Positions 1 through 64,000 of a stretch of 64,000 nt of DNA are shown here, one piece after another. Below the pieces are notes generated by a model. The model was not told the DNA's origin and did no database searches. It saw only the letters and a program-made list of their open reading frames with translations. The position numbers were made by a program, and so were the translations under genes. The stretch is from the NCBI GenBank assembly GCA_050949565.1, contig JBMNFY010000017.1, positions 288,001 through 352,000 on the forward strand. The letters run 5' to 3'. Position 1 is the first letter of the stretch; each line of letters starts with the position of its first letter. The DNA is from Kiritimatiellia bacterium. Lineage in GTDB: Bacteria; Verrucomicrobiota; Kiritimatiellia; RFP12; UBA1067.

Positions 1-1
1 C

Positions 2-484
2 GCGTCCTGCGACTGGGGCTGCAAGAAGAACAGCAAGGGCAAGACAGAATGCTGGCGCGGCTACAAGGCCCATCTGGACGTGATCGACGGCGATATCCCG
101 GTCAGCTTCATACTCACTTCCGCCAGCCTGCACGACAGCCAGGCCGCCATCCCGCTGGCGCAGATGACCGCCGGACGGATCGTCAACCTCTATGATCTGG
201 CCGACGCCGCCTACGACGCCAAGGAGATCCGCGAGATGTCGGCGCGGCTGGGGCACGTGGCGCTCATCGACCACAACCCGCGCCGGGGCGAGAAGATCGA
301 GTTCTCCCCGGCGGAAGCCCGGCGCTACCACGAACGCACGGCCGTCGAGCGCGTCAACAGCCATCTGCACGAAGAGCACGGCGGACGGAACGTCCGGGTG
401 CGCGGCCCGGCGAAGGTGGCGGCGCATCTGGCCTTCGGGCTGCTGGTCATCGCCGCCGAGCAGATGCTCAGAATGCTTCCCTGA
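2..484 (+). mobile_element. DDE transposase (IS4/IS5/IS1182-like), C-terminal part; 5' end lies outside the window
   Basis: The frame is open from position 2: ...DWGCKKNSKGKTECWRGYKAH...LHDS...DAAYD...RYHERTAVERVNS. The GYK-H, D..YD and Y..R..VER motifs are typical of DDE_Tnp_1-type transposases. Confidence 0.85.
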
Positions 485-624
485 CCGGCCCCGCGGCAGA
501 CTGCCCTCCCTGAAAACCCGCCCGCGACCGGGCGGAGGCGCCGGGGTCTGCCCGGAAACATCCGAAAAACGGGAAAAACGCCCTGTCGCGTCCGTTTTTC
601 AGCAACCGCTGCGCCTCTTCGTCA

Positions 625-726
625 GAAAATCCTGCAAAATCCCTTGCGTGCAGGCGTGGCACGGGCATCCTGCCCGTGTTTCATGGGCGGGACGCCCATG
701 TCACGAGGGGGTTTTGCAAGAGCCTC
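625..726 (+). mobile_element. IS right end (IR GGGGTTTTGCAAGAGCCTC) containing a GTGG-type REP doublet; source-like copy of the ~101-bp MITE
   Basis: GTGGCACGGGCATCCTGCCCGTG-TTT-CATGGGCGGGACGCCCATG followed by the IR. Near-identical to 47988-48078 (+) and 59367-59467 (-). Confidence 0.8.
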
Positions 727-882
727 ATGAATGACGTCATTATTACATTTTACCTTCCCCGCGTCAAGGCAACGCCGGAACTAATTTTGAAAGCCGATCT
801 GTGAAACGCGCAACACACTCACCACGCCTGAGTATTATCCGCTCACGCTCAATGCGTTGCTCGCCAAACTTGAGCCGCGTTG

Positions 883-1893
883 TCATGAGTCGATAGGGGG
901 TTCGGGGGCGGAGCCCCCGTTCTTCGCCGCCTCACACAGGGCAATAATCCGGACATTCATCAGCTCGCAGTTCATGCGGCTCACCGGGAACGTCGGGACA
1001 TCGGCGGGGAAGGAACTGAGAATCAGCTCCCGCCCCGCCGCCAGGTGGCGGCTGTCCTCGACCGTGGGATCAAAGCGCGGCGGCAGCCCATGAGGCACGC
1101 TCTTGATCCAGCGCGCATGCGAAGACAGCCGAAGCCGCTGCTCAACCTCCTTTTCTGCAGGTGAGAGAAAGCCAGAAACCGGAATCATGCCGCGCTCCGC
1201 CTTCTCGACCGCGTCGGCAATCGCAGCTTCCTGCTCGGCAACAGGGACTCGGCGCGTCAGTCGAACGGGGAAGAGGAACGGCGAGGCCAATAGTGTGAGA
1301 TCGCCGTACCCGCTCCATGGGAGTGCCGGATCGAGCACGCGGTGTCGCAGCCCAGAATGGCGGGCGAAACGATCCGGATGATCGCGCTTCCAGATGGCAC
1401 GAGCCGGGTTGTTGCGGATGTAGGTGCGGATCGCCCGCAATTGACGAGAGTCAAGGGAGAGATCCATCCAAAAATCTGGCTCCCAGAACGGGGCAAAGGA
1501 CGGGGGCCGCCCCCCCGAACCCCCGCCCGGCGCAGGCGGCGTGTTACGCAGGACGCGGGGCGGCGGGCCGCCCGTTGTAATCATGCGCTCGGTTTCCTCT
1601 CGGAAGGCATGCACGAAGACGAGCGGGTTAAAGATGGGGTCGGCGTCGTAGTTGACGATGAGCAGGAAATGGACATGATCCGGCATGATGACAAAATCAC
1701 TGGCTGTCAGAGCGGAATTGAGGCCGTGCAGTGCCCTCAGCATTTCAAGCACCTTCTTGCCAGATTCCGTGAGCACCGGCCGTGTCTTCTCGTCCACGAG
1801 CCGGGAAAGGATGGGCCTCCGCTTGTTTACGCAAACGGTAAAAAAGAAGAACTGCCTCCCCCGATGCCGGAACTTAAGCTTCATAACCGCCAC
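883..1893 (-). CDS. REP-associated tyrosine transposase (RAYT, Y1 HUH) with a C-terminal DprA/SLOG-like extension
   Basis: N-terminal FFFTVC, HUH motif FVIMPDHVHFL, W..DF.D and YIRNNP motifs; ~150 extra C-terminal residues (GYGD..LL, VSGFLSPAEK, GRELILS); flanked by GC palindromic repeats. Confidence 0.8.
   Translation of the reverse strand: MAVMKLKFRHRGRQFFFFTVCVNKRRPILSRLVDEKTRPVLTESGKKVLEMLRALHGLNSALTASDFVIMPDHVHFLLIVNYDADPIFNPLVFVHAFREETERMITTGGPPPRVLRNTPPAPGGGSGGRPPSFAPFWEPDFWMDLSLDSRQLRAIRTYIRNNPARAIWKRDHPDRFARHSGLRHRVLDPALPWSGYGDLTLLASPFLFPVRLTRRVPVAEQEAAIADAVEKAERGMIPVSGFLSPAEKEVEQRLRLSSHARWIKSVPHGLPPRFDPTVEDSRHLAAGRELILSSFPADVPTFPVSRMNCELMNVRIIALCEAAKNGGSAPEPPIDS
896..920 (+). repeat. 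REP-like palindrome GGGGGTTCGGGGGCGGAGCCCCCGT, copy 1 (inside the RAYT 3' end)
   Basis: Identical 25-mer at 1903-1927; hairpin GGGGGC-GGA-GCCCCC. Confidence 0.9.
1502..1575 (-). repeat. Variant REP-like copies inside the RAYT CDS
   Basis: 1502-1525 reads GGGGGTTCGGGGGGGCGGCCCCC on the minus strand, an inverted variant of the flanking 25-mer. A further GC hairpin lies at 1557-1575. Confidence 0.7.
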
Positions 1894-1902
1894 TCAATAC
1901 AC

Positions 1903-1927
1903 GGGGGTTCGGGGGCGGAGCCCCCGT
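1903..1927 (+). repeat. REP-like palindrome, copy 2 (just upstream of the RAYT start)
   Basis: Identical to 896-920. Confidence 0.9.
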
Positions 1928-1941
1928 CCTTCCGTCCTTGC

Positions 1942-2685
1942 TCACTCCTCAAACCACGCGCCGACGGTTTCTGCAAAGGCCGCCAGATCGGGCAGGCAGA
2001 GTTGCGCCCGGTCGTCGAATGATGTCGGCTGAGCGTTGACGATCACCAGTTTCCCGCCGGTCCGCAAAGTCTCGCCGGGCAGCGCGGCCACGGGATGCAC
2101 CGTCAGCGAAGTGCCGAGCACCAGCATCAGGTCGGCCTGACGCGCCTGCGCAACGGCTTCCGCGAGCGCAGCCTCGGGCAACGCCTCGCCGAAGAAGGTG
2201 ACGTCGGGTTTGTAGGCCGCGCCGCATTGGGTGCACAGCGCAACTGGCCCATGCTGTTTCAGCAACGCACAGACCTCGTCAAAGGTGGCGCAATGTCCGC
2301 AACGAATGCAGTGGTGCTGGATCGGCGAGCCGTGAGCCTCGATCACATGGCGCGAGCCAGCCTTCTGGTGGAGCATGTCGATGTTCTGCGTAATGATCGC
2401 CTTAAGCCGACCGACCTGCTCCAGCCGGGCAAGCAGTGTGTGAACCGGGCCGGGCGCATAACGGTCAAGCCCGTAGATCATCTCGCGGCAGGCCTCGTAG
2501 TAGATGGCAGGATCACGACGGAACCAGTGGATGTCGAAGATCCGCTCAGCGCCGGGTTGTCGATAGAGCCCCTGCGGTCCCCGAAAGTCGGGGATGCCGG
2601 CCAACGTGGAAATCCCGGCCCCGGTCAAGGCCACCATATGGTCGGCCTGCTGTATCATCGTCTTTAGGTCAGCTCTGTTTGTCAT
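1942..2685 (-). CDS. cobB: NAD-dependent protein deacylase, Sir2 family
   Basis: TGAGIS..GIPDFRG, TQNIDMLH, HGS, two CxxC Zn motifs, KPDVTFFGE, GTSL. Start moved to ATG 2685, which sits 6 nt below a -10 box. Confidence 0.93.
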   Translation of the reverse strand: MTNRADLKTMIQQADHMVALTGAGISTLAGIPDFRGPQGLYRQPGAERIFDIHWFRRDPAIYYEACREMIYGLDRYAPGPVHTLLARLEQVGRLKAIITQNIDMLHQKAGSRHVIEAHGSPIQHHCIRCGHCATFDEVCALLKQHGPVALCTQCGAAYKPDVTFFGEALPEAALAEAVAQARQADLMLVLGTSLTVHPVAALPGETLRTGGKLVIVNAQPTSFDDRAQLCLPDLAAFAETVGAWFEE

Positions 2686-2691
2686 GCCTGC

Positions 2692-2720
2692 ATTGTACGA
2701 CAACCGGCGCAGTGTGTCAC
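2692..2720 (-). promoter_or_regulatory. sigma70-like promoter giving a probably leaderless cobB mRNA
   Basis: The minus strand reads GTGACA-17nt-TACAAT-6nt-ATG. Confidence 0.7.
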
Positions 2721-2724
2721 GCGC

Positions 2725-3387
2725 TCATTGGTAGGTCTGATAGACCAACAACGGACCGCCCTCGAAAACCAGCTTGAAGGTTTCGCCAAGCGACTCGTTC
2801 AGCGCGGCCTGCCACCAGCGGGTGAAGGGCACGCCGTCGAGCGCGTATTTCAGGCCTTCGGCGTAAACCTGAAGATCAGGCGCGAGCGCAAAGACCGAGA
2901 CCTGCTGCCCTGCATGCGACCGGAACTGCGTAGAGGCGAGTACCGGTGTGAAAACTCCGGTGTCGGTCAGCAACACGACGCGCCCGCGGACAGTGCCTGC
3001 AGTACGCGACGCATGCAGTGTCTGTGCGAAATCCGCCAGCCAGGCGAGATTGCTCAGCGTGTGATCCTCACGCAGACCGGTGGCACCCACGATCACCAGA
3101 TCACGCCAGCCCTGCTCCAGACAGAAATGGAAGGCCTTGGCCAGATCGTTGGTCTCCTGCTCAGCCACCGCCACCAGGCGATCCTGATAGCGCATGCGAC
3201 TCTCTTCGGCGATACTGTCGAGATCCCCCACGATCCAGTCCGGCACAATGTCCGCCGCCTCCAGCTTTTCAGCCGCGCCATCGCAGCACACCACGCGCCG
3301 CGCCCCGCGCAACGCTGCCAGCGGCAGCGGATGCGACGGGAACGCGCCGTTCGCTACGATGACACATTTGGAAAGCGGCGGTTTCAT
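2725..3387 (-). CDS. thiN: thiamine diphosphokinase
   Basis: IVANG, CCDGAA, VGDLDS, QETND..KA, GATG.REDH.L.N, GLKY.L motifs. Confidence 0.9.
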   Translation of the reverse strand: MKPPLSKCVIVANGAFPSHPLPLAALRGARRVVCCDGAAEKLEAADIVPDWIVGDLDSIAEESRMRYQDRLVAVAEQETNDLAKAFHFCLEQGWRDLVIVGATGLREDHTLSNLAWLADFAQTLHASRTAGTVRGRVVLLTDTGVFTPVLASTQFRSHAGQQVSVFALAPDLQVYAEGLKYALDGVPFTRWWQAALNESLGETFKLVFEGGPLLVYQTYQ

Positions 3388-3409
3388 CACAATTTTCCTC
3401 TTACTTCGC

Positions 3410-4957
3410 TCATGCGTCGGCGCGCGAACTGTCACTTTTTTCATCAAGCAACACATTCAGCGCCTGCAGATAGGCCAGGATGCTGCCCTCGATCACGTCG
3501 GTCGAGACACCGCGCCCGTGGTAGACGCGCTCGCCGTCACGCACGCGCACCGTCGCCTCGCACTGGGCGTCCCGACCGCCGGTGATAGCGTTGAGTTGGA
3601 AGCTTTCCAGCGTGACCTTCAGGCCCAGCAATTGATTGATCGCCTTGAACGAGGCATTGATCGGACCGTCACTCGCGGCGACGTGCTCTATCAGCTTACC
3701 GTCACGCAGCAGACGGATCGTACCCACCGGCGTGATCGCGTTGCTGGCCGTGACGTTGAAACGGTCGAGCTTGACGTGCTCGGTGATCATGATCTGCATG
3801 CCGTGCGCCAGCGCTTCGAGGTCGGCGTCGGTCACGGTCTTCTTGCGGTCGGCGAGATCCTTGAACTTTTCGAACAGCTCATTGAGGCGCGCCTCGTCCA
3901 AGTGAAAGCCCAATTCGTTCAGACGGCTCTCAAAGGCATGCCGTCCTGAGTGCTTACCCAGCACCATCTTATTGCGCGGCAGGCCGATCGACGCAGGCGT
4001 CATGATCTCGTAGGTCAGCGGGTTAGCGAGCACGCCGTGCTGGTGGATGCCGGCCTCATGCGCAAAGGCATTCTCGCCGACAATGGCCTTGTTCGCCTGC
4101 ACGCGGCTGCCGGTGACGGTAATCACGCAACGGCTGGTCGCATAGATCTTGGTGGTGTCGATGTTGGTCTCGGCCTGGAAAAACTCGCGGCGCGTGTGCA
4201 GCGCCATGACGATCTCTTCCAGGGCAGCGTTACCCGCACGTTCGCCAATGCCGTTGACGGTGCATTCGACCTGATCGGCACCGGCACGCACAGCGGCCAG
4301 CGAGTTGGCGACCGCCAACCCGAGGTCATTGTGACAATGCACGGCCAGCCGCGCCTTGTCGATGTTCGGCACGTTGTTCCTGATGTCCTCGATCAGCTTG
4401 CCGAATTGCTCCGGCACGGCATACCCCACGGTGTCGGGGATATTGACCGTTCCAGCGCCCGCCGCGATCACGCCTTCCACCACGCGGTAGATGAACGGAC
4501 GCTCGCTGCGCGAGCAGTCCTCCAGCGAGAACTGGACATCGCCGCACAGGTTGCGCGCATGCTTGACCATCGCCACCGCCTGCTCGTACACCGCATCCGG
4601 CTCCATCTTCAGTTTGCAGGCCATGTGGATCGGCGAGGTTGCGATGAAGGTATGGATGCGGGGATGCTTCGCCTGACGCACCGCTTCCCATGCGCGGTCA
4701 ATGTCCTTGGGCAACGCCCGGCACAGACTGGCCACCGTAGCCTCCTTGACCACGCCGGCAATGGCTCTGACCGACTCGAAGTCGCCGACTGAGGCGATCG
4801 CGAAACCGGCCTCGATGACATCCACGCGCAACGCCTCGAGATGCTCCGCGACCAACAGTTTGTCGCGCAGGTTCATGGTGCAACCCGGCGACTGCTCGCC
4901 GTCGCGCAGGGTGGTGTCGAATATGTAGATGCGTCGCATCTCAGAAGTTTCGCTCAT
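3410..4957 (-). CDS. leuA: 2-isopropylmalate synthase
   Basis: FDTTLRDGEQSPG, IEAGF, HCHNDLG, NGIGERAGNA, HEAGIHQHG, LGKHSG and a C-terminal regulatory domain. Start set at MSETSE. Confidence 0.95.
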   Translation of the reverse strand: MSETSEMRRIYIFDTTLRDGEQSPGCTMNLRDKLLVAEHLEALRVDVIEAGFAIASVGDFESVRAIAGVVKEATVASLCRALPKDIDRAWEAVRQAKHPRIHTFIATSPIHMACKLKMEPDAVYEQAVAMVKHARNLCGDVQFSLEDCSRSERPFIYRVVEGVIAAGAGTVNIPDTVGYAVPEQFGKLIEDIRNNVPNIDKARLAVHCHNDLGLAVANSLAAVRAGADQVECTVNGIGERAGNAALEEIVMALHTRREFFQAETNIDTTKIYATSRCVITVTGSRVQANKAIVGENAFAHEAGIHQHGVLANPLTYEIMTPASIGLPRNKMVLGKHSGRHAFESRLNELGFHLDEARLNELFEKFKDLADRKKTVTDADLEALAHGMQIMITEHVKLDRFNVTASNAITPVGTIRLLRDGKLIEHVAASDGPINASFKAINQLLGLKVTLESFQLNAITGGRDAQCEATVRVRDGERVYHGRGVSTDVIEGSILAYLQALNVLLDEKSDSSRADA

Positions 4958-5046
4958 GGTTCTGTTTCCTCGTCGTGCCCCTGTCGGGGCTGTTATCGTT
5001 TTGGTTTCCGGGCTTTGCCCCCGTAATCCGCCACGCTGTCGCCGGG

Positions 5047-5090
5047 AAAACAAAAACCCCCGCGGCAGCATTCGCTGATCCACGGGAGTT
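5047..5090 (-). terminator. attenuator terminator upstream of leuA
   Basis: Minus strand CTCCCGTGG-ATCAGC-GAAT-GCTG-CCGCGGGGG-TTTTTGTTTT. Confidence 0.8.
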
Positions 5091-5118
5091 CTGGCCTTAC
5101 CTTCGCACTGCGAAAAAC

Positions 5119-5199
5119 CTACACGTCAACCCTCCCGTGGCCGCACAGCAGCCACAAGCCGGTAAGTCGCAGGTTAATCGCTATGACTTTCGATGTCAT
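5119..5199 (-). CDS. leu leader peptide MTSKVIAINLRLTGLWLLCGHGRVDV (26 aa)
   Basis: Short ORF with 5 Leu within 9 codons. It contains CCACGGGAG, which is complementary to the 5' arm of the terminator (antiterminator). Confidence 0.75.
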   Translation of the reverse strand: MTSKVIAINLRLTGLWLLCGHGRVDV

Positions 5200-5272
5200 T
5201 TGCGGGTATCATGACATAGTTGGGCCGTCTCTGACAAGCGGAATCGAAAATCCAAAAACTAAAATTTTCGAT

Positions 5273-5301
5273 TTGTTGGCGCAGCTCAATTTTGCTAATG
5301 T
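5273..5301 (+). promoter_or_regulatory. putative rpsA promoter
   Basis: TTGTTG-17nt-TAATGT with an extended TGn. Confidence 0.5.
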
Positions 5302-5492
5302 GTTTGTTTTTACCCGTTGTACGGGTGGAAACGAGTGGCACGTCCCGGTCGGGTGACCGGTTCCGCGGCCCTCATAAACAGTCACAGACTAACAAACCTC
5401 AAAACAAACGTCGGCCGGACATCGCGACGCCGCAACGGCGCGCAACGTGCCTCGCACAATCACTTTATCCGGCGGACGGGAACACAATTCAC

Positions 5493-7235
5493 ATGGCAAT
5501 CCGTAAACCCACGACCGCAGCAACAAAGACCGGTCCACTCTATGACGCAATGGCGGCAGCGCTGGACCAGACGATGAATCAGTTCACGGTCGGCTCCATC
5601 ATCAAGGGTACAGTCAGCGGTATCAAAGGCAACGAAGTTTTCGTTGATATTGGTTACAAATCAGAGGGCGTGGTTTCAATAAACGAGTTTGAAGACCCGA
5701 CCCAGATCAAGACGGGCGATGAAATCGATGTGCTGCTGGAACAGCTTGAGAGCGATTCCGGCATGGTGGTGCTGAGCAAGTCCCGCGCGGATGAGAAGCT
5801 GCGCTGGGATGCGGTTCTGGCCAAATACACGGAAGGCGGCGTGGTCACAGGCACCATCCGCAACAAGGTGCGTGGCGGTTTGATCGTGAACGTGGACGGC
5901 GTGGACGCCTTCCTCCCCGGTTCGCAGGTCGATGTCACGCCTGTGCATGACCCCGACCCCTATCTGGGCACGACCAGCGAATTTAAAGTCATCAAGATCA
6001 GCAACGAACGCCGCAACATCATTGTGTCGCGCCGTGAGTTGATCGAAGAGCGTCTGGCGGAAAAGAAGCGCGAACTGCTCGGCACCATCGAGAAGGGCCA
6101 GATGCGCCACGGCCGCGTCAAGAACATTACCGATTTCGGTGCGTTCGTGGACTTGGACGGGCTGGACGGTCTGTTGCACATTACCGATATGAGTTGGGGC
6201 CGCATCAAGCACCCGAACGAGATGCTCAAGGTCGGCGACGAACTCGACGTGATCATCCTCGAGGTCGACATGGAGCGTGAGCGCGTGTCGCTGGGCCTCA
6301 AGCAGGCCACGCCGAATCCGTGGGACAATATCGGCGACACCTATCCGGTCGGCAGCCGTCTGCGCGGCAAGGTGGTCAATCTGGTGCCCTACGGTGCTTT
6401 CGTCGAGATCGAGCCCGGCATCGAAGGTCTGGTACACGTCTCAGAATTCTCCTGGACCAAGCGCGTGGCCCGCGCCTCTGACATGCTCAGCGTTGGCGAC
6501 GAGGTCGACGTGGTAGTGCTCAGCATCGACGCCGAAAACCAAAAGATCGCGTTGGGCATCCGTCAGACCGAGGCCAACCCGTGGGACACGGTGCAGGATC
6601 GTTACCCGGTCGGCAGCCGCGTGAGCGGCAAGGTCCGCAACTTCACGACCTACGGTGCCTTTGTCGAACTGGAAGAGGGCATCGACGGCATGATCCATGT
6701 CTCTGACATGTCTTGGACGCGCAAGATCAACCACCCGAGCGAAGTCCTCCAGAAGGGGATGCAGGTCGACGCGGTGGTGCTCGAGGTCAATCCGGCCGAT
6801 CAGCGCATCAGTCTGGGCCTCAAGCAGGCCAGCGACGACCCGTGGAACACGATCGCCAGCCGCTACGCCATCGGCCAGATCGTCACCGGCAAGGTCTCCA
6901 AGATCGCCTCCTTCGGCGCGTTCGTTGAACTCGAGGACGGCGTGGACGGGCTCGTCCACATCTCCCAGATCAGCGACCAGCATGTGGAGAAGGTCAAGGA
7001 CGCCCTCAAGGTCGGGCAGGATGTCGAGGCGCGCATCGTGAAGATCGATCGCGACGAACGCCGCATCGGCCTGAGCATCAGGGCGGTCACCATGAACGAG
7101 AGCCAGATCGCCGAATTGACGCGCGACCTGAGCATCACAGACCTCAAGCCGGGCGAGAACCTGGTGGGTCTGGCGGCAGCCTTCGACGACGCCTTCGCGC
7201 AGAGCGAAGAGTGGCGTCCGGGCGCCGACGAATAA
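5493..7235 (+). CDS. rpsA: 30S ribosomal protein S1
   Basis: Six S1 repeats (VDIGYKSEG, AFLPGSQ, DFGAFVDL.G.DGLLHITDMSW, YGAFVE...). Start set at MAIRKP. Confidence 0.97.
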   Translation: MAIRKPTTAATKTGPLYDAMAAALDQTMNQFTVGSIIKGTVSGIKGNEVFVDIGYKSEGVVSINEFEDPTQIKTGDEIDVLLEQLESDSGMVVLSKSRADEKLRWDAVLAKYTEGGVVTGTIRNKVRGGLIVNVDGVDAFLPGSQVDVTPVHDPDPYLGTTSEFKVIKISNERRNIIVSRRELIEERLAEKKRELLGTIEKGQMRHGRVKNITDFGAFVDLDGLDGLLHITDMSWGRIKHPNEMLKVGDELDVIILEVDMERERVSLGLKQATPNPWDNIGDTYPVGSRLRGKVVNLVPYGAFVEIEPGIEGLVHVSEFSWTKRVARASDMLSVGDEVDVVVLSIDAENQKIALGIRQTEANPWDTVQDRYPVGSRVSGKVRNFTTYGAFVELEEGIDGMIHVSDMSWTRKINHPSEVLQKGMQVDAVVLEVNPADQRISLGLKQASDDPWNTIASRYAIGQIVTGKVSKIASFGAFVELEDGVDGLVHISQISDQHVEKVKDALKVGQDVEARIVKIDRDERRIGLSIRAVTMNESQIAELTRDLSITDLKPGENLVGLAAAFDDAFAQSEEWRPGADE

Positions 7236-7242
7236 GTCCATG

Positions 7243-7278
7243 CGGGGCGTCTGGCAACAGGCGCCCCGTCCTTTTTTC
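7243..7278 (+). terminator. rho-independent terminator after rpsA
   Basis: CGGGGCGTCTG-GCAA-CAGGCGCCCCG followed by TCCTTTTTT. Confidence 0.8.
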
Positions 7279-7302
7279 AATGGAATCGAGAGAAGCGGCA
7301 CA

Positions 7303-7344
7303 CTCGATTAAATCGATTCTTTCGATTCCATCGATTCACTCGAC
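7303..7344. repeat. 9-bp-period tandem repeat (nTCGATTnn)x4-5
   Basis: TCGAT at 7304, 7313, 7322 and 7331, plus TCGAC at 7340. Confidence 0.85.
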
Positions 7345-7363
7345 AACAAGCTATACCCCCCCT

Positions 7364-8632
7364 ATGAACATCCTCGATACCTTTAAAGCCCGCCACCTAT
7401 TTGAAGACATGACGAGCCCGGAGTTGGCCAAAGCGCTGGACAAGCCGCTGACCGCCTATGCGGGCTTTGACCCCACTAACGACAGCCTGCAGGCCGGCAA
7501 CTTCGTGACCATCATGGCGCTGGCCCACCTGCAACGCGCGGGCCACAAGGTTATCGCACTCGTCGGCGGTGCCACCGGACTCATTGGCGACCCCTCCGGA
7601 AAATCCACCGAGCGCAACCTCCTCAGCGCGGAACAGGTCGAACACAATCTCGTCGGCATCAAAGAGAACCTCTCGCGCTTCCTCGATTTCAATCCGGCCT
7701 CTCCCAATCCGGCCATCCTCGTCAACAACTACGACTGGTTCAAGTCATTCACCTTTCTCGACCTGCTGCGCGATATCGGCCGCTACTTCCGCATGGGAAC
7801 CATGCTCAGCAAGGACAGCGTTAAGAAGCGCATGGAGTCCGAGGACGGCATGAGCTTTACCGAGTTCTGCTACCAGATCATGCAGGGCTATGACTTCTAC
7901 CACCTCTACAAGACCTATGGTTGCACCCTGCAGCTCGGCGGCTCTGATCAGTGGGGCAACATCACGGCCGGCACTGAACTGGTCCGGCGCATCGAGGGCC
8001 AAGAGGTGTTCGGCATGACCTTCCCGCTGGTCTGCGACAGCACCGGCAAAAAGTTCGGTAAGAGCGAGGGCAACGCGATCTTCCTCGACGCGCGCAAAAC
8101 CTCCTACTACGACTTCTACCAGTTCTTCCTACGCACGATGGATGCGGACGTCATCCGTTACCTCAAGATCTTCACCTTCCTGCCGCTGTCCCGCATCGCC
8201 GAGTTGGAGCAGGCGGTCGCCACTGCGCCAGAACAGCGCGAGGCGCAACAAGTGCTGGCCGAGGAACTAACCCGTGCCGTTCACGGTGAAAAAGGGCTTG
8301 CCGTGGCGCAGCAAGCCACGCAGGTGCTCTTCGGCGGCTCGCTCGACGGCCTTGCCGCCGCCGACTTGGAAGCGATCTTCGCCAACGTCCCCTCTGCCTC
8401 CCTGCCGGCCGCCGAAGTGCTCGGCAAACCGGCCTTCGAAGTCATCGCCGCAGCCGGCATGACCACGAGCAAAGGCGAGGCGCGCCGCCTCGTACAACAG
8501 GGCGGCCTCAGCATCAACAACCAGAAGGCGGGCGGCCTCGACCGCTGTTTCACGGCAGACGACTTGATTGAAGGGCGTCTCGCCGTCCTGCGCAGCGGCA
8601 AGAAGAGCTTCTTCCTGTTGCGCGCCGAATAA
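7364..8632 (+). CDS. tyrS: tyrosine--tRNA ligase
   Basis: YAGFDPT..SLQAGN (HIGH variant), QLGGSDQWGNI, KFGKSEG and a C-terminal S4 domain. Confidence 0.96.
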   Translation: MNILDTFKARHLFEDMTSPELAKALDKPLTAYAGFDPTNDSLQAGNFVTIMALAHLQRAGHKVIALVGGATGLIGDPSGKSTERNLLSAEQVEHNLVGIKENLSRFLDFNPASPNPAILVNNYDWFKSFTFLDLLRDIGRYFRMGTMLSKDSVKKRMESEDGMSFTEFCYQIMQGYDFYHLYKTYGCTLQLGGSDQWGNITAGTELVRRIEGQEVFGMTFPLVCDSTGKKFGKSEGNAIFLDARKTSYYDFYQFFLRTMDADVIRYLKIFTFLPLSRIAELEQAVATAPEQREAQQVLAEELTRAVHGEKGLAVAQQATQVLFGGSLDGLAAADLEAIFANVPSASLPAAEVLGKPAFEVIAAAGMTTSKGEARRLVQQGGLSINNQKAGGLDRCFTADDLIEGRLAVLRSGKKSFFLLRAE

Positions 8633-8654
8633 CCAAAAACGAAGGAGGTATCTG

Positions 8655-10781
8655 ATGCGGATTGCGATTCAACGTATAGGGCGATTGCTGGCTTTGGCAC
8701 TCGCGGCAGGATGGTTTTGCTCAGGGCTTGCCGACCCGTCACTGCTCGACTGGCGTTACTTCACCTATGAGGCGGTCACGCCGCAACTGGCGAATCCACT
8801 GCGCGATGCCAAGCTCAGTGTTTCGGGACAATGGAGTGACCGCGGCCCCCACTTTGTGGTCGATGGCAAAATCGACGCGAACGGCCACTGGGCCTGTGAA
8901 CAGCTCCCCGCCGTCCTGACGATCGAGATGCAGAAGCCCACATCGCTGCAAGCCGCGCGCATCTGGTTCTACTACGGCGAGCCGCGCGTCTACGCCTTCT
9001 TCATCGAGACCTCACCGGACGGCACCAACTGGACGCGCGTGGCCGACTGGACGAAGAACGACAAACCGGCAACCGCAGAAGGCTTCATTGTCCCGTTCAA
9101 ACAGCCGGTCGAGGCGCGTCACCTGCGCGTGACCATCACCGACAGCAGCGTGCGCGGTGCCGGCGGCCACATCGTTGAATTCCAAGTCTTCTCCGCTTCT
9201 GTCTCGCCCGGCCTACGTGGCCGTTGCGCAACGCTGGAGCGCATCACCACAGAAAACGCGCAAGGCGATGAGTCGAATACATGCTGGCGCGCCACTGCTT
9301 GGCGCAATGAACGCGTGCATGGCCAGTTCGTGGTCTGGTCCTCCGACCCGATCCCGCAACTGCGCCTGAGCGCCACCGCGTTACGGAACGAGCGCGGCGC
9401 CGAAATCCCCGCGTCGGCCGTCGTACCGCGCTTCGTCCGCTATGTGCTGGCCGACAAAAAACCGATGGGCGACATCCTCGACACCGCCGAGCGGGTCGAT
9501 CTGCCTCCGGGGGGCTTCCGTCCCGTCTGGCTGACCGTCTCCGTGCCCGCCCGCGCCAAACCGGGTCTCTATCGCGGCACCCTCACCGTCACCGGCGCAG
9601 GCGGTCGCCACCTCCCATTCCCGCTCGAATTGAAGGTGCTCGATGCCCGTCTGCCCGACCCGGCGGAGTGGGCCTTTTATCTCGACCTCTGGCAACATCC
9701 GTGGGCCGTTGCGCGCTATCACGGCGTCGAGCCCTTCTCGCCTGAACACTACCGTTTTCTCGAACCGATCTACCGCGAGCTAGGCAACGCCGGTCAGAAG
9801 ACGCTGACCGTCACCATCACCGACCTGCCGTGGAACCACCAGAACTTCGATGCCTACCACACCATGATTCCGCGCCTGAAAAACAAAGACGGAAGCTGGT
9901 CATTCGACTACACGCTGTTCGATGAGTACGTCGCCTTCGGACGGCGCTGCGGCGTCGGGCCGCACATCCACTGTTACACCATGGCGACTTGGGGCAACCG
10001 CGTCTCTTACACCGACGGCGAGACCGGCGACATCGTGCGCCCCGTCGTCCGGCCCGGCACGCCCGAACACGAGGCATACTGGGGGCCGTTCCTGCAAGAC
10101 TTCGAGCGCCACCTCAAACGCAAGGGCTGGGTGGACGACACCTACATCGCGATGGATGAGCGCGGACCGGAAGACACCCGCGCTACGGCGGACTGCGTCA
10201 AGAAATTCGCGCCGCGTATCAAGATCGCCATGCCCGGCAACCAGCCTCCAAGTAAATTCAAAGGCATCGATCTCGCCAACTACTGCCAGTTCATCGGGCA
10301 CATTGACGAACCGTTCCTGAAAGAAGTCGTAGAGCGCCGCGCCCAAGGTAAAACCACCACCTTCTACGTCTGCTGCGGTCCGCGCCGCCCCAACACCTTC
10401 ACCTTCAGCCCCACAGCCGAACCGGTCTGGCTCGGACTGTACGCAGCCGCCAACAACCTCGACGGCTTTCTGCGCTGGTCCTTTGTCAACTGGCCGCGCG
10501 ATCCCCTCTTCGACTCCAGCTTCGGCCCCTGGCCCGCCGGCGACACCTTCCTGATCTATCCCGGCCCGCGCTCGTCGATACGCTGGGAGATGCTGCGCGA
10601 CGGCATCGAAGAGGCCGAAAAGATCCGCGTACTGCGTGCGAAGGGCGACCTCGCTCCGAACCTGCGTGACGCGCTGACCGAGTTCGACTTCAAACGCGCC
10701 AGCAAAATGGACGACGCAGCCCTGTCCGCCTTGGTGCAGCGCACGCGGCTTGCCATTGAAGCGGCTGCCGCCGCCGAATAG
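8655..10781 (+). CDS. secreted GH123/DUF4091-like glycoside hydrolase with an N-terminal F5/8C (CBM32-like) domain
   Basis: Signal peptide, discoidin-like segment, LDLWQHPWAVARY, DER, GFLRW, AGDTFLIYPG..SSIRWE.LRDG; GGAGG RBS. Confidence 0.75.
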   Translation: MRIAIQRIGRLLALALAAGWFCSGLADPSLLDWRYFTYEAVTPQLANPLRDAKLSVSGQWSDRGPHFVVDGKIDANGHWACEQLPAVLTIEMQKPTSLQAARIWFYYGEPRVYAFFIETSPDGTNWTRVADWTKNDKPATAEGFIVPFKQPVEARHLRVTITDSSVRGAGGHIVEFQVFSASVSPGLRGRCATLERITTENAQGDESNTCWRATAWRNERVHGQFVVWSSDPIPQLRLSATALRNERGAEIPASAVVPRFVRYVLADKKPMGDILDTAERVDLPPGGFRPVWLTVSVPARAKPGLYRGTLTVTGAGGRHLPFPLELKVLDARLPDPAEWAFYLDLWQHPWAVARYHGVEPFSPEHYRFLEPIYRELGNAGQKTLTVTITDLPWNHQNFDAYHTMIPRLKNKDGSWSFDYTLFDEYVAFGRRCGVGPHIHCYTMATWGNRVSYTDGETGDIVRPVVRPGTPEHEAYWGPFLQDFERHLKRKGWVDDTYIAMDERGPEDTRATADCVKKFAPRIKIAMPGNQPPSKFKGIDLANYCQFIGHIDEPFLKEVVERRAQGKTTTFYVCCGPRRPNTFTFSPTAEPVWLGLYAAANNLDGFLRWSFVNWPRDPLFDSSFGPWPAGDTFLIYPGPRSSIRWEMLRDGIEEAEKIRVLRAKGDLAPNLRDALTEFDFKRASKMDDAALSALVQRTRLAIEAAAAAE

Positions 10782-10822
10782 TCGCGCTATGCTCCTCCCC
10801 GACGGTTAGACGTCTATCCAAT

Positions 10823-10850
10823 CCGGCGGCGGCGTTCACGTCGCCGCCGG
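10823..10850. terminator. GC hairpin between convergent genes
   Basis: CCGGCGGCGGCG-TTCA-CGTCGCCGCCGG. Confidence 0.6.
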
Positions 10851-10872
10851 TCGTGTATTCACGGCCCGCGCC

Positions 10873-12027
10873 CTAACGCCGTCGCGGATAGGTCTGGCGG
10901 TCGATCACGCTGCCGTCGAGGCGCTTCAACTCCACAGTCAGGCGACCGGCTGCCCGGTCGAAGGTGAGCAACAGGTAACTGGAGACACGCTCGCAAACCA
11001 CGGCCTTGGCATCGCGGTAGACATCGCCGGGGCCGGCCATGCACGTGTTGTAGTAAGGGAAGCCATCGCTCTCCACGGCACGTTCAGCGAAGTATCCGAA
11101 ACCGGTGATGCACAAGGTGCCGCGGCTGATCATCGTGTGCCATGCGCCTTGCTCCAGTGCGCGGCAACTGCTCTTCTCGTTCATCAACGTCACGAGAAAA
11201 CCGGTAGAGGCCGCGCGGGTTTGCGCATCAAACCAGTCGAACTGCTCCGAGCCGCGGTGGTAGTCGTGACACGACTGGAAGGTGGTGCCAAAGTCGCTGA
11301 CATGATGCAGGTCGAGCGCGAGAAAGGTGGCGTCGGCTTGCGGGATCGTGAAAGCCCAGCGCCAGCCTGGATCAGGCAGTGCAAAGACCGTGCGAAAAGC
11401 CGTCGCCGCAATATCGTAGACCTCGGTGCTGGTGCCCGGGCGTTTATTCTCGCGCGGACCGACCTGCTTATCGTGGTTACCCGTGATCGGCATAAAGGGC
11501 GTTGTCGCGAAAAGCTCGGCCTCGGAACGGATCAAGTTCAAATAAGGCTGGATGTAGCGCGTATCGCCCGGTTGCGATGGGTTGATGACCTGCGCCACGT
11601 TATCGCCCGCCGTCATCAGCAGATGCGGTTTGTCTGCCTTGAGCGCGGTCAAATTCGGCCGACGGGCGTAAGCCCAGTCGCCGACGACCGCCACGCGCAC
11701 GCCATCCTCCGGACAGGTCTGAAACGCAAACGTCTCCGAACGTTGCCCGTCGGTTGCCACGCGGTAATGAATGGCAGTGCCACGTTGCGGTGTCGGGATT
11801 TCAACGTGATGTATGGTTTGCTCACCGGCTACGCGCACCTCGTGCGGACAGGAGGAATCCGTGCCGTAGCACACCTGCGAAGGGCCAGGGCGCGCACTCT
11901 TCCAACTCACGACTGTTTTATCAGGCGTCGGCGAACGGTGAGTCAGCCAGACCGCCTCAATTTGAGCCTGTGCGGCCAACGCCGCGCTCAGCACAATCAC
12001 ACACACTAGGGTTCTGCTCCGCATCAT
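10873..12027 (-). CDS. secreted purple-acid-phosphatase-like metallophosphoesterase (FN3 + calcineurin-like)
   Basis: Signal peptide, HHVEI...HYRV FN3-like segment, VGDW, AGDN, GNHD. Confidence 0.75.
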   Translation of the reverse strand: MMRSRTLVCVIVLSAALAAQAQIEAVWLTHRSPTPDKTVVSWKSARPGPSQVCYGTDSSCPHEVRVAGEQTIHHVEIPTPQRGTAIHYRVATDGQRSETFAFQTCPEDGVRVAVVGDWAYARRPNLTALKADKPHLLMTAGDNVAQVINPSQPGDTRYIQPYLNLIRSEAELFATTPFMPITGNHDKQVGPRENKRPGTSTEVYDIAATAFRTVFALPDPGWRWAFTIPQADATFLALDLHHVSDFGTTFQSCHDYHRGSEQFDWFDAQTRAASTGFLVTLMNEKSSCRALEQGAWHTMISRGTLCITGFGYFAERAVESDGFPYYNTCMAGPGDVYRDAKAVVCERVSSYLLLTFDRAAGRLTVELKRLDGSVIDRQTYPRRR

Positions 12028-12042
12028 ACGATCCTCCTAATT

Positions 12043-12822
12043 TTAAGCCTCTGCCACCCAACTCCTAAGAAACACCCCGACTAGTCTCCATGAGGGATAG
12101 GAAACATCGGCGATGCCCTTGATCTCGTTGTCTTTCGCATTCAAAGCGATAAATGCAACGCTCTCAGCACCCAGCGCCTCTGCTGCGGCATCGCGCATAC
12201 CGATGTCATCCTCTGTGTCACCGATCACCACTGCCCGGCCATACGCTCCGTCCATCAACAACTCGCGTACCTGAAAAGCCTTCTCCTCGCGAGTCATGGG
12301 TACCTCCACACGCCAACCCGCATCGCCACGTCGTACACGCGTGCCGATAACTCGCAGATGCACGTCACACGCCGCCGCTCGCTGCCGGACTTTCTCCAGA
12401 AGAAAATGGAAGGATTTGCTGACCACCACAAAATCGCAACCACTACGAACAGCACTCAGCGCACGCCAGGCCGACGGATAGCACAACCGCGACACCAGCG
12501 CTGCGGCCCGATCCAATGCGACGGGCGTACAATACGGCATTATCCTGTGTACGAAAAAGCGTATCAGTCGTTCGTCTGCACTAGAAAGACTAAGTCGCTT
12601 TTCCTCGTAGGCACGGGTCAGCCGCCGCTGTAGCTTCTGAAGCCGCACGGCTTCACGCATAAGCCGAAAGAAGCAGCGCGGTTGTGACAGACTGATCAGG
12701 CAGAGCGCGACCAGCAAGTCAGCATTCGCGATACCGCGACACAGCGCGGGGCACAACCCGCGGTAGAGTGTGCCGTCAAAATCCAGAATGACGAGGACTT
12801 TGTGCGCTGCGGGTCTTGTCAT
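12043..12822 (-). CDS. HAD-superfamily hydrolase
   Basis: LDFDGTL motif I and IGDTEDD motif IV. Confidence 0.75.
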   Translation of the reverse strand: MTRPAAHKVLVILDFDGTLYRGLCPALCRGIANADLLVALCLISLSQPRCFFRLMREAVRLQKLQRRLTRAYEEKRLSLSSADERLIRFFVHRIMPYCTPVALDRAAALVSRLCYPSAWRALSAVRSGCDFVVVSKSFHFLLEKVRQRAAACDVHLRVIGTRVRRGDAGWRVEVPMTREEKAFQVRELLMDGAYGRAVVIGDTEDDIGMRDAAAEALGAESVAFIALNAKDNEIKGIADVSYPSWRLVGVFLRSWVAEA

Positions 12823-13715
12823 TGGGTCTGCCCCCTATCCAGTCGCACAAGCTTGTAAAAGACCTCTCCGTCCTTGATCTTTATGACGCGGAAAGCATGT
12901 GGATGTTCAGCCAAACTGGGCGCACACAGTTGAGTGACGTTCCCCCGCGTCCGGCGGTGATCTGTATGGGAGTGTCCGCAGAGCACCACCCATCGCGCGC
13001 CGGAGGCATCCATCGCCTCGACGATCTTTTCCCTGTCCGGATCAAGAACAGAACACCCGTGATACCGTCTGGCCAAAGCATCCATCAGACGCGGCGCCCA
13101 CAGCATCCTGTGCAGACAGAAAAAATGCACTTCGTCCCGGTCGGAAACGGTGCGTATGGCTTGGAGAATATCAGCAAAAACAACCTCGTCTTTCGCGAAC
13201 GGCAGAAAGAAAAAGCGCGTGTTATTGACAAGCGTACAGCCGTGCGTCGCACCGCACACATCGTTCCAGACCGTGCTGTTCTCCTTCCGTCTCGAAATGT
13301 CATGGTCGCCCTGAGTAACGACAACCGGACACTGAAGACGGCTCAAAATTGAAACACCGCGTTTCAGTGCCTCGATGTCGTCGCCACGATTCACGACATC
13401 ACCGGTGATCACAACAACATCCGGTTTGATCGTGTTCCGAATTTGCGAGACCGCCTGCTCCAGATACTCAAAGGCTCTTCCGGTGCAGGGCCGGTGCAAG
13501 CGGTAACCACCCACTGCGATCTTGTGCGTCCACGGTGTATGCATGACCTTGCCCAGTGTATCCAGATGCAGGTCGGTCAGATGGACGATCGTCAGTCCGT
13601 CCCCTTCGGGTAGATGTCCGTCCCGCCTGCCTGACTGCCAAAAGCACAGCCCTAGGAAAAGGGCAATAACTCCCCAGAACAACCACCGTGTTTTGTTGTC
13701 ACTTCGTTTTGACAT
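12819..13715 (-). CDS. membrane-anchored metallophosphoesterase (calcineurin-like)
   Basis: N-terminal TM segment, TDLH, TGDVV, GDHD, LH, CGHSH. Confidence 0.8.
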   Translation of the reverse strand: MSKRSDNKTRWLFWGVIALFLGLCFWQSGRRDGHLPEGDGLTIVHLTDLHLDTLGKVMHTPWTHKIAVGGYRLHRPCTGRAFEYLEQAVSQIRNTIKPDVVVITGDVVNRGDDIEALKRGVSILSRLQCPVVVTQGDHDISRRKENSTVWNDVCGATHGCTLVNNTRFFFLPFAKDEVVFADILQAIRTVSDRDEVHFFCLHRMLWAPRLMDALARRYHGCSVLDPDREKIVEAMDASGARWVVLCGHSHTDHRRTRGNVTQLCAPSLAEHPHAFRVIKIKDGEVFYKLVRLDRGQTQ

Positions 13716-14016
13716 CTTCGGGACACAACACTCCGTACGGCGAAGCAGACGTCGTCGCTTGGTCTTAATCCAACCACCTCATTACCGTCACTTTACCGAA
13801 AGCAACCGCCGAGGTGCAATCGATTAGTGCGGCGGAACAACAGCTTTCAAATGACGACGAACACGTCTTAAAGTTAAAGCAGGCGTTTGTTGCAGGACTG
13901 TTGTCAAAAGTTTTGGACTGATCTTTCTGGAATGACCAGATTTTGGGGGCGCGCTTCCTTCAGATTCTGTTACTTATTGACTCGCATCAACCCGAACAGC
14001 AAAATGGCGACCTGTC

Positions 14017-14433
14017 ATGAGAACCACATACTCCAACAAATGCTTGGAACGGCGCGCTGTACGATCCGGGTGGATCATATTAGGAACGGCGGGAGTGTTT
14101 TTTGTTTTGTGTCTGGCGACTGAACTTAAAAATTTGGTCGACTTCTCTCGCATCATGGAGCCGTTTTTCGAGGCCGGTGACCTGAAGTTTTACAAGTCGA
14201 CTTGGTTAGAGTATGGCGTGCGTAGAAGCTTGAGCGTCATTCCCCGGGCATTGGTTGGCAGTAGCGCCGTCTGGATGGGATGCGCGATTGTTCGCAAGAA
14301 GGTCCATACACGGATAGTAGGATGGGGTGTATGTGCGCTGTTCTTTTTCATCGGCGAGTTTCTTTTCGGTATCCTGATAAGCTCAGCGTATGGTTATTTC
14401 AACGTGCTGTTACGACCACGCGGTGGATCGTAA
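14017..14433 (+). CDS. hypothetical membrane protein (3 hydrophobic segments)
   Basis: 138-aa ORF, visibly more AT-rich than its neighbours, with three TM-like stretches. Confidence 0.55.
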   Translation: MRTTYSNKCLERRAVRSGWIILGTAGVFFVLCLATELKNLVDFSRIMEPFFEAGDLKFYKSTWLEYGVRRSLSVIPRALVGSSAVWMGCAIVRKKVHTRIVGWGVCALFFFIGEFLFGILISSAYGYFNVLLRPRGGS

Positions 14434-14547
14434 TGCCGAGAGTAAAAGCCAAATCCCGTGTTTGGGGTTGACGCCTCTCCCCTTAGCATCGCACAATGGC
14501 AAGCGCCGGAAGGATGGTCTCAGGTTCCCTCGCAGAGCACCGGGAGG

Positions 14548-14596
14548 GGAGGGACGAGCGTCGCTCGTCCGCGGGCAAGCAGACGCTTGCCCCTCC
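14548..14596. repeat. GGAG-type REP doublet, copy 1
   Basis: GGAGGGACGAGCGTCGCTCGTCC-GC-GGGCAAGCAGACGCTTGCCCCTCC; reverse complement of 45852-45901 apart from one loop base. Confidence 0.85.
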
Positions 14597-14743
14597 CTGC
14601 GCTTCACAAGCCCGAAGGCAAGAGCTGGAGGGCAGCATCTGGGTGGTGCGCAAAGATGGAAAACTTTGTGGCCTTCGTGGTCTTTGTGTGAGGTTGAATG
14701 GGGTTGCGGGCTCCGCCCGCGCTAGCCTTGGAAGGAGAAGCAA

Positions 14744-17380
14744 ATGAAAAAACGACTGATGACTGTAGTTGCGGCGTGTGCCTGTGTGTGCGCCGCTCTG
14801 GCCGAGACTGTTTTTTGGAAAGATGCGTCGCCGGTGACCCTCGACGCGACCAAGACCTTCGAACTGCGCATCGACAAGGCTGCCAAGACGGGTGACGTGT
14901 CGCTCTTGATCGCGCTCAGTGCGCCGGTGGACGACACGTTCTGTCCGACGGTAACACTCAACGGCGTGCCCGCCATCGAAGAAACACATGCCCCGCTGGC
15001 GACTTGGCTGCCCGGCTTCGATGCCACCCCTATCCGCTCCCCGCGAGAGACCCGTGAAATCCAGGCCGGCTATCGGTACGCCTTCCCCCTGTCAGCACTG
15101 AAAGCGGGCGGCAACACCGTCGCGCTCGGTCCCGCTGTCGGATCGCCCAAACTGCACGCGCTCGCGCTTGATGTAGACCCGACCGGTGAGATCGTCGTAG
15201 AAAACGACGACTTCCGCCTCGTTGTGGGCAAAGATGCGTGCGTGAAATCCCTCATCGTGAAAAAGACGAACGAAGAGTGCGCAGACGCAGGCATGCAGTT
15301 GCCGCTTTTCACGGTTACGCAGGACAGGCCGTTCCATAACGAGTTCAAGCTGATCCACCCCAACAAACGCACAGTTTGCCCCGCGACGCGTTTGCGGCGG
15401 AATGGCGACTTCCTCTACGTCGGCTTCGGCCATAACCTGTACGAGGCGCAGGTGGCGCTCAAAACCGCGCCCGGCTACGTAGCATTCACGCTGATCGATT
15501 TCGCGGTCGACCGCAAGCCGACCTACGACTACCTGCGCATGGATATCCCCCCCGTCACATCGTTCCGCATCCAATTGCCGGTCAAGAACCGCGCAAACTT
15601 CGGCAACTGGCTCAATGCGAGTTGGGACGAGAAGGCGGTCGTGTGCGTGGCTGGCACCTCGCCCCACCCCGACGTTGACCACGAAGCGCGGGCCGGAGCG
15701 AAAATCCTCTACGCTGAGGCGATGGCCGGCATCAAATTGCGCGGTGCCAGCGCCGCACTTCTTGCGGCACCCGGACGCGAGGCGTTTCTCGACGCGATGG
15801 ACACGCTCGAACAGGACTTCGGTATGCCGCGCGGCGTGAAGAGCCGACGTTCGCCGGATGTGCAGGAAGCGATCTTCCACCTGAGCGGCCCCTCATTGCC
15901 GGGCGACATCGACGAGCTCATCGCCTACGCGCAGCAGGGCGGATTCAAGCTGATGACCATCGGTTACGGGAGCCTGTTCAAAACCGTGGGGAGCTGGGGA
16001 CTGTGCGGCAACTACGATTGGCGGGACTCCTTCCCGAACGGCGAGGCCGACCTGAAGGCGATGCTCGACAAAATCAAGGCGGCGGGGCTCAAAGCCGGCT
16101 TCCACACGTTGCACTCGCACATCGGTCTGCAAAGCCGCTACGTGACGCCGGTCGCCGATCCAAGGCTCAACAAAACGCGCCGCTTCACACTCGCCGCGCC
16201 GCTTTCCGCCGCGACGAATGACACGGAAATCACGGTTTACGAGCCCACAACTGACGTGGTGATGTACGCCCCCTGCCGCATCCTCCAGTTCGGCGGCGAA
16301 CTCGTCTCGTACGAATCCTACACAACGGAATCTCCGTACAAATTCCTCGGCGTGAAGCGCGGTGCGCATAAAACGCACGTCGTGGCGCATCCGCAGGGCG
16401 AGGTGGGCGGCATTCTCGACATCAGCGAATTCGGTGCGCCGATGAGTTGCTACGCCGATCAGAACACCGACTTGCAAGACGAGGTGGCGGCGAAGATTGC
16501 ACGCGCCTACAACTGCGGTTTCGAGTACGTTTACCTCGACGGCTCAGAGGGCGTAAACCGTCCCTTCAACTACCACGTCGCGAACGCACAGCTCAGATAC
16601 TGGAAGCTACTCGATCCCGAGCCCTCTTTCGGCGAAGGTGCAGCCAAAACGCATTTCGGCTGGCACATGCTCGCGGGCGCGAATGCGTTCGATGTCTTCC
16701 GGCCCGAAATCTTCAAGGCGAAGCTGCGCGAGTTCCCGTTCAAGCAAGCGCCGATCACGCAGCAGGACATGTCGCGCGTAGACTTCGGTTGGTGGTACTT
16801 TTTCAGCCCTTCCGGCGGCGCACGGCCCACGGTGGGCACCCAAATGGACATGTGGGAGTATGGCGCCTCCGTGGCGGCAGCGTGGGACTGTGCGATATCA
16901 ATTCTCATGCCGGCGTCGGAGTTGAAGCGCCACCCGCGTACGGATGACATCCTTGAGATGATGCGGCGTTGGGGCGACTGCCGCAGACGCGGCCTTTTCA
17001 AAGACGAGTGGCGTCCGCGGCTCAAAAACTACGCGCAGGAACACCACCTTATCGTAGATGCCAAGGGCAATTACGATCTTGTCGATTATTCTCAGATCGC
17101 TGTCGGCGACGGCCAAAACCCGGTGCGCGCCTTCGTTTTCTCAAAGGACAACGCCACGTGGGTCGTCTACTGGCACGGTTCGGGCGAAGGGCGGTTGCGC
17201 CTCCCGATCGCAGCAAGCGCAGCGGCCCTCCACGACGATTTCGCCGGCAAGGCTGTCGCGTTCGAGCAGGATGGCGCGTCGATCATTGTACCTGCGGCGA
17301 AACGCCTCTACCTCAAGACAACGCTCACGCGCGATGCGGTCGAGCGGGCCTTCGCGGCAGCGGCGCTGCTTGGCAAGTAG
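14744..17380 (+). CDS. large secreted putative glycoside hydrolase (TIM-barrel-like), family unassigned
   Basis: Signal peptide, FPNGEADLK...KIK.AGLK.GFH, YVYLDGSEG; AGGAG RBS. Confidence 0.6.
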   Translation: MKKRLMTVVAACACVCAALAETVFWKDASPVTLDATKTFELRIDKAAKTGDVSLLIALSAPVDDTFCPTVTLNGVPAIEETHAPLATWLPGFDATPIRSPRETREIQAGYRYAFPLSALKAGGNTVALGPAVGSPKLHALALDVDPTGEIVVENDDFRLVVGKDACVKSLIVKKTNEECADAGMQLPLFTVTQDRPFHNEFKLIHPNKRTVCPATRLRRNGDFLYVGFGHNLYEAQVALKTAPGYVAFTLIDFAVDRKPTYDYLRMDIPPVTSFRIQLPVKNRANFGNWLNASWDEKAVVCVAGTSPHPDVDHEARAGAKILYAEAMAGIKLRGASAALLAAPGREAFLDAMDTLEQDFGMPRGVKSRRSPDVQEAIFHLSGPSLPGDIDELIAYAQQGGFKLMTIGYGSLFKTVGSWGLCGNYDWRDSFPNGEADLKAMLDKIKAAGLKAGFHTLHSHIGLQSRYVTPVADPRLNKTRRFTLAAPLSAATNDTEITVYEPTTDVVMYAPCRILQFGGELVSYESYTTESPYKFLGVKRGAHKTHVVAHPQGEVGGILDISEFGAPMSCYADQNTDLQDEVAAKIARAYNCGFEYVYLDGSEGVNRPFNYHVANAQLRYWKLLDPEPSFGEGAAKTHFGWHMLAGANAFDVFRPEIFKAKLREFPFKQAPITQQDMSRVDFGWWYFFSPSGGARPTVGTQMDMWEYGASVAAAWDCAISILMPASELKRHPRTDDILEMMRRWGDCRRRGLFKDEWRPRLKNYAQEHHLIVDAKGNYDLVDYSQIAVGDGQNPVRAFVFSKDNATWVVYWHGSGEGRLRLPIAASAAALHDDFAGKAVAFEQDGASIIVPAAKRLYLKTTLTRDAVERAFAAAALLGK

Positions 17381-17417
17381 GATTTAGGATTTACAATCGG
17401 GAAAGGAACGTCGACGT

Positions 17418-19151
17418 ATGGTAGGTGCATGGTTGTTGGCTGCGGCAATTTCGCTGAATGGCAGTTGGGAATTCCGTTTCGAGGAGGGCAAGCCTTGCGC
17501 GGAAGCGGATCCCGCGTTCGAGGCGACGGATGTCATACAGGTTCCCGGATGTTTTGACGCGATGCCAAAATGGTTCATGAAAAGAGGCACCGGCCTTTAT
17601 CGTCGGCGTTTCACATTGGAACGTCCGACGCAAAACGCGTGGCTGACAATCGACGGGATGGGACTTTACGGCAGGTTTTGGGTCGATGGCCGCGAGATCG
17701 GCACGAATGATTTGCCGTGGAGCCGCGTGAAGTTGCCCATGGGTGCCTTGTCGGCAGGAGAGCATACGGTCGTCGCGGCGATTGACAACCGCTTCGACTG
17801 GAACTATCAGAAGCTGGTGCGGACGTATTACGATTTCCATTGCTGGGGCGGATTCTTCCATGGCGTGTCAGTCGAACTCGACAACCGGACGTTGCACGTA
17901 CGAACACGCGACTATCGAACGGGAGAAATCGAGCTTGAGGCAGTGGGCTTCGCCTCCGATGCCTTCGAGGCAGAACTCCTCTTCGACGGCCAACACACAA
18001 TGTCGGCGGAGTTTCGCGAGGCCAAAACGGTTGTCCGCGTTCCGAACTTCAAACTCTGGTCGCCGGATCATCCCAATCTCCATACGGTTGCGATCAGGTC
18101 CACACACGACCAGACGGCGCCGACGTGCGCCGTGCGGTTCGGCATCCGGACGATCGAAGCGCGCAACCGAGGTATTTACCTGAATGGTGAACGTATCTTC
18201 CTCAAGGGCGTAAACCGTCATGAGCAGCAACTGCAACTGGGCGCATCGACACCCGAGGGATTCATGTTGGCGGACATCCAGAACCTAAAGGCGATGGGCG
18301 GGAACTTCATCCGCGGCGCACACTATCCGCAGTCGCAACGGTTTCTTGAGTTGTGCGACGAATGTGGTGTGATGGTCTGGGAAGAATCGCTCGGATGGGG
18401 CAATGGTCAACGGTACACCATGCAAAACGGGATCAATGAACTGGAGGACGCGAAATTCATTGAGCTTCAGCTTCGTCAGACGAAGCTCATGGTCAGGAAC
18501 AGCTTTAATCACCCTTCGGTGATCATCTTTGCATTCCTGAATGAACAGAACTCGGCGCTGCCGTCGGCCAAGGCGTTGACCGACAGGTTGATCGCGACGA
18601 TCCGCGAAGAGGATTCAGGCCGACTCATCACCTTCGCCTGCAACATCACCGAGAAGGACATCTGTCACGAGAACACCGATATTATCGCGTTCAATACCTA
18701 TCCGGGAACGATCAACGGCTACCCAGGGGAGGCGGCCGAGCTTCGTGAGAAAATATTCAACATGAAGGGCTACGGCATCAACTGGGTCACAGCGCACTTC
18801 CGCCAAAAGTATCCCGACAAGACGATTATGATCTCGGAGATCGGTGTTGCCGGCGATTACGGCTCGTTTGATCCTTCAGCCCCGATCCGCAGCGAGGACT
18901 TTCAGGTCGAACACAACCGACTGGTCGCAGAGGCCGTGTATGGGAACGCCGATATCGCCGGACTTTGTTACTGGCAGTTCTTCGATACGCGCACCAGTGG
19001 GCGTGACTGCCTTGGCAGCGGAAAAAAACCGAATGCCATGAGCCGTGCCGGACTCTTCAACTGGTACCGTCAGCCCAAGCGTACGGTCGGCATGATTTCC
19101 GAGTGGTTCAGGAATGCCGTCCCTGAAAATCTGAAAACGCCATCGAAATAA
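17418..19151 (+). CDS. glycoside hydrolase family 2 (beta-glucuronidase/galactosidase-like)
   Basis: SLNGSWEF, LWSPDHPNLH, FGIR.IE, LKGVNRHE, NFIRGAHYP, NHPSVI..NE, ISEIG. Confidence 0.9.
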   Translation: MVGAWLLAAAISLNGSWEFRFEEGKPCAEADPAFEATDVIQVPGCFDAMPKWFMKRGTGLYRRRFTLERPTQNAWLTIDGMGLYGRFWVDGREIGTNDLPWSRVKLPMGALSAGEHTVVAAIDNRFDWNYQKLVRTYYDFHCWGGFFHGVSVELDNRTLHVRTRDYRTGEIELEAVGFASDAFEAELLFDGQHTMSAEFREAKTVVRVPNFKLWSPDHPNLHTVAIRSTHDQTAPTCAVRFGIRTIEARNRGIYLNGERIFLKGVNRHEQQLQLGASTPEGFMLADIQNLKAMGGNFIRGAHYPQSQRFLELCDECGVMVWEESLGWGNGQRYTMQNGINELEDAKFIELQLRQTKLMVRNSFNHPSVIIFAFLNEQNSALPSAKALTDRLIATIREEDSGRLITFACNITEKDICHENTDIIAFNTYPGTINGYPGEAAELREKIFNMKGYGINWVTAHFRQKYPDKTIMISEIGVAGDYGSFDPSAPIRSEDFQVEHNRLVAEAVYGNADIAGLCYWQFFDTRTSGRDCLGSGKKPNAMSRAGLFNWYRQPKRTVGMISEWFRNAVPENLKTPSK

Positions 19152-19176
19152 GATAGCGAACGTCACACGCTGAGGA

Positions 19177-22100
19177 CTATTTCACGTCTGCGCCGAGAGC
19201 ACGCGCCTCCTCGACAAAGTCGGTTTCCAACTTCACGTTATCGATGTAGTACACGCCCTTGCAATTCGCGACGCTGATGAATCCGAGCCAGGTGACGCTG
19301 CGTGTCTCGGGATTGACGAATTTCAAGCCTGAAAAATGTTTGGGTTCCGCGCCCGGAGTCGTCACCGTGAGCTGCCAAGTGCCGTCGGTCTTAGAGCCGA
19401 AGCCCGCGCTGATCTCGATATGCGTCCAGACGCCCAGCGGCAGGGGTAATGGCGGCTGGTCGGCGAAGGTCAGTTGCCCGTTGCGGAACAGCAATTTCGG
19501 CCCGATGTAGTAGTGCGGCTTGCCCGGCTGTTGACGCCATTCCAAGCTCAGCTCCGCCCCCTGCTCCATGCGGACGTCGAAGGAAAAAGTCGTAATGCCT
19601 TCACGATGGTTCGGGGCGTACGAGAAATGCGGATTGAAGCCGTGTTCCAGTCCAGGCGCGTCGGTTATCTTCAGCGAGCGCTTGCCGGTTGCGGCGGTCT
19701 CTTCGGTCACCTCAATGTTGTCGCCCTTGCCTTCGACTCGAGAATAGGCACGGGAGGGCCGGCTGCCGACATCTGTATGCTCGAAGCCATCATAAAAAGT
19801 CACGGGCGGAGGGGGCGGCAGCCCCTGCCACGGTGGCGGCGCGGTAAACGCACGGGCCTTGGCAATCCAGGCGGGGTCGCCGTAGACCCCGGCCCGCGAG
19901 GTGTCGAACGGCACAAAGCCGAGGGCCAGCGCGGGAGAATCCGCCTGCAGACGGAAGTCGTTGTTGTCAAAGTCAACGAACTTGGGATCGGCGATGACCG
20001 ATCCGGCGTCGCGGCCCATTTTTTGCCACTCTTCAAACGAGTGCCCGATAAAACGGATGGGCTCGCCGGACGGCTCCCAGTAGATATTGTTCTGCAGCTT
20101 GAGCCGGTCCCCAAACTCGGGAGAGTGAAGAACGCGCCCGTCACACCCGCAGATGATGTTCTTCTCGATCGTGACCGAATGGTGCGTCTCTCCCTTGAAG
20201 TGCATGCAGAATGTCACGGGGCCGCTGGGAGTCCCCTTGTCGCGGGGTCTGGAGACGAAGATATTGTTGCGCACGATGTTGTCCTTGCCGCTACCTATCT
20301 TGTAGCCGCCGTCGCGCACGTTGTAAACCAGATTGCTCTCGATGCGCATGTAGGAAACACTGTTGTCAGTGAACACGCCGTGCATGCCGGCATTTCCGTC
20401 ACCGGCGAAATCATGGAAGACGTTGCCGCACACTACCGTGCCGGGCGCCTCGCCAAGCGCGTAGACGCCGCCCATATCAGCCAGCACATCCCATCCCAAA
20501 TGGTGAATCCGGTTATACGAGATCGTGTTGCGTTTTGACGGGACATCACCGTAGCCCCAATGCCAGCCGACAGAAATACCGGAATAAGGCATCCCCGCGA
20601 TATCGTTGTGCGTGATCTGGTTGTCGCCGCTGTGCCCGACAAGGATGCCCACAGCGTCCGGCCACACGCGCCCGGCATAGCGGATGATGTTGTTGTCGAT
20701 GCGGCAGTGGCTAGTCAGTTGTCCGGCATCGCTCGGCCTATGCGCAGTCGGCCCCAAACGCACGCCGCCAGCACCGAGATCCTCCAGCAGGCAACGCTCC
20801 ACGACACAGTCGCGGCATCCATCCCGGAACCAGATCCCGTAGGTGCCGGTCCGCCGGATCGAGCAGTCGGCGAAGACAATGTTGCGCGCGTAATCCGCCA
20901 TCACGACGGCGTCGACGCGAGCGGCGGCCTGCCCCGGCCACATGCCTTCCTGCGGCATGAGATAGGCGGCGTACTCAAAGGTCAGTCCTTGGAACAGGAT
21001 GTTTTCAACCCGCGCACCCCCTGCCTTGCCGGCGAGGCGGAGAAGGGTTTCCGGCACCGGCGCCACGACCTCCGCCTTGGCCATGTCCTCGCCGGGGCGC
21101 GGCATGTAGAAGAGTGTGCCGTCGCGATCAAGGAACCACTCGCCCGGCGCGTCCAGCGCTTCGCGGAAGTTACTCAGATAGTAACGCTCCCGATGCGTGT
21201 AGCGTCCGAACCCCGACTTGTAGCTGCCTGTCAGCAGAACCAGACAGTGCTCTGGATCTATGCTCACAACACGGTGCCGCGAAACATCCCAGGAGTGGTA
21301 CGCCGAGACCACGACATCGCGCAATCGTTCCGGCGGCAGCTTTAACAGCGGCGCGATGTCTTTGGAATGCGCTAAAAACGCGCGGTCGCCGATCGGCCCG
21401 GATTCTCCCGTCTTGGGGTCGATGCCGGTCTTCACGGTACTTTCGATGTAGGCGTAGTGCCCGTTCGGCGTGCGGGCCGGCACAGCGAGACAGCCGTTGA
21501 CGTAGAGCTGCTCGATGCGCCACTTGCCGTCGCGGACGTCCGGCACCGTCGTCTTCCAGACGCCGTCCCCGCAAGGCTCGAACCCAGTGATGCGCCGTCC
21601 GCCGCTAATCACCGGCGTTGCACCGGACGCAGCCGCGTAAGTGATGCGACCGCCGACACGTCCCGAATCCTCCGGCGAAAATTCGACAGGCTCCACAATG
21701 GAATACACGCCGTTGCGGAGAAGGACGAGGATGTCGCGGTCCGGCTCCGCCTGACGCAGCGCACGCACGGCATCACGCGCCCGCGCCAACGTGGCGAACG
21801 GACGCTCCTTGGTGCCGGGATCGGAATCCTTGCCGTTCGGCGCAACCCAGAAGTCGGCTTGCGCCTCACAGAACAACGTCACGCTGGACTTTCCACAGAT
21901 GATCGCATTGTTGGCGACCCGGCTGGTCTTCTGGATGGACTGCAATCCCTTGTTGTTGGTGTGCGGCACAAAATAAGAGCAGGAGGACGAGACATCAAGC
22001 CGCAACACATCGCCGGGGCTGATCCGAAAGGCGTGATCTGAAAAACAGAAATCCACCGCCTTCTCCGTGCCCGGCACATAGTCCGGCGTAGCGTAGCACA

Positions 22101-23553
22101 GCGACGTGATGTCGTCACGAAGCGGATAGGCCACGCCGTCCTTGACCAAACTCAGGCGCACATAGAAACAGGTGTCCTCGCAGTCGGACGTGCAGACGAG
22201 CCGGGCGGTCATGCGTCCGCGCACATCTAACTCCTGTGTGAACGGCTTCGAAAGGAAACTGATAACGTCAGGCCGGAAATTCGGCGGATCCTGCACGGGC
22301 ATGCCCCCGAAGTTCAGACAGAGCCCGCCCTTAAAGGGAACGGGATTCTTGGGGTCGTAGACATAGGAGATGGCGGCAGGCGTCCCCGGCTGCGCATCCA
22401 GTGTTCTGTTGTTCAGATAGAACGTGTGCGGAACGGGGCCGTTGACCAGTTTATCCGTGTGGTGCCAGGCATTTTCATAAAGCGCATAATAACTGGTTTT
22501 CCCTGGCTGGATGAAAGTGAGCGGCGTCCCTTTCCGGATATGATCAAACCACTGGATGGTGCTGTTTGGACAAACCATAGCCAGCAATCCTTCGGGAAAC
22601 TCGACCGGCATGCTGTCCTTCTTGCTGTACTTCACCAGATTGTTGCCGCCGTGGTCGTACGCGCCGACGACCAACGCGCACCGGGCGCGTTGCGCCGCAG
22701 GCATTCTGGCCCACATGTCGAAAATGCCGCCGGTGTAGATGTCGTACATACCGGTTGTCAGCAAAATGGGGAAGGAGGCTTTGGTGACCGCCTCGTAGGA
22801 GTCGTAGCCGCCCTCGACGGTCTTCCAGAACGGATCATCTTCGCGGGGATGCGCGAACACCGAGTCGAGCCACGGCACCGCCTCGCCGAAGTAACGCTTG
22901 GAAAAATCGCAGAGCGGCAAGTCGCAGAATGACACGGAGCGGTCGCGTTGCAACTGCGTGTTCTTTTTCTTGTAGCCGCCGATGAACCAGTTGCCATGCA
23001 GCCCGATCTTAAAAAAACCGTTCCGATAGACGATGTTGTACCGGTTGCAATCCTGAACCGCCAAGACAGCACCTTTGATATCCGGCGGGTTGGTGTCGAT
23101 ATACAGGAAGTGAACGCTGGACAAATAGCTTCCGCCGTTCAAAAAAATCTCGCCGTTGTAAAAGGGCAGCTTCCGTATCCATTCCAGAAACGCCAGCCCA
23201 TCCGCGCGTTCCGTAACATAAGGGATCCAGTCGCCCCCGCTGCGTCCGCACCCCCGGCAATGCTGCGTGATCCAGACATAGCTGTCCGGTGTCCACTTCT
23301 GGCCGGCGAACGTCTCGGGCTTGACCCGCTCGTCTTTGACATACGGGTTGCGCTGGATGACAATCGGGCACTTCATGCCGTCAGGCGGCACGGCACCATA
23401 CGTGTACAGCTTCACGCCATCCGGCATGGATACCATCTCTTCGAAATAACGGGCCTTGGCGCCATTAGGACAAACCGCCTCAATCACCTGCACATCCGCA
23501 CGAAGCAACGGAACCATCGCCAGCAGGCTAACCCCGATCAATAATTTACGCAT
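19177..23553 (-). CDS. fusion of a CocE/NonD (S15) serine hydrolase and a right-handed beta-helix (GH141-like) domain with a C-terminal jelly-roll
   Basis: HCRGCGRSGG, GGSY nucleophile elbow and a PepX_C-like segment; then WVAPNGKD...PFATLARAR, DAPGEWF, DMGGVY and parallel beta-helix repeats. Confidence 0.8.
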   Translation of the reverse strand: MRKLLIGVSLLAMVPLLRADVQVIEAVCPNGAKARYFEEMVSMPDGVKLYTYGAVPPDGMKCPIVIQRNPYVKDERVKPETFAGQKWTPDSYVWITQHCRGCGRSGGDWIPYVTERADGLAFLEWIRKLPFYNGEIFLNGGSYLSSVHFLYIDTNPPDIKGAVLAVQDCNRYNIVYRNGFFKIGLHGNWFIGGYKKKNTQLQRDRSVSFCDLPLCDFSKRYFGEAVPWLDSVFAHPREDDPFWKTVEGGYDSYEAVTKASFPILLTTGMYDIYTGGIFDMWARMPAAQRARCALVVGAYDHGGNNLVKYSKKDSMPVEFPEGLLAMVCPNSTIQWFDHIRKGTPLTFIQPGKTSYYALYENAWHHTDKLVNGPVPHTFYLNNRTLDAQPGTPAAISYVYDPKNPVPFKGGLCLNFGGMPVQDPPNFRPDVISFLSKPFTQELDVRGRMTARLVCTSDCEDTCFYVRLSLVKDGVAYPLRDDITSLCYATPDYVPGTEKAVDFCFSDHAFRISPGDVLRLDVSSSCSYFVPHTNNKGLQSIQKTSRVANNAIICGKSSVTLFCEAQADFWVAPNGKDSDPGTKERPFATLARARDAVRALRQAEPDRDILVLLRNGVYSIVEPVEFSPEDSGRVGGRITYAAASGATPVISGGRRITGFEPCGDGVWKTTVPDVRDGKWRIEQLYVNGCLAVPARTPNGHYAYIESTVKTGIDPKTGESGPIGDRAFLAHSKDIAPLLKLPPERLRDVVVSAYHSWDVSRHRVVSIDPEHCLVLLTGSYKSGFGRYTHRERYYLSNFREALDAPGEWFLDRDGTLFYMPRPGEDMAKAEVVAPVPETLLRLAGKAGGARVENILFQGLTFEYAAYLMPQEGMWPGQAAARVDAVVMADYARNIVFADCSIRRTGTYGIWFRDGCRDCVVERCLLEDLGAGGVRLGPTAHRPSDAGQLTSHCRIDNNIIRYAGRVWPDAVGILVGHSGDNQITHNDIAGMPYSGISVGWHWGYGDVPSKRNTISYNRIHHLGWDVLADMGGVYALGEAPGTVVCGNVFHDFAGDGNAGMHGVFTDNSVSYMRIESNLVYNVRDGGYKIGSGKDNIVRNNIFVSRPRDKGTPSGPVTFCMHFKGETHHSVTIEKNIICGCDGRVLHSPEFGDRLKLQNNIYWEPSGEPIRFIGHSFEEWQKMGRDAGSVIADPKFVDFDNNDFRLQADSPALALGFVPFDTSRAGVYGDPAWIAKARAFTAPPPWQGLPPPPPVTFYDGFEHTDVGSRPSRAYSRVEGKGDNIEVTEETAATGKRSLKITDAPGLEHGFNPHFSYAPNHREGITTFSFDVRMEQGAELSLEWRQQPGKPHYYIGPKLLFRNGQLTFADQPPLPLPLGVWTHIEISAGFGSKTDGTWQLTVTTPGAEPKHFSGLKFVNPETRSVTWLGFISVANCKGVYYIDNVKLETDFVEEARALGADVK

Positions 23554-23594
23554 TTTTCCACCATCCTTACCATTAACATTGACAGCGTAAACAA

Positions 23595-23617
23595 TACGCC
23601 GCGCTTGGCGCGGCGTA
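23595..23617 (-). terminator. hairpin, probable terminator
   Basis: Perfect 10-bp stem TACGCCGCGC-3nt-GCGCGGCGTA, followed by TTGTTT on the minus strand. Confidence 0.55.
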
Positions 23618-23700
23618 GGAGTAAGCCGACCACTTCCTGGTTCGCGGCCCGTTCCCTGCCCGGCGTGCGGTTCGAGGGATACGCCTTCATCTCCGCCGAT

Positions 23701-24620
23701 TTACGGACTGATACGGATCAGGTTGGCATCGCCCTCGACGGATTCTTCCGTCTCGTAGAAGCCAGTGATTTTTTCTCCGGTGTGAGTCCCTATCAAATGA
23801 ATCATGTCGTGCTCATCCACGTTGGCCGGATCACGGCCCTTCGTGTAGAGGAACCCGCTGGCGGGGCCCTCATTCAATGAGAAGAGTCGACCGATATAGT
23901 TGTCGCCGAAACCGACAATGTTCGTGACCAAGCCGCGCGAATCGACCTCCAGCCGGATTGGGCGATGGAACATGGCGCCTGGAAACGATGTTTGTGTCAA
24001 GAGGCCCGTCCAGACCCCCATGCAACGTGATTCGTCCTGCACGCGGTGGATGACGCCGCCTGTACGGGGGACACTCAGCACGATATGGTTGCGGTCCGCG
24101 AAGCCGCCGCGCACTTGGACCTTTTCTTCGTCGGTGATGAAGGTGAGATCGACCACGCCCGTCGTCCCAACGGTAAAGTATCCTGAAGGCGCCGGGGGAT
24201 GAAAAACGAGCTTTCGCTGATGATCCCATCCTCCAGAGCGATGAAGTGATTGTGTCCGTGGGACTGGTCGACGATCATCCAAGCACTGCGCATGTCGGCG
24301 GGTGTGAAGGATTGACTGACCCGGTAGAACATCGGCACAGATACCATGGTCGAGGTGTTTGTAGTCACGATATTGTCCAGACCGTGCCAGTTGTTTGACC
24401 AGGGACCGGAGGGGTGAGAAGCCCACTGCACGGTGAACCCATGTACGCCGGGCGCATTAGTCCAGGCCAGCCAGCCGTTGCCGGAGAAGGATACGATGAC
24501 GGGAGGATCTTCGGCGGGGGCCAGCAAAGTTATCGAGCTGACGAGCAATAGAAATGCCGTGGCAGTAATGCCGCCACGGAGTATGCGCGTCCGGCTCCAA
24601 GCAGAGGTATGGATAGACAT
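23701..24620 (-). pseudogene. secreted hypothetical protein split by a frameshift near 24195
   Basis: N-terminal half (MSIHT..., signal peptide) is in ORF 24075-24758 and the C-terminal half is in ORF 23701-24426. The frames switch at minus-strand TTTTTCATCCCCCGG. Confidence 0.65.
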
Positions 24621-24635
24621 AAGCAACTCCTTTCT

Positions 24636-24712
24636 ACTACTAACCGACACTGGATACAATCCAGTATACAACTCACTTCCACTACTAAATGACACCGGAC
24701 ACAATCCGGCAT
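24636..24712. repeat. two 32-bp imperfect direct repeats with an internal palindrome (period 45)
   Basis: ACTACTAACCGACACTGGATACAATCCAGTAT / ACTACTAAATGACACCGGACACAATCCGGCAT. Confidence 0.75.
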
Positions 24713-25011
24713 CCCAGCGTTCGGCGGGGATGGTACATGATGCGGACAGAAGTGTCAACCTTCAAAAGTAATAATCAGATAGCCGCCCCTTTCGTGTACC
24801 ACAGGCTCACCCAATAAAAACAAAATCCCCGCTCATGCGGGTGATGCCGTTCTCATTAAACGTATCCACCGTGAACCAATAGGGAACCCCCGCCGATTCC
24901 GAAAACACGAAAGCCCGCAACGGCAAAGTACCCAGGCTTCGTACCGCAATCAATGAGCTGAAGGTGCCGCGTGGTTAGAGGATTATCCAGTTCGTTACGG
25001 CGGGACAAGTC

Positions 25012-25137
25012 AAGAAATCAAGGAGCCACACCACCCAGCAGTCGGTGGATCAGGCCGTCAAAGCCATCTGCGACATCATGCGCCGCGGCAACTGCGCCGG
25101 CGTCATGCAGTACGTGCCCGAGTTGACGTGTGTCCTC
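25012..25137 (+). pseudogene. remnant of a Type I R-M methyltransferase (HsdM) N-terminus
   Basis: Reads HTTQQSVDQAVKAICDIMRRGNCAGVMQYVPELT, which I recognise as HsdM_N-like. There is no start codon upstream, and similarity ends at the convergent gph stop. Confidence 0.65.
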
Positions 25138-25770
25138 TTACAGCACCCGCTCGGCGAGTTCCGGCATCGCGTCGATCGCGAGGTTCCACGTCTCGTCCTG
25201 CGGCTCGCCAAAGCCAAAGCGGCAGAAACAGCGGCACAGGCCGGCGTGCCGGGCGGCGGCGAGATCGGTGAAGTTATCCCCCACCATCCAGTCGTCAGCA
25301 TCCAACGCCACGCCCATCTGTTCGGCCGCAAACCGCAGCGGCGCCGGGTCGGGCTTGAGTGTCGGCGCGTCGCCGCCGCCTACCACAGCGCCGAAATACT
25401 GCGCAATGTCGAGACCTTCGAGGATCAGGCGCGTGACAGGACCGGGCTTGTTGGTGACGACCCCCATCCGCCAGCCAGCGGCGCGAAACGCCTCCAAGGT
25501 CTCGACGACACCGGGATAGAGGACAGTACGGTCCAGACAGTGCGCAGCGTAATGCACGCGCTGGCGCGCCAGCATCGCATCCCACAGGTCAGGACGCTCG
25601 GGTGACGCCCGCTCAATCAGCAGGCGCACCCCCTCGCCGACGCACGCCACCACCTCCTCGATCGTTCGCGGCGGCAAACCAAAATCTTGGCGAGTAAGGT
25701 TCACCGCGTACGCCAGATCGGCGCGCGAATCGATCAAGGTACCGTCTAGATCAAAAAGCAGCGTTTTCAC
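25138..25770 (-). CDS. gph: HAD hydrolase, phosphoglycolate phosphatase-like
   Basis: FDLDGTLIDS, LYPGV, VTNKP, KPDP, VGDNFTD; GTG start. Confidence 0.85.
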   Translation of the reverse strand: MKTLLFDLDGTLIDSRADLAYAVNLTRQDFGLPPRTIEEVVACVGEGVRLLIERASPERPDLWDAMLARQRVHYAAHCLDRTVLYPGVVETLEAFRAAGWRMGVVTNKPGPVTRLILEGLDIAQYFGAVVGGGDAPTLKPDPAPLRFAAEQMGVALDADDWMVGDNFTDLAAARHAGLCRCFCRFGFGEPQDETWNLAIDAMPELAERVL

Positions 25771-25780
25771 CGACAACCGT

Positions 25781-27067
25781 CTACGCCCAGCCGCGCTGCT
25801 TGACCGCCTCGGCCACCCGATTGACGGCAATCATGTAAGCGGCGTCGCGCATGTACAGTTTCCGGCGCTTGGCCAAGTCATAGACCGCCGCAAAAGCGGA
25901 CGTCATCTTGGTATCAAGCTTGGCGAGCACCTCGTCCTTCTCCCAGTAGTAGTTGGTGTTGCACTGCACCTGCTCGAAATAGCTGCATGTCACGCCACCC
26001 GCGTTGGTCAGGAAGTCCGGCGAAACGAAGATGTCGCGCTGCTTGATGACCTCGTCAGCCTCGGGCGTGGTCGGCCCGTTTGCGCCTTCGACGATGACCT
26101 TCACGCTCTTCGCGATCTTCGTCACCGTCTCGCGGTTGATCTGGTTCTCAAGCGCCGCTGGAATCAGGATATCTACCTCCTGCTCCAGCCAAGCCCCGCC
26201 CGGCAACCGCTCGTAGCCCAGTTCACTCGCGCGGTCCTTGTCGATGCCGCCGAACTTGTCCGTGATGCCGCGCAGTTCTTTGAGGCAGATCCCATCCTTC
26301 TTACGGAAGGTATACGACACCTTGTCCGCCTGATCCCAGCACGAGATCGCAACCACCGTGCCGCCGAGTTCCGTGTAGCGCTGCACGGCATGCTGCGCGA
26401 CATTACCGAAGCCCTGCACGCTCGCCGTGGTTTTCGCCAGATCCATGCCAAGAACCTTCAGCGCCTCGCGCAGCGTGTAGATCACGCCAAAGCCCGTGGC
26501 CTCCGTCCGTCCCAGCGAACCGCCCATCCCCACCGGCTTGCCGGTGATAAAGCCCGGGTAACGACCACCGTGGATCGCTTCGTACTCATCGAGCATCCAG
26601 AGCATGTGCTGACCGTTGGTCATCACGTCCGGTGCCGGCACGTCGCTGACCGGCCCCACGTTGCGCGCAACCTGGCGCACCCAGCCGCGGCAGATCTGTT
26701 CCTGCTCGCGCAGACTCAGGTGGTACGGATCGCAGATCACGCCGCCCTTGCCGCCGCCCAGCGGGATATCGACCACCGAGCACTTCCAGGTCATCCACAT
26801 CGACAGCGCACGCACGGTGTCGACCGTCTCCATCGGATGGAACCGGATGCCGCCCTTCGCAGGACCGCGCGCGTCGTTGTGCTGCACACGAAAGCCTTTG
26901 AACACACGGACCGTGCCGTCGTCCATCCGAACCGGAATCGTAAAATGATACTCGCGCAACGGTTGGCGCAGAAGTTCCCGTACTCCCTCGTCTAATTCGA
27001 GCAATGCCGCCACTTTGTCGAATTGCGCTTGCGCTAACTGAAACGGGTTATATGAACTATTTTCCAT
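25781..27067 (-). CDS. gdhA: glutamate dehydrogenase (Glu/Leu/Phe/Val family)
   Basis: ARGPAKGGIRF, LGGGKGG, DVPAPD, GRTEATG.G, QGFGNV, EGANGP, NAGGV. Confidence 0.93.
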   Translation of the reverse strand: MENSSYNPFQLAQAQFDKVAALLELDEGVRELLRQPLREYHFTIPVRMDDGTVRVFKGFRVQHNDARGPAKGGIRFHPMETVDTVRALSMWMTWKCSVVDIPLGGGKGGVICDPYHLSLREQEQICRGWVRQVARNVGPVSDVPAPDVMTNGQHMLWMLDEYEAIHGGRYPGFITGKPVGMGGSLGRTEATGFGVIYTLREALKVLGMDLAKTTASVQGFGNVAQHAVQRYTELGGTVVAISCWDQADKVSYTFRKKDGICLKELRGITDKFGGIDKDRASELGYERLPGGAWLEQEVDILIPAALENQINRETVTKIAKSVKVIVEGANGPTTPEADEVIKQRDIFVSPDFLTNAGGVTCSYFEQVQCNTNYYWEKDEVLAKLDTKMTSAFAAVYDLAKRRKLYMRDAAYMIAVNRVAEAVKQRGWA

Positions 27068-27182
27068 TTTTTCTTCAACCTTTCCCATCCTCGCCTGACG
27101 AGGGCGACTGTTTGAAATACGTCGATCGTCGTTTATACTAAAGCGGCTCCCAGCCCGCAATGATAAATTTTAAAAATCGCAC

Positions 27183-28427
27183 TCACTTCACCGTCACGTC
27201 GATCACATATACCTGACGCGAGCCTTCGTGGACCGAGTTGAACGCCAGCATCTTGCCGTCCGGACGCCAGCGCGGGTGCAGATCGCAACGCGAGTATTGT
27301 TCGCGGTACAACTCCGGCACAAAGAACCCGCCGAGCGGCAACACCGCATGATCCGCCATGCGCATGACCATCAACTTGCGCTCGCTCAGTCTATCCGGAT
27401 AGGTGTCGGTCGCCATCCATTTACCATCGTCCGAAAAAACGCCGTGCCCATCAAAGTCCAGCAAGCCCTTGCCCAGACGCGTGTAGTCCTCCTTGCCGGG
27501 CGTGAAAAGCACATGACTCCATACGGCGTCCTTGTACTTAGCGGTGACCATCAGACGGTCACCGTCGAGCCAGTTGAAGTGCGACCCGCCCCAGCCATCC
27601 GGGAAACAGCGGCGCACGTCACTGCCATCCCGATTGCAGGTGAACGAGGTGGTCTCCCACTTGCGCACCACTTTCTGGCCCGCGAGGTTCTCAACGGTAC
27701 GCGCCAACCAGAAGATCTTCGATCCATCGCGGCTGAAAACCGTGTGGCAGAAATAGGCCAGCGCCTTGGGATCCTTGACCTGCGGCATGCGATCACGCAC
27801 CGAGGCAATGGTGACGATCAACCGCGCCTCGCCGTTCGCCAAATTTACGAGCCAAAGCCCGTCATCCTCCGGCCAGACCGTATCAACGCGGGCGTCCTGC
27901 CCATTGCCGCCATAGCCGTAGTCCGGACGCGTCAGCCGCAGCCGCGCATAGTTGATGCTGACCGCCCAACGGCCATCCTGCGAAACCGCACTCACCGGGA
28001 ACGGCACCACGCGCCGCGTGCGCTTCTCCATGTCGTAGACGACCGAGACAAAACGGCCGTCCACCAGATCGTTAAAGATGAACTGCGTCTGAGGCGCGGT
28101 GCCGAGCCAGTGCGCCATGGTCGCCTCTTGGAAATTCCAGCAGCGCGTCTCGGTCAGCGGAATGAAGCGATTGCCATCCTGCGCGTCCACCACGCCCAAC
28201 ACGGCGACATCCTGCTCGGTGGGCAGGCGGTTCTTGACATCGGTTTCCAGCACCGTGGCGTACCGGCCATCCGCGCTCCAAGCGTTGATCGCATAGTAGC
28301 TCGCAAAAAGGTGATCTTTCGGACCGGATGTGATCGCGCGCGGCGCGGAGAAAACGGGGAAATCTCCCGCCAGCGCCACCCCGGCCAGCACCGTACAAAC
28401 CAAACACAATCCTGCTCTTTTTTTCAT
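27183..28427 (-). CDS. secreted beta-propeller protein (TolB/oligogalacturonate-lyase-like)
   Basis: Signal peptide, WNFQ, INYARL..RPDYGY, GHGVFS.DG, DTYPD, RCDLHPRW.PDG. Confidence 0.7.
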   Translation of the reverse strand: MKKRAGLCLVCTVLAGVALAGDFPVFSAPRAITSGPKDHLFASYYAINAWSADGRYATVLETDVKNRLPTEQDVAVLGVVDAQDGNRFIPLTETRCWNFQEATMAHWLGTAPQTQFIFNDLVDGRFVSVVYDMEKRTRRVVPFPVSAVSQDGRWAVSINYARLRLTRPDYGYGGNGQDARVDTVWPEDDGLWLVNLANGEARLIVTIASVRDRMPQVKDPKALAYFCHTVFSRDGSKIFWLARTVENLAGQKVVRKWETTSFTCNRDGSDVRRCFPDGWGGSHFNWLDGDRLMVTAKYKDAVWSHVLFTPGKEDYTRLGKGLLDFDGHGVFSDDGKWMATDTYPDRLSERKLMVMRMADHAVLPLGGFFVPELYREQYSRCDLHPRWRPDGKMLAFNSVHEGSRQVYVIDVTVK

Positions 28428-29317
28428 TATGCGTCTCCCTTAATGAGTTCATCCCACCGCTGCTTCTGCTTGGCGATCTCCTTGAAGCGCGCCTCGTTGT
28501 CCGGCTTGTCGCCGATCTCCAGCAGACAGAAACCGCTCCAGCCGATGCGCTTCAGAAAGGCGCACTGCGTCTCATAGAACTTCGCCGCCGTGTAGCTCGC
28601 CGCCGTGAGATCGTGTACGTGTACGGTGCTGCCGAGATAGGGCGCGACCTTCTCAAGGTTGGCCGCGAGTCCCTCACCCTTCGTGTCGCGGAAGTCGCTG
28701 TTAAGCTTCAGCCGCAGGCCGGGATGATCCACCGCCTTGGCGATGGTCGCCAGATGCGGCAGCAACCCCGCGCTGCCGTGCGCCTCAAGCCGCAGTTCCA
28801 CGCCAAGGGATGTGGCCACAGGTGCCAGAAGCTTGAGCGACGTCGCGATCTGATCGAGCGTCTTCTCCTGCGGCACGTCTTTATGGAAATCATTTGGGAA
28901 GACGCGCAACCCGCCCGCGCCGAGATCCGCGCAGAACTGGAGCATCTCCTTAGTCCGCTCAATCGCCCGCGCAAGCCGGGCGGCGTCAGGCGAGTCGTAA
29001 CGCTCGCCGCTGGCGACACCGACCAGCTTGACCGGGCTGTCGGCAAAGCGCTTCGCGGCCTCGGCACGCGCAGCCTTGCTGCTGGTGAGTTCCAGACCAT
29101 GCGCGTACTTCATGTCGGTCCGGATCTCGACCCCGAACAACCCGAATCGCGGCAGAAACTCAATCAGCTCGGCAACCGTCCACCGGCTCCCGATCTGGTA
29201 GGTGGTCAGGCCCAACTGCACCCCGTTCTTCGCCGCGCGTGCCTTTGCCGCAGGCACCGCCAAAGCTGCGGCCAACGCCGCACCGCCACTCATCATGAAA
29301 TCGCGCCGTGTCATCAT
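28427..29317 (-). CDS. Tat-exported sugar phosphate isomerase/epimerase (xylose isomerase-like TIM barrel)
   Basis: TRRDF twin-arginine signal; GVEIR, LEAHG, VHVHD, LLE. Confidence 0.8.
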   Translation of the reverse strand: MMTRRDFMMSGGAALAAALAVPAAKARAAKNGVQLGLTTYQIGSRWTVAELIEFLPRFGLFGVEIRTDMKYAHGLELTSSKAARAEAAKRFADSPVKLVGVASGERYDSPDAARLARAIERTKEMLQFCADLGAGGLRVFPNDFHKDVPQEKTLDQIATSLKLLAPVATSLGVELRLEAHGSAGLLPHLATIAKAVDHPGLRLKLNSDFRDTKGEGLAANLEKVAPYLGSTVHVHDLTAASYTAAKFYETQCAFLKRIGWSGFCLLEIGDKPDNEARFKEIAKQKQRWDELIKGDA

Positions 29318-29452
29318 CTTCCTCCTCTGTGTGCCTCGTTCCCGCCGTCTCTTGCGCGGCATGATACCACAACGCCATACCGCGCCCGAAACGACCGGGG
29401 CAGTGTCGCACATTCCAAGCGACTTGTCTACCCCGCCATTTCGGCAACAGGC

Positions 29453-29548
29453 TCAACCTGCGATCATTTTGTAAACGATAAGTAGCGCCATGACGACAAG
29501 AATAACCAAGGCAAAGATAGCCCCTTCGTTTCCTTTAAATTTGGACAT
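29453..29548 (-). CDS. 31-aa single-TM small protein MSKFKGNEGAIFALVILVVMALLIVYKMIAG
   Basis: GGAGG RBS 5 nt before the ATG and a clean hydrophobic helix; below the size cutoff of the ORF track. Confidence 0.7.
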   Translation of the reverse strand: MSKFKGNEGAIFALVILVVMALLIVYKMIAG

Positions 29549-29692
29549 GGTATCCTCCAACTGTTGAACGTGAAGACAATGCGATCAACCGCATGACGCG
29601 GTTGCGTACAGAGAAACGATCGGTCGGCAAGCCCATCTCGATCCCGCCGTGCGGAATACACGTAAAAAGGCATGCCGCCGACATCGGCATTT

Positions 29693-30130
29693 TCAACAGA
29701 GGAGTTGCGTGGAGCGCGCCACGGCCTGTCGGTCACAGTGCCCAGAGGCATGCCGACCGCCGCGTCTTAGATCCGCGCGCATGGTTCGTAAAGACGAGAG
29801 AAGTAGGAGCCGCGCCCACCTGTCGCGGCCGTCAATCCACCGGGGACAAGCGTGCATGGCCGGCGGCGTCCATTCGCGCCCATCGGGCAATACAGCGTAG
29901 AGTGTCGGCCGCTGCACGCAGCCGGAGAGACTAGCCCCCTCTCCGGGGCATGTCCCGGCAGACAGCGCCCCCAGTCCGCCGGTGGTTCCACCGAGGTCAT
30001 GCCCCGCATCACGCACGCCGCCCAGCCAGAGAAGCACGGCACAGAGCAGAAGCATTTCGCCTGCCCGCACCGCGCCCCGCAGCCATTTCCTGACGCGCAT
30101 CCTACGGAAACATGACCTTACTCCAACCAT
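29693..30130 (-). CDS. hypothetical protein, possibly membrane-anchored
   Basis: Fills the gap upstream of the small protein and has one hydrophobic stretch. Start uncertain; no motif recognised. Confidence 0.3.
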   Translation of the reverse strand: MVGVRSCFRRMRVRKWLRGAVRAGEMLLLCAVLLWLGGVRDAGHDLGGTTGGLGALSAGTCPGEGASLSGCVQRPTLYAVLPDGREWTPPAMHACPRWIDGRDRWARLLLLSSLRTMRADLRRGGRHASGHCDRQAVARSTQLLC

Positions 30131-30285
30131 GGGAGAGAGCATACCAGACCCCGCGCACAGCCGCAAGCGATTGCACGTCGGGCAGAATTGCGGTAACATG
30201 ATGGCAGTTCGTGTGGCACTGTACTGCTTACAGAATGAACGGCGCACCGTGCGCGTTTCTCGTCCACCCGACAGTGAAATACAGC

Positions 30286-30981
30286 ATGTGTGACGCTTCC
30301 AAAAAAAGGGGATCGGCCCTCGGCAGGCACCTTCAATCACGGCTCACTTCAGGGCTCGTGATTTTCATTCCCATTGCCATCACGCTATTCGTCCTGCGCG
30401 CCACGATCCGGCTGCTCACGTCGTTCGTGCTCCCCTGGCTGCGGAACCTGCCCTTCAACATTCCCGATGCCGCGCTGGTAGCCGTCGCGCTGACGGTTAT
30501 GGCTATTTCCGTCTACATCACCGGGCTTGTCGCGGCCCACTTCTTCGGACGCCGACTGATCCGCTGGGGCGACCGTCTCCTACTTAGGCTACCCATCGTG
30601 AAGCCTGTCTATTCAGCGTCGAGACAGGTTGTGAGCATCTTCGCATCGCCTTCAAGAACGGCGTTCCATGCCGTGGCTCTGGCCGAGTTTCCCCGGAAGG
30701 ACTCCTTCTCCGTGGGGTTTATCACCGGGACAATGATCGACCCAGAAGGGGTGCCGATGTACTGCATTTTTATTCCCACCACGCCCAATCCGACAACCGG
30801 GTTTATTATCATGCAGCCCGAAGATGAAACCATCGTGACCGACCTCTCTGTCGAAGAGGGCGTCAAGATGATCATTTCAGACGGAATGCTGTCGCCGCAC
30901 TCGTATCGGACCCGCACCCTGCCGCCGATCAAGCGAAAAACGAAGAACGCCCAACGCCCAACGCCGAACTCAGAAGGATGA
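30286..30981 (+). CDS. DUF502 family membrane protein
   Basis: GL...P...T, RLPIVKPVYSA.RQ, EFPR, IPTTPNPTTGF, LSVEEG.K.IIS.G. Confidence 0.85.
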   Translation: MCDASKKRGSALGRHLQSRLTSGLVIFIPIAITLFVLRATIRLLTSFVLPWLRNLPFNIPDAALVAVALTVMAISVYITGLVAAHFFGRRLIRWGDRLLLRLPIVKPVYSASRQVVSIFASPSRTAFHAVALAEFPRKDSFSVGFITGTMIDPEGVPMYCIFIPTTPNPTTGFIIMQPEDETIVTDLSVEEGVKMIISDGMLSPHSYRTRTLPPIKRKTKNAQRPTPNSEG

Positions 30982-31046
30982 AAGTTGAAGCTTGTCGTGG
31001 AATGCCGAGGCAAATGTCACGCCGCTCACGAGAGATGTAAAAAATT

Positions 31047-31643
31047 TGCGGCGGCAAGCGGGTTTCCGCGCGACGCCGCTTTGATTTTGTGGCAAGATAA
31101 CTAGGGCTGACAGATGCGAGAACGCAGTACCATGGCGTTACCAAGGTAGTTCCATGATTTGAATGTCTAATGTCAAATTACGACCCCAAACCGCACATGA
31201 TTTGAATGTCTAATGTCAAATTACGACCCCAAACCGCACTAAAAAGAGCAGTTGAAATCTCAACGCTCTTGGGTTTCTGGCATGGCTCGGTTTTTTGGAA
31301 CCGCAGATGACGCAGATTTCGCAGATTTTTGACGACAATAAAACCATTAGTGTCCATTCGTGTTTATTCGTGGTTCAAGCATTGGGAACCACATAGAACA
31401 CAGAGAGCACAGAGTTTTTTGCGGGTATGGCCGCAGGTCGCAGGTCGTAAGTCGCGGGTCATGTCAACACACGAACAAGGCACACCGATCCCGATACCGA
31501 TCCGCAAGTCTGACGAAAGAATTTGGAATGCGGCGGCAAGCGGGTTTCCGCGCGACGCCGCTTTGATTTTGTGGCAAGATAACTAGGGCTGACAGATGCG
31601 AGAACGTAGCACCATGGCGTTACCAAGGTGGTTCTCATGATTT
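31047..31643 (+). repeat. ~114-bp direct repeats (31047-31160 and 31529-31643) enclosing a repeat patchwork
   Basis: TGCGGCGGCAAGCGGGTTTCCGCGCGACGCCGCTTTG...CATGATTT occurs twice with few differences. Confidence 0.95.
31153..31238 (+). repeat. 43-bp perfect tandem duplication
   Basis: CATGATTTGAATGTCTAATGTCAAATTACGACCCCAAACCGCA x2. Confidence 0.95.
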
Positions 31644-31769
31644 CTCGTGGTTTGACAGTGACAGTGCCGGGGAAGTTTGGTACGTTTCAACCATACAGAC
31701 GATGCGGCAGTCCGTTGCCTGAGTGGCTACAATATCGGAATCGCGCCAGACGGTTTAGAGAAAACGCTT

Positions 31770-34700
31770 ATGACATTCGTTGACCTTCTTTCAAGCATTC
31801 GTAAGAGCGCCTTTACGGAAAAAGACAAGGGTACCCGCTTCGAAAATCTCATGCGGGCGTATCTCTTGACCGATCCGCTGTACGCGACCACGCTGAAGAC
31901 CGTCTGGTTGTGGTCGGATTTTCCCTTCCGGAAGGATTTCAGCGGCAAAGACACGGGCATTGATCTCGTCGCCAAAACAGTCAAGGGCGAGTATTGGGCA
32001 ATCCAGTGCAAGTGCTTTGCAGAAGACGCCTACATCGACAAGGGCGGCGTGGATAGCTTTCTCTCCACCTCGAACAAGTATTTCCAAGACGACCAATTCC
32101 GCAAACTGAAGTTCTCGCATCGCCTCTGGATCGCGACCACCAACAACTGGAGCGCCGAGGCCGGCAAGGTCTTGCTCAACCAAGACCCGCCTGTGTCCCG
32201 TATCAGCCTGACCGATCTGATCAACGCACCTGTCGATTGGGACTCGCTCGCCAACAACACCATCGGTGAAAAGTCCCGGTTGTTGACCTACAAGGTTAAA
32301 CCGCATCAACAGGCCGCCTTGGATGCCGCCCGCACCTACTACGCGGACCATGACCGCGGCAAGATGATTATGGCATGCGGTACCGGCAAGACGTTCACCG
32401 CGCTCCGTCTCGTGGAACAGGAAACCGATGGCAAGGGACTGATTCTCTTTCTTGTCCCGTCTATCTCCCTGTTAGGCCAGACGCTTCGCGAATGGTCGGC
32501 TCAAGCGCAAAAGCCAATCAAGGCCATCTGCGTCTGTTCGGATGCGAGTGTCGGCAAGCCGGCGAAAACCGACGCCAATACCGATTCCATCCTGGATCTG
32601 GCTCTCCCCGCATCCACGAATGTCAACAGCGCGGTTGCCCAGTTGAGGATGCACGAAACCAACAAGATAGACGCAGGGCTTACAGTCGTTTTCTCCACCT
32701 ACCAGTCCATCGACGTGGTTTCAAAAGCCCAAAAGAGATACGGACGCGCCTTCGACTTCATCGTCTGCGACGAGGCGCACCGCACAACCGGCGTGACACT
32801 CGCCGACGAGGATGAATCCGCCTTTGTCAAAGCCCATGACAACGCCTTTATCCAAGCCTCCAAACGCCTCTACATGACCGCCACGCCGCGCATCTACGGC
32901 GAGGGCGCCAAAGCCAGAGCCAAAGAGGTCGATGCCGAGTTATGCTCAATGGACAACGCCGATTACTTCGGCGAGGAGTTCTACCGGATCGGTTTCGGCA
33001 AGGCTGTGGAGCAGCACCTGCTGTCCGACTACAAAGTACTGATTCTGACCGTCCACGAAGAGAGCATCCCTAAGGAGTTCCAGAAGGCACTCACCAAGTC
33101 GGGCGATGCCAAAGAAATTCCGACCGACGAGGTCATGAAACTGGCGGGCTGCATCAAAGCGCTCTCCAAGGCCACCGTCGTTCAGGACGCCGCCATGGTC
33201 AGGGAGATCGACCCTGACCCCATGCGCCGCGCTGTCGCGTTCTGCCAAAGCATCAAAAACTCAAAGGCTCTCGCCGCTGCATTCAACGCCAGCAAGGAAG
33301 TCCTTTACGACCAGTTCACGCCTGAAGAGCAGATGACACTGGTCGATGTCAATGCCGACCATGTGGACGGTACCATGTCTGCAATGATCCGCGATCAAAA
33401 ACTGATCTGGCTCAAATCCGCCGGCGACACCAGCCGCGAATGCCGTGTGCTCTGCAACGTGCGCTGCCTCTCCGAAGGCGTGGACGTGCCCTCGCTCGAT
33501 GCCGTGCTCTTCCTCTCGCCCCGCAACTCACAGGTTGAAGTGGTTCAGTCGGTCGGTCGCGTCATGCGCACCTCGCACGGCAAGAAATACGGCTACATCA
33601 TCATCCCCGTGCTGATCCCCGCCGGCACCACGCCCGAAGAAGCTCTGGATGATAACGAGCGCTTCCGCGTGGTGTGGACGGTTCTAAACGCGCTCCGCGC
33701 CCATGACGACCGCTTTGACGCGCTCATCAACCGGATCAACCTCAACAAACGCCTCCCCACCCAGGTCGAGGTCACCGACAGCGGCGGCGGTTCCTCCGCC
33801 GGCCAAACGTGGAGCGATGAAGACCGCTCCCGCTTCGAGTCAGGAATCCAGTCGAAAAACTTCGCAAACTTCGGCGCCTTCTGCCACGCCATTTTCGCCA
33901 AAATGGTCGAGAAGGTCGGCAACAAACGCTATTGGGAGCAGTGGGCGCGGGATGTCGCCAAGATCGCCGAACGCCATATCGAGCAGATCACCGCCTTCGT
34001 CGCCCAGAGCGGCCCGCAAAAAGACGCTTTCGACACCTTCCTCAAGGGCCTGCACCAAAACATCAACCCCTCCATCACGCAGGACGACGCCATCCAGATG
34101 CTGGCCCAGCACCTCATCACCCGCCCCGTCTTCGACGCCCTCTTCGAAAACTACACCTTCGTCGAGAGCAACCCCGTCTCGAAAGCGATGCAGGGCATGC
34201 TGGATGAACTCTCTTCCCTCACGCTGGAAAAAGACCGCGCCGTCCTGCACGAGTTCTACGAATCCGTCAAAATGCGCACCCGGGGCATCGACAACGGCGA
34301 GGCCAAACAGAAGATCGTCATCGAGCTTTACGATAAGTTCTTTAAGACCGCTTTCCCCAAGACCGTTGAAAAACTCGGCATCGTCTACACGCCCGTCGAG
34401 ATCGTGGACTTCATGCTCCACTCCGTGGCCGACGTGCTCAAGGCTGAATTTGGCCGCAACCTCTCGGACGAGAATATCCACATCCTCGACCCCTTCACCG
34501 GCACCGGCACCTTCATGACGCGCCTGCTGCAATCCAATCTCATCAGCAATAAGGCGCTCGAACGCAAATACACCAAGGAACTGCACGCCAACGAAATCGT
34601 GCTCCTCGCCTACTACATCGCCTCCATCAACATCGAGAACGCCTACCACGAGCGTACCCCCGACAAACCTTATCAACCCTTTGAAGGCATCTGCCTCACC

Positions 34701-36608
34701 GACACCTTCCAGCTCGGCGAAAGAAAAGACGAGTTAGACCTGAACGACGGCTTCGTGGACAACACCAAACGTGTCCGTGCCCAGCGCAAAGCCCCGCTGC
34801 GCATCATCATCGGCAACCCGCCCTATTCCGTCGGCCAGAAATCCGCCAACGACAACGCCCCGAACCAGCGCTACCCGAACCTTGAGGAACGCATTGAGGA
34901 GACCTACGTTATCGAAAGCACCGCCACCAACAAAAACTCGCTCTACGACTCCTATATCAAGGCCTTCCGCTGGGCATCCGACCGCCTCGATCCGCAGGGC
35001 GGCATCGTCGCCTTCGTCTCCAACGGCGCTTGGCTCGACGGCAACGCTATGGACGGTTTCCGCAAGACCATCCAAGAGGAATTTTCCGCCATCTACGTCT
35101 TCAACCTGCGCGGCAACCAGCGTACCAGCGGCGAACTCTCCAGGCGTGAAGGCGGCAAAATCTTCGGCTCCGGCAGCCGTACTCCGATCGCCATCACCCT
35201 GCTGGTCAAGAAGCCCGCCCAGCAGTCTCCCGCAACCATCTACTATCACGACATCGGTGACTATCTCACTCGCGAACAGAAGCTTGAGATCATACGCGGC
35301 TTCGGCTCCATTTCCGCCATGCGAGACACGCTCACCATTCTCAAGCCAAACAAATACGGCGATTGGATCAACCACCGCGACGAAGGCTTCGAGGAACTCA
35401 TCCCGCTTGCTCCGGACGAAAAATTCACGTTGGATCCCCACAGTTTTTTCACTGTCTGCTCTAACGGCGTAAAAACGCAACGTGACGCATGGTGTTACAA
35501 CTCTTCCGAACCCGCCCTTGCCGCCAACATCCAGAAAACGCTCGACTATTACGACCAATGGCGTGAGAAACTCATCACACTTTCCGGCTCAAAAAACCGA
35601 AGCCTGCCGCCGGAAGCTTACGACTCAACGCAGATCAGTTGGACACATGCCTTGAAAACGGATGTCGTACGTGATCGTGAGAATGCTTATGACGCCGACG
35701 GCATCCGTTCCGCTCTCTACCGGCCATTCTTCCGCCAACACCTCTACTTCAACCACGCACTCAATGAACGTACCTATCGCATGTTCGACCTCTTCCCCAC
35801 ACCCAAACACGAAAACCTGCTTATTTGTGTGTCAGGAGTCGGCGTCACCAAAAATTTTTCCGTGATAATCACCGACGTGTTGCCCGACTTGGAGTTGATC
35901 GGCAAGAGCCAGTGTTTCCCGCTCTACTGGTACGAGAAAAGAGAACAGACAGAGCAGATGAACCTGTTCGATACGGACGAGACGTACACGCAACGGGACG
36001 GCGTCAGCGACTTCATTCTTGGGCGGGCTCGGGAACTGTGCGGCCCGAAGGTCACGAAGAAGGATATTTTCTACACCGTGTACGGCATCCTGCACAGCGA
36101 GGAGTACCGTAAGAAGTACGCGGTGAACCTGAAAAAGAGCTTGCCGCGTCTATCGCTGCCGGAGGAGCCTGCGATTTTCTGGGCGTTCAGCAAAGCCGGT
36201 GCCGAACTGGCGGAGCTGCACTTGAATTACGAGACGTTGCCGCCGTGGGCGGAACTGAAGGAAGACAGTCCCAAAGCCAAGCCCTCCACCCGCGTGACCA
36301 AGATGCGTTTCGCCAAAGATGAAAAAGGCGAGAACAAAACCGCCATCATTTACAACGACGATATCACGATATGGAACATCCCGCTTGAGGCCTACAAGTA
36401 CGTGGTCAACGGCAAATCCGCGATCGAGTGGATCATGGAACGCTACCAGGTGACGACCCACAAAGAGAGCGGCATCGTCAACGACCCCAATCTCTGGTGC
36501 GACGAGCACAACCAGCCGCGCTACATCATCGACCTGCTCAAACGGATCGTCACCCTCAGCGTCGAAACCATGAAGATCGTCAAAGCACTGCCGAAACTGG
36601 GGTTGTGA
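31770..36608 (+). CDS. Type ISP restriction-modification enzyme (LlaGI/LlaBIII-like): Mrr nuclease, SF2 helicase, N6-MTase, TRD
   Basis: DTGIDLVA..AIQCK, MACGTGKT, DEAH, QSVGRVMR, DPFTGTG, GNPPY and a C-terminal YVVNGKSAIEW. Confidence 0.93.
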   Translation: MTFVDLLSSIRKSAFTEKDKGTRFENLMRAYLLTDPLYATTLKTVWLWSDFPFRKDFSGKDTGIDLVAKTVKGEYWAIQCKCFAEDAYIDKGGVDSFLSTSNKYFQDDQFRKLKFSHRLWIATTNNWSAEAGKVLLNQDPPVSRISLTDLINAPVDWDSLANNTIGEKSRLLTYKVKPHQQAALDAARTYYADHDRGKMIMACGTGKTFTALRLVEQETDGKGLILFLVPSISLLGQTLREWSAQAQKPIKAICVCSDASVGKPAKTDANTDSILDLALPASTNVNSAVAQLRMHETNKIDAGLTVVFSTYQSIDVVSKAQKRYGRAFDFIVCDEAHRTTGVTLADEDESAFVKAHDNAFIQASKRLYMTATPRIYGEGAKARAKEVDAELCSMDNADYFGEEFYRIGFGKAVEQHLLSDYKVLILTVHEESIPKEFQKALTKSGDAKEIPTDEVMKLAGCIKALSKATVVQDAAMVREIDPDPMRRAVAFCQSIKNSKALAAAFNASKEVLYDQFTPEEQMTLVDVNADHVDGTMSAMIRDQKLIWLKSAGDTSRECRVLCNVRCLSEGVDVPSLDAVLFLSPRNSQVEVVQSVGRVMRTSHGKKYGYIIIPVLIPAGTTPEEALDDNERFRVVWTVLNALRAHDDRFDALINRINLNKRLPTQVEVTDSGGGSSAGQTWSDEDRSRFESGIQSKNFANFGAFCHAIFAKMVEKVGNKRYWEQWARDVAKIAERHIEQITAFVAQSGPQKDAFDTFLKGLHQNINPSITQDDAIQMLAQHLITRPVFDALFENYTFVESNPVSKAMQGMLDELSSLTLEKDRAVLHEFYESVKMRTRGIDNGEAKQKIVIELYDKFFKTAFPKTVEKLGIVYTPVEIVDFMLHSVADVLKAEFGRNLSDENIHILDPFTGTGTFMTRLLQSNLISNKALERKYTKELHANEIVLLAYYIASINIENAYHERTPDKPYQPFEGICLTDTFQLGERKDELDLNDGFVDNTKRVRAQRKAPLRIIIGNPPYSVGQKSANDNAPNQRYPNLEERIEETYVIESTATNKNSLYDSYIKAFRWASDRLDPQGGIVAFVSNGAWLDGNAMDGFRKTIQEEFSAIYVFNLRGNQRTSGELSRREGGKIFGSGSRTPIAITLLVKKPAQQSPATIYYHDIGDYLTREQKLEIIRGFGSISAMRDTLTILKPNKYGDWINHRDEGFEELIPLAPDEKFTLDPHSFFTVCSNGVKTQRDAWCYNSSEPALAANIQKTLDYYDQWREKLITLSGSKNRSLPPEAYDSTQISWTHALKTDVVRDRENAYDADGIRSALYRPFFRQHLYFNHALNERTYRMFDLFPTPKHENLLICVSGVGVTKNFSVIITDVLPDLELIGKSQCFPLYWYEKREQTEQMNLFDTDETYTQRDGVSDFILGRARELCGPKVTKKDIFYTVYGILHSEEYRKKYAVNLKKSLPRLSLPEEPAIFWAFSKAGAELAELHLNYETLPPWAELKEDSPKAKPSTRVTKMRFAKDEKGENKTAIIYNDDITIWNIPLEAYKYVVNGKSAIEWIMERYQVTTHKESGIVNDPNLWCDEHNQPRYIIDLLKRIVTLSVETMKIVKALPKLGL

Positions 36609-36661
36609 GCCCCAATAAAACGTGTTCTCAGAACTCATCACTGTAATTGGGAGACAAAACC

Positions 36662-37684
36662 ATGGCAACATCAGAAGAAAACCAACTACAAGAAACAAAA
36701 AATTCACTTGAGCGGATGCAACAGTTTGACGCCTCAGTATTGCCGCGTACCGAGGAGCTTGGCTCCGCTATGAGCTTTCAGGATGCTGTCGCCCCCGCCA
36801 ACCGCTTGATTGATCTTTACAAACAATTGGCGGTCGGTGCACTTGACCATTTTCCGAGCAATGTTCTTCGGACGATCCAACAACAGGCGAATTCCGACTT
36901 CAATGTATTGGATTCACTACTGAAATTCTCCGCCGGAAGTTCCAAAGAAGAGCGTGACCAGAAAATCCAACAAGTCCGCAATGCATATCCAGGTGCCTTC
37001 GAGAAACTGCACCCTTTCATTTCCTACTCGACAAGAACAGCTACGGATTTCAGTCGGTTAGAGCGGGAAGCCCGCGCACACCTTCAAAGTGCCAAAGACA
37101 GTAGCACCGCACTTGAAAATGAATTAAAAAAACAGCGCACCGAGATGGATGCTGCTCTTAGTGCTGTTCGTAAGACGGCGGAAGAACAAGGCGTATCACA
37201 GCAGGCCATATACTTTAAAACTGCGGCGGACGAGTTCGAAGAGGAAGCCCAAAAATGGTTAAAAAGAACACTCTGGCTTGTTGTGTTGCTTGCGACATAT
37301 GTAATCGTTACGCTGTTTTTGCACAAGTTTCCGTTTCTGACACCAACAAACATCCATGAAACAACACAACTTGCTATAAGCAAGATTTTGATGTTTGCTA
37401 CCCTTTCGTTTGTGGTGTTGTTAGCCGCAAAGAACTACTTGGCAAACCGGCACAACGCCGTCGTTAACCGGCACCGTCAAAACGCTTTGGTCACATATCG
37501 TGCCCTTGTTGAATCCGCAAGCGACACCGCCAACCGTGATATTGTGTTGACCAAAGCGGCGGAGTGTATTTTCTCAGCACAACCCACGGCTTTCAGCAAG
37601 TTTGAAGGTGCCGATGGCGGTAGTATTTCCTTACTCAATGTTCCCGGCGGCATCAATTCATCTATTTTGCCTAATTCCAATTAG
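36662..37684 (+). CDS. hypothetical coiled-coil protein with two C-terminal TM helices
   Basis: GGGAG RBS; heptad-rich middle region, then two hydrophobic helices and a helical tail. Confidence 0.7.
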   Translation: MATSEENQLQETKNSLERMQQFDASVLPRTEELGSAMSFQDAVAPANRLIDLYKQLAVGALDHFPSNVLRTIQQQANSDFNVLDSLLKFSAGSSKEERDQKIQQVRNAYPGAFEKLHPFISYSTRTATDFSRLEREARAHLQSAKDSSTALENELKKQRTEMDAALSAVRKTAEEQGVSQQAIYFKTAADEFEEEAQKWLKRTLWLVVLLATYVIVTLFLHKFPFLTPTNIHETTQLAISKILMFATLSFVVLLAAKNYLANRHNAVVNRHRQNALVTYRALVESASDTANRDIVLTKAAECIFSAQPTAFSKFEGADGGSISLLNVPGGINSSILPNSN

Positions 37685-37740
37685 TCAGCGCCAGAACGTA
37701 TCCGTCTGGAAACAAATGGGAAGGAGTCGCTCGGTCGCAA

Positions 37741-37764
37741 TGGGTCGTAATTTGACATCGGACA
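37741..37764 (-). repeat. inverted copy of the core of the 43-bp repeat
   Basis: Reverse complement TGTCCGATGTCAAATTACGACCCA versus TGTCTAATGTCAAATTACGACCCC. Confidence 0.8.
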
Positions 37765-37824
37765 GATGATGGTTGAACGACACACAACGTTGTCGCAAAA
37801 CCAGTCGGAATGTCTAGTGCCAAA

Positions 37825-38433
37825 TCAAGGCCACTCCTTTTCCATATGCCTTAATATCTTTTGAAGTGTTTCCGTAGCTTCTTTTGCATATGCATCAATC
37901 AAACTGCCAAGTTTGACTTGAGGATGGGATATGTTGTCCAATGGAGACTTTGACAAAGTGTTATGTTTCGGTTTTTCCCATTTTTCATAAGTAAACGACG
38001 AATAGTCACCAAAATTTCTACCCATGAACGCTCGTGTTAATGGCTCTGACTTTGGGTGCTCTCTTTTCGCAGGATGCCCTGCGCACGTATTTCTGAGAAG
38101 GCGCAGTTTTTGCCATGAGCCTAAATTATCGACTGTTAGTTTTGATCCGGTAACAGCCCAATAAAGTTCACAAATGGCATCCTGCTGAATAAAAATGGCC
38201 TGCATAACGCCCCAGAACTCAATATATGCTAAATGAGAATCAGTCGCGAAGCCTCTCTCGCGATGAACAGACAGGCTTTCGGTTGTATCCTGTAATAGGT
38301 ACATACTCGTGTAATAGGCTGCATACCTTTCTTCCTGGGCATCAGCAAAGAAGAACTTTTGACAAGCAGTATTGCCGTGAAAGTAATTGTAGATTCGTTC
38401 TCGAATTTCCAAGATGTTTTCCATGTTCGTCAT
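37825..38433 (-). CDS. hypothetical helical protein with a HEPN-like RNxxxxH motif
   Basis: LRLLRNTCAGHP; AT-rich ORF. Confidence 0.6.
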   Translation of the reverse strand: MTNMENILEIRERIYNYFHGNTACQKFFFADAQEERYAAYYTSMYLLQDTTESLSVHRERGFATDSHLAYIEFWGVMQAIFIQQDAICELYWAVTGSKLTVDNLGSWQKLRLLRNTCAGHPAKREHPKSEPLTRAFMGRNFGDYSSFTYEKWEKPKHNTLSKSPLDNISHPQVKLGSLIDAYAKEATETLQKILRHMEKEWP

Positions 38434-38615
38434 AACCACGCCCGTCAACATGCAGGGTAGCACGTATTCTCTGGGCGCGCAAAGCGGAAAACGAGCGTAA
38501 TATTGTCGCGCCTCCGAATCCTGCCAAATTCAGTCTTTCCGAGTCCTAAACAATGTGGTACCGTGTTTACGAAACCAGAAAGAAATGTGCTTTATGTAAA
38601 CAAAGGAGTAACGCG

Positions 38616-39674
38616 ATGGACAACCTGTTCGGACAGAGACTTAGGCAGGCGCGTACCATGAAAGGGATGTCGCTGCGTGCGCTAGCTACCGCAACGGAAA
38701 ACAAAATTTCCCATAATGCGCTGGCACGGTACGAGCGTGGCGAGATGGCTCCGGGAAGCGCAACTCTACTGGCCGTGGCCGAAGCCCTTGAACAGCCGGT
38801 CGATTTCTTCTTCCGTCCCTACAAAGCCAAACTGGCCGAGGTACGGTTTCGTAAAAAATACGCCGTACCCAGCAGCAAAGCCAAGGCAGCCATCGAGCAG
38901 GCCAACGACTTCTACGAGCGCTACCGTGAAGCCGAAGAGTTGGCAGGCGACGTGCTGATATACAAACCGCCGCTGGACATGAAGATGCCCATCCAAAAAG
39001 CCGAAGAGGCTGAGGATGCCGCAACCCAATTACGAAAAATCTGGAGACTCGGCCTTGACCCGATTCCCAGCGTGGTCAGCCTTCTCGAGCGCGTGGGGAT
39101 AAAAGTCTGCGAAATGGATCTTCCCGAAGGGCTCGACGGCTTTTGCGCCCATGCGGACGGTGATCCGCTGATCGTGCTCGCACGGACGAACAATGTCCCC
39201 CGCAAGCGTATGACTTGCACGCATGAAATGGCACATATTGTTCTCCCGCTACCGGAAGACGAAAAACTGGAGGAGAAAATTGCCAAACGGTTCGCAGGCG
39301 CGTTTCTGCTCCCTGCCCCAACCTTCAAAGCGGCTTTTGGCAAATTCCGAAACCGGATCGGTCTAAACGAGTTGATCGAACTCAAAATAGAATTCGGAGC
39401 CTCAATCATGGCGATCATGAAGCGAGCCGAACAACTAGTCATGGTCTCCCCGCAAACCTTTCGCAACTTCTGTAAATTTGTCAATCAACACGGCTGGCGT
39501 AAAAACGGCGAGCCGGGCGACATGCAATGTGCCTGCGAAGAGACCCCTACTCGCTACAAGCAACTTGTCTGGAGAGCCGTAGCAGAAGGCCAGATTAGTA
39601 TGTCGAAGGGTGCGGCATTGCTCAAACAGGATCTTGCCTCTTTTCGCCATGACCTCAAGGACGTAATTATGTAG
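38616..39674 (+). CDS. XRE HTH - ImmA/IrrE metallopeptidase fusion
   Basis: N-terminal HTH (RLRQAR...SLRALA...RYERG), HEMAH (HExxH), E..A.RFAGAFLLP; AAGGAG RBS. Confidence 0.9.
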   Translation: MDNLFGQRLRQARTMKGMSLRALATATENKISHNALARYERGEMAPGSATLLAVAEALEQPVDFFFRPYKAKLAEVRFRKKYAVPSSKAKAAIEQANDFYERYREAEELAGDVLIYKPPLDMKMPIQKAEEAEDAATQLRKIWRLGLDPIPSVVSLLERVGIKVCEMDLPEGLDGFCAHADGDPLIVLARTNNVPRKRMTCTHEMAHIVLPLPEDEKLEEKIAKRFAGAFLLPAPTFKAAFGKFRNRIGLNELIELKIEFGASIMAIMKRAEQLVMVSPQTFRNFCKFVNQHGWRKNGEPGDMQCACEETPTRYKQLVWRAVAEGQISMSKGAALLKQDLASFRHDLKDVIM

Positions 39675-39680
39675 GTTGCA

Positions 39681-40187
39681 ATGAAAGTTGCCATCAAGGA
39701 CGCCAACATTCTGATAGATCTGATTGAGGCCGACTTGCTCGGGCTCTGGTTTCGACTGGGTATCGAAACTTTCACGACAGATCTCGTACACTTCGAAATC
39801 AAGAAGGAATCACAGCGAAAAACGCTGGACGCCTTCATTGAGGCAGGATTGCTAAAGGTGGAGAGTTTCGAACCGGAATTGCTTCAGATCATCGGAACGA
39901 TAAAAAATGAACACAGGATCAGTATGGCTGATGCCTCAACGTTATTTTTAGCGAGAAAGCTCGGCGCAGTCTTGTTGTCTGGGGATGAAAGATTACGTAA
40001 GGCGGCAAAAGCTTCTGAACTCGATGTTCGCGGCATCTTCTGGATCTTTGATCGGTTGTTGGACGAAAGGCTTCTCACAAAATACGAAGCTTGCCTACGA
40101 CTGCAACGGCTGATTGACTGTGGTAGTTTTTTACCCCGAAATATTTGTGACGAACGCCTTCGGGCTTGGGGTGAGCCGACTACGTGA
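39681..40187 (+). CDS. PIN-domain protein
   Basis: IKDANILID, V..E, SMADAS, LSGDERLRK.A; 6 nt downstream of the peptidase gene. Confidence 0.85.
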   Translation: MKVAIKDANILIDLIEADLLGLWFRLGIETFTTDLVHFEIKKESQRKTLDAFIEAGLLKVESFEPELLQIIGTIKNEHRISMADASTLFLARKLGAVLLSGDERLRKAAKASELDVRGIFWIFDRLLDERLLTKYEACLRLQRLIDCGSFLPRNICDERLRAWGEPTT

Positions 40188-40253
40188 TGATCAACACCAC
40201 TGCTCAAAAGGCGGCGTCGCGCCCTCACGTGAAAAATCCGAGCAGCGCTTTTA

Positions 40254-40337
40254 CTCTCAATTTCTACTTGAGAGTTGAGCGTTCCCCGCTACCTCTCACC
40301 TCTCACCTCTTACCTCTTACCTATTACCTCTTACCTT
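40254..40337. repeat. hairpin plus a 7-bp tandem repeat (ACCTCTY)x6
   Basis: ACTCTCAA-7nt-TTGAGAGT, then ACCTCTC/ACCTCTT/ACCTATT units at 40291-40332. Confidence 0.85.
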
Positions 40338-41107
40338 CACCCGATGCGCCCGATCAGGCGCAGCAGTCCATCAAGAATCGTGAGCGGGTGCGGCGGGCAG
40401 CCCGGAATGTACAGATCCACCGGCACCACCGAAGAAGCACCATTACAAACTTCCGGCCTGTCTGCAAACACGCCGCCGGAGATCGCGCAGGTGCCGACCG
40501 CAATGACGATGCGCGGATCGGACACCGCGTCATACGTCTTCTTCAACGCCAGCGCCATGTTTTGCGAAACCGGCCCCGTTACCAGCAGGCCGTCGGCATG
40601 CCGCGGCGAGGCTACGAACTTGATGCCGAAGCGGCTCAGGTCCCAGCCGACTGTCGTCAGCACGTTGCTGTCGGCCTCGCAGGCGTTACAACCGCCGGCG
40701 CTGACCTGACGCAGCTTCAACGAGCGTCCCAGCAGCTTGCGCAGCGCCTCGTCCAACGCAGCACCTTTGGCCTCGATCTCATCACGCTCACGCGACACCA
40801 CGAGATCCGTGCGCTCACGCGCCGCGAGCTGGTAATTGTCGGAATAGGAGATGGCTTGGTGCGGACATGCCGCCGCGCATTCCGGACAAAAGAGACACTT
40901 GCCCAGATCAATGGTTTTCGGCGTTGACGCGCTGAGTGCGCCGGTCGGGCATGCTGCCTCGCAGGCGTTGTTGCATCCCGCGACACATCGCGTCTTATGC
41001 ACGACTGGCCGTCCGCGAAAGCGGTCCGGCATCGGCGGCGGCGCGGCTTTAGGATAGCGCATCGTCCTGTGCTTTTGCTGCAAGCGAGCAACGATTTCTG
41101 GAATCAT
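40337..41107 (-). CDS. hydrogenase-4-like small subunit: ferredoxin (HyfH-like) fused to a NuoB/HyfI-like domain
   Basis: C..GC..AC...CP, C.FCPEC...CP; GGCNACE, SPRHADG, VGTCA, PGCPP. Confidence 0.88.
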   Translation of the reverse strand: MIPEIVARLQQKHRTMRYPKAAPPPMPDRFRGRPVVHKTRCVAGCNNACEAACPTGALSASTPKTIDLGKCLFCPECAAACPHQAISYSDNYQLAARERTDLVVSRERDEIEAKGAALDEALRKLLGRSLKLRQVSAGGCNACEADSNVLTTVGWDLSRFGIKFVASPRHADGLLVTGPVSQNMALALKKTYDAVSDPRIVIAVGTCAISGGVFADRPEVCNGASSVVPVDLYIPGCPPHPLTILDGLLRLIGRIG

Positions 41108-41122
41108 AACAGCGTCCTCGGC

Positions 41123-42655
41123 CTATAAGTCGTGTCCGCAATAGGACAGGTTGAAACTCTTGTTACAGATCGGGAAATCAGAGATTTCTTCATCGCGCAG
41201 CGCGTAGGCCAGTCCCGGCCAATTGTGGAACGAGGCATCTACCACCTTGTAGCGCGTGAAACGCCCGGACGCATCGGTGACCGCCACATGGCAGACCTCG
41301 CCGCGCAGGCCTTCGACCAGCGCCACCGCGAAGCGTTCCGATACACAAGCAGTCACCGGCGTCCGCGCCGCGCCTTCGGGTAGGGCGTTGATCTGCTCGC
41401 GGATGAAGGCGATGGCGTGTTGGATTTCCAGCCAGCGCACATACGCACGCGCATACACGTCGCCGGTCTTGCAGGTCGCCACCGGAATCTGGGCGGTATT
41501 GAAAATGCCGCTCGGCTGGTCGCGCCGGATGTCACGCGCCAGACCGGTCGCGCGCGCGGCGGGGCCGACCAAGCCCAACTCCACCGCGATCGCGCGCGGG
41601 ACAGCGCCGACCTCTTCGAAACGCACCACTGCCGAAGAGGTTCTCCACAGCAGTTCGATCGCCACGCGCGCATCTTTCTCGCACGCGTCAAGGCGCCGCC
41701 GCAGTTCGGCCATCCGCTCGGCATCGGCATCGAACCCCACGCCGCCTGGACGCACCAATCCGCGACCGAAGCGGCTGCCGCACAAGAGCGCGGTCATGTT
41801 GAGCACGTCGCCGCGAATCCGCCCGCAGAAACTGGCGGTCGGCAGGTACGCCACGTCGCCGGACAATGCGCCGATATCGCCGATGTGCGTCGCCATGCGC
41901 TCCAGCTCCAGCGCGATGCCGCGCAGAGCCTGGCCGCGCGCCGTCGCCGCGCAACCGGCCAGCGCCTCGCTCACCTGGCAGTACGCCGTGGCATGCGCGA
42001 CCGAGGTGTCGCCCGCAAGCGTTTCTATCAGATGGATCGTGCGCGCGTCGGGGCCGCCCAGCAGCGTCTCTTCAATCCCGCGATGCTGATAGCCCAGCGC
42101 GATTTCAAGGTGGAACACCGTCTCGCCGTAGCACTGGAAGCGGAAGTGCCCCGGCTCGATCACTCCGGCGTGTACCGGGCCCACCGCCACTTCATGCACC
42201 TGCTCGCCGTCCACGCGGTAAAAGTCGCCGACCGCCGGCAGGATCGTTTCATCTGCCGACCGCTGCCACACATCGCGATCCGTCCAAGAGCGGCGGTAAC
42301 GCACCGGCTTGAGCCAAGGATGTCCTTCAGGGCGCAGACCGAACTGCTCGGCGATCTCGCGCTCGAACATGTGTACCTGCGCGCACTGCCGCGTGAGCGA
42401 CGGGTAGGCGTCGCCGGTGACATCCGCCGCGGCCGCCAAAAGCAGATTCTGATCGTCATCGGCCAGCACGGCGTACAGGCGCGTCGCATCGGGCTGCGGC
42501 GAAGCCGCGCCGAACAACGCGCTGACGCGGCAACCGCCCCTCACGCCCGCCACAATCGAGGCGTGGAAGCGCTCCAGATCGAGCACCGGAACCGAGTCAA
42601 GCGCGACCGATTGGCCATTGGTCAGGCGGACAAAGTCAGTCGAAAACGTACTCAT
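41123..42655 (-). CDS. HycE/HyfG-like large subunit (NuoC+NuoD) lacking the NiFe cysteine motifs (Ehr-type)
   Basis: EREIAE.FG..P.GHP, GPVHAGVIEPGHFRF, HRGIE. ETLAGD replaces RxCGxC, and the protein ends DFPICNKSFNLSYCGHDL. Confidence 0.9.
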   Translation of the reverse strand: MSTFSTDFVRLTNGQSVALDSVPVLDLERFHASIVAGVRGGCRVSALFGAASPQPDATRLYAVLADDDQNLLLAAAADVTGDAYPSLTRQCAQVHMFEREIAEQFGLRPEGHPWLKPVRYRRSWTDRDVWQRSADETILPAVGDFYRVDGEQVHEVAVGPVHAGVIEPGHFRFQCYGETVFHLEIALGYQHRGIEETLLGGPDARTIHLIETLAGDTSVAHATAYCQVSEALAGCAATARGQALRGIALELERMATHIGDIGALSGDVAYLPTASFCGRIRGDVLNMTALLCGSRFGRGLVRPGGVGFDADAERMAELRRRLDACEKDARVAIELLWRTSSAVVRFEEVGAVPRAIAVELGLVGPAARATGLARDIRRDQPSGIFNTAQIPVATCKTGDVYARAYVRWLEIQHAIAFIREQINALPEGAARTPVTACVSERFAVALVEGLRGEVCHVAVTDASGRFTRYKVVDASFHNWPGLAYALRDEEISDFPICNKSFNLSYCGHDL

Positions 42656-44097
42656 GGCTGACCCTCCAGATAACGGACTGCGTCGTTGATCAATGCGGCG
42701 AGCGGTGCGGGCAGTATCACACCGATCAGCAGCACCAGCACCAGCAGCGCGAGGATCGGCGCACCGCTCAGCACGGTATCGCGGTACGACGTCTTGCGTG
42801 CCGCGATGGACGGGCGTCCTTGAACGATCTTCAGCACCGTGGCACCCATACCAATGAAGACGATCAGCAAAAGGACAAGGAAAAGCGCGCCGACCACCAT
42901 GCGACCGGATCTGAATGCGCCATTCAGAATCAGAAACTCACTGATGAAGGGGCCGAAGGGCGGCGAACCGGTAATGGCGAGAAACCCAAGGAAAAAGAGT
43001 GTGCCGGAGAGCGGCACCCGTTGCATCGCGCCGCTCACCTGCTCGGTACTTTTGCTGTGGTAGGCACGGTGGATGTTACCGGCCGAGAGGAACAGGACGC
43101 CCTTGGTCAGGCCGTTGTTCACCACATGCAGCAGTGTGCCGAACAGCGCCGGCGCGCCTAGGCCGAGCCCCAGCACCAGAATCCCCATGTGCTCCACACT
43201 GGAGTAGGCGAGCATCCGTTTCATATCGCGCTGCCCGACCATAAACAGACTGGCGGTCGCCATCGAGAGCAACCCCATGAAGAGCAGCAGACGGCAAACA
43301 TAGGCTACTTCGCCCGCAGCCACGCTGATGTGGTAGGCGCGCAAGAGCGCGAGAAACGCGCAACTGGTCACGCCGCCCGACAACAGGGCGCCGACCACGC
43401 AGGGAGCCTCGCCGTAGGCATCGGGCTTCCAGGTGTGCATGGGCGCCAGCCCCATTTTCGTGCCGTAACCGACCAGCAGCAGCACGAACGCCGCATGCAG
43501 CCAAGGCTTGGAAAGGGCGGGCGCGTGCTGAAGCAGATCGCTCACCATCAGCGACGCACCGTGTCCCGCGTGCTGCGCCGAATACGCCAGGAAGAAGGTT
43601 CCCAGTAGCGCCAGCGCAATGCCGACTGAACCGACCACCATGTACTTCCATGTGGCTTCAATGCTTTGCTGCGTGTGGTTGAAAAAAATCAACGGCGCGG
43701 TAACCAGCGTCAAGCCTTCGACCGCCACCCACAGCAACCCCAGATGGCGCGACCACGCCACCAGACTGGCGGTGCTCAGGAAGAACAGCAGGCAGATGCA
43801 AAAGACCCGGTTGGGCTGCTCGCTGCGACTGCGCAGATAACCGGCCGCGTAATACGAACAGCAGAGAAAGAGCAGGCTCACCACCAGCAGGATCACCTTA
43901 CCCAGCGGGTCAAGCGCGAGCCAGGCCGTCGGGGACAGCGGTTCCGGCCGCACCAGCGCCACGCCGGTCAAGGCGGCATGCAGGGTGCCCGCCACCGGCA
44001 GCAGCCACGGACGCCACCGATTGGAAGGAATCAGTGCCGCGAGCACAGCCGCCACAGCGGGAAAGATGAGAAAAAGGGGTGCCATGGACATGGACAA
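42652..44097 (-). CDS. hyfF: HyfF-like antiporter-like membrane subunit
   Basis: EATWKY, GYGTK.GLAP.HTW.PDA, KRMLAYSSVEH, PPFGPFISE. Confidence 0.85.
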   Translation of the reverse strand: MSMSMAPLFLIFPAVAAVLAALIPSNRWRPWLLPVAGTLHAALTGVALVRPEPLSPTAWLALDPLGKVILLVVSLLFLCCSYYAAGYLRSRSEQPNRVFCICLLFFLSTASLVAWSRHLGLLWVAVEGLTLVTAPLIFFNHTQQSIEATWKYMVVGSVGIALALLGTFFLAYSAQHAGHGASLMVSDLLQHAPALSKPWLHAAFVLLLVGYGTKMGLAPMHTWKPDAYGEAPCVVGALLSGGVTSCAFLALLRAYHISVAAGEVAYVCRLLLFMGLLSMATASLFMVGQRDMKRMLAYSSVEHMGILVLGLGLGAPALFGTLLHVVNNGLTKGVLFLSAGNIHRAYHSKSTEQVSGAMQRVPLSGTLFFLGFLAITGSPPFGPFISEFLILNGAFRSGRMVVGALFLVLLLIVFIGMGATVLKIVQGRPSIAARKTSYRDTVLSGAPILALLVLVLLIGVILPAPLAALINDAVRYLEGQP

Positions 44098-44739
44098 CTA
44101 CTCCTTGAGCGACGCCAACTGGCGCGTATCAAGCGTGGAAAAGGCGCGGTTGATGTGATTGACAATAATGCAGATCACAAAAACAGCAACGAACAAGTCC
44201 AGCAGCGCCCCCATCTCCACCACGAGCGGCATAGCCTGCACCAGCAGCATACCGAAAATGAAGACGCCGTTTTCAAGAACCAGATACCCCATGACCTGCG
44301 TCAACGCTTTGAAGCGTGTGATCAGCAGGATGAAACCGGTCAGAACGGTCGCGAGCGAAGCGGGCACCACCAAGCTGTCGGCATGCGCCTCAGTGAGCGG
44401 CAACCGTCCGGCGAACAGCAGCGCCCAGACGGCACCCAACGCTCCCAGGATCACCGAGGCTTGGAAGCCGATCACCGGTTCGACCTCACGCTTGATCTCC
44501 ACATCGCGCAACGCACGGTTCATCATGACGGGGATCACCACACCTTTCAGCACGATCGTCAGCACGGCCATCAGGAACGCACCGCGCGACACATGTCCGG
44601 GAAGCAGCAGCGGCAACATGCCGATCAAGGCACCTTGTATCGCCACCCCGCGGATCACCGAAGTGATCCGGCTCGTCCCCAGCACAAAGAGATTCAGCAG
44701 CAGGACGACCACTAGAATCGGATTGAAAAAATTAGACAT
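44098..44739 (-). CDS. hyfE: HyfE-like membrane subunit
   Basis: Hydrophobic protein with GYLVLENG and P.VVE.G..LD; position in the operon. Confidence 0.85.
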   Translation of the reverse strand: MSNFFNPILVVVLLLNLFVLGTSRITSVIRGVAIQGALIGMLPLLLPGHVSRGAFLMAVLTIVLKGVVIPVMMNRALRDVEIKREVEPVIGFQASVILGALGAVWALLFAGRLPLTEAHADSLVVPASLATVLTGFILLITRFKALTQVMGYLVLENGVFIFGMLLVQAMPLVVEMGALLDLFVAVFVICIIVNHINRAFSTLDTRQLASLKE

Positions 44740-44743
44740 GCCA

Positions 44744-45652
44744 TCACCTGATCAAAAGAATGAAAGCGAAACTACAAAAGAGCAGCGCGCTAATGAGTAA
44801 ATACGGCACATGCAGCATCTTCAGACGCGCCATGACCGACTCCACGATGCCAATCACCACCGCCAAGAGCACCAGCAGAACCAAGAAGAGCGGCCCGCGC
44901 AACATCTCGCGTTCCGGCAGGAAGGCCAGCAGCACCTGCAGCACCATCGAACCGAGCACCAGCATTTTCATCGCCGATCCATAGAGAATGATGCCGTACA
45001 GCGGCCCGCTATGATCGAGGATCATCGCCTCGTGAATCATCGTCAGTTCCAGATGCGTGTTGGGGTCATCTACCGGAACACGGCAGGTCTCCGCCAGCAA
45101 CACAATGAAAAGCCCGATGAGGATCAGCATCAGCGGCGCGGTGATTCCCGCAGCGAAAGCGGTCGCCGGCGCGTGCAGCATCGGCGTCAGCGAGAGCGTC
45201 CCCGATATCTTGGCCAGCACCATAAAGGCAAAGAACAGCGCCGGTTCGGACAGGCAGCCGAAAGTTACCTCGCGCGCGGCTCCCATCCCCTCAAACGCCG
45301 ATCCGGTGTCCAGTGCTGCTGACGTGGTGAAGAAACGTGCCAGCGCGAAAAGATAGGCGAAAAGAATCAGGTCGCCCGTAAAGGCGATCGGCGCAGCCGC
45401 CCGGCCCAGCGGCACCATCAGGCCCGCCAGCAGGGTTGCCGCCAGCGTAATGATCGGTCCGGCCCAAAAGATCCAAGTCGTGGTTTCGCTGAGCACCCAG
45501 CTGCGCTGCAGGCACTTGACGATGTCATAGTAAGGCTGGAACACCGACGGCCCGGTGCGTCCCGCGAACCACGCCTTGGTCTTGGCGATCACGCCCGGCA
45601 GAAGCGGCGGCAGCAGCAACAGCACTGCAATATGAATCAAGGTTTCGAGCAT
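44744..45652 (-). CDS. hyfC: HyfC/NuoH-like membrane subunit
   Basis: R.GPSVFQPY.D..K, LDTGS.F.GMGA.RE, RVPVDDPNTHLELTMIHEAM. Confidence 0.88.
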   Translation of the reverse strand: MLETLIHIAVLLLLPPLLPGVIAKTKAWFAGRTGPSVFQPYYDIVKCLQRSWVLSETTTWIFWAGPIITLAATLLAGLMVPLGRAAAPIAFTGDLILFAYLFALARFFTTSAALDTGSAFEGMGAAREVTFGCLSEPALFFAFMVLAKISGTLSLTPMLHAPATAFAAGITAPLMLILIGLFIVLLAETCRVPVDDPNTHLELTMIHEAMILDHSGPLYGIILYGSAMKMLVLGSMVLQVLLAFLPEREMLRGPLFLVLLVLLAVVIGIVESVMARLKMLHVPYLLISALLFCSFAFILLIR

Positions 45653-45655
45653 GGA

Positions 45656-47917
45656 TTAAAAACCCTTCCCACGCAATCGGTTAGTGACAGGGGTCATGCG
45701 AGTCGATCGCGTGGTTTGTGCGTACGCGGTCGGGAGCGCGGGCGTCCCCGCTCGCTCTGTGAAAGGCCGCCCGTGATTCCGATGCGCGGCTTGGTTCCCG
45801 GGGGAAAGCGTCGCCATGTACGTGTACGGCATCTGGGCTCGCGGAGCACCGGGAGGGGCAAGCGTCTGCTTGCCCGCGGACGAGCAGACGCTCGTCCCTC
45901 CCCCCCTGCGGTCAAAAACAAATGCGAATAGGTTCTTGAACGGGAAGAGCGTACACATCAGAATCAGCAGGATCACGAGCACATACAAAACGTAGTGCTG
46001 CGTCAGGCCGCGGTGAAAACGGTGGAACCAGGCGAAGCCCTCTTCGACTTTTCTGCCCGCCGGCATCAAGACCCGGTCCAGCACCGCGTCATCGACGTGG
46101 CTGTACGCGCGCGTCGGCACCGGGAAGAGCTTCGTCACCTGCGGCGGGTGGTCGGCCGGCCGCAACACCCCGCGGAAAATCAACACCAGCGTGCGCGCGA
46201 ACGATCCGGCGGTGTACTGCATGCGCGCGTCCGGCCGCGCGTAGCCGCAATCCCAAGTGAGGCTACGGCGCGCCGCCGTGACGACCTCCTTGATCCGCAT
46301 CCGCCAGAAGATTCCCGCCACACAGGCGAGCAGCAACAGGGCGAGCAACGAGATCACGCCCAGCGACACTGTTTGCGCGACGGGTATCGCAGTCGCGCCC
46401 GTACTCTGCAACCAGCAGCCGGTGGCCGCATCCAGCGCGAACGCCACCGCCGACGGGAACACGCCGATGAGCACGCATCCGGCAACCAGCACGGCCATCG
46501 GCACGAGCTCAAGGCGCGACACCTCGCGCGCATCCGCTGCGGACTGCGTACGCGGCGCACCGAGAAAAACCGTCCCCATGACCTTCACGAAGCACGCCAG
46601 CGCCAGCGCACCGATCAGCGCCAGCGTCGGCACGCCGACCAAAGCCGCCAGCGCACCGCCCGCCGTGCCGACCGCCCCCTTCAACAGACCGAGATACAGC
46701 AGCCATTCGCTGACGAAGCCATTGAGGGGCGGCAGTCCGCAAATCGCCACGGCACCAACGAGGAAAGCGGCGGCCGTCCACGGCATCCGTTTGGCGAGAC
46801 CGCCCAACCGGTCCATCTGGCGCGTGCCAGTCACCTGCATCACCGCGCCCGCGCAGAAGAAGAGCAGCGGCTTGAACAAGCTGTGGTTCCACACATGCAG
46901 CAGGCAGGCGCCGAACCCCAGCGTGACCCATTCTGGACGATTCATGGCACGCCCCAGCAACGCAACACCGAAACCCATCAGGATGATCCCGATATTCTCG
47001 ACGCTGTGATAGGCCAACAGGCGCTTAAAGTCGTGTTGGCCGAGGGCGAACAACACGCCCAGCACACCGCTCAGTGCGCCCAACAGCAAGATCAACGCCC
47101 CCCATGCGACCGGCACATCCGGCAACAACGCGCTCCACCGGATCATTCCGTAAACCCCGGTTTTGATGACGACTCCCGACATGATCGCCGAGACATGGCT
47201 GGGGGCGTTGGCGTGTGCGCCGGGCAACCAGAAATGCAACGGCATCACACCGGCCTTGAGACCGAACCCCACCAAGACCAATACCATGCAGAGGGCTGTC
47301 ACCCCTTGGCCCAACGTCTGCGGCGCCACCGGTGTCATGGCGAATGAACCAGTGACATGCCGCCATATCGCGAACAGCGCGAACAGCGCCAGCACACTCA
47401 CATGGGTTGAAATCAAATAGATCCAGCCCGCCTGCCGACTCGCGATGCGATGCCCTTCGGCGGTGACCAAAAAGAAAGCCGAGAGCGCCATGATCTCCCA
47501 GCCCAGCAGGAAGATCATCGCATGGCGCGCGACCACCAGCAACGCCATGCCCGCGACCAGCATTCCCCAGAAGAACCGCAGGCGACGCCCGCTCACCGGA
47601 TGGCGGCAGTGCGGCCAGTAACCGAGCCCATAGACGGCACCCAAGCCCCCGATCAAAAAAACCGGAACCAGAAAGAACGCGCTCAGCGCGTCAAGTCCCA
47701 CGCTTCCGCCGCCGACGGCCGGCCAAACCAACGCAAGCGGCTTGCCGCCATAGCCCAGCAAGCCCCCCGCGGCACCGACCAACCCCACGCACGCAGCGCA
47801 CACCATGGAGATAGCGGATATCCGTTCGCCGCCATCGTCAGACCGCCGCAGCAGAATACCGGGCAGGCCGCTCAAGGCAGCGACGGCAACAGCCAGCAAA
47901 ATGAGGATTAGAAACAC
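45656..47917 (-). CDS. hyfB: HyfB-like antiporter subunit with a ~85-aa repeat-derived C-terminal tail
   Basis: WEIM, KAG..PLH.WLP.AH..APS.VSA.MSG, KRLLAYHSVEN, GLPPLNGFVSEW, TWDCGY...MQYT; GTG start after GGAG. Confidence 0.85.
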   Translation of the reverse strand: MFLILILLAVAVAALSGLPGILLRRSDDGGERISAISMVCAACVGLVGAAGGLLGYGGKPLALVWPAVGGGSVGLDALSAFFLVPVFLIGGLGAVYGLGYWPHCRHPVSGRRLRFFWGMLVAGMALLVVARHAMIFLLGWEIMALSAFFLVTAEGHRIASRQAGWIYLISTHVSVLALFALFAIWRHVTGSFAMTPVAPQTLGQGVTALCMVLVLVGFGLKAGVMPLHFWLPGAHANAPSHVSAIMSGVVIKTGVYGMIRWSALLPDVPVAWGALILLLGALSGVLGVLFALGQHDFKRLLAYHSVENIGIILMGFGVALLGRAMNRPEWVTLGFGACLLHVWNHSLFKPLLFFCAGAVMQVTGTRQMDRLGGLAKRMPWTAAAFLVGAVAICGLPPLNGFVSEWLLYLGLLKGAVGTAGGALAALVGVPTLALIGALALACFVKVMGTVFLGAPRTQSAADAREVSRLELVPMAVLVAGCVLIGVFPSAVAFALDAATGCWLQSTGATAIPVAQTVSLGVISLLALLLLACVAGIFWRMRIKEVVTAARRSLTWDCGYARPDARMQYTAGSFARTLVLIFRGVLRPADHPPQVTKLFPVPTRAYSHVDDAVLDRVLMPAGRKVEEGFAWFHRFHRGLTQHYVLYVLVILLILMCTLFPFKNLFAFVFDRRGGGTSVCSSAGKQTLAPPGAPRAQMPYTYMATLSPGNQAAHRNHGRPFTERAGTPALPTAYAQTTRSTRMTPVTNRLRGKGF
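45852..45901. repeat. GGAG-type REP doublet, copy 2, inside the hyfB reading frame
   Basis: GGAGGGGCAAGCGTCTGCTTGCCC-GC-GGACGAGCAGACGCTCGTCCCTCC. Confidence 0.85.
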
Positions 47918-47987
47918 CAGCGCTCCTTTTGTACGCGACCGCAACGGCGGCCGGCTACGGCTTTTACCACAACCCGCTTAACCGCAC

Positions 47988-48078
47988 GAGAGCCTTGCCC
48001 CTTGCGTGCAGGTGTGGCACGGGCATCTTGCCCGTGTCTCATGGGCGGGACGCCCATGCCACGGGGGAGCAAGAACCC
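47988..48078 (+). mobile_element. degenerate copy of the GTGG-REP MITE upstream of hyfB
   Basis: CCCTTGCGTGCAGGTGTGGCACGGGCATCTTGCCCGTGTCTCATGGGCGGGACGCCCATGCCACG with eroded ends. Confidence 0.8.
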
Positions 48079-48085
48079 ACCACAC

Positions 48086-48119
48086 AAAAAAAGACCGCCG
48101 AGCGGCGGCCTCTCTTTTC
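48086..48119 (-). terminator. terminator downstream of tRNA-Ala
   Basis: Minus strand AGGCCGCCG-CT-CGGCGGTCT-TTTTTT. Confidence 0.75.
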
Positions 48120-48124
48120 GATCA

Positions 48125-48200
48125 TGGTGGAGCGAAGGAGATTCGAACTCCTGACCCCCACGTTGCGAACGTGATGCTCTACCAACTGAGCTACCGCCCC
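48125..48200 (-). tRNA. tRNA-Ala(CGC)
   Basis: GGGGCGGTAGCTCAGTTGGTAGAGC...TT-CGC-AA...GTTCGAATC...CTCCACCA; G3:U70 pair; encoded CCA. Confidence 0.96.
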
Positions 48201-48287
48201 ATGAGTCCTAAAAATTGCGGGGACTATATCAAAGACCGGCCGTGCGAAGCAAGCGGATTTTGAACCGGTCTTTGAACCGCGAAGTCA

Positions 48288-48644
48288 TCAAGCGAGCGCG
48301 GCGCGCGCCTTCTCGACCAGAGCCTTAAAGGCCTCGGCGTCGGCGATCGCGATCTCGGACAGCATCTTGCGGTTGACCTCGATGCCAGCCTTGGCCAGTC
48401 CTTCCATGAAGCGGCTATAGGTCATCCCTTCATTGCGGACCGCCGCATTGATACGGGCAATCCACAGACGGCGGAACGTGCGCTTGCGAAGCTTGCGGTG
48501 TATGGTTGCCAAGCGTTGAGCGCGGTCGACCGCCTCGGTCGCCTGACGGAACTGCTTGCTGCGGGCACCACGAAAACCCTTGGCTAACTCCAAACGCCGA
48601 CGACGGCGTTTGCGTGAAATGGGTGCATTTGTTACTCGTGACAT
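48288..48644 (-). CDS. rplT: 50S ribosomal protein L20
   Basis: MSRV...AKGFRG, RKR.FRRLWIARINAA, NRKMLSEIA. Confidence 0.97.
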   Translation of the reverse strand: MSRVTNAPISRKRRRRRLELAKGFRGARSKQFRQATEAVDRAQRLATIHRKLRKRTFRRLWIARINAAVRNEGMTYSRFMEGLAKAGIEVNRKMLSEIAIADAEAFKALVEKARAALA

Positions 48645-48659
48645 GGGCCTTACTCCGTA

Positions 48660-48857
48660 TTAGTTACCCTGCAGCATACGCACCGCAGTCTTGACAAACG
48701 TTTTGTCCACAAGGGTGGTTCCACGGAGATTACGTTTACGCTTACGCGGCTTGTAGCCGTTCAAGTGGGACTTGCCCGCCTGCGTGCGCAACACTTTACC
48801 CGTGGCCGACATTTTAATCCGCCCGCGAGCGGACTTCTTGGTCTTCATTGTAGGCAT
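48660..48857 (-). CDS. rpmI: 50S ribosomal protein L35
   Basis: MPTMKTKKSA..R.K...TGK...AGKSHL; AGGAG RBS. Confidence 0.93.
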   Translation of the reverse strand: MPTMKTKKSARGRIKMSATGKVLRTQAGKSHLNGYKPRKRKRNLRGTTLVDKTFVKTAVRMLQGN

Positions 48858-49108
48858 GATTGCTCCTAGTCCTGTAGTTGAAGCCTGAACCCACAGGGCA
48901 GCCAGCCATGATCGCCCGTGCAGGATCGTGAACCCCATCGCCTCTGCGACAGAGAAGGGGGGAAAGTACCAAACCCCTCCCCTTCCGTCCAGCACAAATC
49001 GGATTTTTCAGATCCCCTTGATTTTTTTCACACTTTTGCACTGGATTTTCCCGACGGAAGGCGGTAAGCTTGGGTACCATGTGATACAGCAAAAAGGGGG
49101 ACTGAGAG

Positions 49109-49741
49109 ATGAAGGGATTTTTCGCCGCGTTGCTCGTGTTACCGTGTTGGGTTTTGGCAGACGCTCCGCTGGGAACAGCGGCTCCGCAAGCGGCTGCCCA
49201 TCAGGAGCGTAAAACTATGCAGATTGTGATTGAGACTAGCCTTGGGACCGTGACGGCCGAGTTGTACCCCGACAAAGCGCCTGTGACGGTCAGTAACATG
49301 CTGGCCTACATCGACGCCAAGCATTACGACGCGACCATCTTTCACCGGGTGATCGACGGCTTCATGATCCAAGGCGGAGGCTTCACCCGGGACATGGTCC
49401 AGAAAAAGACCAACGCCCCCATCAAGAATGAAGCCGACAACGGCCTCCGCAACGAGCGCGGCACACTGGCCATGGCCCGTACGATGGTCGTGGACAGCGC
49501 CACCAGCCAGTTTTTTATTAACCTCACCGACAACAGCGGACATTTGAACTTCAAGGCCAAGACCGACGCAGGCTACGGATACTGCGTGTTTGGCAAGGTC
49601 ATTGAAGGCATGGACGTGGTGGACAAGATCGCGAAGACCCCGACCGGGAATTCGGGTCGACACCAGAACGTGCCGTTAGAGCCGGTGGTCATCACCAGTA
49701 TCCGGCGTAAAACCGAGGCCGCCGCGCCCGCCACCCCCTGA
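49109..49741 (+). CDS. periplasmic cyclophilin-type peptidyl-prolyl isomerase
   Basis: Signal peptide; FHRVIDGFMIQGGG, GTLAMART, SATSQFFIN, VFGKV. Confidence 0.93.
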   Translation: MKGFFAALLVLPCWVLADAPLGTAAPQAAAHQERKTMQIVIETSLGTVTAELYPDKAPVTVSNMLAYIDAKHYDATIFHRVIDGFMIQGGGFTRDMVQKKTNAPIKNEADNGLRNERGTLAMARTMVVDSATSQFFINLTDNSGHLNFKAKTDAGYGYCVFGKVIEGMDVVDKIAKTPTGNSGRHQNVPLEPVVITSIRRKTEAAAPATP

Positions 49742-49784
49742 AGCGAAGCAGCGGCGAGCCCACTGAATCCCCCCACCCCATTCC

Positions 49785-51611
49785 ATGTCAGCAAGCACGT
49801 ACGACGACAAACACATACAGACCCTCTCAGCGATTGAGCATATCCGCCAGCGTACCGGCATGTATATCGGTCGGACCGGCGATGGCAGCCAATACGAAGA
49901 CGGAATCTACATCCTCCTAAAGGAGGTCATCGACAACGCCGTAGACGAGTTCATCATGGGCTACGGCAAGCGGATCGAAATCTCCCTGAAGTACGACACC
50001 GGCGAGGTCGTTGTACGTGACTACGGCCGCGGCATCCCGCTGGGCAAGGTGGTGGAGTGCGTCTCGGAGATCAACACCGGTGCCAAGTTCAACGATGATG
50101 TCTTTCAGCTTTCTGTGGGCATGAACGGTGTCGGCACCAAGGCGGTGAACGCCCTCTCCACACAGTTCGAGGTGCGCGCCTTCCGCGACGGCGAATACTC
50201 GGAGGCCTTTTTCGAGCGCGGCGATCTTATTTCGCAGAAGCGCGGCAAATGCGCCTCGCCGCAGCGTAACGGCACCTATGTGCGCTTCATCCCCGATGCC
50301 AGCATCTTCAAAAAGTTCCAGTTCCGTGAGGAGCATGTGCTGCGCCGTTTACGCATGTACGCCTATCTCAATGCCGGACTCACTCTGGAGTTTAACAAGA
50401 CCAAGATCGTCTCCGAAAACGGTCTGCTGGATCTGATCCACGACGAAGTGCAGTTCGAGAAGCTGTACCAGCCCTTCCACTACCGCTCGAAGATGCTGGA
50501 ACTGGTCTTCACGCACACCAACCGTTTCAGTGAAGACTACTACTCGTTCGTCAACGGCCAATTCACTAATGATGGCGGTACGCATTTGTCGGCTTTCAAA
50601 GAGGGCCTACTCAAGGCGGTCAACGAGTTCAGTAAAAAGCGATTCGACGGCGACGACGTGCGCGAAGGCGTCGTCGGTGCGATCGCGATCCGGCTCAAAG
50701 ACCCGATCTTCGAATCGCAGACCAAGAACAGGCTGGGCAATCAGGAAATCCGCTCCGAGCTGGTGGCCGAAATCAAGCGCGTGATCGAAGAGATGCTGCA
50801 CCGCGAGCCGGACGAAGCCGCCAAGCTCATCAGCAAGGTCGAAGAGACCGGCAAGTTGCGCGCCGAACTCAACGCGGTCAAGAAGCTGGTGCGCGAGCGC
50901 TCGCGCACGGTCACTGTCCGTGTGCCGCAGCTCAAAGACTGCAAGCGCCATCTGCACAAGAAAAAAGGCACCGGGCTCGACACCATGATCTTCATCACCG
51001 AAGGCCAGTCGGCCGCGGGATCGATCGTGAGCTGCCGCGACGTCAACACGCAGGCGATCTTCACGCTCAGGGGCAAGCCGCTCAACGTGTGCGACGCCAA
51101 GCGCGACGCCCTGTACAAAAACGTCGAATTCTACAACCTGATGCAGAGCCTCGACATCGAAGAGACCGTCGATCGCCTGCGCTACCAGAAGGTGATCCTC
51201 GCCACCGACGCCGATGTCGACGGCCTGCACATCCGCAATCTGATGATCACCCTCTTCCTGCGTTTCTTTGACCGGGTCATCAAGGAAGGCCACCTCTACA
51301 TCCTGGAGACACCCCTCTTCCGCGTACGCAACAAGAAAGAAACCTTCTACTGCTACAGTGAGGATGAGCGCGTGGCGGCGATCGAAGCCTGCGGCCGCAA
51401 TCCGGAGATCACCCGCTTCAAAGGTCTGGGAGAAATTTCACCCGGCGAGTTCAAGGCGTTCATCGGCAAGAACATGCGGCTGACGCCGGTTGACAGTTCA
51501 CGCGACCGCAACCTCAAAGACACGGTCGATTTTTACATGGGGCGCAACACTCAGGAACGGCGCCAGTACATCATGGACAACCTGGTGATCACAGAGGAAT
51601 CGCTGTCGTGA
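49785..51611 (+). CDS. parE: DNA topoisomerase IV subunit B (type IIA B subunit)
   Basis: EVIDNAVDE, DYGRGIP, GMNGVG, TEGQSA, LRGKPLN, TDADVDG, RFKGLGE. Confidence 0.9.
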   Translation: MSASTYDDKHIQTLSAIEHIRQRTGMYIGRTGDGSQYEDGIYILLKEVIDNAVDEFIMGYGKRIEISLKYDTGEVVVRDYGRGIPLGKVVECVSEINTGAKFNDDVFQLSVGMNGVGTKAVNALSTQFEVRAFRDGEYSEAFFERGDLISQKRGKCASPQRNGTYVRFIPDASIFKKFQFREEHVLRRLRMYAYLNAGLTLEFNKTKIVSENGLLDLIHDEVQFEKLYQPFHYRSKMLELVFTHTNRFSEDYYSFVNGQFTNDGGTHLSAFKEGLLKAVNEFSKKRFDGDDVREGVVGAIAIRLKDPIFESQTKNRLGNQEIRSELVAEIKRVIEEMLHREPDEAAKLISKVEETGKLRAELNAVKKLVRERSRTVTVRVPQLKDCKRHLHKKKGTGLDTMIFITEGQSAAGSIVSCRDVNTQAIFTLRGKPLNVCDAKRDALYKNVEFYNLMQSLDIEETVDRLRYQKVILATDADVDGLHIRNLMITLFLRFFDRVIKEGHLYILETPLFRVRNKKETFYCYSEDERVAAIEACGRNPEITRFKGLGEISPGEFKAFIGKNMRLTPVDSSRDRNLKDTVDFYMGRNTQERRQYIMDNLVITEESLS

Positions 51612-53746
51612 GTAAGTCTCCCAAAAAACCGAAACGCCAAAAGAAGACGGATGCAGACGCCATCCAGCCCCCCAGCCTGTTTGACGACATGGATCTTTTC
51701 GATGCCATGCCGACCGCATCCACCGAAGAAGAGGCGGACGGCTCCGGACGGGGCGGCGATGCTTCGCCGCCCGCGTCCGATGCGCACGGCGGCGCGGGCC
51801 CGCTGCGTGACCTGATGGACGACAACTTCCTGCAGTTCGCTTCCTACACCATCTGCAACCGCGCCATCCCTACAGTGGAAGACGGACTCAAACCCGTGCA
51901 GCGCCGCATCATGCACAGCCTGTGGGAAAAAGACGATGGACGCTTCATCAAAGTCGCGAACGTGGTTGGCCACACGATGCAGTACCACCCGCATGGCGAT
52001 GCATCAATCGCGGACGCGATCGTCAATCTGACGAACAAGCGCTATCTCATCGAAGGCCAAGGGAACTACGGTAATATCTTCACCGGCGATCCTGCCGCCG
52101 CTTCGCGTTACATTGAGTGCCGTCTCACAGAGCTTGCGCGCAACGAACTCTTTAACCCCAAGCTGACCTCCTTTATCCCCAGCTACGACGGCCGGAACAA
52201 AGAGCCGATATTGCTGCCCTGCAAACTGCCGTTGCTGTTGATGCTCGGTGCCGAAGGCATCGCGGTGGGACTCTCCACCTCGATCATGCCGCACAACTTC
52301 ATTGAGTTGCTGGAGGCCCAAGTCGCGATCATCCAGAAAAAACCGTTCCAGGTCTTCCCGGATTTCCAAACCGGCGGCATTATGGATGTCTCGGAATATG
52401 CGGACGGCAACGGCCGCATCAAGCTCCGCGCCGTGATCGAGCACCGCCAGAACAACAAGCTCGTGATCACCGCGCTGCCGTCCGGACAAACCACTGAATC
52501 GCTGATTGCCAACATCGAAGACGCGATCAAGAAGAAAAAAGTGCCGGTCAAACAGATCAGCGACTACACGGCGGAAAAGGTTGAGATTGAGTTGACGCTC
52601 AACGCAGGTGTCACACAAGACAAGGCGATTAAAGCGTTGTACGCCTTCACCACCTGCGAATCTTCCCTGACCAGCCGACCGGTCGTCCTGTTCCGCGACC
52701 GGCCGCGCGAGATGTCGGTCAGCGAGATCCTGCACGCCTGCACCGAACAGCTTATGGACCTGCTGCTGCGCGAACTCGAGTTGCGGCGTGACGAATTAGA
52801 CAACCTCTTCCATAGCAAGACGCTGGAGCAGATCTTCATCGAAGAACGTATCTACAAGCGCATCGAGGAGCAGACCAGCTACGAAGCGGTGCAGCAGGCG
52901 GTGCTTGATGGATTCGTGCCATTCCTCGACCGCCTGCGCCGTGAGGTCACGCGTGACGATGTCGAAATGCTGCTGAAGATCCAGATCCGGCGCATCTCGC
53001 GATACGACATTGAACGCAACCGCCAAGAGATCGAGGGCATCCTGCGCGAAGAGGACGAGGTCGCCAAGAACATCAAAGGACTGCGCGCCTATGCCGTGCG
53101 TTACCTGAAAAACCTGATCAAGAAATACCAGCCCCTCTACCCGCGTTTGACCAAACTCGCTGAAGCCCCCTTCAAGCAGATCGAGGTGCGCGCGCTCACA
53201 GCCAGCGAATTGTCGCTCAAGTTTGACAGCGAAAACGGTTACATCGGCACCGACATCCGTAACGGAGAAGAACTCTTCAAGTGCTCATCGCTCGACAAGA
53301 TCATCGTAGTCTGGAACGACGGCCGGTACAAGATGATGCCGCCGCCCGACAAGCTGTTCGTCGACAAGAAGGGCGCGACCTACTGTCAGATTTTCGACCG
53401 TGACAAAACGTTCACCTGCGTCTACACCGAACCGCAATACGGTTTCACCTACATCAAGCGCTTCGCGTTCGGCGGCGCCATCCAGAACAAGGAGTATTGG
53501 CTTGTGCCAGAAGGCAGCAAGATCATCCTGTTCGAGGAAGGCGTGCCGGATGCCGTGTTCGTGAAATACAAGCCGGCGAAGTCACAACGCATCCACCAGC
53601 AGATGTTCACACCCTCTGAAGTTCTGCTGAAGGGCGTCCGCGCGAGGGGCATCCAGATGACCTCTAAGGACATCGCCCGGATCACCACCAAAAAGCCCAG
53701 TTGGTGGGACGATAACGACACACCTCCCAGGGGCGTGCTCACTTGA
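51608..53746 (+). CDS. parC: DNA topoisomerase IV subunit A
   Basis: RAIP..EDGLKPVQRRI, YHPHGDAS, catalytic AASRYIE, GIAVG; short C-terminal domain; overlaps the parE stop. Confidence 0.88.
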   Translation: MSKSPKKPKRQKKTDADAIQPPSLFDDMDLFDAMPTASTEEEADGSGRGGDASPPASDAHGGAGPLRDLMDDNFLQFASYTICNRAIPTVEDGLKPVQRRIMHSLWEKDDGRFIKVANVVGHTMQYHPHGDASIADAIVNLTNKRYLIEGQGNYGNIFTGDPAAASRYIECRLTELARNELFNPKLTSFIPSYDGRNKEPILLPCKLPLLLMLGAEGIAVGLSTSIMPHNFIELLEAQVAIIQKKPFQVFPDFQTGGIMDVSEYADGNGRIKLRAVIEHRQNNKLVITALPSGQTTESLIANIEDAIKKKKVPVKQISDYTAEKVEIELTLNAGVTQDKAIKALYAFTTCESSLTSRPVVLFRDRPREMSVSEILHACTEQLMDLLLRELELRRDELDNLFHSKTLEQIFIEERIYKRIEEQTSYEAVQQAVLDGFVPFLDRLRREVTRDDVEMLLKIQIRRISRYDIERNRQEIEGILREEDEVAKNIKGLRAYAVRYLKNLIKKYQPLYPRLTKLAEAPFKQIEVRALTASELSLKFDSENGYIGTDIRNGEELFKCSSLDKIIVVWNDGRYKMMPPPDKLFVDKKGATYCQIFDRDKTFTCVYTEPQYGFTYIKRFAFGGAIQNKEYWLVPEGSKIILFEEGVPDAVFVKYKPAKSQRIHQQMFTPSEVLLKGVRARGIQMTSKDIARITTKKPSWWDDNDTPPRGVLT

Positions 53747-53781
53747 TGGCGTATAGCGCCATAGTGGGAGTAAGAAGTAAT

Positions 53782-54064
53782 CCTAAAAAGAGCAGTTGAA
53801 CCTTCAACTCTCTTTGGTTTCTAGTTTCAAGGTTTCATGGTTTCATCCAAATCGGGATCGGGATCGCTATCGGGATCGATTGTTTAACCACGGAACACGC
53901 CGAACACACGGAAAGGCATGGCTCTTTTTCCGTGTGTTTAGTGTGTTCCGTGGTTCCAATCAGAAATTGCGTTCTGCACCAAATAGGTGCGGCGCGGATC
54001 TCAACGGAAACCAATGTTTACGGGGCTTTGCTCAAAATCTGCATGCTCAACTGCTCTTTTTAGG
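53782..54064. mobile_element. 283-bp MITE-like element with perfect 18-bp terminal inverted repeats
   Basis: CCTAAAAAGAGCAGTTGA (53782-53799) and TCAACTGCTCTTTTTAGG (54047-54064). The same left end occurs at 31239-31256. Confidence 0.8.
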
Positions 54065-54142
54065 CTTAGTCGTTTCACACCTTGCCTACAACTTGGACAT
54101 CAAGACAGGGGCACGGGTTTTCCAATGCTAAATAAAAGAAAA

Positions 54143-54424
54143 AACGCTCAACTCTCAACGTTCAACTTTCAACTCTCAAGTGGCTCGGCTCGCGGGGACC
54201 GCCCACCAGCCGTCGCGTCTTCGCGTGACACAACAGAGCAGGGCTTTTACACTCATCTTAGCGACCACTGGGTGGTCGCAATAAGAGTGGTTGACTCGCG
54301 ACCCGCGACGTGCGACTTGCGGCCAGCCCAGCCCCTAAAAAAACCTTTGTGACCTTCGTGCCTTCGTGTGAGAAAAACCGAGCACTGCCATCCCAAAACC
54401 TCTGCGTCTCCGCGTCTCTGCGTT
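54143..54424. repeat. patchwork of short tandem modules and hairpins
   Basis: 7-mers (AACTCTC/AACGTTC), GCGACCAC-TGG-GTGGTCGC hairpin, 7-mers (GCGACnY), CTTYGTG modules, 8-mers (CTCYGCGT). Confidence 0.8.
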
Positions 54425-54444
54425 AAAAATTCCGGGCGCGGCCT

Positions 54445-55521
54445 TTACTTCCGCGCGGACGCATTAGGCGCGGGCACGGGGAGCACATAGACGGTGGTGT
54501 TGGGATGGGTTCCGGAATAATAAGCGAGGAAGTGCGTGTTGCCGATCACGGTGACATTGACGTTACCTGTGTCCCAAGGGCTCTCGCTGCCTCTCCCGAC
54601 GATCTCGGGCTCGGCCCATGCGGTCGGCTTGGACCACACCTCTGCCAGCGCATTAACGCGGCGCTTCACCAGACCCTTGCCGCGCTCGAAGTAGTAGTTG
54701 CTCACAAGTCCGGACTGCGCGTCGTAGACCAGTGACGGCGTCGAACACAAGATATCGCCGATGTTGGTACGCTCACGCTTCCACGTCACACCCGAATCGA
54801 CCGACGTCAACTGGAACTGCAAGCCGCCGGAAGAACCCGAGACCTCTGTGCGGGCCAGAGCAAATATCTTACCGTCGCCGACATACACAGCGGACTGTTC
54901 GGTGGGCCAATCGGCCTTTGAAAGCTCCTTCTCGATGGTCGTCTGCTTCCATGTGAGGCCATTGTCCGTGCTGACAAGCGTGCCCCAAGAGTGACTGCGA
55001 TCATCCTTGTAGTTTCCGGCAAACCAAAGCGACATCATCCCCTTGCCCGGAACGTGAAAGACATCGGTTATCTGCATGGGCAACGGCGAAAGCGACGGCG
55101 TTGATATCTTCTCGAACGTCATGCCGTCCTTCGTGCGATAAAGGTCATGATGGTTCTTGGGGCCGCCGAAGCAGCGCACCCAGAGCAACATGGCGCCATT
55201 TTCGTCAAGCCCCTTGCCGATGGTCACTTCGCCGTAATTCGGTTCATTGGCCACGCAAACCTCGTTGGACCACGTTTTTCCGCCATCGTCCGACGCTCGC
55301 GCGAAAACACCTCTCACGCCTTCGACGATATTATGGCTGGTACCACGGCTATAGGTACACACAAGCCGCTGCCCGATCGCCTGCATCATCGGCCAAGAGT
55401 TGTAGCCCTTGCAGTCCTGCACCGTATACGGCGTAAACTTAGCCTCAGTCGCCCCCACCCCCAAGACCGCCACAACCGCTGTGACAGCCGCCATCGTCGT
55501 CATTGTATTCGTCCGATTCAT
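54445..55521 (-). CDS. secreted sialidase/BNR-repeat protein
   Basis: Signal peptide; Asp-boxes SDDGGKTW, TKDGMTF, STDNGLTW, SVDSGVTW. Confidence 0.8.
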   Translation of the reverse strand: MNRTNTMTTMAAVTAVVAVLGVGATEAKFTPYTVQDCKGYNSWPMMQAIGQRLVCTYSRGTSHNIVEGVRGVFARASDDGGKTWSNEVCVANEPNYGEVTIGKGLDENGAMLLWVRCFGGPKNHHDLYRTKDGMTFEKISTPSLSPLPMQITDVFHVPGKGMMSLWFAGNYKDDRSHSWGTLVSTDNGLTWKQTTIEKELSKADWPTEQSAVYVGDGKIFALARTEVSGSSGGLQFQLTSVDSGVTWKRERTNIGDILCSTPSLVYDAQSGLVSNYYFERGKGLVKRRVNALAEVWSKPTAWAEPEIVGRGSESPWDTGNVNVTVIGNTHFLAYYSGTHPNTTVYVLPVPAPNASARK

Positions 55522-55525
55522 CGTC

Positions 55526-57886
55526 TTACCTCAAGATAATGCTCGTGCCCGTAGGCATCGAACGCATGAATGAAGAAACCGGCAGGACGCCATCAGTTAT
55601 TCTGACCTCGTCTATGTAGCCGGTGAAATTGTTGTCGGCACCGATCGTAAATGCACAAGCATCGTCATCAGGATACTTAATGATCCCGGTAAATTGCTGG
55701 CTGCCGTGACTGACATAATCGCGATAAAGCCTGAGTTCCGTCTTGGTGAGCCCGGAAACGTTTATCTTCTCAACCGTTATCGCATAATGGTGCCAACGCC
55801 CGTCGTCGATATCGTCAGGAAAAGCGGTCCATGTTGTGATGTATTTCTGCTGCGACGCTTCACACGCCTCAAAATCAAGCGCCTTCTTGCTGGTCGGACG
55901 GACATAGACCCTCCACGTGGGGGCGGGATCGTGACCCTCGAAAGAAGTTGTGGTCTGACTCAGACGCAACAGACCGGTATTCGTTGCGCACGCCGAAAGA
56001 TTCATGAACCACTCAATCGTGAAACTGGTCTTGCCGTGTAGGCTCGTGAAATGCGGATACCGGACCTGACTCGCATCCATGTAGAGTGACTTCACGTTTT
56101 GTTTCGTAACAAGTTCCGCCTCGCCGTCCAGCGCCACCTTCGGTCTGACAACACTACTGAAGGCGGGCACATTTCCTTCGTCCTCAGCAGTGACTCGGGC
56201 GAATCCCGCGCCAGCGGGATTGAGAGACGGATAAGGTTCGACCATATAATCGCTGTTGTCAAATGTGAGGTGGACCAATACCCCAGGCGCTCCCGCCGGA
56301 TCTGCGAGCATGAATTCCTCAGGCCCCAGCGCGCGCCGGGTGATGCGCAACTCGTCTATCCAGCCGGGAAAATATTGACGGTGCCCTGCAATGTTCTGCA
56401 CGCCCGCAGATGGGTAGACCGCGCCCGTAGTGCCGAGCGTCACGCTACGGCTGCCTTGAAGCGCGTAATCCACATAGAGTCGCGTCTTGGCGGCGTCGAT
56501 GTCATAGACGAAGGCGAGGTGGTGCCAAGTACCGTCATCCACACGGTTCTTGCTCTTGATATCAAGTACGGTGCTGTAATCGCCATAGGTTTGGAAGCCG
56601 CGCCCGAGAATCTTGCCGTCGTCACCGAGGCCGACCTTGACACACGGCGAATAGAAAAACGTCCAGGTTTCGCCATCGATCGGTCCCGGAGCTTTGAAAA
56701 AGCACTCCATGGTGAAACTCGCCTTTTCAAACTCCGAATTCGGAGCCATGATCTTGACACCGCTCCCAGATCCGGTTTCGTTGCGCACGGAATGCGTGGA
56801 CCCCGCATTTGCAACGACACCCGCGGCATCGTTGATACCGAAACGGAACGCGTCTCCGGCTTTGTTGATGGCATCCAGAACCGCCGGCGGAGAGTTCGTC
56901 TCACTCATCGGATTGGTTATTCGCGTAAACGCCCCCGTGGCGGTGTTCACGTTGACGAGCGAGCCGAACCGGTAATTGAACCCGAACATGTCGGGACAGA
57001 AAAGAATCGTATCATCCGGCGTCACGCGCGGCGGAACCCTGACCTGAAGGAACTCGCTGCTCCCGATCGCGGTGTCGTTGATTCTCACTTCCAGAATGTC
57101 GCCGGGAAATGTACGCTCGGCAACATGGGTGTTCGCGCCGATCATAAGCGGCTTGTTGGGCACTTGATCCAAGGCTCCGAGCCCAGACAGGCTATGAACG
57201 AGTTGATAGTCGAGATAGAGCCTTCCCGTACCTTCGGCATCCAAGGTAAACGCGGCATGGTGCCAGACATCAGGCGTGACTAAGGGTCCCGACCCGCCGC
57301 CGACTACCCTCGATGTGCCCCCAGCGTTGAACCGGCAGGCGAGTTTGCCGCTCCACCCGATCCCCAGCATGACCAATTCCTTGTAGCCATCGTTGTTTAC
57401 TCCCGGCAGATAGACGATCGGCGCCATCGACCAGTCTGTCAAGGCACCGGCGGACGTCCTGAAGATCGCCTCGACGGTCACGTTGGTCAATCCAAGATTC
57501 GAGGGGTTGGACGTATCCGTTCGGAGCATCGCCCCGTTGGCGCTTTTGGTACCCGGCGGGATTTCCGTCAGGCCGAAGTGCATGGCGTTCAGCCGTTCGC
57601 CCCCTTCCTGCGTGACGGGATCGTAAACCCAGATCCCCGACGGCATGCCTACAGTTCCGGAAGGCATATATTCGGGGACCACTCCACGATTGATGCCGAC
57701 CAACGAGTGGCAGTGCATTTGATACATGCCGGGATTGGCGATGTTGTCGATCACCGTACTGAGCGTCGACGTCACACCGATGTCCAACACATCCAACTGG
57801 TACCACAACACCGTCTCAGCCTCTGCGCTCGCTACAAGAAAGGCCGCCACACCTGTCGTAAACACCCAACGCTGCCATGTCTTCAT
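55526..57886 (-). CDS. secreted protein with three LamG-like jelly-roll domains
   Basis: Three repeats of T.E.(F)...D..WHH.A...LY.DY...F.G.I.E.RI; ends PTGTSIILR. Confidence 0.8.
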   Translation of the reverse strand: MKTWQRWVFTTGVAAFLVASAEAETVLWYQLDVLDIGVTSTLSTVIDNIANPGMYQMHCHSLVGINRGVVPEYMPSGTVGMPSGIWVYDPVTQEGGERLNAMHFGLTEIPPGTKSANGAMLRTDTSNPSNLGLTNVTVEAIFRTSAGALTDWSMAPIVYLPGVNNDGYKELVMLGIGWSGKLACRFNAGGTSRVVGGGSGPLVTPDVWHHAAFTLDAEGTGRLYLDYQLVHSLSGLGALDQVPNKPLMIGANTHVAERTFPGDILEVRINDTAIGSSEFLQVRVPPRVTPDDTILFCPDMFGFNYRFGSLVNVNTATGAFTRITNPMSETNSPPAVLDAINKAGDAFRFGINDAAGVVANAGSTHSVRNETGSGSGVKIMAPNSEFEKASFTMECFFKAPGPIDGETWTFFYSPCVKVGLGDDGKILGRGFQTYGDYSTVLDIKSKNRVDDGTWHHLAFVYDIDAAKTRLYVDYALQGSRSVTLGTTGAVYPSAGVQNIAGHRQYFPGWIDELRITRRALGPEEFMLADPAGAPGVLVHLTFDNSDYMVEPYPSLNPAGAGFARVTAEDEGNVPAFSSVVRPKVALDGEAELVTKQNVKSLYMDASQVRYPHFTSLHGKTSFTIEWFMNLSACATNTGLLRLSQTTTSFEGHDPAPTWRVYVRPTSKKALDFEACEASQQKYITTWTAFPDDIDDGRWHHYAITVEKINVSGLTKTELRLYRDYVSHGSQQFTGIIKYPDDDACAFTIGADNNFTGYIDEVRITDGVLPVSSFMRSMPTGTSIILR

Positions 57887-58045
57887 AGCTGTCTCCTTTG
57901 TTTCCCCGGTCAATCAAAGCTTTGCGGTTGTCTAATAGCGTACCAGATGTGCGCCACCTACAATCATACTTTTGCGAAACAATTATTCATGCTTTTGCGC
58001 ATTCTTCTTGCGTTTCAATGTTCCGCCGTATATCCTTGCGCCATC

Positions 58046-59191
58046 ATGAAAACGGTCATTGTCTTCAGAACCACCGGCCTGAAGTGCTGGCAGCACAAAC
58101 TCGAGGGGATGCACTGGTTCGCCGATGCGCACGGGTGGCGACTGCAAGTGATCGACGGCAACCTCTCCGCCACCCAGACGGCGAACCTGCTGGATTTCTG
58201 GGAAGCGGTAGGTTGCATCATGGAGGCGGACGGCGGCTGCACGAAATTGCGGCCCAGACACTTCCGCCACACACCGGTTGTCTTTCTCGACCACTCACCC
58301 GATATCACCAAAGAAGGTGCGTCCGTTGTCCGCCACGACTCCGCACAAATCGCGCGCGTCGCGGCAAAGGAATTACTGCGACTCGATTTTCACGACTACG
58401 CCCTCGTCGGGTGGTTCTCCCACACCTACTGGACGCTCGACAAACTCGAAGCCTTCAAGTCGGTGCTCGAACTGCACGGCAAGCGCGTGCATGTTTTCGA
58501 GCCTGAAGCCGGCGATCGCGGCGGCACCACCGCGCTTCAAAGGCGCCTTCGGTCCTGGCTACGAAGACTACCCAAACCGTGCGGCGTGTTCGGCGTGAAC
58601 GACTATATCGCCGAACGTGCCCTCTCCGCCGCCGTCGCCCTGGGATACGCGGTTCCCGAAGATCTGGCCTTCGTCGGTGCCGACAATGACGAACTCATTT
58701 GCGAAACGACCCGGCCTTCGATGACCAGCGTTTTGCCGGATTTTAAGACCACGGGGTACATGGCCGCCGAACTGCTCGCCAGAAAGATCGACGATCCCGA
58801 CTCACCGGCGGTCCTGCGCGTTGTTCCTCCGCTCGGAATTGTGCGACGCCAGTCCACACGGCTTTTCAAACGGTCGGACGCATGCGTTCAAGCGGCCATG
58901 GAACTGATCCGGCGCAAAGCCGCAGATGGGATAAAGGCGAGGGACGTTCTTGCAACCTTCCCCTGTTCACGGCGGCAGGCGGAAATCCGGTTCCGCTCCC
59001 TGACTGGACGCAGCGTACTGGAGGAAATACAGGAAGTACGTTTCACCCGCGCGATGGATCTTCTCAAAAGCCCGAACGTCGCCATCGGCGCGATCGCCGG
59101 GCGTTCCGGATGGCCTTCGGAACTCGTACTGGAACGCTATGTTAAGAAAAGAACCGGCAAAACATTGTCGGAAATCAGGCGCACGCAATGA
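58046..59191 (+). CDS. XylR-type regulator (periplasmic-binding-like domain + AraC HTH)
   Basis: LPKPCGVF..ND, VPEDLA.VGADND...C....P..TSV, VRRQST and a C-terminal AraC HTH. Confidence 0.88.
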   Translation: MKTVIVFRTTGLKCWQHKLEGMHWFADAHGWRLQVIDGNLSATQTANLLDFWEAVGCIMEADGGCTKLRPRHFRHTPVVFLDHSPDITKEGASVVRHDSAQIARVAAKELLRLDFHDYALVGWFSHTYWTLDKLEAFKSVLELHGKRVHVFEPEAGDRGGTTALQRRLRSWLRRLPKPCGVFGVNDYIAERALSAAVALGYAVPEDLAFVGADNDELICETTRPSMTSVLPDFKTTGYMAAELLARKIDDPDSPAVLRVVPPLGIVRRQSTRLFKRSDACVQAAMELIRRKAADGIKARDVLATFPCSRRQAEIRFRSLTGRSVLEEIQEVRFTRAMDLLKSPNVAIGAIAGRSGWPSELVLERYVKKRTGKTLSEIRRTQ

Positions 59192-59245
59192 AATTTGTAC
59201 CACTTATTACATCTTACCCATTGCTTCTTACTTCCGCCCTGCCTG

Positions 59246-62200
59246 TTATTCGTTATCTTTTGCTTTCAGCGTGAATGTCCGAACCTCGCCGAAGGGGATC
59301 GGGGGGTGATGCGCGACCTCCATCTGCACTGCAAGTTCCACGGGCAGCGGTGTCGTTTTCCCCTCCGAGACTCTTGCCAAACCCCTCGTGGCATGGGCGT
59401 CCCGCCCATGAAACACGGGCAAGATGCCCGTGCCACACCTGAAAGCAAGGGGGTTTGCAAGAACCTCCTCCGTCTGGAAGAGATCGATCTCGCCGAAATC
59501 AGCATCGGCCAGATACGGCACGTCAGCCGGGCGTCCGTCGCATCCAAGCGGCAGACCGTGCCGAGCGAGCGTCCGAACACCAGCCTTATCACGGAGCCGG
59601 AGCGTCACCGCATGTTGCCGGTCATCGGCGCGCCACGTCGCGACCTGCGTGTTGCCGACCACGATCCGTGCGCGTACAGGCTGGTCGGACGCCACGAGGA
59701 CCACCGCACCGTTTTCCGCTTCGCGCCATACGCCCTCCGCGTCGCGGATCTGCATGCGCGTAAACTCTGCATCAAGATACTTGGGCGGATTGGTGCCGTC
59801 GCACGGCACGTTGCCGACTGCAAGACCAAGCGCCTCCGCTTGGCTCAACCCGCTACCCGGAGAACGCACCCCGAGCATGTGCCCGGCTTGTCGTGCAGCG
59901 CGATAGGCAGCAGCGCCCTCATGAAAAGCCGCGCGCCAGTACCCGCCCGCGTGCGCGTCACGGTCAAACACGAACCACTCCGTCGGCGTTACCGGTTCAC
60001 GCGCCGTTTTGAAGCGCGGCGCGTAAGTCCGGATCAAGCGCGCCGCCGGACGCTCCACACGGTCGGGGCCAATGACCCCGTAATCGCTGCGCTCCCCCAC
60101 ACGGTAGCCGCCGACCCACCACCACGGCACCGTGCCCACCGCACCCGCCGCCAGACCGGTCCGGTAGAACCGCTCCGAATACCGCCCCTGGCGTTCGATC
60201 GCCGCGGCACTCTGCGTCATGCGCACATCGTCCCAGACGTTGAGGCCGAATTCAGACCATACGACCGGCTTGCCACCCGTCGTGAACGCCGTATACCGCG
60301 TGATGAATCCGATCGCGTCTTCGCCCTCATCGGTATCCGGGATCGCGTAGCCTTCGGGGCAGATGAAGTCGATATGTTTGACCGGCCCGCTCAGTGCAAA
60401 ATCGTAAGGCAACGTATTTCCCTGACGGAAACTGATGAGGTGGTTCGGATCCAACTCACGCAAACGGCGGTGCGCCTTGCCCCAGAGGCGGCTCGTGAGC
60501 GTATCCATGAAGCGGCGGTACGCGGCCATCTGCACACGCCACGCACCGTCCTCGCGAAACCAAGCATCCGGCGGCGAGATCGCACGACCGTCCGCATCTC
60601 GCCGCGCCTTAACGCCCCAGTCGCGCTCGGCACGCGCCAGCGAGCCGTAACGCTCATCGATCCAGTCACGCCACGCGCCGTCCCAACGCGCACGCGCCGC
60701 ATCGTTTTTGAATACGTGATTGCCCGGTTCCCAGATCGTGTCGTACGCGAACACCGTGGCATTGCCCGGCAGCCGCGCGGCTTCAAGATAGCCTTTGAGT
60801 TCCGCTTCCTTGAATGCCAACGGCGAGGCTTGCCCCATGAACAGGTTCACGTAGATACCGTGCCGGCGGCACCGTCGCAAAAAATCGAGCAGATTCCGGT
60901 ATTCGCGCTGCGGCGGCGTCTGGATGCTGACCATGTTCACGCCTAGATCCGCCAGATGAATCAGGTCGCGCTCAACCTCTTCCGGCGCATAGAAAGGATC
61001 ACGCAACCAGCCCGCCCAATAGTCGGCGTGATCCATGCCCGACACATAAAGCGGCCAAAAATTCATTCCGACCGGATACCATCTCTCTCCTTTCAACCAG
61101 AAGTTGCCATCCCGCACTGTGATGAACGCATCATGCGGATCAGGCGCAGGATCTAGCACGGCAAAGGTCTGGCTGACGGTCTCTTCGTACTTACCGTCCA
61201 ACAGCGTGATCCGATAGCGGTACTCAGCCGGCTCTGCTGGCGGCTGCCACGTTGTCTCAATGACAGTTGCCCCACGCGACAACATTCTGGAAACCGGAGT
61301 GCGCCACACCGTACGTCCGTCACGCTCCACGCTGAAGGTCACCGTGACCTCGCGCGGCGACGCGCCGAAATGCCGGAGCGATGCGCCGAAGGTGACCGGC
61401 TCGCCCGGCCAGTATGCGAACTGTTCCGGGCCTGCTGTTTCGATCAGCGTCCCGCGCGTCACGTTCTCAACCGCCGCCACCACGCGCGCCAACACGGGCG
61501 GCGTGCTCCACACACTAGGGTCACAGTAGCCGAATCCGGCAAACACGCTCCCGGCCCTGTTTGAGTGGCTGTTGAGCAAAAGCCATTCGCATGCCCCGCC
61601 AGTCATACCGTCAGGACGGCGCGCCTCGGCGAGCGTCACGAACCGCCATTTCGCGCCGCGCTTGTAGCCTTCGCCGCGTGTACGCGGAATCGCGCACACA
61701 ACATCGCGGCAGGACATACCGGCCACCGAGACTTCGCCCGTCACCACATGCGTTTTGTAACGCGGGTAAAGACTTTCGAGCGAAAGGTCTGCGGGAGGCA
61801 ACGCAAGATTCGCTGCGGCCAACGGATCGCGTGCCGACCCCACATCGGCCAGCCACACCGTATGCGCACCGCCGACCATCGCGGGCGTATGCGAAGCCGA
61901 CATACCGAAACAGATGCGCACAGCCTGCGCTGCACGCAGACGGTCGCCTTTGCCGCCCCGTTTTTCCTTGGTGACCGAATCGCGCCAATACCGAAACGCT
62001 GCCAGCGGCAGACCCACCCGACGCCATGTGTTGGTCAGTTCGGACACGGCGATCCAGCGCGAACCGTCGCGCTCAATGATTTCCACCGCGAGTTGGGCCA
62101 GGGGTTTGTCGCTTTTTGCGAGGAGCGTAATCATGTCGTCGCCGTCACCGAACAGCTTGGAGACTTCCGGCGAATGGCGGACTTCCCAGCCTTGCAGCCG

Positions 62201-62836
62201 TTCAATGTCCAAGCGTAGGCAGGCCGTTCCTCCCGGCCCTTCCGGCACGAGCGCGAAGGTACTGTTCTCGTCACGGCCGGAGCGCACCCGACGCCAAGCC
62301 TTGAGATCCATCCCCGCCTTGATTTCAAACGGGCGGTATGTTGGCTCGACGCGCTCCACAAGCGCCGCGCGGCCGGTCGCATCAAGCCAGCACCCGTCGA
62401 CGCGCCAGAGCGCCCGGTCGACAAGCGGCCCGCCGATACAGATCGTATGCACGCCTTCGCGTGCCAGACGATCCACCGCGTTTACTGTCTCAGCCGGTAA
62501 CGAGGCACAGTGCGGCAAAATCAACACACAGAACGGCTGTGCCGACAGCGTCTCAGGCGCAAGAAGTTGATCCGCCGTCAACCGTGCAACCTCGAACCCC
62601 TTAGACAACAGGGCTTCGGCCAGTCGCGCGTTTGCCGTTCGATCATGTCCGGGCAAAGCATCGTCCAGCAATGCCACACGAGCGGGCGCACCTGTCTGTT
62701 GTTGCGGTGGCAGAGTCGTCTGCGGGGCTTCCGCCCGAACCATCACGCCACACAGCATCCATACCGCCGTCATCCAACCGATTGCCCTCCATTTTCGGGT
62801 GACTTCCACGAGCAACATGTTTCTCTCCATTTTCAT
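59246..62836 (-). CDS. large secreted clan-A-like (GH5/GH42-like) glycoside hydrolase carrying an in-frame MITE
   Basis: Signal peptide, G.NFWP, AYDTIWEP, ERYGSL, KPVVWSEFG, WWW.GG; 35-aa repeat-derived insert near the C-terminus. Confidence 0.75.
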   Translation of the reverse strand: MKMERNMLLVEVTRKWRAIGWMTAVWMLCGVMVRAEAPQTTLPPQQQTGAPARVALLDDALPGHDRTANARLAEALLSKGFEVARLTADQLLAPETLSAQPFCVLILPHCASLPAETVNAVDRLAREGVHTICIGGPLVDRALWRVDGCWLDATGRAALVERVEPTYRPFEIKAGMDLKAWRRVRSGRDENSTFALVPEGPGGTACLRLDIERLQGWEVRHSPEVSKLFGDGDDMITLLAKSDKPLAQLAVEIIERDGSRWIAVSELTNTWRRVGLPLAAFRYWRDSVTKEKRGGKGDRLRAAQAVRICFGMSASHTPAMVGGAHTVWLADVGSARDPLAAANLALPPADLSLESLYPRYKTHVVTGEVSVAGMSCRDVVCAIPRTRGEGYKRGAKWRFVTLAEARRPDGMTGGACEWLLLNSHSNRAGSVFAGFGYCDPSVWSTPPVLARVVAAVENVTRGTLIETAGPEQFAYWPGEPVTFGASLRHFGASPREVTVTFSVERDGRTVWRTPVSRMLSRGATVIETTWQPPAEPAEYRYRITLLDGKYEETVSQTFAVLDPAPDPHDAFITVRDGNFWLKGERWYPVGMNFWPLYVSGMDHADYWAGWLRDPFYAPEEVERDLIHLADLGVNMVSIQTPPQREYRNLLDFLRRCRRHGIYVNLFMGQASPLAFKEAELKGYLEAARLPGNATVFAYDTIWEPGNHVFKNDAARARWDGAWRDWIDERYGSLARAERDWGVKARRDADGRAISPPDAWFREDGAWRVQMAAYRRFMDTLTSRLWGKAHRRLRELDPNHLISFRQGNTLPYDFALSGPVKHIDFICPEGYAIPDTDEGEDAIGFITRYTAFTTGGKPVVWSEFGLNVWDDVRMTQSAAAIERQGRYSERFYRTGLAAGAVGTVPWWWVGGYRVGERSDYGVIGPDRVERPAARLIRTYAPRFKTAREPVTPTEWFVFDRDAHAGGYWRAAFHEGAAAYRAARQAGHMLGVRSPGSGLSQAEALGLAVGNVPCDGTNPPKYLDAEFTRMQIRDAEGVWREAENGAVVLVASDQPVRARIVVGNTQVATWRADDRQHAVTLRLRDKAGVRTLARHGLPLGCDGRPADVPYLADADFGEIDLFQTEEVLANPLAFRCGTGILPVFHGRDAHATRGLARVSEGKTTPLPVELAVQMEVAHHPPIPFGEVRTFTLKAKDNE
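59367..59467 (-). mobile_element. 101-bp MITE (TIRs + REP doublet) with a 4-bp CTCC target duplication
   Basis: Ends GAGACTCTTGCCAAACCCC and GGGGTTTGCAAGAACCTC; CTCC at 59363-59366 and 59468-59471. Confidence 0.9.
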
Positions 62837-62875
62837 GCCTATTAAACGGGTGGATTATCAGCGGCGTGCCACAGA

Positions 62876-62915
62876 AAAAAACGCCGCACCCGCGCGAGCG
62901 GGAACGGCGTTTTTA
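62876..62915 (-). terminator. terminator after gap
   Basis: AAAAAACGCCG..CCCGC-GCGA-GCGGG..CGGCGTTTTT, with bidirectional-type tails. Confidence 0.8.
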
Positions 62916-62939
62916 TGCACAACAATCAGCGCGGTTCGC

Positions 62940-63944
<1,005 letters not shown>

Positions 63945-64000
63945 TTACTCCTTCACAGTTTAAGAGAGACGAGCCTTATCGGCTCTGCCATGCCAGAACC

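Follow-up and report, generated by a model that had tools for sequence, protein, structure and literature searches.

A 101-bp MITE, which was probably moved in trans by an insertion sequence (IS) resident in the same genome, lies as a tolerated in-frame insertion in the gene for a 1196-residue protein, a reading to which we give a probability of about 0.9. The copy was found in a window of 64,000 nucleotides (the whole stretch of DNA that was analysed, positions 288,001 to 352,000 of contig JBMNFY010000017.1 of a Kiritimatiellia bacterium), to which the coordinates refer unless a contig is named. It occupies positions 59367 to 59467 (+) within a gene that runs from 59246 to 62836 on the minus strand. 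With 101 bases of element and 4 of duplicated target, 105 bases or 35 codons have been added in a stop-free frame, so that the gene stays open and gains 35 residues. An earlier note, made from the letters of the DNA, had described the insertion in these terms and the translation confirms it; the frame is open for all 1196 residues and the insert forms residues 1126–1160, with the peptide as claimed (...FQTE-EVLANPLAFRCGTGILPVFHGRDAHATRGLARVSE-GKTTPLPV...).

The extent of the element was defined through blastn coverage, the alignment of its copies and its exact absence from orthologues. Coverage rises at query base 5 and drops past base 105, in agreement with the boundaries given in the earlier note, and the proposed CTCC flanks are present at 59363–59366 and 59468–59471, where the orthologues have a single GGAG (coding strand) at their empty site. 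The TIRs given by the repeat finder lie at 59367–59386 and 59448–59467 (both +), both also being apparent from alignment with near-full copies and the parent IS. They had been described as imperfect and about 18 bp long; imperfect they are, with 80% complementarity between the arms, though each is 20 nt in length and the TIR of the family consensus is perfect. Between them are two 23-nt arms, 78% complementary and separated by a 3-nt gap, with the GTGG/CCAC foot of each pointing outwards. Each arm alone forms a hairpin with an 8-bp stem; hairpin A (59388–59410, +) has a 3-nt loop and hairpin B (59414–59436, −) is inverted relative to it. This is the GTGG-footed inverted REP pair proposed earlier, and it also occurs outside TIRs. 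The doublet folds as a single long hairpin, with a value for the mRNA of −61.8 kcal/mol (z = −7.2). The sole match in an Rfam scan of 59200–59650 (E ≤ 1) was to a snoRNA and is attributable to chance (E = 0.65; 18 versus 40 bits), so the element belongs to no known RNA family. Its six-frame translations are 33-residue peptides and include no transposase.

When the element was compared with its own genome by blastn, 274 matches were obtained at E ≤ 1e-5, 104 of them near-full copies, which together with the sharp coverage edges is far beyond chance. Both TIRs are present in 81 of the near-full copies (54 of these exactly 101 bp), and 70 remain as MITEs once IS ends are removed. The family is made up of these roughly 70 two-ended copies, mostly of 101 bp with 4-bp duplications. 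Exact target-site duplications (TSDs) of 4–6 bp flank 39 of the 70 (4 bp in 32, 5 bp in six and 6 bp in one), against a chance expectation of 1/256 per copy. Most copies are intergenic, and they show no bias in orientation with respect to the gene downstream of them (26 same, 23 opposite). A degenerate copy lies within the window at 47983–48083 (−), where the doublet is intact (48014–48062) and the TIRs are eroded. Across the 70 copies the hairpin core is 98% conserved and the TIRs 89%. Maintenance driven simply by the TIRs would predict the opposite, which may point to a second process at work on the hairpins. A scan of this genome found no mini-elements that have these TIRs and lack the hairpins.

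The parent IS, in the same genome, is 1650 bp long, with a perfect TIR of 20 nt that matches the end of the MITE consensus exactly; the ends of the copy at 59367–59467 match it with a few substitutions. There are 11–12 copies at 98.4–100% identity (most ≥99.6%) and one diverged copy at 91.7%. One of them (C17:287074-288726) straddles the start of the window, where its right-hand 726 bp (1–726, −) contain the 3′ part of the transposase gene, to about position 481 (+), and a hairpin-bearing end unit (625–726), followed by the TSD ATGA (727–730). The transposase matches PF01609 (DDE_Tnp_1; 2.2e-9, 37.8 bits, cut-off 23) and PF05598 (DUF772, N-terminal; 7.8e-9, 35.9 bits, cut-off 23.1). Its best NCBIfam matches, IS1182 (90.4 bits, cut-off 270), IS5_4 (69.9, cut-off 140) and IS5_3 (63.5, cut-off 110), are all below the equivalog cut-offs and we therefore call the IS IS5/IS1182-like without assigning it to a family. 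The IS5 and IS1182 groups are characterised in ISfinder by 4-bp TSDs and GA/GG-type ends. Both features are seen in the parent IS, whose ends begin GAGG; in the ten copies with both flanks readable the TSD is 4 bp in three, 5 bp in two, 3 bp in one and 7 bp in one, with none in the other three. A YTAR-type target consensus was not found among the 32 4-bp MITE TSDs. The IS-type ends and 4-bp duplication that had been seen on a non-autonomous element are thus borne out by an IS with identical ends, and the guess of a DDE transposase of IS5/IS1182-like type proved correct. With small size, TIRs, a TSD, dispersed copies with occupied and empty sites, and an autonomous element with the same ends, the structural features expected of a MITE are present.

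In other genomes there are related ISs that share these ends and have no hairpins. Where the IS of this genome has the doublet, they have only a short spacer, which separates the left end from a subterminal inverted copy of it. As these ends are found without hairpins, and the doublet is found without TIRs, the phrase ‘REP doublet packaged in IS ends’ in the earlier note is a fair description.

From the shared ends, the TSD length and co-residence in one genome, we infer that the MITE is mobilised in trans by the DDE transposase of the 1650-bp IS. A staggered 4-bp cut by this enzyme would have produced the CTCC duplication, and the inner hairpin doublet would be cargo carried between the left end of the IS and the subterminal inverted copy of that end. 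The element would have inserted after the 82–91% relatives had split off, in a common ancestor that this genome (G000) shares with its 98% relative G004, and its landing site would be the 3′ part of a putative secreted glycoside-hydrolase-like gene. The 35 residues would be a tolerated passenger, probably near-neutral, and they are presumably translated. The query used did not detect the parent IS in the G004 assembly (78% complete), though the insertion is common to both genomes. IS copies are frequently left unassembled in MAGs.

The history of the insertion can be followed through orthologues of the host gene. In four genomes of the same genus (G002, G003, G001 and G006, at 91, 85, 83 and 82% amino-acid identity) the site is precisely empty, with exactly 35 residues absent and one GGAG, and three more distant orthologues also do not have the segment. 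The edges of presence and absence coincide with the ends of the TIRs and not with those of the hairpins. The G004 orthologue carries the insert. Between G000 and G004 the host gene has 49 synonymous and 23 non-synonymous changes (dN/dS 0.150), and the 36 residues on the 3′ side of the insert show one change; the gene has been under purifying selection since the insertion.

The host protein has a hydrophobic N-terminus and a weak match to the GH42-type TIM barrel (PF02449; E = 4.4e-4, 20.1 bits, slightly below the cut-off of 21). As it matched no NCBIfam family and no PDB sequence, the label of enzyme comes down to this single sub-threshold match. In an AlphaFold2 model of the last 295 residues, which is weak overall (mean pLDDT 55, pTM 0.50), pLDDT falls below 50 at model residues 222–260 and the insert corresponds to 225–259. 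The flanking strands (209–217 and 266–275) are part of a domain whose block means range from 51 to 91, mostly 65–91. With low confidence, the insert may be a loop between two strands of a C-terminal β-sandwich. Contigs from RNA libraries of two studies cross each junction with 0 mismatches (X15, 59100–59408; X16, 59412–59765), at a depth of about 5 and with DNA carry-over possible. Among the contigs of four RNA libraries none covers the whole element and the gene is partly uncovered.

The same event has recurred, as the earlier note suggested, in at least six real genes with in-frame interior copies: the glycoside-hydrolase-like host, SbcD, fumarase, an FtsX permease, an α/β-hydrolase and an Eco57I-like methylase. 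All six copies are 101 bp and open, with Pfam domains on both sides of the insert in the ORF, and the one in fumarase sits within the catalytic domain. Other copies affect C-termini, including those of Tgt and a CbiA-like gene. Empty sites were found in same-genus genomes at five loci (the host gene, fumarase, FtsX, the hydrolase and Tgt). For five genes other than the host, Tgt included, dN/dS between G000 and G004, both with inserts, is 0.10–0.24. The SbcD orthologue is found in G004 only and carries the insert. The Eco57I-like methylase has no orthologue in five genus genomes at E ≤ 1e-25, so an empty site cannot be demonstrated for it. Three further candidates were rejected. At C11:6409 a 723-aa gene had appeared disrupted by the element, and the TSD there is 5 bp and not 4 bp as excised; this copy lies 11 codons ahead of a stop and swaps the C-terminus. 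At C10:78897 and C17:279970 the coding score of the upstream part is negative, and the true gene start probably lies downstream. Genes were called with a home-made caller based on codon log-odds (2764–2769 genes, 81% coding), and counts close to gene starts hinge on its longest-ORF start rule.

Could the element have killed the host gene, with the open frame simply a remnant in a decaying pseudogene? The stable hairpin in the mRNA could hinder translation and the enzyme assignment is weak, but the frame of 1196 residues is intact in both G000 and G004, whose divergence postdates the insertion, the low dN/dS applies to that same interval and the residues past the insert are conserved, which makes decay very unlikely. 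That the 35 residues are native, or that the repeat was placed there by misassembly, has next to no probability left: the frame is open and MAG assemblies can misjoin at repeats, yet the seven orthologues that lack the segment and the independent public-run contigs across each junction refute such an origin, and the occupied site in G004 and the roughly 70 copies elsewhere, mostly non-coding, also argue against it.

The earlier note went further and proposed that length plus TSD preserves reading frames, which raises the question of whether selection has shaped it to do so. Colonisation of coding regions with the addition of peptides has been proposed for Rickettsia palindromic elements, according to two later accounts (PMC10969869, PMC3733652), and several features here could be read as such a design. 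In 52 of the 70 copies the sum of length and TSD is divisible by three, and five of the six consensus frames are open. Every one of the six interior copies measures 101 bp and is open, the gene around it being under purifying selection, and a sister family in genome G035 has a length of 122 bp (122 + 4 = 126). Against this, divisibility by three has an a priori chance of 1/3, and sister forms of 100, 121, 131, 133 and 147–157 bp break the rule. At least five open frames are quite ordinary, being found in 32% of dinucleotide shuffles (P = 0.32), 21% of palindromic nulls and 11% of random genomic 101-mers. Only six to nine of the 70 copies are interior to genes where 74% would be expected at random (P < 1e-26), so there is avoidance or purging of coding DNA and no preference for it. 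Interior copies account for 6 of 52 with frame-preserving lengths and 0 of 18 others, which is not significant (P = 0.33). By these comparisons there is no evidence for frame preservation as a selected design, and we consider it unlikely.

The hairpins have a life outside the MITE. Hairpin A has 211 genomic matches at ≤3 mismatches and hairpin B 282, about 68 of them solitary, and there are 145 inverted A+B− doublets, many of them outside a TIR context. The exact 49-nt doublet also occurs in MAGs with several different taxonomic labels. An imperfect palindrome with a 5′ GTGG tetranucleotide foot, repeated as an inverted doublet, is typical of REPs, and conservation of the core exceeds that of the TIRs. 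It might be argued that the doublet is a REPIN, reportedly a subject of Bertels and Rainey in 2011 (PMC3116915), which was placed by a RAYT, a Y1 (HUH) enzyme, and that the flanking inverted repeats are incidental. Seven RAYT-like ORFs are present in the genome; one has a doublet 11 bp past its stop and a truncated one has hairpin arrays on both sides. All seven, however, score 32–57 bits against an NCBIfam cut-off of 80, hairpins lie within 3 kb of three of them when a rough estimate gives about two by chance, and a clean REP-flanked arrangement was seen at none of the seven. To our knowledge Y1 transposases of the IS200/IS605 type insert without a TSD, while exact duplications flank the copy at 59367–59467 and more than half of the family, and it is at the TIRs that presence in orthologues begins and ends. 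Placement of this copy by a RAYT is accordingly most improbable, and the hybrid with HUH RAYTs suggested earlier is, like any link of the core to a RAYT, unproven.

A variant of the mobilisation in trans that we favour treats the pair of IS-type TIRs as a reusable vehicle and the doublet as a cargo with a maintenance of its own. Among Kiritimatiellia genomes, at least four different cores lie between these ends with 4-bp TSDs, and two of the cores are distinct GTGG-footed inverted hairpin pairs. This is speculative and we think it rather doubtful. It would fit a two-enzyme chimera, with REP doublets installed and homogenised in the MITE foldback by a process directed at hairpins (RAYT-like, or else gene conversion) and then spread by a DDE transposase, also into proteins by 35-codon steps. 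Hairpins set within TIRs give a modest clue to the ways in which DDE elements and REP-like hairpins may combine.

As reviewed in the sources consulted (Minnick, 2024, PMC10969869; Delihas, 2011, PMC3184786), IS-derived bacterial MITEs are shorter than 300 bp, with the TIRs of a resident IS, a TSD, tens of copies and a strong predicted fold, and are mostly intergenic, adjoining genes and sometimes fused in frame with host ORFs. The Kiritimatiellia element resembles them in all of this, and differs from what is described there in that its core is a REP-like doublet that also lives outside the element and is conserved above the TIRs. Our literature searches gave no description of an IS or MITE for the phylum, and the sequence family is new. 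In-frame insertion of a MITE or REP is itself known since 2000, from Rickettsia palindromic elements and Opitutus terrae REPs. The former (Ogata et al, 2000, as cited in PMC10969869 and PMC3733652) are likewise in-frame palindromic repeats in unrelated housekeeping genes, adding tens of residues with function apparently kept. The comparison is one of function; unlike those elements as they are described there, the Kiritimatiellia MITE has an identified transposase-bearing parent, TIRs and TSDs, and its intragenic share is 6–9 of 70 compared with nearly half in some Rickettsia families.

GTAG-type REPs and their dimers, including the GTGG-footed GTAG-20 family of O. terrae, have been described by Di Nocera et al (2013, PMC3733652), and dimers within genes are stated to encode 20–30 residues. 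Judged by that description and not by sequence, the two systems share short GC-rich GTGG-footed hairpins in inverted pairs, at hundreds per genome in a PVC bacterium. The doublet studied here differs in lying inside DDE-type TIRs with a 4-bp duplication, and, unlike GTAG-type REPs and REPINs as they are portrayed, its hairpins were not found to flank any RAYT cleanly. QMITE1 and QMITE2 of Coxiella burnetii overlap the 3′ ends of functional genes, replacing or extending C-termini, and their truncated copies are said to resemble REPs (PMC5896051). Copies of the Kiritimatiellia MITE also hit gene 3′ ends, but whereas the QMITEs, on that account, mainly affect C-termini, six copies here are interior, one in a catalytic domain.

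For an uncultured PVC lineage, the Kiritimatiellia from digesters, sludge and landfill, this is a worked example in which a MITE can be set beside its parent IS, its insertions can be dated and empty sites are seen. Six housekeeping or enzyme genes tolerate a transposon-encoded loop of 35 residues and so mark out, in nature, where an insertion can be tolerated. Annotators can expect ‘...HGRDAHAT...’ and ‘...HGQDARAT...’ peptides to recur among the predicted proteins of these genomes, and the family accounts for them.

The earlier note's description of the sequence at 59363-59471 was borne out, both by the sequence itself and by a repeat finder. The outer arms of the 101-bp element (the TIRs, 59367-59386 and 59448-59467) are 20 nt long and 80% complementary, and the inner arms (hairpin A, 59388-59410, and hairpin B, 59414-59436), each of 23 nt and separated by 3 nt, are 78% complementary; each forms by itself a hairpin with an 8-bp stem and an outward GTGG/CCAC foot. 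CTCC is found on either side of the element. The host ORF, 59246-62836 on the minus strand, translates to 1196 residues without a stop, reading through the element as ...FQTE EVLANPL...ARVSE GKTTPLPV..., and the coding-strand RNA of the element is predicted to fold as a single long hairpin (-61.8 kcal/mol, z = -7.2). Orthologues of the host protein are present in all six same-genus genomes searched, the match in G005 being partial (residues 17-517) and stopping short of the insertion site. The empty site that was sought in these orthologues is present, and precise, in four of them: G002, G003, G001 and G006 (91, 85, 83 and 82% amino-acid identity, respectively) lack exactly the 35 codons and have a single GGAG on the coding strand where the source genome has GGAG-element-GGAG. 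The segment is also missing from more distant homologues (46-64% identity). G004, at 98% identity, carries the insert, with one base different from the source genome in the 60-base stretch compared there.

The element belongs to a MITE family that is new and whose DDE parent has been identified. A blastn search of the organism's own genome (4.66 Mb, 60.4% GC) with the 109-bp stretch gave 274 matches at E ≤ 1e-5, and the sharp ends of the repeat are apparent from the coverage, which steps from 23 to 77 at query base 5 and drops from 65 to 15 past base 105. Among the 104 near-full copies taken from these matches, 81 differ from the consensus TIR by no more than 6 mismatches at each end, and exactly 101 bp is the length of 54 of these. 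Twelve near-full matches continue identically past one end and are the ends of a larger repeat. Removing the 11 of these that are among the 81 left a set of 70 MITEs. Exact TSDs are of 4 bp in 32 of the 70, 5 bp in six and 6 bp in one; for the remainder the TSDs are mostly imperfect, or the projected boundaries are one base off. The 32 tetranucleotides are 44% GC without a consensus, and the 30-bp flanks of the MITEs are 47% GC against 60% for the genome. Four copies form a 133-134-bp variant with three hairpins (A-B-A) within the same TIRs (C8:53548-53680, C16:113594-113726, C17:919192-919325 and C17:994287-994419). A degenerate second copy lies in the window at 47983-48083, where the doublet is intact and the TIRs are eroded.

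The larger repeat proved to be an IS of 1650 bp. Its 11-12 copies are 98.4-100% identical, the majority at least 99.6%, and there is one further, diverged copy at 91.7%. It has perfect TIRs of 20 nt that match the MITE consensus end exactly, and TSDs of mostly 4-5 bp. Window positions 1-726 lie inside one of the near-identical copies (C17:287074-288726, ending at window 726). With 11-12 copies so alike, recent activity of the IS is probable. The IS encodes a 371-aa transposase, P0002, which passes the Pfam cut-offs for both PF05598 (DUF772) and PF01609 (DDE_Tnp_1). The top-ranking NCBIfam models are IS1182 (90 bits) and then IS5 models (70 and 64 bits); since these scores are all under the equivalog cut-offs, we name the IS only as IS5/IS1182-like. 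When 5.8 billion proteins were searched, 6405 of the 8000 candidates that were scored proved to be relatives at E ≤ 1e-20. Most of these are 366-371 aa long and lie on contigs of 1.2-2.3 kb, and no name among them goes past 'hypothetical protein'. The first 102 bp of the IS constitute a complete MITE-like unit, comprising the left end, the hairpin doublet and then that end again, inverted and degenerate. The ISs encoding related transposases in G035 (83% identity), G039 (76%) and G001 (74%) share these ends without the hairpins, and in the G035 IS an 18-nt spacer separates the left end from the same subterminal inverted copy. It follows that the subterminal foldback is ancestral and that the hairpin doublet was added to it.

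Apart from this hairpin-cargo architecture, the family is a routine new one. At up to 3 mismatches there are 211 matches to hairpin A and 282 to hairpin B in the source genome, the commonest unit being the A+B- doublet (145 copies); hairpin B stands alone about 68 times, within other composite repeats. As a module it is seen at many loci (e.g. C1:40580, C6:54152 and C17:605146), for example after two other GC-rich hairpins, sometimes in tandem with a period of ~290 bp. Hairpin clusters outside the MITEs lie inside called genes in 15 of 181 cases. Matches to PF01797 and to the REP-associated tyrosine transposase model of NCBIfam were found for seven ORFs, each scoring under the latter's cut-off, and three of the seven have hairpins within 3 kb. 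The nearest to a REP-flanked RAYT in this genome is a 778-aa open frame (C10:220516-222849, minus strand) with a DNA-methyltransferase-like N-terminal part and a truncated RAYT-like C-terminal part; it holds two tandem doublet arrays read as ...HGQDAHATN... repeats, with more hairpin arrays just 3'.

Over the 70 MITEs conservation is 98% in the hairpins, 89% in the TIRs and 85% in the linker. As a core-blind scan of the source genome for TIR pairs found no other cores, the high hairpin conservation is not due to detection bias. The exact 49-nt doublet is found at 79 or more loci in MAG records titled Kiritimatiellia, Kiritimatiellae, Verrucomicrobia, Lentisphaerae, Lentisphaerales and Victivallales, and the same TIRs enclose it at most of the matches listed (L021-L099). 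A 37-nt TIR-hairpin junction pattern, run with up to 3 mismatches on 301 genomes sampled from the class, is present in ten, with 82 matches in the source genome and 1-9 in each of nine others from eight families. The identity of the doublet across PVC labels, together with the hairpins being more conserved than the TIRs, could reflect homogenisation, constraint or transfer. Elsewhere the same ends hold other cores: in G035, with 4-bp TSDs, a different GTGG-footed inverted hairpin pair (5 loci, 121-122 bp), and in G001 and G063 unrelated cores. The other-core loci with this TIR pair (L151-L155 in G035, L160-L161 in G001, L162-L164 in G063 and G035) have 4-bp TSDs.

To locate the MITEs relative to genes we used a self-built gene caller based on codon log-odds, run after excising the 70 MITEs, which called 2764 genes over 81% of the genome. 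Only nine of the 70 (13%) are interior to a called gene compared with 74% of random positions (binomial P < 1e-26), whereas 15 are within 30 codons of a predicted start (random 5.4%), seven within 10 codons of a stop (1.7%) and 39 intergenic (18.7%). A gene start lies within -90 to +300 bp for 49 MITEs, 43 of them at no more than about 50 bp, with no bias in orientation relative to that gene (26:23). This clustering, which depends on self-called starts, could arise from AT-rich 5' regions being preferred as targets or from an effect on expression. MITEs near starts (e.g. C10:211792, C6:29685 and C17:527307) are often directly 5' of a GGAG-type ribosome-binding site.

Three of the nine interior sites were dropped, two probably being upstream of the true start and one an excision artefact. 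The remaining six keep the host frame open through the element and have a positive coding score and Pfam domains to either side of it: the present gene, SbcD (between the Metallophos and SbcD_C domains), a class I fumarase (inside PF05681), an FtsX/MacB-type permease, a double alpha/beta-hydrolase and an Eco57I/N6_Mtase protein. Copies also form the extreme C-terminus of Tgt and of a CbiA/4Fe-4S protein. Across these genes the element is read in three different frames, and none of the interior MITEs breaks its gene. The insert is absent from the fumarase in G001 and G003, the permease in G003 and G006, the hydrolase in G001 and G006, and Tgt in G001, G002 and G003, while G004 carries every one of these inserts where an orthologue exists. 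The 105-bp footprint is repeatedly tolerated within functional genes. In the hydrolase (C4:128441-130330, L104) some 25 extra residues beside the MITE (residues ~235-263), present in the source genome and G004 and not in G001 or G006, may be a second small insertion.

In-frame MITE insertion is a well-known kind of event. A review describes in-frame fusions by intragenic MITEs as not unusual, with RPEs the extreme case (Minnick 2024, PMC10969869), internal and 3'-terminal fusions are listed (Delihas 2011, PMC3184786), QMITEs of Coxiella change C-termini (PMC5896051), and Opitutus terrae, a PVC bacterium with GTAG REPs bearing a GTGG foot, has the highest number of intragenic REPs, dimers of which encode 20-30 residues (Di Nocera et al, 2013, PMC3733652). 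The limited literature collection searched yielded no account of IS or MITE families in Kiritimatiellia, and none of an IS5-type MITE with a REP core.

The earlier note had interpreted the element as a hybrid, non-autonomous one whose length plus TSD preserves reading frames. Its observation stands and its interpretation is supported in part: the element is non-autonomous and has a DDE parent, but we found no evidence for frame preservation as a selected design. The length arithmetic is real and lets insertions survive: length plus TSD is a multiple of three in 52 of 70 MITEs, because most copies keep the founder length. Five of the six frames of the consensus are open, which is matched by 32% of dinucleotide shuffles, 21% of palindromic nulls and 11% of random genomic 101-mers. 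Interior in-frame copies make up six of the 52 with frame-preserving lengths and none of the other 18 (Fisher P = 0.33), and sister forms do not follow the rule of three, being 133 bp (4 copies) in the source genome and 100, 121-122, 131 and 147-157 bp elsewhere.

Since the source genome and G004 both carry the inserts, the differences between them postdate insertion. By the Nei-Gojobori method dN/dS between the two is 0.150 for the present gene (49 synonymous and 23 non-synonymous changes), 0.103 for SbcD, 0.127 for the permease, 0.153 for Tgt, 0.193 for the hydrolase and 0.242 for the fumarase. The last 295 residues of the host protein were modelled by AlphaFold2 with eight orthologues. The model is weak overall (mean pLDDT 55); it predicts a beta-sandwich, whose block means span 51-91 and are mostly 65-91, and would place the insert in a stretch of pLDDT <50 between strands 209-217 and 266-275 (model numbering). 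Metatranscriptomic contigs from two studies cross both junctions (59100-59408 on the left, 59412-59765 on the right) with 0 mismatches at a depth of ~5, where DNA carry-over is possible. Over the hairpin core (59387-59427) the summed contig depth reaches thousands in four metatranscriptomic libraries (X15-X18), a signal that comes from many loci and organisms and is not assignable to this gene.
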